From assembly GCA_021498095.1 (NCBI GenBank), contig JAIZWK010000001.1:720001-752000 (forward strand): 32,000 nt of DNA, written 5' to 3'. The position numbers and the translations under genes are program-made. This DNA comes from Candidatus Harpocratesius repetitus (GTDB taxonomy: Archaea; Asgardarchaeota; Lokiarchaeia; Sigyniarchaeales; Promethearchaeaceae). Shown here in pieces: positions 1 to 32,000 of the stretch. The notes below the pieces were generated by a model. The model was not told where the DNA came from. It saw nothing but the letters and a program-made list of their open reading frames with translations, and did not search any database. The stretch's first letter is position 1. The number at the start of each line of letters is the position of its first letter.

Positions 1-2
1 CA

Positions 3-731
3 TTATTTATCTTCAAAATTTCATTCAAATTAAAAACACATCAAACAAAATACTGTAATATATTGAAAAAATTCCTAGAATATACAAATACTGCTAAAAT
101 TCAAACTCTAATTCAGATTAAATCAAAAAATGACTATGTCCAGAAAGTAGCAATAATTGTTTTTTTTAAAACTCTTACTGAAAAAAAAACTCTTGAAGGA
201 TATATTAAATCACTTAAAATATCTGATTTTCTAGCATTGCATAAAATAAGATTAAAAGACTTTAAAAGAATGATCTCAAAAAAAATAATAAACAATTATA
301 ATCAAATACGCTTAGATGAAGTTTTTCCATATTTTACTAGAAAAATAGACGAAAAAATCTTTCAACCAAATTATTTACTTAATTCTTTAACTAAAGTTAA
401 AGAAATACTAAAACATTCCTCAAAAAAATTAAAAATTTCGGAATATTTAATTATAAATAATAAGAATCAATATATTTTTATTTTAAATAACAAAACTCTC
501 TTAAAATTAACTCAATCTCTACTTAAATATTACCCTAATTGTGTAGATTTTTTAATCATTTCTTCTAATTCTGAATTAATTCAAATCTTAAAAAATAGAA
601 CTTCAATTGAAAAATTATCAAAATTATCTCTATTTTTTTATGAAAATCTTCAAAGTTTAATGCAAACAATTTTACACGATACCAATCAAGATCAGAAATC
701 TAGTGAGAGTCCATTATTGATAATCAATTAA
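3..731 (+). CDS. Hypothetical protein, 5'-truncated by the window edge
   Basis: The frame is open from position 3 to the TAA at 729-731, with no stop upstream of the TTG at 63. More than 240 stop-free codons in very AT-rich DNA is unlikely by chance. No recognisable motif; K/I/L/N-rich. Confidence 0.55.
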   Translation, partial: LFIFKISFKLKTHQTKYCNILKKFLEYTNTAKIQTLIQIKSKNDYVQKVAIIVFFKTLTEKKTLEGYIKSLKISDFLALHKIRLKDFKRMISKKIINNYNQIRLDEVFPYFTRKIDEKIFQPNYLLNSLTKVKEILKHSSKKLKISEYLIINNKNQYIFILNNKTLLKLTQSLLKYYPNCVDFLIISSNSELIQILKNRTSIEKLSKLSLFFYENLQSLMQTILHDTNQDQKSSESPLLIIN

Positions 732-767
732 ATATAAATATTATATTAATTTATTTTTTAATGATCG

Positions 768-1042
768 TGGGGATCTAGGCAATCCCTTGAAACTCTATAC
801 AGAGTGGAGCCGTGCCTATAACGGACTGAGAAAATTTCGAAAGAATATGAATTTAGTTAAAAAAATAATCTTACTAACCAATGATACACTCCCTATTTGA
901 GATGAGCTATGGTAAAGTCATTTTCGTAGGAAAATGATAATTACCTTAAAGAACAAAATCGGCAAGGCCAGGGATGGAGCAACCGTAAGTTCAATAGTTT
1001 ATGCACAAGTTGTGGGGTGTTAAGGTCCAAGATTATAGATTT
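768..1042 (+). ncRNA. ffs: Signal recognition particle (7S/SRP) RNA, archaeal type
   Basis: Helix 8 is CGG-CAAGG-CCA-GGGA-TGG-AGCA-A-CCG (960-985), matching the SRP54-binding motif with a GNRA loop. Helix 6 is GTCATTTTC-GTAG-GAAAATGAT (917-938). Helix 5 pairings are GAGCTAT/ATAGTTT, ACACTCC/GGGGTGT and ATAATCTT(865-872)/AAGATTAT(1029-1036). The termini pair as GATCTA(772-777)/TAGATT(1036-1041). Ends are approximate. Confidence 0.9.
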
Positions 1043-1070
1043 AATTAAACAATTATTCCTGAAAAATTGA

Positions 1071-1430
1071 TCATTCATATATTAATTGAAAAATTATTAA
1101 AAAAAAATTTACAATAAATAAAGAAGCAATACCAATAAATGAGATATTTATTATTTGGTAAATTTCATTCATTACTTTCAATAATAATATGTTAATATGG
1201 GCTTCAATTACCATATTGTTAATGTATTTACTCATTTCTAAAATAATAATTCGTTTAATTTCTGAGATTTTAAGAACTAAATATTCAATTAAAATAAAAA
1301 AAATACTTTTAATTGCAATTTTTGGAATAATTTGAATAAAAAAAAAAAGAAAAAAAACAAAAATGCAAAGAAATGTGTAAATTGAAAATAATTTTAGTAA
1401 AAAATCGAATGTATTGCTGAATAGAATCAT
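1071..1430 (-). CDS. Small hydrophobic (putative membrane) protein, possible 4th gene of the GTPase operon
   Basis: 119-codon ORF whose ATG lies 7 nt after the GTPase stop. It has 2-3 hydrophobic stretches, but the sequence is low-complexity and T-rich. Confidence 0.45.
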   Translation of the reverse strand: MILFSNTFDFLLKLFSIYTFLCIFVFFLFFFIQIIPKIAIKSIFFILIEYLVLKISEIKRIIILEMSKYINNMVIEAHINILLLKVMNEIYQIINISFIGIASLFIVNFFLIIFQLIYE

Positions 1431-1437
1431 TTTATTT

Positions 1438-2022
1438 CTACTTCACAATAATTGATGGGAAAATCATTTCTAAGATATATTTAAATGCCTCTATGATCCC
1501 TCTGTTATCTATTGCAATAGTTGGGATTAATTGGACTTTTGATAAGGAATTTAATTGAAAATGTTGATTAATTTCATCTAAACTAATTAAATTATCTAAA
1601 TCTTGCTTGTTTAAACAAATTACAATTGGTAAATCCGAGATTTTTTCCTGTAAATAGAAATTTAATTCATTCCAAGATGAGAGGTTATCATTGAAATATT
1701 TTCTTTGTGAATCGACAACAAACATTATTCCATCTATCCCATAAAGAGTTGCTGGTCTGGTAGACGCATAGAAATCTTGTCCTGTCGCAGTTAAAAGAGA
1801 GATTTTTACTATCCATTCCCCTCCTTTTAATTGTAGTACTCCAAAATCAAAAAAAAGGGTTCTTCCTGTTGTTGTTTCAATCGAAGTTAGTAAGTCTTCG
1901 CGATTAAACGATCTAAATAAATTTTTCAAGCTAGTTGTCTTTCCAGACATAGCACAGCCATAATAAACTATCTTAATCTGAATTTCTTTTTTTTTATAAT
2001 TAATTAACATTTTTATCCCCAT
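1438..2022 (-). CDS. Small GTPase, MglA/Arf-like family
   Basis: G1 GCAMSGKTT, switch I TGRTLFFDF, G3 TATGQ, G4 NKQD. The N-terminal IQIKIVYYG is typical of the MglA family. Start could be 2022 or 2010. Confidence 0.9.
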   Translation of the reverse strand: MGIKMLINYKKKEIQIKIVYYGCAMSGKTTSLKNLFRSFNREDLLTSIETTTGRTLFFDFGVLQLKGGEWIVKISLLTATGQDFYASTRPATLYGIDGIMFVVDSQRKYFNDNLSSWNELNFYLQEKISDLPIVICLNKQDLDNLISLDEINQHFQLNSLSKVQLIPTIAIDNRGIIEAFKYILEMIFPSIIVK

Positions 2023-2912
2023 AAACTTTCAAATGTATCAGATAACTTTGATGTTTTTTCTAAATTTAATAATGAAAAGAAATTTGCACCCCATTCATTC
2101 AAAATAAACTGTAAAATCCTTTCTATAGGTGCATGTTTATAATCAATAGTAGAAAATAAAACCCTAGGAGAAAGATTTGTTTTTATATTTAATGCATCTA
2201 ATATTTGAATTCGATTTAAAATATTAATTGATCTTTTACAAGCATTAAAGAAGTTTAAAATTTCTTTTTTTATTATGTTTTCTTTAATCTCTTTCTCTTC
2301 AATTTCAAAATTCATAATTGATTTTTTTTCTTCTACTGGAATTTTTCGATAATTTGTTCGTTTTGAAATAATTCGCTTCATTTTTTCAATTTCAATTTCT
2401 GTTCTATTTATAGCATTTTCATAAATCCACTTTTCAAGAGAAAGATCAAAACTTGGAAATGACTTACCGACTATTTCTGTTTTTAAGCTTTTTTCATCAA
2501 TTTCAAGCTTTAAAAAATAATCAACAAGTGAGTACATTTTATTATAAATTTTAATATAGTTTGCATAGGAGTTTTTGTCAATAATAACTCCAAATATCCA
2601 AGATTGGAAAGTGGTGATTGTCTCAATTGCTTTTAAAGAGGCGTTAGGAAAACATAAGAATACGTTTCGTTCACTATTTAAATCATTTTCTTCATATTCT
2701 CGAATCTCCAAATAATCACTTAGTTCAATAAAATCAGATAGAAAAATCAAATTATTCCTGAAAGGTATTAGTGATATTAGTTCATTGATTAAATTTTCTA
2801 TAATCTCTTCTTGATCTGATATAATTACAATAGGAATTCTATCTAATAAGCATTTTAATAATAATGATACATCTTCAATTTCTGATTGACTAAAACGATT
2901 TATCAAATCCAT
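2013..2912 (-). CDS. Hypothetical protein with a DENN-domain-like (cDENN/dDENN) pattern
   Basis: 299-aa ORF between the roadblock and GTPase genes. LLLKCLLDRIPIVIISDQEEIIENLINELISLIPF, SWIFGV and FLKLEID resemble the cDENN strand/helix pattern, followed by a helical C-terminus. The CDS is confident; the fold call is tentative. Confidence 0.6.
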   Translation of the reverse strand: MDLINRFSQSEIEDVSLLLKCLLDRIPIVIISDQEEIIENLINELISLIPFRNNLIFLSDFIELSDYLEIREYEENDLNSERNVFLCFPNASLKAIETITTFQSWIFGVIIDKNSYANYIKIYNKMYSLVDYFLKLEIDEKSLKTEIVGKSFPSFDLSLEKWIYENAINRTEIEIEKMKRIISKRTNYRKIPVEEKKSIMNFEIEEKEIKENIIKKEILNFFNACKRSINILNRIQILDALNIKTNLSPRVLFSTIDYKHAPIERILQFILNEWGANFFSLLNLEKTSKLSDTFESLWG

Positions 2913-2923
2913 TGTATTTCACC

Positions 2924-3937
2924 TTATAATAATAATTGGTTGAAAATAGATTCAATTTTTATTGGTGGAACTAATTTTGAGCTATTTTCTGATTCTTTCA
3001 AGATTTTTTCTAATTTATTACAATATTTTGGAATTACTAATCTTAAAAGCCCTAATTTTTGTCTACCTTTTGCGATTCTGGCAGAAAAAATTGCTGATCG
3101 AATTTGATTTATAAATTGAAACTCATCAATACATTCTAATAAAATTGATGTTATATGCATTCTCTTCAATTGCCAAGCACATTTATCTGCTGTATAGAAT
3201 AAAGATTGACTGAGAGTTGCTTCTTTTTCCAAATTATCACTGGTTCTATTCATTTTATTTTCTAAACTTGAGAGAATGAAGCCACCTTCAAAAGTAATGA
3301 ATGTATTTATCAAATCAAATGTATTCCTACTAAAATCATCTAGTAGATTATCTAGTTGATCATATGAAGATTGAGCAAAACTTAATGAAAACATAGGAAT
3401 TCGCTCCTTCTTTTCAACCTCGTCTTTATTTTCTATTGAATTAAGAAATCTTTGCATTTCTTCAGGAGAATAATGTCTCATTGGTGGTTTAAAAGAATTC
3501 TTTGATAAAATAAGACATTTTTTAATTTCAGCTAAACTAGAACGAATTTTTAAAAATATTCCTCCTAAATTTACATTTGATTTCGTTGTTATAGCAACGT
3601 AAAATTCTTCATTTAGATTTTGTAAATTTTGAGCTTGAATGATCTTATTAATTGTGGTGTTTCCATAATTTTTTAAAGGTGTGATTAATATTTTTGCCAT
3701 TTTTCCTTCAATTAATATATATTTTAACTTATTTTGATGTAAACTTAATCCACAATTATAGATTGCTGAGGTCGCAGCACAGATACTAAATAATTCTTCT
3801 TTAGAAAGCCAAATGCCACTATGTTGAATTGGATTTCCGTCTCGTTGTGTTAAAACAACATTATCTACTCCTTTTGTGGCTTTAATAAGATCCAAATAAG
3901 ATTTTATTTTCATTGTTAGTGAAATTTTCTTCACCAT
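2924..3937 (-). CDS. Tandem Roadblock/LC7 (MglB-like) domain protein
   Basis: Two repeats of the roadblock pattern (GVDNVVLTQRDGNPI...ICAATSAIY...YILIEG and DLINTFITFEGGFILSS...ATLSQSLF...SILLEC), each ending in an NLG/KLG-L helix. Confidence 0.85.
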   Translation of the reverse strand: MVKKISLTMKIKSYLDLIKATKGVDNVVLTQRDGNPIQHSGIWLSKEELFSICAATSAIYNCGLSLHQNKLKYILIEGKMAKILITPLKNYGNTTINKIIQAQNLQNLNEEFYVAITTKSNVNLGGIFLKIRSSLAEIKKCLILSKNSFKPPMRHYSPEEMQRFLNSIENKDEVEKKERIPMFSLSFAQSSYDQLDNLLDDFSRNTFDLINTFITFEGGFILSSLENKMNRTSDNLEKEATLSQSLFYTADKCAWQLKRMHITSILLECIDEFQFINQIRSAIFSARIAKGRQKLGLLRLVIPKYCNKLEKILKESENSSKLVPPIKIESIFNQLLL

Positions 3938-4576
3938 TTTTTATTTATAGTAATTGCAATCAATTTTAAAAAATCCTAAAATTAATTAAAGAATTAATGA
4001 TAAAAAAAAGGAAAAATAAAGTTAAAATTCAAAATAAAATGAAAAATATCTATATGATAATGCAAATTTTAGAAATTACTTGATATTTATGCTATTTTTT
4101 TTGAATTTCTTCATTACAAAAAAAATACAAAGGAATTTACATATTCCTTTATAATTTTAAACAATAATTTTGAAATCATAAAATCTATTCAATTTTGTAT
4201 ATTAATTAAAATTAAACTTATGAATCTAAAAATTTATATCTTGATTCTTTTATTTTGAAAAGAAAGAAACGTTAAAATTTATTAAGGAAGAATCCCACAA
4301 TTGATTTCTAGAGCCACTTTCGATATGTTTAAATTAACATTTGCATTGTATATTTTGTAGTTGGAGACAACTCAATCCCATATCAATCGGCGTGAATATG
4401 GATCAACGACACATGTCACGGAGATGAAGTATTCCATTCCTTGATGATGGGAAAAATATGAAGTCCTCTAAAAAGGACTGAAGTTGTTATGCACAGATGG
4501 TCGGTAAGTAAACGACCCCCAAAAAGGAATTTAAGTTGAATAGAAGCGAGATCAAATGGAAGGATAATGAAAACCA

Positions 4577-6074
<1,498 letters not shown>

Positions 6075-6165
6075 ACAACGCACCGAAGGTATCATCCTTC
6101 GGGCATTTCTTTTTATATAATTGATTTTAAATTTATTGTTTGACTATTACAACTAAGCTGCTTTT

Positions 6166-6238
6166 GGGCCTATAGCTCAGTTGGTAGAGCGCCTGACTTG
6201 CACTCAGGAGGTCGGGGATTCAAATTCCCCTAGGTCCA
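6166..6238 (+). tRNA. tRNA-Ala(TGC)
   Basis: Cloverleaf: GGGCCTA/TAGGTCC acceptor, GCTC/GAGC D-stem, CCTGA-CTTGCAC-TCAGG anticodon arm, GGGGA-TTCAAAT-TCCCC T-arm. CCA is not encoded. Confidence 0.97.
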
Positions 6239-6308
6239 TTTTTATTCATGAAGAATGAGATTAATTTGTACCAAAATTTTTAATATTTTTAACATATAAG
6301 AAAAATTA

Positions 6309-6443
6309 ATGTTCTTAATACCTTTAAAGTTAGCAGATTGGGATATGGATAAATTTCGATTGCGATTACAATTATTAAGTGTGTTGGTAATTGTTGTAAT
6401 ACTTATTTATGTTGTTTTTTCTTCGAAAGATAATGAGAGTTAA
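6309..6443 (+). CDS. Small single-TM protein (44 aa), below the ORF-track cutoff
   Basis: MFLIPLKLADWDMDKFRLRLQLLSVLVIVVILIYVVFSSKDNES*. One clean hydrophobic helix with basic residues before it, followed by a T-run (6444-6450). Confidence 0.45.
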   Translation: MFLIPLKLADWDMDKFRLRLQLLSVLVIVVILIYVVFSSKDNES

Positions 6444-6457
6444 TTTTTTTTAATTAA

Positions 6458-7672
6458 TTATTTTGGTTTAACTGCAGATACTATTTTGATAATATCATTA
6501 TTCTTTAATTCATAATGTTCACCTAAACGCATTTTTGATCTTGCATCTAAACCGTAAATGAAATTCTTTGCTAGATCTGAATGAATTTTTGTTTCAACAA
6601 ATTTCTTCAATTTTGTATTTTTTAAGACTAAATGTGCATCAGGTAATACATTTCCATCTTTATCAGAAAATGAATTCGTATCATAAACAGGATATACAAC
6701 AATTTGATTTAATACATTGAAAACAGAATAATTTATTATATCTTGAATACCTGTACTATTGTATTTTTTGAGTATTTTTTCTTCAATATTTTTAAGTGCG
6801 TTTAGTTCAGATTTTTGCAATTTTTCATTTTGTATTATTTTAAACTTAGTATCACCTGGTAAATATTCAATAATTCGATCTTCTGCATATTTTCTTAACC
6901 AATACTCTGCTAAAGCACTACATGGGATAATTTTCCCTTTATATTTTCTTTTTAATTCTGTTAACATTTGTTCTCCATTATGCTTATCTATTTTATTTGC
7001 TGCAATTATTATTGGTTTTGAAATTTCTCTTAATTTTCTTGCAAAATCGAAAATATTGTCATCATTCCATTTTGTTAATTTCTCAAAATCTAGATTAATA
7101 GAATTCATTGCATTAAGAATATGTTCTTTTTGAATACCAATTCCAGCTAACCTTTCATGCAATAAATCTACAAATGATAGTTTTTCTTGTTCAATCTTTC
7201 TAACAAATTTTCCCCAATCTTTTTTAATAATAAGATCCTTAAACCAGAAATTAATTTCATCCTCCAAAAATTTTATATCATCTAGCGGATCTCTTGCCCC
7301 TTCATCAATATCTTGACCTTCAGCATCTAGACTTCCAGAAATATCTATAACGTGAATTAATACATCTGCTCGTGCAAGATCTGATAAAAATTGATTTCCC
7401 ATTCCCTTTCCTAAATGCGCATCAGGAACTAATCCTGCAACATCCAGAAGTTTCACAGGAATAAACCTATTTTGGTTTATGCAAATAGAGTTTTTTGGAT
7501 TATCTTTAATATTTAATTCTCGACATGCACAAATTGTTCTAACAAAAGATTTTCCTAAATTTGGTTTGATAGTTGTAAATGGATAATTTGCTGTTTTATA
7601 TTGAGTCAAACAAGCTGCATTAAGGAATGTACTTTTCCCAGAAGAAGGTTTCCCAACAATTCCAATAAGCAT
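6458..7672 (-). CDS. ychF: Obg-family translation-associated GTPase, archaeal YchF/Ygr210-like, with C-terminal TGS domain
   Basis: GIVGKPSSGKST, ANYPFTTI.PN, DVAGLVP.AH.GKGMGNQFL, NKID, and a C-terminal HSDLAKNFIYGLDARSKMRLG...DIIKIV TGS-like end. Confidence 0.92.
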   Translation of the reverse strand: MLIGIVGKPSSGKSTFLNAACLTQYKTANYPFTTIKPNLGKSFVRTICACRELNIKDNPKNSICINQNRFIPVKLLDVAGLVPDAHLGKGMGNQFLSDLARADVLIHVIDISGSLDAEGQDIDEGARDPLDDIKFLEDEINFWFKDLIIKKDWGKFVRKIEQEKLSFVDLLHERLAGIGIQKEHILNAMNSINLDFEKLTKWNDDNIFDFARKLREISKPIIIAANKIDKHNGEQMLTELKRKYKGKIIPCSALAEYWLRKYAEDRIIEYLPGDTKFKIIQNEKLQKSELNALKNIEEKILKKYNSTGIQDIINYSVFNVLNQIVVYPVYDTNSFSDKDGNVLPDAHLVLKNTKLKKFVETKIHSDLAKNFIYGLDARSKMRLGEHYELKNNDIIKIVSAVKPK

Positions 7673-7719
7673 AATTATTAGTATTTTTTAACATTTAAAA
7701 GAGTTTGATTTTTAGGAAG

Positions 7720-10299
7720 CTATGAATTTTGACTTAAAAGATATTTTATTGCTGGCTCTAATTCGTGAATTATAACATTTTCAATGATTTTTTCATTTGG
7801 TTCTTTGATTAACAAAGGTTGTGATTTATTAAGTAAAATTTTTAATTTTCTATGTAATTCTTTTAATTCTTGCTTGATCAATTTGCTATTTTCAATTATT
7901 TGTTTCTTCTTATCTAATATATCTACAGAAGAATTAGGTGATTGTAATTTTGGCAGATTATATCCTAAGAAAACCTCATCGCTTTTCTTTTTTAATTCAT
8001 TAAGATGAATTTCAATCAAATTGATTATTCTGCTTTCTTCAATATTAAATAATTTAGAATGTGAACTTGCTAAGGTAAAAATGATTTTAAAATCATAATT
8101 AGAGTATTTTAATTCTTTTGGAATAAAAATAACATATCTTTTCTCGATTTTTTCTTTATATAAATTTTTAGAGAGATTTTGATAAGTTTCTTGACAGTAA
8201 TTTTTATACAATTCATTTATCCGTAAACCTAAGGAATAAAAATCCAAAACATGATTTGAATCTTTTTCAATAATAAAAACCTGAAGTGATAATAAATCTT
8301 TATTATCTTGGAGATTTTTCTTAAAATCTTGTATATTTTCATTATCCTCAAAACTATTTTCCGTTTTTAGCGCATTTCTTACAATTTTCAATAATTTCAA
8401 GCCATTAAGACAGTCTTCAATTCTTAATTCAGAATTATGCGATTTTTCAAAAAATTTCTTTAAAAGAATATAGCGCTTTTGAATTTCATTCCATCCTCTA
8501 ACAGTTAATTGCTCATTCTGAATTTTTGATATCAATTTGTCAAAAATGGAGAAAATTTTTGACATAGCTCCCAAGTAGTTATCGCAAAATATGAGTTCTT
8601 CAATTTGGTGAATATGCTTTAATAGGTCTTTATAAATCTCATGCATAATTCTAAGTTTTCTTTTATTAAAAGTCAAAGTTTCTTCTTTTTCTAAGTTGTT
8701 TTGTATTTTTTTCGGTATTTTATCTATTTTTTTAATTAATTTTGGGTAATTAGTAATATGTTCTCTTTTTTTCAGCTTTGACTTTCGGAAAAATTGATTT
8801 TGATTTTTATTCTTTTTAATTATAGATCCTTCAATATTATTCGTGTAAAGTAGAAAAGGTTTTGCATTTGAGTAGGTTTTAATTATACACATCCCAGTAG
8901 GAAGATCTTGAATATTGAATATCTGGTCTTTTTCAATGCCTAAATGATAAATGACATCTTCACTTCTTTCATTAAACTTAAAAAACAGTTTTGTTCCTGA
9001 GTTTAATATTATGTTTTTACTGATATCCAATGAAGTAGTAATCGAAAGGAGCCCTTCTCCTTTTCCTCTTAATAATAATGCTATATCTTCTAAATATAAT
9101 GATACATTCGATAAATTAACAAGTTTATTTGATGCAATGTATGAGACATCCTCAAAAATTGTTAAATGCATTAACTGATCTGTTGGTTTACGATTCATTG
9201 CCATTTCCCAAATCCATTTTAGAATTAAATTGGCAAAGAATATTAAATCTTGCTTTGAACCACCTAACTTTAAAATACTTCCTAAATCGATAACCGTTTT
9301 TCTTTGAAGTATCTCTGAAACTTTTAAAGTTTTATTAGAATCATTAAATACAGCACTTAATGGTCCAGAATAAAATCGTCTTAATCTGTTCTTGATGCTA
9401 ACAATTGTATTTCCAATTTGTGGAATACTATTTTTTAATTGATTTTTTGAATCATCCAAGATTGAAAAGAATTTATTCCATGTCTTTGGTTCTGATGATT
9501 TGCATACTTTATTTAACACATTTACAAGCACACTTTCCATTTGAGGTGAAAATTCTGAATTGAACTCAAGGATTCTACATGATTTTAGGCTATCAAATAG
9601 AATTTCTGCATAATTATCACTAGAAAATATATCCTTATCAAAAAGATTAATTGCAAAATTAATTCCTGGTTCTAGTATTAAAAGATCTGGAATAAATGTC
9701 TGTAATTGGGTATATTCTCCTTTAAATTCAAATAATGTAAATGGAATTGTTTTTAATTTCTTGCTTATTTTTTTTAAGAAATACATAATAAAACTAGTTT
9801 TTCCAGTGCCCGTCTGGCCATAAATTAAAATATGTCTTTTTAATTCTTCAATATCAAGACTAAATTTTTGTAAATAATGATTTTTATAAATGATTACTCC
9901 TAGGGGAATGGATTTTCTTCTTTTTCTTTTTGGTTTTTTTGTAGGTTTATATCCCCACCAAGTACAATTAAAACGTTTTTGGTGAATTCTTTCTATATAA
10001 AAAATACCAATAATAAAACAAAAATCGATAATATAAAAAATTTGCATTTTAATATTAAATTGGATTAAATTCACAAGAAACATAATTAAGTTTTTAAAGA
10101 TAATTAAAAATAATAAGGATTTTATGAAAATTGAGTTATAGATTTTAAATTTTCTCAGTTTCCATATCTGAAATATAAATACACTAAAACTAGCACAAAC
10201 AATACAAATATTTAACACTAAAGTAATTATCCAGAAATTGTTATACGTCATTATTAAGGAATCAATTCTAAAAATTGAGGAAATCACGAGTAAAACCAT
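7720..10299 (-). CDS. Membrane-anchored HerA/FtsK/VirB4-superfamily (DUF87-like) ATPase
   Basis: About three N-terminal hydrophobic helices, RHILIYGQTGTGKT Walker A, SIKNRL motif, degenerate Walker B HLTIFEDVS, and a long charged helical C-terminal region. Confidence 0.75.
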   Translation of the reverse strand: MVLLVISSIFRIDSLIMTYNNFWIITLVLNICIVCASFSVFIFQIWKLRKFKIYNSIFIKSLLFLIIFKNLIMFLVNLIQFNIKMQIFYIIDFCFIIGIFYIERIHQKRFNCTWWGYKPTKKPKRKRRKSIPLGVIIYKNHYLQKFSLDIEELKRHILIYGQTGTGKTSFIMYFLKKISKKLKTIPFTLFEFKGEYTQLQTFIPDLLILEPGINFAINLFDKDIFSSDNYAEILFDSLKSCRILEFNSEFSPQMESVLVNVLNKVCKSSEPKTWNKFFSILDDSKNQLKNSIPQIGNTIVSIKNRLRRFYSGPLSAVFNDSNKTLKVSEILQRKTVIDLGSILKLGGSKQDLIFFANLILKWIWEMAMNRKPTDQLMHLTIFEDVSYIASNKLVNLSNVSLYLEDIALLLRGKGEGLLSITTSLDISKNIILNSGTKLFFKFNERSEDVIYHLGIEKDQIFNIQDLPTGMCIIKTYSNAKPFLLYTNNIEGSIIKKNKNQNQFFRKSKLKKREHITNYPKLIKKIDKIPKKIQNNLEKEETLTFNKRKLRIMHEIYKDLLKHIHQIEELIFCDNYLGAMSKIFSIFDKLISKIQNEQLTVRGWNEIQKRYILLKKFFEKSHNSELRIEDCLNGLKLLKIVRNALKTENSFEDNENIQDFKKNLQDNKDLLSLQVFIIEKDSNHVLDFYSLGLRINELYKNYCQETYQNLSKNLYKEKIEKRYVIFIPKELKYSNYDFKIIFTLASSHSKLFNIEESRIINLIEIHLNELKKKSDEVFLGYNLPKLQSPNSSVDILDKKKQIIENSKLIKQELKELHRKLKILLNKSQPLLIKEPNEKIIENVIIHELEPAIKYLLSQNS

Positions 10300-10396
10300 A
10301 CGTAATAAAATGTTTAAAGATAAAAATAACGAAAATTTTAGGCATAAATTTAAAATTTTTGTTGACTTAGACTTCCTATCAAAGGGGTGATTTGTA

Positions 10397-11980
10397 ATGA
10401 GTTTAAACCAACCTTATTTAGTATTAAAGGAAAACACGCAACAATTGAAAGGAAAAGATGCATTAAAAACTAACATTGAAGCAATTAAGGCAATTGCAGA
10501 AACAATTCGAACAACTTTAGGCCCTAAGGGTTTGAATAAAATGTTAGTAGATTCGTTAGGTGATATAACTATCACTAGTGATGGTAGCAAAATACTAGAA
10601 GAATTAAGTATAGATAACCCAACAGCTAAAATGATTGTTGACCTTGCTAAAACCATTCATAAGAATGTTGGAGACGGCTCAAGTTCTGTTGTTTTATTCA
10701 TTGGTGCTTTAATGGATAAAGCTGATGAAATGATATCAATGAATTTAGCACCAACAATAATTTATGAAGGTTATTTAAAAGCTATAAAATTCTTAAAACA
10801 AGAAATTAATAATATTTCCAAAAAAGTAACACCAGAAAATACTGATTTTGTTAAATCTTCAATTGTTCAGACTGCATTACGTAGTAAATCTCTGATGGAT
10901 GCTCAAGATTTATTTACTAATATCATTGTAGATGCAATTAGTAAAATACAAGAAAATCGAGCAGATAAACCATATATTGATTTAGACAATATCCAGATTA
11001 TCAAGAAAGAAGGAGAAGGGTTACATTCAACAAGATTAGTTGATGGAATTATTATCGATAAAGAAGTTGTTAGTCCAATTCTTCCTAAAACTATCCAAAA
11101 TGCAAAAATTGCCCTTCTCAACGGTGCTTTAGAGATAGTTAAAACAGATTTTTCTTCTGAAATCCAAATTTCTGATCCTGAGGAAATCCAGAAATTTTTA
11201 GAACAAGAAGAAAATATGATAAGGGTTTTAATTGAATCCATTCATTCATCTGGAGCAAATGTTGTTTTTTGTCAAAAAGGTATAGATGAAACTGCACAGC
11301 ATTTTCTTTCGAAATATGGGATTCTTGCTGTTCGTCGTGTTAAAAATTCCGATATGCAGAAAATTGCTAAAGCTACTGGGGCTAAAATTGTCACTCAAAT
11401 CAAAGATTTAACTTCATCAGATCTTGGAACTGCAGGAATTGTCAGCGAACGAAAGATCGGTGGAGATAATATGGTTTTTATTGAACATTGTCATAACCCA
11501 AAGGCAATTACAATATTAGTAAGAGGCGGGACTGAAACAGGAGTAAATGATGCAGAACGTTCTTTAAAAAACGGATTGAGCGCTCTTAAATCTTTAATTG
11601 AAGTACCAAGATTTGTTGGTGGTGGTGGCTCCATTGAAATTGAATTGCGCAAACGAATCCTTCAATATGCAGAAAAAGTTGGAGGAAAACAGCAAATTTC
11701 TATTGAAAGTTTTGCAGATGCTTTAGAAATTGTTCCCACAATATTAATTGAAAATTCTGGTAATGATCCCTTGGACATTCTTACATCACTAAGATCTCAA
11801 GTCGATTACAGCCAAAACAAATGGTTTGGATTTGATGCAATTTCACGTAATATTGTAGATGTGCAAAAAGCAGGAATTATTGATTCAATGGAGATTAAAT
11901 GGCAAATTTACAACCTTGCAACTGAATTGGCTGTTATTTTCATTCGAATTGATGATTATATTAAGGCAAAAGGAAAATAG
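10397..11980 (+). CDS. Thermosome (group II chaperonin) subunit, divergent paralogue
   Basis: TTLGPKG, ITITSDG, VGDG, GIIIDKEVV, VVFCQKGID, AVRRVK.SDM.KIAKATGA, ILVRGGT, GGGSIE, IRIDDYI. Confidence 0.95.
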   Translation: MSLNQPYLVLKENTQQLKGKDALKTNIEAIKAIAETIRTTLGPKGLNKMLVDSLGDITITSDGSKILEELSIDNPTAKMIVDLAKTIHKNVGDGSSSVVLFIGALMDKADEMISMNLAPTIIYEGYLKAIKFLKQEINNISKKVTPENTDFVKSSIVQTALRSKSLMDAQDLFTNIIVDAISKIQENRADKPYIDLDNIQIIKKEGEGLHSTRLVDGIIIDKEVVSPILPKTIQNAKIALLNGALEIVKTDFSSEIQISDPEEIQKFLEQEENMIRVLIESIHSSGANVVFCQKGIDETAQHFLSKYGILAVRRVKNSDMQKIAKATGAKIVTQIKDLTSSDLGTAGIVSERKIGGDNMVFIEHCHNPKAITILVRGGTETGVNDAERSLKNGLSALKSLIEVPRFVGGGGSIEIELRKRILQYAEKVGGKQQISIESFADALEIVPTILIENSGNDPLDILTSLRSQVDYSQNKWFGFDAISRNIVDVQKAGIIDSMEIKWQIYNLATELAVIFIRIDDYIKAKGK

Positions 11981-12068
11981 TCGATTTTAAAATTAAATTT
12001 AGATATTTTAATTATTTTTTTTTTTATCTTTTCTTTGACTATAAAATAAAAGATATATAGAATTAGGA

Positions 12069-12578
12069 CTATTCATATTTGGGTAAAAAATTGCGATTAA
12101 TTTCCCAAAAAGTAATTCCCCATTTAAATTTCTCTAAAAGATTGTACGCTTTTTGCGGAAACCCTGCATAGTATAAAGCAGCTGCTAAAGCTTCTGCAGA
12201 ACTTAGTTTATCCCATTTTCCATAGTTTACAGTATTAGCTGCAAGTAAATGTGGAAGTCTGCGTCCTGTTTGAAATTTATGGGTGAAAATCGTATCAATT
12301 TGTTCCCACGAGCAATCAATTACAATTATTCCATATTTTGCAATCGAAATATGATCGTTTTGAGAAATTTCTTTTTCTGAGAAAGGATCCAAGATAATTG
12401 CTTTTTTCGGAAATCGCTGCAATTTTTTTCCCATTTTAACCACACCAAATTTTGCTAGTTTAACAACAGTATTTTTCTTGGGATCATCTTGATTAAGATA
12501 TAAACAAAATAAACGAGGTTCTTGAGGCTCCATTTTTTGTGAGGGAATTTTTATATGTTTGGAAACGTTGACTAACAT
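12069..12578 (-). CDS. tsr3: SSU rRNA aminocarboxypropyltransferase Tsr3 (DUF367)
   Basis: QDDPKKNTVVKL, IILDPFS, IDCSW, RRLPHLLAANTVNYGK..KLSSAEALAAAL. Confidence 0.93.
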   Translation of the reverse strand: MLVNVSKHIKIPSQKMEPQEPRLFCLYLNQDDPKKNTVVKLAKFGVVKMGKKLQRFPKKAIILDPFSEKEISQNDHISIAKYGIIVIDCSWEQIDTIFTHKFQTGRRLPHLLAANTVNYGKWDKLSSAEALAAALYYAGFPQKAYNLLEKFKWGITFWEINRNFLPKYE

Positions 12579-12601
12579 AAACAGTTTTGCATTTGATAAT
12601 C

Positions 12602-12685
12602 GCGGGGATAATCAAGTCTGGTCCACGATGCTGGACTTAGGATCCAGTGCATAGCGCCGCGAGGGTTCGAAGCCCTCTCCCCGCA
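12602..12685 (+). tRNA. tRNA-Leu(TAG)
   Basis: GCGGGGA/TCCCCGC acceptor, ATC/GAT D-stem, CTGGA-CTTAGGA-TCCAG anticodon arm, 13-nt variable region, GAGGG-TTCGAAG-CCCTC T-arm, discriminator A. Confidence 0.92.
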
Positions 12686-12965
12686 TTTTATTCATAAATG
12701 GATAAATTTTTCGAATTTATAAGAGAGATGATAAATATCATTACACTTTTTTAATTTCATTCTCGTCTTTTCGCCAAATTTTACTAATAATAAAAATTGA
12801 AATTGTTATAAAATAATACTTTTTCGAAATTTGTAATTATAATAAAACTAATTCAGTTGATGTTAGTTTTGTTATGGGATACTGAAATTTTTACGGTATT
12901 CTTATTTAGTATATTAGTAATACATAGATTATTAATCAATATATTGCACTGCGAAGTTGAAAACT

Positions 12966-13973
12966 ATGAGTGTTAGAGAAAGTTTAGTAAAACATTTATC
13001 TACCATCATCCGCTCTTCGAAAGCAACAATAATGGCGCTATTATCTGATGAAAATGGCCTAAGTATTGCTAAGACAGGTCGTAGCACAGATTTAATTCTT
13101 GATAGTAACGCCATTACCAGTGTTTCATCTGCTGCTTTTTCATCAAGCGAAGAAAATTGGACTGATTTAGGGATTCAAGATCAAATTATCGCCTTTTCTT
13201 TTTTTGAAAAAATTTGTCTTATTACTATCCGTATTCAACAAACTCTTTTGACTATTGTTCATGATTATAATCTGGACTGGCCTTTAGATGCAGATAGTAT
13301 AGGCTCAAGTATTTATCACTTAAGACGAGAAATTCATAATTTCTTTGGTTCAGGGGAGATTAGTGAATCTGAAATAGAAGAATTCAGTAATAATGTTAGA
13401 GGCGCGATATATCTAAGTAGCATGGGAACCGAAATTCCATTTGCTTCTTATGCTCCATCAAATCATCAATCATTAGAATTAAATCAGAATATTTCTGCTA
13501 TCTTAGATTCAATACAAAATCCAATATTTATTGAGTATGGGTTAGTAAATTCAAGTGGACTAACAATTGATGCAAGGGATTTATCTCCTGATGATGTAGA
13601 ATTGTTGTCAGTAGATGCTTTTAGTGCAAATGCTAATGTTGGCTTTCAAAAGATGGTAGAGGAAGCAGATTCTATGAATATTGGAGGGTTGGTTTCATAT
13701 CTCTGTGTTTCTGGCCCTGATCCAGAAAATTTCTATGGTATTCTTAGTAATCCTTGTGGAAAACTGCATTTTAAAGATTCAGCAAGTGGTAGTGAGATTC
13801 TTTTACCAGTTTCTTTTGTTTCTTTATTTCCAATGATGTACGGTGCTGTTCCAGTACTGTGTGAAGCAAGAAATATTGCCCATTCTATTATTGAGGTTAT
13901 TGGTGAAGATCATATCACCAAAAAATTTATCAATAGTATCAACGTAATTGTTAAGTCAAAATACGAAGAATAA
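12966..13973 (+). CDS. Tandem Roadblock/LC7-like domain protein
   Basis: N-terminal ALLSDENGLSIA...NAITSVSSAAFSSSE roadblock pattern, and a second repeat YGLVNSSGLTID...DAFSANANVGFQ. ATG at 12966 preferred over TTG at 12957. Confidence 0.75.
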   Translation: MSVRESLVKHLSTIIRSSKATIMALLSDENGLSIAKTGRSTDLILDSNAITSVSSAAFSSSEENWTDLGIQDQIIAFSFFEKICLITIRIQQTLLTIVHDYNLDWPLDADSIGSSIYHLRREIHNFFGSGEISESEIEEFSNNVRGAIYLSSMGTEIPFASYAPSNHQSLELNQNISAILDSIQNPIFIEYGLVNSSGLTIDARDLSPDDVELLSVDAFSANANVGFQKMVEEADSMNIGGLVSYLCVSGPDPENFYGILSNPCGKLHFKDSASGSEILLPVSFVSLFPMMYGAVPVLCEARNIAHSIIEVIGEDHITKKFINSINVIVKSKYEE

Positions 13974-14040
13974 TTTTTTAAGAATTAACAAATAAAATTT
14001 TTTTTGTTTTTTCACCAGTATAATATAGATTAACTAGATT

Positions 14041-14360
14041 AATTGAGGATATTTTATCATTTTTAATTTAAACGCTTTTTTGAATATCATTTATATATAT
14101 CTGACTTAAATGTGAAATATCGCAATTCTTTTTTTGTCGAACTCGATTTTTTCAAAGAATTTGTTAAAAATTTACCATCTTGTTTATAAATTCTTCAATC
14201 TAATGTCTATTTTATTATAATTCTTGATTTACATATCTTGAATTTGGCACCTTGGTAAAATCGACAAAAAATAAGAAAGGATATTTTAGAATTGAGTCGG
14301 GAAAGTTAAGATGATAAAATGAAAAACTTCGAATTTTTAAAATTTAAAATACCCTCAATT
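14041..14360. mobile_element. MITE-like non-autonomous element, copy 1 (320 bp including flanking AATT)
   Basis: Terminal inverted repeats AATT-GAGGATATTTTA ... TAAAATACCCTC-AATT (1 mismatch), no internal ORF, and a second inverted copy at 30630-30948. Confidence 0.8.
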
Positions 14361-15074
14361 GATATTTGAAATTCTTTTCCGGATAGGTTTTTTTGCTACT
14401 GTTTTATTCACTTTTCCCTTTTCTTCAGGATAATAGCGCGTTTCAAAATCATCCCAAGATTTTGAAAAAACATGATTAGTAAATGCTTCCTTCAATCCTG
14501 AAATCTGTTTTAATCGGAGAACTTCATCTTTATCCATTCCTAATTTTTGGCAAATTTTTTCATCACTCCAACCTTGTCGAACTAAATCTAGTACTATATC
14601 AGACATGGAACGAATATGATGCGTTCCTCTCGCTCTATTATGCCGAATGGTAGATCCCATGCGTTCATCTAGTGGTTTATCAATAATAGTTAAGGGAAGA
14701 TGAGCATTTATTCGCTCTTTAATATCTTTGAATTCGCGTCCAACTCGATTTCGGTGAAATCCGTCAACAATTTCATAATTTCCGTTTTCTAAGCGATATG
14801 CGACAATTGGTTGTGTATAACCATCGGATTTAATTGATTCATAAAGAAGTTTCATTTCTGGTTGTGCGACTCTGTTTGGATTGTATGTATTCGCCTGTAT
14901 TTTCTCTATAGGAATCCATAACACTGTATCAACAGGTTCGCTAAATGGGGAAAACTGCGAGATTTGAGTACGTAATTCATTCAAATATGACACTTGTTCT
15001 TCAAATGACATGCTTTCTAGATCTCTACGAATTATTTTTATGATCTCTTTTATATTATTCATTATATTACTCAC
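14355..15074 (-). CDS. ibrB: IbrB/YbdM-like ParB/sulfiredoxin-domain protein
   Basis: PVDTVLWIPIEKIQANTYNPN.VA.PEM.LL..SI..DGYTQPIV, IVDGFHR, STIRHNRARG.H, GWSDEKI...LGMD.DEVLRLKQISGL...F....FSKSW. Confidence 0.88.
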   Translation of the reverse strand: MSNIMNNIKEIIKIIRRDLESMSFEEQVSYLNELRTQISQFSPFSEPVDTVLWIPIEKIQANTYNPNRVAQPEMKLLYESIKSDGYTQPIVAYRLENGNYEIVDGFHRNRVGREFKDIKERINAHLPLTIIDKPLDERMGSTIRHNRARGTHHIRSMSDIVLDLVRQGWSDEKICQKLGMDKDEVLRLKQISGLKEAFTNHVFSKSWDDFETRYYPEEKGKVNKTVAKKPIRKRISNIN

Positions 15075-15138
15075 TTTTGTATTTTCTTTTTATATCTTTA
15101 TCTTTCATATTCTTTTTTGTGTTTATTCCCCTTTTTCA

Positions 15139-16731
15139 TCAATCTTCCTTTTTTTTTCCACATTCAATTGCCTCGATTCTCTTTCGTAATTTCCGTTGAA
15201 TATGACCGTCTCCTGTTAATCGATGTTTTTCACGTAGTTTAATTAAAAGTTCGTCTCCTGCTTTGTCATATCCAAAATCCAGATAAGTCATATAAAAATC
15301 ATTTTTTTCAATCGCTCGAGCTACTGTCTGCCAAGAAACTGATTTTCCTTTTCCTGCATCAGGCATTTTTCCATACGGAATTCCTAGATTCTTTTCACAC
15401 CAAAGCATATAGTATTTTATTTTCTCGTAATAACGTCGCATTATCAATGGTTCATAAATTCCTATAGATTCAAGTAAAAAAATCGTGTACTGTTGCCAGG
15501 TTAAATGATCGGGTTTCATTGAGGTGAGGTTTCCCAATAGAGATGTACGACAGTATATCGCACCAAAATTAACTCCCTCCACCCGCTGCAGTAACCGCTC
15601 CCATGTTTCTGGTTCAATTACTCGATATTGATCCAATCCTGCTTTTTGTGCTGAACCAAATGGTTGACATATTCGCTGGAGCGAAAGAGGAACTCCATTT
15701 TTATACATATCTTCATAAACATGATTATAATCTAAATTAAATTTTGCCACACAACCCCAAATATCTTCTACTTTCCAATCATAAATCGGATATGCATTAT
15801 AAATATTTGGTAATATTTCTGTAGTCCAAAATAATCCCTTATAACGTGGTTTATCTCGGTTTGCTACAGCTAAAAAGCGACGGAGAGATTCATCAGTGCG
15901 AATTCCTACAACTATTGCTGTTCGTTTGGCTTTTTTCGTTTTATGAAGCCATTGTGAGTATTGAAAAATAAAACGGTCAAAATCATTTATGTTTTCAGCA
16001 AAAGGGAAAGGATTATTATCCCAAGTAATAGCACCTTCAGGAATATCTCTTACCCAATGTTCTCTTGCAGATTCATCCCAAGTAATAAACTCAGGATTTA
16101 AAGCTGAGGTAGCATTGTCTTCACAAAACGGTAAACAAATCCAGTAAAAATTTTCACAATTTGGTTTCACTTCTTCACGTAATGATTCCACAAAGCGAGC
16201 AGTCTCCATATACATGGCTTCAAAATCAATGAACATTACAGAAAACTTTTTGCCCATTTCTGCAGCTACCATATTAGCAAGTTGAAGTGTTACCCCCGAA
16301 TCTTTTCCTCCGCTAATGGCAAAGCTTATATTATCAAATTCAGTAAAAAGTAATCGAAGTCGGGCAAAAGTAGCATCTAATACATTTGTTTCATTATATA
16401 TTTTTTTGGATTTTCTCACGTATTTTATTTCAGGCGAAGTTATCTGAGATATTTTTTGTTTGGGTATTTTTCCTTTTTTTGAAGTCTTTTCTTTTTTCTT
16501 TTTTGATAAATCAGAATTAGCTGAGAGACTTCTCTTTGTTTCCATTTTACTTTTTATTACAAATTCTGATTGTTTTTGTTTTTTTTTTCTTTTTAGAGTG
16601 ATTGAATGAGAAGGTTTCGGAATGACTTTCACTGTGTCTTGAAATCCTCTTTCCTTTTTTAGCTGATCAAGAAGTTTAGATTGATTTTTAACTACATTCA
16701 TAAATTCACAGTCACCCCGCCTCTTACCCAT
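15139..16731 (-). CDS. ibrA: IbrA/YbdN-like PAPS-reductase-family PP-loop protein (DUF3440)
   Basis: ISGGKDSG PP-loop, YWICLP, VGIRTDESLRRF, YPIYDWKVEDIW, QRICQPFG, VEGVNFGAIY. It has a Lys-rich N-terminal ~100 aa, and the start may be 16701. Confidence 0.88.
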   Translation of the reverse strand: MGKRRGDCEFMNVVKNQSKLLDQLKKERGFQDTVKVIPKPSHSITLKRKKKQKQSEFVIKSKMETKRSLSANSDLSKKKKEKTSKKGKIPKQKISQITSPEIKYVRKSKKIYNETNVLDATFARLRLLFTEFDNISFAISGGKDSGVTLQLANMVAAEMGKKFSVMFIDFEAMYMETARFVESLREEVKPNCENFYWICLPFCEDNATSALNPEFITWDESAREHWVRDIPEGAITWDNNPFPFAENINDFDRFIFQYSQWLHKTKKAKRTAIVVGIRTDESLRRFLAVANRDKPRYKGLFWTTEILPNIYNAYPIYDWKVEDIWGCVAKFNLDYNHVYEDMYKNGVPLSLQRICQPFGSAQKAGLDQYRVIEPETWERLLQRVEGVNFGAIYCRTSLLGNLTSMKPDHLTWQQYTIFLLESIGIYEPLIMRRYYEKIKYYMLWCEKNLGIPYGKMPDAGKGKSVSWQTVARAIEKNDFYMTYLDFGYDKAGDELLIKLREKHRLTGDGHIQRKLRKRIEAIECGKKKED

Positions 16732-16862
16732 TTATCTATGCTTTTCTTTGTTTATTATATATCAATATCGGTATTTTATCAATGTAATTATTAATACTAA
16801 ACTATTTTTAGATTTTGATGATTGTTCTTATATTTTTTAGTAATGCGCTCAATATTTAAATT

Positions 16863-17411
16863 ATGGCTTTAAACTCTGATTTTTATTCTATTAATGATTT
16901 TAATTTAACCTTACTTGAATATTCATCTATTGATAAATTTATTCGAGTCATTAATTCGAATTACGAACGGATTAAACCTTTTCTAATCAACCGATACCAA
17001 CATCAAGCTTATTTCTTGACACCATTATGGGTGGATAAAATTTTTAAAAAACACAAATGCTATTACTTTCATTCAAAAAAGAATCCTAATGACGCAATTG
17101 GGGCTGTCACCCTCAAAAAAATTGTCGATTTTGCCTATATTGAATATTTCTTCATCGATGCTTCTTGTCTTCATCGTGGATATGGAAAAATTATGCTGGA
17201 TTTGATGGAGAAAATCATTCGAGATCTCAAACTCAATAAAATACGCCTTTTAGTTCATAAAGATGCTGTATGGGCACAGCATGCTTATCAAAAATATGGA
17301 TTCCACCTTCTTCTTACAGATAAACATCAAATCATGGAGTTTGAAAATGGAAGAATTGCACCTTATTTTCTAGTCAACCATTTACTCTATGAAAAAATAT
17401 TATTAAATTAA
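16863..17411 (+). CDS. GNAT family N-acetyltransferase
   Basis: YIEYFFIDASCLHRGYGK acetyl-CoA motif A and AQHAYQKYGF motif B. Confidence 0.85.
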   Translation: MALNSDFYSINDFNLTLLEYSSIDKFIRVINSNYERIKPFLINRYQHQAYFLTPLWVDKIFKKHKCYYFHSKKNPNDAIGAVTLKKIVDFAYIEYFFIDASCLHRGYGKIMLDLMEKIIRDLKLNKIRLLVHKDAVWAQHAYQKYGFHLLLTDKHQIMEFENGRIAPYFLVNHLLYEKILLN

Positions 17412-17644
17412 GAATGATTAAATAAATAAAAATGCTAAGGTAGTAAAAGCCGCGAGGAGTGAATAGGTTAAACATAATATTGCCATCGCTCAATTTTTAC
17501 ATTGTTTTTTCTTTATTTCTTTGATAATATAATCATGAACATAAAAGTTGATTAAATTCGATCTAATTCTTAGATATACTTAATTCTATTTTCCAATTTA
17601 ACCAAATTAAGATCTAATTATGAATAATTACATAATAATAGAAT

Positions 17645-17722
17645 TGGTGCCCACGCAGGGATTCGAACCCTGGTCATCGGGGTGAAGGCCCGAGATGCTT
17701 GACCGAACTACACTACGTGGGC
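17645..17722 (-). tRNA. tRNA-Glu(TTC), CCA encoded, atypical C33
   Basis: Reverse complement: GCCCACG-TA-GTGT-AGTTCGGTCAA-GCAT-C-TCGGG-CCTTCAC-CCCGA-TGAC-CAGGG-TTCGAAT-CCCTG-CGTGGGC-A-CCA. Confidence 0.9.
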
Positions 17723-17835
17723 TTGAGAATTCACTTTGGAATATGTTATATAATAGGGCATAATTTTAAAATTTTTCGAGAATCTAGAGTAAAATCGTCA
17801 TTTTTGTCTGAACACCTCAGAAAACCGTAAAAATT

Positions 17836-18179
17836 TTATGCAACCTTTCCCAAATAAGAGCGAATTGCCTTGAGTCTTCCATCTTTGCAAAACTGATATG
17901 ATATTTCAAGGTCAGTTATAATTTTTTTCAGAATCCACTTGTGATAAAAGTGATTATTCCACCGAACTTATCAATACTCTCATTTCAGAATATATAAAAA
18001 AGTATTTCAAATTTTGTGTCTTTCAAATCTTATATTTCATATCTTATGCGTAATAGTATTTCATCTACAGGAATATCAAGTTCATCTGCCCAACGACATT
18101 TCGCTTTAACTGCTGAACACTGTTCGTCTGAGCGCTCTGAGTATTCTTTCCAAGAAATATGATTATTTGTTAATACCAT
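17836..18179 (-). pseudogene. Possible disrupted CDS remnant
   Basis: A 49-codon ORF (18179-18030, MVLTNNHISWKEYSERSDEQC...) is followed by stop-interrupted, protein-like frames down to 17836. GC is higher than the flanks. No family recognised. Confidence 0.25.
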
Positions 18180-18715
18180 ATAGAAATAGGAACAATTCAA
18201 GGATAAATATGTAAAGAATAACGAATTTTGGAATATTTTTGAAGATTATTTCCAATCTAATATTAGAAAAATTGCAAAATTTAATTGATTCGACATTTTT
18301 CGACAATATAATTATGATTTATAGAGTAGAATACTAATGCATAAGTATTCAATCAGATTTTTTCAATTCTATGGATATTCAAAAAAAAATAAGAGATTGA
18401 GAAATTGAAAGAAATTTTGGCTAAAAATTAACGAATTCTAATCTCTGATATATAATTTTAATTTATGAAAAAAATAGCTAAATTAATTGATAGAATTAGG
18501 AAAAATGCGATTTTCAAAACAAAATTATCGCATTAATCAATACTAACTAATAAAAATTATAGGAGAAAATGAAAGAATATTCCAATTAATTGTAAGCGTT
18601 TTTATAACTGATAACAGACAAATTAACATTTCGCTTTTTGAACAAAAAAATTTTTAATTGAATGAATATTTTATCTTTTGTTGGTTCTTCAAGTAAAACT
18701 AATAGATTTAACCTT

Positions 18716-18791
18716 GCAGGAGTAGCTTAGTCGGTAGAGCGGTCGGCTGTTAACCGGCAGGTCGCAGGTTCGATCCCTGTCTCCTGCGCCA
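18716..18791 (+). tRNA. tRNA-Asn(GTT), CCA encoded
   Basis: GCAGGAG/CTCCTGC acceptor, GTCGG-CTGTTAA-CCGGC anticodon arm, GCAGG-TTCGATC-CCTGT T-arm, G-CCA end. Confidence 0.96.
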
Positions 18792-18962
18792 TTTTTCTCC
18801 CCATTTTAACCGAGAGAATTGTATTTTTATTACAAAATCAAGCATCTTTTTTGAGATAAAATCTTTGGTTGAATTTTCTTTTAATTGAAGAAATCAAAAT
18901 TTTTGATAAAGATTTTTTAGCAAAAGATGAAAATTTTTTCGGGATGTAATGCTCAATAATGT

Positions 18963-19928
18963 ATGTCAAATAAATCTTTACTGGTGCTTGGTTCTATTGC
19001 ATACGATTTTATCATGCAGTTTCCAGGAAATTTTAATGATAATCTAAGCATTGACACTGAAAAGAATATTTTTAATTTAGCTGTAATGCCAAAATCAAAG
19101 AAAAAGAGTTTTGGCGGGACCGCAGGAAATATTTCCTATAATTTGGGAATTTTAAACGTTCCCACTCGAGTGATTACAAGTGTCGGGAAAGATTTTGAAA
19201 CTTTGGGATATAAACAGCGTATTAAAAATATGAAAAGTGTGGAATTTTGGGGTGATGAGCATCTTGATGAATTTACTGCAACTTGCTATATTGTGAATGA
19301 TCAGAATCACAATCAATTAATAATTTTCCATGAAGGAGCGATGAAGCGATGTTCTAATATAAAACTAGCAGAACATGGTATTTCTAAGGATTCTATTCAA
19401 TTTGCTTCTGTGAGTCCTGATAATCCTGGAGCGATGGTAGCATGGGCAAAAGAATTGATTAAGTTAGAAATTCCATTTTTATTTGATCCAGGGCAGATGG
19501 TGCATTATTTTAAGAAGCAAGATTTGATGGAAATTATTCCTAATGCCTATCTAATAATCGGAAATGAGTTTGAAATGACAAAAATTGAAGAGATTCTTGA
19601 GACTGATTTGGAAGGTTTACGGGCGCTAAATTCAATGATAATTATAACATTAGGAGAGAAAGGAGCGGTTTGTTATTGGGGAGAAAATGAAAAATATATT
19701 CCACCAATGACTGTAGAGCATGTAGCTGATACAACAGGAGCGGGTGATGCATTTCGTGCAGGCTTACTTTATGGAATATATCATCAGATGTCTTTAGTTA
19801 AAGCTTGTAAATTTGGTGCAATTATAGCTGGATATACGATAGGAACTGTGGGTCCACAAAATCAGTCATTTGCAATTGAAGAAATCCAGGAAAAATTCAG
19901 ATTAACTTATAGAGATGAATTATTTTAA
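18963..19928 (+). CDS. PfkB/ribokinase-family kinase, nucleoside/adenosine kinase-like
   Basis: GSIAYDFI, FGGTAGNISYNL, FLFDPGQ, NEFE, ITLGEKG, DTTGAGDAFRAG. Confidence 0.92.
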   Translation: MSNKSLLVLGSIAYDFIMQFPGNFNDNLSIDTEKNIFNLAVMPKSKKKSFGGTAGNISYNLGILNVPTRVITSVGKDFETLGYKQRIKNMKSVEFWGDEHLDEFTATCYIVNDQNHNQLIIFHEGAMKRCSNIKLAEHGISKDSIQFASVSPDNPGAMVAWAKELIKLEIPFLFDPGQMVHYFKKQDLMEIIPNAYLIIGNEFEMTKIEEILETDLEGLRALNSMIIITLGEKGAVCYWGENEKYIPPMTVEHVADTTGAGDAFRAGLLYGIYHQMSLVKACKFGAIIAGYTIGTVGPQNQSFAIEEIQEKFRLTYRDELF

Positions 19929-20109
19929 TCTTATAAAAAGAATTACAAAGATTAAAGAAAAAGTAGATAGGAAAAATGAGAAAATAGAGTGAATATAATC
20001 ATAAAACTTCTCACATTATTCACTCTCAGTTAGTGAGATTCAAATGATGAAATAAGTATATCATATAATTTATAAAGGAAAAAACAAAAAAGACAAATGA
20101 TCTAATCGC

Positions 20110-20916
20110 TTAGATATATAGAGATTTATCTGTTTCAGTGAGTTTTACTTTGGGTTGGAATGAATCGAGTTCATCTTCTAATGCTTTTCGCTTATTTTCT
20201 AAATCTTGTGAGATTTCATTAATCCTATTTTCGCTATATGCGTTTTCTATCGGTAATTCATAAAATTTACCAACTTTTTCCAATAATTGAATTGATGCTT
20301 GCAAATCTGTGAAATTATCGTTCATTACAGCAGCATTATCTGTTTCAGCCAAAAGAACTGTTCCTTCAATACCAAATCGTGCCTTTGCTATGGTTGGAAT
20401 CAGCCCGTTTGAACCAATAATGACTCCTTTACTTACTTTTTTCGCTTCTCCTGTTGCAAATAAGCGTTCGATACTTTCATTATCAGTAGAAGTAACATAA
20501 ATATTAATTTGATCAGGGTCTGCTTTTTTGGTGGGATAAGCACCAAGTGAAAGAACTTTTGTGATACCAAGTTTATGGATGATTGTAGCAAGATAGTCTG
20601 AGATTTCGTAAATTCCCCTAGGTGACATAGCTTGTGCATCTGCAGTAATGAATATTAAATCTTGTTGTTCTTTAGGGTCTTTATAGAATAAAATCTCTGC
20701 TTTAGGTGTGGATAGCAAGCTGTTGTCGATAATGGCGCCTGCAGGATAATCATTGAAGATAATTTCACAATATTTTTTGGCTTTAAAGATACCAATAAGT
20801 TGATCGACGGCGAATTTTCCGATATCCGCAATCCCAGGCATTCCTATAATACATAATGGATTGTGAAGATCGGACGGTTGAAGTGTGGTGAATTGGATAA
20901 ACCGGAAGTTTTGCAT
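20110..20916 (-). CDS. PAC2-family proteasome assembly chaperone
   Basis: IIGMPGIADIGKFAVDQLI, DLIFITADAQ, VLSLGAY, GVIIGSNGLI, GTVLLAET, and a C-terminal HbYX-like LYI. Confidence 0.88.
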   Translation of the reverse strand: MQNFRFIQFTTLQPSDLHNPLCIIGMPGIADIGKFAVDQLIGIFKAKKYCEIIFNDYPAGAIIDNSLLSTPKAEILFYKDPKEQQDLIFITADAQAMSPRGIYEISDYLATIIHKLGITKVLSLGAYPTKKADPDQINIYVTSTDNESIERLFATGEAKKVSKGVIIGSNGLIPTIAKARFGIEGTVLLAETDNAAVMNDNFTDLQASIQLLEKVGKFYELPIENAYSENRINEISQDLENKRKALEDELDSFQPKVKLTETDKSLYI

Positions 20917-21343
20917 GGATAAGTGTCACCAAATTTGATTTCCAAAGTCATGAGGTGTTAGTTGCGTAAAAAAGGTTACTGGACTGAGGTTTTCAAGGTT
21001 CTTATAATGAGAAATGATCTCGCTTGTCTAATCAAGAGGATTACTATGAACGGGATATTATCAAAAGATGTGCATAATATCACAATGAAACAATATTTGC
21101 TAATACAAAATTAGAATAGCTAGATGAGAATAATCTGGAAAAAATGTTAAAAGAAAATATGTAATTGTTGTAAGAATTAAATAATCAAATAATTCTTATT
21201 AATGATTTTAAAAAATCAAAAATAGAAGCTTAAATTATCAATAAATGCTGTAGAAGGGGAAAATTCAATAAAGATCAAATGTTGATAAGCAATGGAAAAA
21301 AAATATTAGTATATCATATCAGATAGAAAAAAGGGAATCAAAC

Positions 21344-22171
21344 ATGGAAAAAGATAGAGCAGATAATTATTTAGAATCGAGAAAGGTGAGAGTAAAAGGA
21401 CCAGCGATTTTACATCTTAAGAAAGTGTTAGGCTCTATATCTTTTCAAGATTTAAAAAAAAAAAAGAAAAAGACTTTAATAAATAAACCTCGAAAAAAAT
21501 TCTCTCAGCAAAATAATTCTGTGGGAAATCCATTTCCCTACTTTGTTTCTCTCTTATCAACTGGATTAGACAGCCCAGTTGCTACATATTTGATGATGCG
21601 GCAAGGAATGGATTGTATCTCTATTTCATTTTTAAATGGAGGAGATGCTCGAAAAAAGAACCAAATAAAAATTTTAGAAATTGGGCAGAAACTTGTTGAA
21701 TTAACCAAAAGGAAAATATATTTACTATTTATAAATTATGATCCTATTTTGCAGCAGTTTCAGACTCAATGTGAGCCTCGAGTGACATGTTTAATCTGTA
21801 AACGGACAATGATGGATATAGCAAAGACAGTTGCTCAGGAAATTGGAGCGCAGTTTATTGTAAATGGTGACATTCTTGGAGAACAAGCTTCCCAAACTTT
21901 GGATAATCTGTTTGTAGTGCATCAAATTAATCGAGAAGTTCCTGTAATTAGACCATTAATTGGATTTGATAAATTAGATGTGATAAAAATCAGTCAAAAA
22001 GTAGGTTTATTTCCAATTAGTTTAATAGAAGGAGTTTCATGTGAATATAATCCAAAATATCCAGAAACACGCGCAAAAATTCACAAGATCGAAATTACCG
22101 AGAAAAATATTAATCGTCCAGCTCTCCGAAAAACTATTTTAGATAATTTTGAGCTTTATCATATTATATGA
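21344..22171 (+). CDS. thiI: ThiI-like tRNA sulfurtransferase catalytic domain (no THUMP domain seen)
   Basis: SLLSTGLDSPVA, TCLICKRTM, IVNGDILGEQASQTLDNL, VIRPLIGFDKLDVI, distal Cys in VSCEYNPKYPET. Confidence 0.8.
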   Translation: MEKDRADNYLESRKVRVKGPAILHLKKVLGSISFQDLKKKKKKTLINKPRKKFSQQNNSVGNPFPYFVSLLSTGLDSPVATYLMMRQGMDCISISFLNGGDARKKNQIKILEIGQKLVELTKRKIYLLFINYDPILQQFQTQCEPRVTCLICKRTMMDIAKTVAQEIGAQFIVNGDILGEQASQTLDNLFVVHQINREVPVIRPLIGFDKLDVIKISQKVGLFPISLIEGVSCEYNPKYPETRAKIHKIEITEKNINRPALRKTILDNFELYHII

Positions 22172-22207
22172 ATATTTTGTCTTTATTTAGACAATTTAAT
22201 CTAATTC

Positions 22208-22912
22208 TTAAGAGAATCCAAATTTACCAATAAGAGGAACGAAACGTACATAGCATTTCTTTCGTGTATAAAATTTTTCTCCTCTTTTTTCACCCACAAT
22301 CAATTCTTGGTTGCCATATCGATCACCTACAGGTATGCAGATTTTTCCATGAGATGGTGAAAGTTGATCGATCAAAACTTGAGGAATATTAGGACCGGCT
22401 GCAGTGACCAAAATTCTATCGAAGGGAGAATTTTCAAGCCATCCTTGAGTTCCATCATCAACTTTAATATAAATATTAGTTAAATTCAGGCGAGAAAAGA
22501 TTGATTCAGCGCGATCAGTTAAATTTTTAATGCGTTCGATTGTATATACCTTACCTCGTTCAGTTACCAAGAAGCTTAATAAAGCTGTATGATAACCACT
22601 TCCTGTACCAATTTCTAAAATTTTCATCCCTGGTTGAATTTCTAGATATTCACACATCATTGCATGCATATGGGGTGCTGAAATTGTTTGGTTGTTACCA
22701 ATTGGAAGTGGTGAATCTTGGTATGCAGATTTTTGCATCTTTTTCGGAACAAACCAATGTCGGGGAATAGTTAGCATTGCTTGATAAACAGAATTACTTC
22801 TTAGAATTCCATGTAGTTTTAATTTTTCTACCATTTCACGCCGTTTATTAATCATTTGCGATTGTTCATTATAATCATCAATGTTAAAATCTCCCAAGTT
22901 TTTCACTTCCAA
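22208..22912 (-). CDS. pcm: Protein-L-isoaspartate O-methyltransferase
   Basis: IPRHWFVP, GNNQTISAPHM, ILEIGTGSGY, GDGTQG-like VDDGTQGW, PFDRILVTAA, VRFVPLIG. Start uncertain. Confidence 0.93.
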   Translation of the reverse strand: MEVKNLGDFNIDDYNEQSQMINKRREMVEKLKLHGILRSNSVYQAMLTIPRHWFVPKKMQKSAYQDSPLPIGNNQTISAPHMHAMMCEYLEIQPGMKILEIGTGSGYHTALLSFLVTERGKVYTIERIKNLTDRAESIFSRLNLTNIYIKVDDGTQGWLENSPFDRILVTAAGPNIPQVLIDQLSPSHGKICIPVGDRYGNQELIVGEKRGEKFYTRKKCYVRFVPLIGKFGFS

Positions 22913-23072
22913 AATTCACAAATGCATAAAACTTCTACAAAATAATCATACATTCATGTATTTAGTAATTATTCTCCAAATAATAATCAGAGCACGTCCT
23001 TAAAATTCCTCCTTTAAGAAAAGAAATGCAAAACTAAAAAAAAGAAGGTAAAAAATTAAGAAAAGAAGATAA

Positions 23073-24806
23073 TTATTCAGTGGTATTTAAGTTCTTTAGC
23101 AGATTCTCTATCTCTTCTTTCGGATCCAATTCTTGAAATGAATTGATACTCATTTCATATTCATTAGAATAGTCTGAATAGCGCGTTTTTCCTCGAAACT
23201 GAAATTCTTTTCCTACTAATTCTAAATTTTTCATTTTTAAGAAATGTTCTAATTCTCCAGCATCTTCCAATTCTTTTATTCGATCAGTTTTTGTATTTAA
23301 AAAGTTTTCTGCCCGTTCACCCATTAAAGTTGCACGTAATATCCCTGTTTCATCATCCAAACTTATATTAAGAATCATACGATTAACTTGATCTCCTGGT
23401 GGATTACATTGACAATTATCTATCTTCCGATTACATTTAGAACAGGCACGGTAAATAGTAATTCTACGAATGTCTCGAATCAAGGTTGCTTTAATAGAAT
23501 AGAATTCTGCTTGGTTAATTTCTTCAATGGTTGCTTCTTTAGCTGGTAAAAATTTCTTAGGTTGTTCTATTGTATGAGTAGTTTTTATGGATTTCTCAAT
23601 AGGGGCAATTTGACCTGTACGGGCTAAAGTTCCTTCATATTGGTTTGAAAAGTTATTTAATTTAACTGAAACTTCTTCGAATCTATAGGATTGGTGAATT
23701 TGAAGATTTGGATCAACTTTATCTCCCCATAAATTTAGCCGGAGAGCACCGGTTTCATCAGCAATAATGATTTTCATCAAATCAATTTGTCTTCCATCTC
23801 GGGTTGAGATTGTGCGGTTTTCTTCAATCTCTTGTATTACAGCTTCAATCGTGCCAAATCCGCCCTTTTGGGTCAAATCAGAGATTGTGCGGGTTTTTGC
23901 TTGGATTTTTTCAATTAGTATCGGTACACTCGAATCTGATGGATTAATTGGAATAATTTTTGTATTTGTAGTTGCAGTTAGATCAATTTTTGATTTATCT
24001 CGATAATTTGCTTTTGGAGTTAGAAAAGTAATCTGGACGTATTGATTTAACTCAATATTATTTAATTTATCACAATGATCTCCCCAAAAAGTAATGAAAA
24101 CAATATCAGTATCATCACGAATTCCTAACGAAGCGCGTTTACCTTCACTTCCATCTTTTCGTTGAAAGGGTTTGGGGCCATAAATTCCCGTTATCAGCCC
24201 TTCTACATTTACAAAAGGGAGAGAAAGAGAAAGGTCAATAATCTTAGTGATCTTAATATTTCCATTATTTTTTTTAGGGATTAATCGATTATCAACATTA
24301 TCAGGTTGTAATTGAATGCGACTTTTAGATCCAATATGAATTTCTAAGCTTTTTTGATTCCGATCATGCTTCACAAAACCATTTACAATACGTAATATTT
24401 CACCTTTAGTAAATCCACTTTCATTAGCAATTTGGGTGTTAAATTCGCCCCATGCAATGCAACGAATCATCCCAGATGTATCTTCTAAAAAAAATGGAAG
24501 TAAACTGCCTTGAGTTCCATCCTTTTTACTAAAAGTTTTAACATCGCCGATATTTACTATCCTTCCTACTATATTAGCGTTTTTATTTGCCGTTAATTCG
24601 CCTATTTTTTGATCTGCATCTAAACTTGCTGCGTTTTGATTTTCTTTTAAGTCAACACCTAGGTTTTTCGCTACAATAACAATTGCTCCTTCTTCATCAA
24701 TTAATCCGCTGAGTTCTTGAATTTGTTCTTGTATTTTTTCTTTAATTTCACTAGGTGTCAAACCTGTTTGATTAATAATTTTTTGAATGGTTTCTTCAAA
24801 ATCCAT
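23073..24806 (-). CDS. rpa: Replication protein A (multi-OB-fold ssDNA-binding protein with zinc finger)
   Basis: N-terminal GLIDEEGAIVIVAKNLGV helical domain, repeated D-[T/E]-[S/T]-G/D-x-x-x-x-x-x-WG OB motifs, CSKC...NCQC zinc site within the last OB fold. Confidence 0.9.
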   Translation of the reverse strand: MDFEETIQKIINQTGLTPSEIKEKIQEQIQELSGLIDEEGAIVIVAKNLGVDLKENQNAASLDADQKIGELTANKNANIVGRIVNIGDVKTFSKKDGTQGSLLPFFLEDTSGMIRCIAWGEFNTQIANESGFTKGEILRIVNGFVKHDRNQKSLEIHIGSKSRIQLQPDNVDNRLIPKKNNGNIKITKIIDLSLSLPFVNVEGLITGIYGPKPFQRKDGSEGKRASLGIRDDTDIVFITFWGDHCDKLNNIELNQYVQITFLTPKANYRDKSKIDLTATTNTKIIPINPSDSSVPILIEKIQAKTRTISDLTQKGGFGTIEAVIQEIEENRTISTRDGRQIDLMKIIIADETGALRLNLWGDKVDPNLQIHQSYRFEEVSVKLNNFSNQYEGTLARTGQIAPIEKSIKTTHTIEQPKKFLPAKEATIEEINQAEFYSIKATLIRDIRRITIYRACSKCNRKIDNCQCNPPGDQVNRMILNISLDDETGILRATLMGERAENFLNTKTDRIKELEDAGELEHFLKMKNLELVGKEFQFRGKTRYSDYSNEYEMSINSFQELDPKEEIENLLKNLNTTE

Positions 24807-25056
24807 TGTGGCTTCACTTTACCTTATTTTAATCAGCATTAAAACATAACTATTATTCCTCTAAGATTTTTTAAACTCATAGTTATGTAAAATTAATCAA
24901 AAATTAGTGAAAGAACTATAATAAGTAGAGAAGATTAATAATAAATACGAGAAAAATTATCCAAAAAATGAAAACATAAAAAACTTATTAATAAATATAG
25001 ATTTAGTCAATTAAAATAACTACTTTATAAAGATATGAGAAAAAAAGGAGGAAAAA

Positions 25057-25611
25057 TTAATCTGCGGGGATGGGGTTATTTTCTTCATCTAATTCTAATC
25101 CCTTTTTGCAAATTGGGCAGCTATGTCTCATAGAAATCCATTCTAAAAGATGTTCTGAATGTGCTTTAGAATTACATAAAGGACATGCTAATACTTCATC
25201 AAAAATACTGATTCCTTTACCACATACACTACATTTAACACTTTCTTTCGAATTAACTTTAATTATCCCTTTCGAAAGATCTAATCCGATATCTTGGGCT
25301 GTATCTTCAGTTGGAATAATAATTTTTAATTCACCCCCGTCCTTACTTCCTCGTTGGACGCAAAATACTGTTCCGCGCGTTCCATCAGTACGATTCCCAA
25401 TCCATCTGACAACACCTGTGAAAATGTTTTTGCCTTCTTTTCCTACCATCATTTTAATATTCGTATTTTCCAAGACAAATGTTTGAATTACTTTAGTAAA
25501 TTTAACATCCTCCACTTGTTGGGCTAAAACTTGAATCAGATATTTAGGGCCTTTGAAAACAATCGGCTTTATATTTATCATGCTTTGTTTTTTCTTAGCC
25601 ATCCCGATCAA
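25057..25611 (-). CDS. RING-finger protein (putative E3-ligase-like)
   Basis: C-terminal CSVC-x12-CPLC-x4-H-x2-H-LLEW-x6-CPIC, preceded by an unrecognised beta-rich N-terminal domain. Confidence 0.8.
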   Translation of the reverse strand: MIGMAKKKQSMINIKPIVFKGPKYLIQVLAQQVEDVKFTKVIQTFVLENTNIKMMVGKEGKNIFTGVVRWIGNRTDGTRGTVFCVQRGSKDGGELKIIIPTEDTAQDIGLDLSKGIIKVNSKESVKCSVCGKGISIFDEVLACPLCNSKAHSEHLLEWISMRHSCPICKKGLELDEENNPIPAD

Positions 25612-25879
25612 CTATTTTAATTTTTAATGTGATAAATAAAATAATTACTTCTTTACCTAAAAAAAATTGTGCTCCATTTTTCTTCCGATCAAATCATAAT
25701 AACCTTATAATAAAATATTTTCTTCTTTTCTCCTTAAATGTCTTCCGAATGTAATTAATTTATTTTCCCATCTTTTCCAAAAGACGTTGATGTGTTTTCT
25801 TATAAAAAAATGATTATTTTTTTTGATTTATATTAAATCTCCTGATAAAATTCTAAAAAATAGTCAAAATCTTATTTTT

Positions 25880-26875
25880 TTAATCAGTATCTAACCCTAA
25901 TTGTGATTTCAAATAGCAATAGTAACATAAATCTCGTGAAGGTCCTGAAGGTTCTTTACATATTCTACAAAAATGTATTGGATTTGAATCTAAGTCTTTA
26001 GATGTATTTGTTAATACGTAGGAATCTTCATCAATATTACTGTGAAATGCCATCTTGATCGCATTTTCATGAAAACGGATTAAATTATATTTAATTTCAG
26101 CAGATTGTTTTTCTAATTGATTCAGAAAAGTTTGAACATTCTTTCTTAAAATAAAATAGGGTTCAACATAGGGACATGGTGTAGTTTGAATGGGAAAACC
26201 CTTATAATAACAATAAAGTGTTATTTCTGATTCTGGAATCTCCATTAATGGTTTTACTCTAGGAATAAAAATCCCTGTTTCATCTTTCTTATTTCCCCAT
26301 GGAGGATGTTGAATTATTCGAGTTAGATCATTTCTAAGAATGTTTTGAAGTAAGGTTTCTGCTTGATCATCTAAATTATGACCAATAACCAAATAATCTG
26401 CACCTAATTCTCGTGCTTTTGCATTTAATAATCGTCGTCGAACAGTTCCGCAAATAGTGCAAGCATTTACAGAAAGATTTTTAATATTCTTTATACATTC
26501 ATCCAAAGTTGCACCGAATTCCTCTTGAAACTTTACAATATGTAAGGGAACGTTCCATTTATGACAAAATTCTTCTGCAATAGCTAAACTTTCTTCTCGA
26601 TAACCCTTAATTCCTTCATCAATTAGAATTGCATGAATATCTGAGCGAGATTGGCGGTGCTTTTGAATTTGTAAAACATTGTAAAGCACAACTAAAGAGT
26701 CTTTCCCCCCAGAGATTCCAACTACTAATTTATCATTAGCAGAAAACATTCGGTACTTCCGTACTGTTTTAAGTATTTTTTTCTCAATAGTTTTAATGAA
26801 ATGTTGTTTACATACATATTCATTTGAAATTCTACGATGATATACTGCAGAATTATCGCAATAGTTACAGTGCAT
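25880..26875 (-). CDS. ttuA: TtuA/Ncs6 (TIGR00269-like) tRNA 2-thiolation enzyme
   Basis: N-terminal CxxC...C-x-x-H zinc finger, SGGKDS, ACTICG, GHNLDDQAET, CPY, C-terminal CRIC...CYYC. Confidence 0.9.
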   Translation of the reverse strand: MHCNYCDNSAVYHRRISNEYVCKQHFIKTIEKKILKTVRKYRMFSANDKLVVGISGGKDSLVVLYNVLQIQKHRQSRSDIHAILIDEGIKGYREESLAIAEEFCHKWNVPLHIVKFQEEFGATLDECIKNIKNLSVNACTICGTVRRRLLNAKARELGADYLVIGHNLDDQAETLLQNILRNDLTRIIQHPPWGNKKDETGIFIPRVKPLMEIPESEITLYCYYKGFPIQTTPCPYVEPYFILRKNVQTFLNQLEKQSAEIKYNLIRFHENAIKMAFHSNIDEDSYVLTNTSKDLDSNPIHFCRICKEPSGPSRDLCYYCYLKSQLGLDTD

Positions 26876-26960
26876 GATTTATCTCATTTTCTTTATTTTT
26901 CGAATACCTTCAAATTAAAAATTGAATAATAATAAAAAATGTAAGATAAAAAAAGTACTA

Positions 26961-29186
26961 CTACAACCAGAAAAAGGTATCGTTAAACTTTACAAGAGAA
27001 ATTATTAGACTAGCAGCAATTATAGCTCCAGTTAACCAAGAAATCACCTTGTAAATCCTTTTTTTTACTAGTTCTTTTTCATCATGTTCAAATTCGACTT
27101 CTACCTCAATAATTGTTTTTGCAGAAGGGACTTGTATATCAACAATTTCAATAGTATCGATATAACCATTTCCATAAGTATCAATCTCTCTAAATTTTAA
27201 GTCCCTATATTTAATTTCAGTTGATTTTTGTGTAGATTCTGTTGTCTTTAATTCAGATATCTCTTTTTGTGTTTGGTTTTGATCTTGAATTTTAGTTTGA
27301 ATCTGAGTTTGATTTTCTATAAGGTTCGTAGATTTCTGTTTTTCTGAGGCTATTCTACATGAAATAATTTTATGTATATTATGAGTAAATAGATGTTGCT
27401 TACGATCTTCTGGATTAAATTCATATCTTAACTTTTTAATTGCTTTAGAATCGTATTGTTCTCCGACAATCTTTGCAACAACCTCTTTCATCATTCTTCC
27501 CCCATCAAAAATTCCTGCAGGAAGCAAATTAAAAAGGGCTAAACTGAAAGAAATCATCCATGTATAGAATAAGAATTGGTAATATTTTATCGGAAAATTT
27601 GGACCAGTAATTCTTCCTAACCAATTTTTTGGAATTCCATAGGATTGAGAGCTAATTCCAATATAAACTGGAATCACTGGAATAGGTGCTGTGTTAATAG
27701 TATAATTATGTCCTGTTTCATCAGTAAAAATCAATTGATCTCCAGGGTGTGGATCAATTGTTTTATAAATAAAATCCCGAAAATTTTGAGCTGTAAGATT
27801 GATAGAAATCCCATTTATCTTGGTGATAATAGTTCCTTCAGGGATTCTTCCTTCATTAATTCCACCTTCTGACTTATTTGCAAGAATTTGTGATATTTGA
27901 ACCTTATCAGAATCAATTTGAGTGAAATTTATACCTACAAACACATTTCTGAGAACGTGAGCTGTGGGAAGCTGAGGTGCAAAATTAACATCAATAGTGA
28001 TATTTAAACCTCTATCATCAGTTAAGATTAATTTATAATCTGGAGTAAATTGAGTTAAGAATGTATTTAATGTGATATTTTCATCGTAATTTACTGGGGT
28101 TCCATTTATATGTGTAAAAATTTTTCCAGAAAGATCTAGTTCATAATTATTTCCACCTTGAATTGCTGGGACTTTTTCTGTCACTTTAAATGCAGTCGTG
28201 TTATATTTTTCAAAGGAAAATCCTACATAGGATCGCGCCCCCAACACTACAGTCCGGCTATAATATGTGTGAGAAGTCGAATTATAGCATTCAAATATAA
28301 GGTGATCACCTGCTGAACATCGTATACCTGTCTGATCAGCAGTTTGATTAAGTAATATTTGAGTTAATGTAGGGCCTTCAAAATTGTCAATCAAAGTGCC
28401 ATTAACCTTTAAAACAATATCACCTGGTTGAAGATTAAATTCATTATATCCTCCTTCGTTGTTCGGAATAACCTCAGTAATTTGAAATCCTTGAGTTTCA
28501 TAACTTAAATGCATTGTCTGTGGAAATAAAAATAAAAGGAGAAAGATAAATCCTGCCAGTATGATATTTGACCAAACACCAGCAGCTGCGACTCGTAAAC
28601 GAGTACCAGATGAAAAAGCCCTTGAATTTAATTGAAAATCATCTACTTCTACGAAAGCACCATAACCTACAATAAAAAATATCCCCGCACCCAATATTCC
28701 TGATGACTTTACTTGAACTCCATCAGTTTCGGCGGCGATTGCATGAGAAAATTCATGTACAGTTATTGTTATTAGGAGAGGTACTATCATCACTGTAAAC
28801 ATCGGAAGATCAATAGTTACCCCTGGAATTAATGGCATAATTGCATTTTCGGGTTTTGGATTAACTATTAACTGAAAAAAATTCGAAACAAAGAAATATA
28901 ATGCGTAAAGCATCAAAATAAATGAGATCACAATTCCAATATTCCAGAAAAATTTCCAAAATTTAGGAGATTTTTTGGCTATTCGGTGAAATAAATTATT
29001 AAGCCATTTTGATCGAATTAATATTAAAAAAGGAAAGAAAAGAGTAACATTATCTCGTTTTTTACCTAAAATTTTTATTAAAATAAATGCAATTAGCCAA
29101 AAAGAAAATGAGATTATAAACAATGGGCTTTGAATTAAAGAAAGTACTAAACCGCTTAAATCCATGCGATATTTAATCTTCCACAA
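26961..29186 (-). CDS. Site-2 protease (M50) with PDZ-like domains
   Basis: HEFSH zinc motif, GAFVE, AAAGVWSN, FNLLPAGIFDGG. Three repeats of the GDIV/IFTH/GTII-x-x-[VI]NG PDZ-like pattern. The likely start is the ATG of MDLSGLV. Confidence 0.92.
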   Translation of the reverse strand: MWKIKYRMDLSGLVLSLIQSPLFIISFSFWLIAFILIKILGKKRDNVTLFFPFLILIRSKWLNNLFHRIAKKSPKFWKFFWNIGIVISFILMLYALYFFVSNFFQLIVNPKPENAIMPLIPGVTIDLPMFTVMIVPLLITITVHEFSHAIAAETDGVQVKSSGILGAGIFFIVGYGAFVEVDDFQLNSRAFSSGTRLRVAAAGVWSNIILAGFIFLLLFLFPQTMHLSYETQGFQITEVIPNNEGGYNEFNLQPGDIVLKVNGTLIDNFEGPTLTQILLNQTADQTGIRCSAGDHLIFECYNSTSHTYYSRTVVLGARSYVGFSFEKYNTTAFKVTEKVPAIQGGNNYELDLSGKIFTHINGTPVNYDENITLNTFLTQFTPDYKLILTDDRGLNITIDVNFAPQLPTAHVLRNVFVGINFTQIDSDKVQISQILANKSEGGINEGRIPEGTIITKINGISINLTAQNFRDFIYKTIDPHPGDQLIFTDETGHNYTINTAPIPVIPVYIGISSQSYGIPKNWLGRITGPNFPIKYYQFLFYTWMISFSLALFNLLPAGIFDGGRMMKEVVAKIVGEQYDSKAIKKLRYEFNPEDRKQHLFTHNIHKIISCRIASEKQKSTNLIENQTQIQTKIQDQNQTQKEISELKTTESTQKSTEIKYRDLKFREIDTYGNGYIDTIEIVDIQVPSAKTIIEVEVEFEHDEKELVKKRIYKVISWLTGAIIAASLIISLVKFNDTFFWL

Positions 29187-29285
29187 ATTAAGAAAATTCC
29201 TATTTTAATATAAAAAATAATAAGAAAAAATCAAAACTAAAATTGTGAGAATATCGAAGTTTAAAATAATTCCCATAAACACTAT

Positions 29286-30011
29286 TTGACGATTAAAATG
29301 TTTGAAGGATTTAATTTAATCTTATTTGGGACTGGCCTTAAAATTCTAGGACTCTCAATCTTAGCTTATATCATGCTTCATCGCTGGTTCAAACAAGAAA
29401 AACGCTATATGGGGGATTTTCCGTTTTTAATGGGAATTACTTTTATTATGTATGCTATTGGGAAAATTTATGATTTGATAGTATATTATTATCTTGCAGG
29501 AGGACAACCATTTCAAGATTTATCTGAAATTAATTCGCCTTATGGATTATTTTTAATAAAAATTCGCTTCTTTTTCAGTCCACTGTTAGTAATTATTCCG
29601 TATGTAATAATTATGTTGGAAATTTGGATGGATGATAAACCAAAATGGCAAATTGTTATCACATCATCTTTCAGCGCAAGTAGTATCACTGCAATCCTTG
29701 TTTGTCAAACGTATGCGCAAATCTTATTAGTAAGTGCCTCTATCACAGTTGTTCCTGTACTTTTATCAGTAGTTTCCTTCTTTATAATTTATCAAAAAAG
29801 ACGGATGCCTGAGATTAATTCATTATTGATTGCATTTGGACAATTGTTATTTATCATTTTACAATTTATTCGTCCAATTTGGGCTCAATTTGGAAGTGAT
29901 CCTGTTTGGGGTTTAACATGGTTGGCAGAAATCATCGAAACCATTCCACTGGTGATAAACGGATGGGGTTTTTTAACTCCTGCATGGTATTCTGAAAAAA
30001 TTAATATGTAA
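29286..30011 (+). CDS. Hypothetical 7-TM membrane protein
   Basis: Seven hydrophobic segments counted by eye. No catalytic motif. The start may be the ATG at 29298. Confidence 0.75.
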   Translation: MTIKMFEGFNLILFGTGLKILGLSILAYIMLHRWFKQEKRYMGDFPFLMGITFIMYAIGKIYDLIVYYYLAGGQPFQDLSEINSPYGLFLIKIRFFFSPLLVIIPYVIIMLEIWMDDKPKWQIVITSSFSASSITAILVCQTYAQILLVSASITVVPVLLSVVSFFIIYQKRRMPEINSLLIAFGQLLFIILQFIRPIWAQFGSDPVWGLTWLAEIIETIPLVINGWGFLTPAWYSEKINM

Positions 30012-30098
30012 TTCTTTTGAATCTATCAAGTCTTGATTAAAAGTTTCTTCAATATATCTCAATTGTCTATTTAAATTTGTATAAAAAATAGAAATGAA

Positions 30099-30581
30099 CT
30101 AAACCCAATCTCTTTTTTCCATATAATCATTCCTAAGTTTAAATCCTAATTTTTGGTATAGTGATTTTCCTATGTCAGTAGCATGGAGAGTAGCAACTGA
30201 GATATTATGTTTTTTTAGATATGCGATAATAGATCTCATAATTTTTTCTCCAATTCCCTGTCTACGATATTCTTCAATAACCACAATATTCATAATATAT
30301 CCTATTTTTCCAGATAAATTACTTGGTCCGGGAGGATGTCTATCTACAACTAATCCTCCTGCCCCAATTGGCTGTTTTTCTTGTATTATCGCAATCCATC
30401 CTATAAACTTAGAAGAAGGAACATTTTTTAAAAAATAATCTCTTGAATTACTAATTGCTTTATCCCATAATTGTTTATCAGAATAACAACTCATCGATTC
30501 AAACATTATTCTTCGTAATTTTAACAATTCATCTATATCATCTAAAGTACATTGACGAATGCAAATTTCCTCTTTCTGCAT
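30099..30581 (-). CDS. GNAT family N-acetyltransferase
   Basis: IGYIMNIVVIEEYRRQGIG and LHATDIGKSLYQKLGF. Confidence 0.9.
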   Translation of the reverse strand: MQKEEICIRQCTLDDIDELLKLRRIMFESMSCYSDKQLWDKAISNSRDYFLKNVPSSKFIGWIAIIQEKQPIGAGGLVVDRHPPGPSNLSGKIGYIMNIVVIEEYRRQGIGEKIMRSIIAYLKKHNISVATLHATDIGKSLYQKLGFKLRNDYMEKRDWV

Positions 30582-30629
30582 GATAAAATCGCACTTTTAT
30601 AGTTTTGTTGATAAAAATCATATATAATT

Positions 30630-30948
30630 AATTAAGGGTATTTTAAATTTCAAAGATTCAAAGTTTTTCATTTCATCATCTTAATTCTTCCGACTCAAAT
30701 CCAAAATATCCTTCCTTATTTTTTGTCGATTTTACCAAGGTGCCAAATTTAAGATATGTAATTCAAAAATTATAATAAAATCGACTTCAGATTGAAGAAT
30801 TTATAAACAGGATGATAAATTTTTAATAAATTTTTTGAAAAAATCGAGTTCGACAAAAAAAAATTGCGATATTTCAAATTTAAGTCGGATATATATAAAT
30901 GATATTCAAAAAAGCGTTTAAATTAAAAAAGATAAAATATCCTCAATT
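30630..30948. mobile_element. MITE-like element, copy 2 (inverted relative to copy 1)
   Basis: Its reverse complement aligns end to end with 14041-14360, about 25 differences in 320 nt by hand count. Ends are AATT-AAGGGTATTTTA ... TAAAATATCCTC-AATT. Confidence 0.8.
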
Positions 30949-31326
30949 AGAATAATTGTTTCATCAATAATTTAGGTTGTATAATTATGATGCTTTTAAT
31001 CTTTTAATAAAGAATTCTATATCAAGGAACTAGAGTTCTTTTCTTAAATGTGTAATAGAATTTATATCTTTTACTTAATATTTCAGCTGTAGTTAAACTT
31101 ATATTAAAGATTATTTGTATGCAAAATTCATAATGTTTTTCTCCATTTATTCATTTTCAAAGGTTTTCGTTATATTTGATTGGCTTGATCATAATAAAAA
31201 ATTTATTGAAAAATATAGTATAATAATTTTATAAATAGTAATCGAAAATGACGAAGTTTTAGCATATATAATTGAGAAAAATGTAAAAATGGAATAAAAT
31301 AATTGTAAAACAGTCCGTGAATTTAA

Positions 31327-31432
31327 TAGCGAGAGGGGGATTTGAACCTCCCGATCTCAGGGTTATGAGCCCTGCAGCCTAGACCAGAATTGCCTACAAT
31401 GCGCGCTGCATTGGCACCTAGCCCATCTCGCT
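31327..31432 (-). tRNA. Initiator tRNA-Met(CAT) with a 29-nt D-loop intron (about 31389-31417)
   Basis: A1-U72 acceptor AGCGAGA/TCTCGCT, G11-C24, CAGGG-CTCATAA-CCCTG with three G-C pairs. Removing GTGCCAATGCAGCGCGCATTGTAGGCAAT restores the D-loop AGTCTGGTCTA. Confidence 0.88.
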
Positions 31433-31742
31433 ATAGAAAAACAGATTATGTGATATGAAGACGCGGGGGCTATTAAGATTTTCGGGTATTGGCTAGTAAT
31501 AATAATAGGAATGCAGAATGAAATTTTAGAGAGGCAATAATTTCTTCAATACTTCAAGTTCAAGAGGATTGGATTGAAAATAAGAAATATATACTGTAAT
31601 CAGCGTTTTTTATAATGTTTGGTTAGCGTTTGAGTATATTTAAAGAGAAATTCGATTAATTAAATATGATAATATAAGGAATAAAAAGATAGAGAATTTG
31701 TTAATATTATAAAATTTAAAACAAAATTTTGAAAGAATAGAT

Positions 31743-32000
31743 CTAAGTGTCATTTTCTGCCAATAACAACAATGCATCGCTGCAATTCAAAGAAAATGTT
31801 TCTTTTTGATAATTTTCCCATACGTTTAGTAATTTAAGATTCAATTGTTTGAATATTTCTTCTATTTCTGGGAGGGTAATTAATGGCCAAAAAGATTGCA
31901 TTGTTTGAGTGAAAACTTTGTTACTCTCATAAGAGTGGTAGCATTCGACAAAATCTACAAACATTTTACCTGTGTCATAATCAGGCGTGAATCGTATAAT
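31743..32000 (-). CDS. C-terminal fragment of a protein, possibly a class I SAM methyltransferase; runs off the window edge
   Basis: The frame is open to position 32000. The end PEIEEIFKQLNLKLLNVWENYQKETFS...LLLLAE resembles methyltransferase C-termini. The SAM motif is not in the window. Confidence 0.5.
   Translation of the reverse strand: MIRFTPDYDTGKMFVDFVECYHSYESNKVFTQTMQSFWPLITLPEIEEIFKQLNLKLLNVWENYQKETFSLNCSDALLLLAENDT

Follow-up and report, generated by a model that had tools for sequence, protein, structure and literature searches.

A longin-less DENN-fold protein encoded between a tandem roadblock and an MglA-type GTPase in Asgard archaea

The 299-residue protein encoded on the minus strand near the beginning of the lokiarchaeal DNA considered here (a stretch of 32,000 nucleotides, hereafter the window) is, going by its modelled structure, a genuine cDENN plus dDENN module without a longin; it belongs to the cDENN-dDENN structural family rather than to the canonical tripartite (uDENN-cDENN-dDENN) DENN proteins. 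It is almost certainly the DENN member of the Asgard roadblock-DENN-MglA operon. That it serves there as an accessory subunit without catalytic activity in a switch of the MglA/MglB kind is suggested by analogy and is, in our estimation, an even bet.

To our knowledge, regulators of the DENN/folliculin type were long held to be restricted to eukaryotes. The operon and the DENN call are already known, from a published prediction of 2020/21. A three-protein archaeal switch with its cognate GTPase in the operon provides a rare case of an Asgard GTPase that can be paired with its regulators, which is usually impossible (Tran et al., PMC10933270), and the system is therefore open to reconstitution, one possible source being Promethearchaeum syntrophicum MK-D1, whose DENN ortholog (DSAG12_00674 / WP_147661792) is annotated as hypothetical and is named in no literature that we found. 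Reconstitution would test the scenario of Zhang et al. in which DENN modules originated when a roadblock/longin GTPase-binding fold was joined to cDENN-dDENN.

The gene and its reading frame

A preliminary description, made by eye from the letters, had proposed a stand-alone cDENN/dDENN-like protein beginning directly at its core. The gene is real and intact: its minus-strand frame runs exactly from 2912 to 2013, from ATG through 299 codons to TAA, with a ribosome-binding-like AGGTGA just 5' of the start (Table 1). N-terminal extension is impossible, and a truncated or mis-started gene is ruled out, by a stop-to-stop frame of 301 codons that closes two codons 5' of the ATG. Homologs with open frames of about 300 aa (292-307 aa from the 5th to the 95th percentile), nearly always single in a genome, occur in 231 of 400 Asgard genomes and in 66 of the 90 of high quality; the gene is therefore no chance frame and the absence of a longin is a property of the family. 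As to 'stand-alone', the term suits the polypeptide only, since its gene stands second of three in a conserved roadblock-DENN-MglA operon corresponding to a published one.

The host is a lokiarchaeon (Asgard) whose genome is a single contig of 4.36 Mb, an archaeal 16S gene being present in the window. The nearest named protein, at 90% identity, is from a Ca. Harpocratesius sp., with the remaining relatives from Promethearchaeota. Four profiles detected no second DENN gene in the genome, the best other match having E 0.014. A scan for sigma-70 promoters and terminators gave 25 sites, with 27.3 expected, from a sigma-70 model that is uninformative for an archaeal host.

Table 1. Coordinates of the operon, its parts and related genes. 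Positions are those of the window except where a genome (G) or locus (L) is named; residues are those of the DENN protein.
Feature	Position	Strand	Basis
Longin-less DENN-fold protein, 299 aa	2013..2912	(-)	ORF, AF2 model, structural search
cDENN-like alpha/beta domain of six strands (residues 1-152); P-loop-like topology, Walker A absent	2457..2912	(-)	Model, structural search
dDENN-like all-helical region, residues 158-275	2088..2441	(-)	Model, structural alignments
C-terminal tail, residues 285-299, low confidence (pLDDT<50), candidate partner-binding motif	2016..2060	(-)	Model, alignment
Tandem roadblock (MglB/LAMTOR2-3-like), 337 aa, first operon gene	2924..3937	(-)	Pfam Robl_LC7, sequence and fold matches
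MglA-type small GTPase, 194 aa	1438..2022	(-)	PDB sequence matches
Hydrophobic 119-aa ORF, 7 bases 3' of the GTPase gene	1071..1430	(-)	ORF list
Further MglA-like GTPases	G000 C1 617841-618530, 2804155-2804820, 3014902-3015537, 3123771-3124511		Profile search
Paired DENN paralogs	L129 190-2249, L131 3046-5149, L132 3205-4972, L133 849-3176		Profile search
Paired DENN paralogs, continued	L134 299-2138, L135 3001-4217, L136 277-1454; G165:C66:68335-70210		Profile search

Fold

The AlphaFold2 model, built from an alignment of 54 sequences, has a mean pLDDT of 89.9 and a pTM of 0.86. Its N-terminal part is a three-layer alpha/beta sandwich of the cDENN type, with strands at residues 28-32, 53-57, 83-87, 105-110, 132-138 and 143-149 and helices between them. 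Three of the motifs on which the by-eye recognition had rested are present as quoted, LIPF (48-51), WIFGV (105-109) and LKLEID (134-139), and the fourth is present as LL-DRIP-IVIIS (residues 22-32), its spacer being of four residues rather than the two originally given; within the alpha/beta domain each of them maps to a strand or a loop of the model (E28-32, E105-110, E132-138). The helical part announced for the region beyond the core is likewise there, and its dDENN-like character was assessed within the full-length model and its alignments, those to FLCN, DENND10, SMCR8 and DENND1 reaching model residues 273-286 and the C-terminal helices of the targets.

Comparison of a predicted structure with DENND1B, FLCN and C9orf72 had been suggested at the outset, and in an exhaustive search of the model against 48,161 PDB chains the six best were all DENN modules (Z 9.8-12.3, 185-212 aligned residues, rmsd 3.6-5.7 A), matched over residues 1 to about 279. 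They were DENND10 (Z 12.3, rmsd 4.8, 191 aligned, target range 157-357), two chains of FLCN (Z 11.7, rmsd 3.6-3.8, 185-186 aligned, target range 347-555), SMCR8 (Z 10.5), C9orf72 (Z 10.1) and DENND1A (Z 9.8, target range 173-367). DENND1B, scored besides these six, had Z 10.1 (target range 172-360). The alignments of the six end at model residues 275-286 and begin past the longin domains of the targets, in keeping with the closed frame upstream and with the claim that no N-terminal longin is present. In a structure-atlas search the best match outside the family was an SMCR8 cluster (TM 0.51), and the neighbours by language-model features were clusters of C9orf72-like, Folliculin_C, SMCR8_C, SPA, DENND11 and Avl9 proteins.

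Searches by sequence, which had also been put forward as a route to recognition, did not on their own pick up the DENN relationship that the structure shows. No Pfam family matched the query at E<=1; in a scan of 54 homologs no DENN-family match stood above the cut-off, with one of the 54 reaching Folliculin_C at E 5e-4; and PDB sequence searches with two profiles gave nothing significant. The want of a Pfam match to DENN, dDENN, Folliculin_C or SPA is due to divergence from profiles trained on eukaryotes. A profile-to-profile comparison by hhalign did link the family to the DENN part of longin-DENN fusions from Hodarchaeales and other Heimdall-type archaea (prob 94.6, E 7e-8, 61 columns). Fold, full-length coverage and this profile link point the same way, to DENN, despite a modest margin (2.5-3 Z units) over the P-loop ATPases that rank next.

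The last residues of the protein end in D-x-x-(E/D)-S-(L/M)-W-G, with W298 present in 61 of 61 members, and this conserved, unstructured SLWG tail is, judging from the alignment, the best candidate for a docking motif.

The operon and its surroundings

Between the end of the roadblock gene and the DENN start lie 11 bases. The roadblock product comprises two mutually similar halves (hhalign prob 88.6, E 2.6e-6), and in sequence and fold it resembles the roadblocks of MK-D1 and Thor archaea, MglB, and subunits of Ragulator. On the other side the GTPase gene overlaps the 3' end of the DENN gene by 10 bases. MglA structures are the only ones in the PDB that its product matches at E<=1e-8 (best 3e-27), and its R54 and Q82, invariant in 61 of 61 members, align with MglA R53, the arginine finger, and with the catalytic Q82. 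The genome has four more genes for MglA-like GTPases (profile E 1e-30 to 1e-34), none of them beside a DENN gene.

The hydrophobic frame that follows the GTPase gene has no Pfam match and lies outside the phylum-wide operon; a hydrophobic frame of similar size is seen in that position only in close relatives (L001, L002, L004, L005, L007), not in distant families. Just upstream of the operon, and divergent from it, are a 16S rRNA gene and a tRNA gene (4577-6238). The window holds no 23S gene. Five relatives within the family (L001-L004, L057) have a 16S gene in this position, which the other loci scanned do not. Elsewhere in the window a second roadblock-like protein of 338 aa (12957-13973, plus strand), unrelated to the operon by profile, has a weak MAPKK1_Int match (E 0.028, residues 14-103). 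The minus strand carries at 7720-10299 an 859-aa ATPase of the HerA/DUF87 type with a hydrophobic N-terminus and a long charged tail, and at 14355-16731 a ParB-like gene adjoining a PAPS-reductase-like gene, the two resembling an IbrA/IbrB pair by eye.

Distribution and conservation of gene order

The DENN gene is present in all 41 genomes of Thorarchaeia type. The order roadblock-DENN-GTPase was found in 90 of the 93 loci read (78 distinct DENN sequences, partly redundant and rich in kin), and the two intergenic gaps have medians of -2.5 and 0 bases. One locus (L130, 329-2646) holds a very diverged copy in which the roadblock-DENN-MglA order is kept, with another small GTPase encoded after it. 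The three exceptions to the order are of a single lokiarchaeal genus (genomes G166-G168; L016, L018, L019, L123). G167 is the sole genome of the genus where both could be placed, and there the roadblock and MglA-type genes are adjacent with the DENN gene on another contig; as the DENN gene is outside the operon while the other two stay together, roadblock and GTPase constitute the core pair. Mirror-tree correlations of 0.96 across the three genes were discounted as evidence because shared ancestry explains them.

Neither the stand-alone DENN gene nor the tandem roadblock was found in the 83 genomes of the Heimdall-type class (Hodarchaeales plus other Heimdallarchaeota), a co-absence that is a single evolutionary event and not many. 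A search for longer fused forms of the DENN protein (542-2000 aa) gave none, which by the search tool's own caveat is weak evidence; there were 94 matches among 1.84 billion representatives, all of <=434 aa.

In 14 of the 83 Heimdall-type genomes there are weak matches to proteins mostly of 326-397 aa, the match commencing at about residue 155-215. These fusions (L064-L080) have an N-terminal extension of 150-180 residues that appears longin-like by eye, and in many of them a GP motif lies close to the N-terminus; their Pfam matches, to C9orf72-like and Folliculin_C, are weak. They are of the FLCN/SMCR8-like longin-DENN kind and by profile their DENN part is homologous to that of the query family; they differ from it in the extension itself, in a shorter DENN part, and in having no roadblock or MglA-type gene in the 1.5 kb flanks read.

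Diverged longin-less DENN paralogs also occur as two adjacent genes, both matching the family profile. Such pairs are rare (in one of 121 species representatives in the class), and the DNA read showed neither a tandem roadblock nor an MglA-type gene next to them; in one of them (L131) a different small GTPase is encoded two genes on. By analogy with FLCN-FNIP, the paired products could form DENN-DENN heterodimers.

What the DENN protein may do

The longin fold and the roadblock fold, both GTPase-binding, are related, and MglA has the roadblock protein MglB as its GAP (PMC3521125). The tandem-roadblock protein would fold as a one-chain MglB-like dimer, bind the GTPase and provide its GAP platform in the manner of MglB with MglA, and would supply in trans the part played by the longin in eukaryotic DENN modules. 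The DENN protein would lack a catalytic site and dock on this roadblock-GTPase module, perhaps by way of its conserved C-terminal tail, perhaps as a dimer, and set where or when the switch cycles. It would then be closer to the DENN halves of FLCN-FNIP and C9orf72-SMCR8, GAPs of a type whose catalytic pocket is formed by the longins (PMC12290439), than to a free-standing GEF. The shared absence of the DENN protein and the tandem roadblock from the Heimdall-type class speaks for this reading; the departure of the DENN gene from the operon in one genus and the paralog pairs that lack roadblock or MglA neighbours speak against it. A complex prediction for roadblock and GTPase with GTP, and DENN as partner, scored 0.19, the mark being 0.32, and is counted neither way.

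Would a protein whose fold is so near that of P-loop ATPases not be better seen as one of them, a PilT/GspE/FlaI-type enzyme that degenerated independently into a pseudo-NTPase and perhaps still senses nucleotide? PilT, TadA, VirB11 and GspE do lead the Foldseek ranking of the PDB, all at E>=0.012, where nothing reached E<=0.001 and DENND1A and FLCN came at rank 14 and ranks 20-21; GspE (Z 9.3-9.7) and FlaI (Z 8.9-9.2), together Z 8.9-9.7 over model residues 1-263, follow the DENN modules in the exhaustive search; and there is a glycine at the end of strand 1 in 52 of 61 members. However, in that search the six DENN chains stand above every ATPase, a Walker A motif (GxxxxGK[ST]) is present in 0 of 61 members, and the link to the longin-DENN fusions is one of sequence. 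The closeness of the ATPases is itself accounted for by the central DENN domain having a minimal P-loop topology from which the nucleotide-binding residues are absent (PMC3521125), and we consider this descent very improbable.

Granted that the protein is DENN, it might be a direct GEF, touching the switch regions of the MglA-type GTPase and expelling GDP in the way that DENND1 acts on Rab35, which would make the operon a self-contained set of GEF, GAP and GTPase. This is in line with the structural match to the GEF domains of DENND1A/B (Z 9.8-10.1), the overlap of the two genes, the conserved surface-type residues R25, R52, D60, E74, R82 and R227, and the GEF role put forward by Liu et al. 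(bioRxiv 10.1101/2020.10.19.343400). It is nonetheless unlikely: in DENND1-Rab35 all three domains, longin included, contact the GTPase (PMC3521125) and the longin is what the query lacks; the client is MglA and not a Rab; and DENND10, FLCN, SMCR8 and C9orf72 match better than DENND1, with small differences in Z. Less likely again is an effector or localisation factor that binds only GTP-loaded MglA, or else an unrelated membrane or cytoskeletal target, and relays a signal without regulating the nucleotide cycle. The DENN gene has been able to leave the operon yet be retained, a tail ending in SLWG suits docking, and there is a precedent in Myxococcus RomRX, proposed as a GEF and later reported to be an effector (PMC13408092). 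Against this, the eukaryotic relatives work within GTPase-regulator complexes, and the close coupling to both neighbours in 90 of the 93 loci suggests a stoichiometric complex.

On a bolder reading, the operon could represent the state of the eukaryotic DENN module before fusion, with the roadblock binding cDENN-dDENN in trans at the longin's place and the two together regulating an MglA-type GTPase, with Heimdallarchaeia having exchanged the split system for fused longin-DENN proteins as forerunners of FLCN, SMCR8 and C9orf72, and with the paralog pairs as DENN-DENN heterodimers parallel to FLCN-FNIP. We hold this larger picture to be doubtful.

Comparison with known systems

Eukaryotic DENN modules (DENND10, FLCN, SMCR8, C9orf72, DENND1A/B) share with the query the cDENN alpha/beta sandwich and the helical dDENN; the query differs in having no N-terminal longin/uDENN, in an identity of 8-13%, in a longer helical region and in its conserved SLWG tail, and in having as its genomic neighbour an MglA and not a Rab, Rag or Arf. 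The bacterial MglA-MglB system of Myxococcus and Thermus likewise has an MglA-type GTPase with an intrinsic arginine finger encoded beside a roadblock gene, but in the archaeal operon the roadblock dimer is fused into one chain and a DENN-fold gene lies between the two. We know of no such third gene in bacterial mglBA operons.

The nearest comparison is with Liu et al. (bioRxiv 10.1101/2020.10.19.343400; Nature 2021), who (Fig. [quoted passage not shown] The three-gene make-up, the range over most Asgard lineages, a DENN protein encoded apart from the roadblock, and a GTPase outside the Rag family are common to that operon and the present locus, and longin-DENN fusions of some Heimdallarchaea turned up in both studies. 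There the GTPase is 'Rab-like' and the roadblock 'LAMTOR1-like', whereas here the GTPase is by sequence of MglA type and the roadblock is a two-domain protein resembling MglB and LAMTOR2-3; 'Rab-like' is in all likelihood a less strict name for one and the same GTPase gene. There is little doubt that the operons are one and the same, an identification resting on composition and distribution and not on an accession match. No experimental study of the operon was found in the literature. What the present analysis adds to the published prediction is refinement: the GTPase is of the MglA type, the roadblock has two domains, the Heimdall-type class has fused forms in place of the split ones, and DENN paralogs occur, rarely, in pairs.
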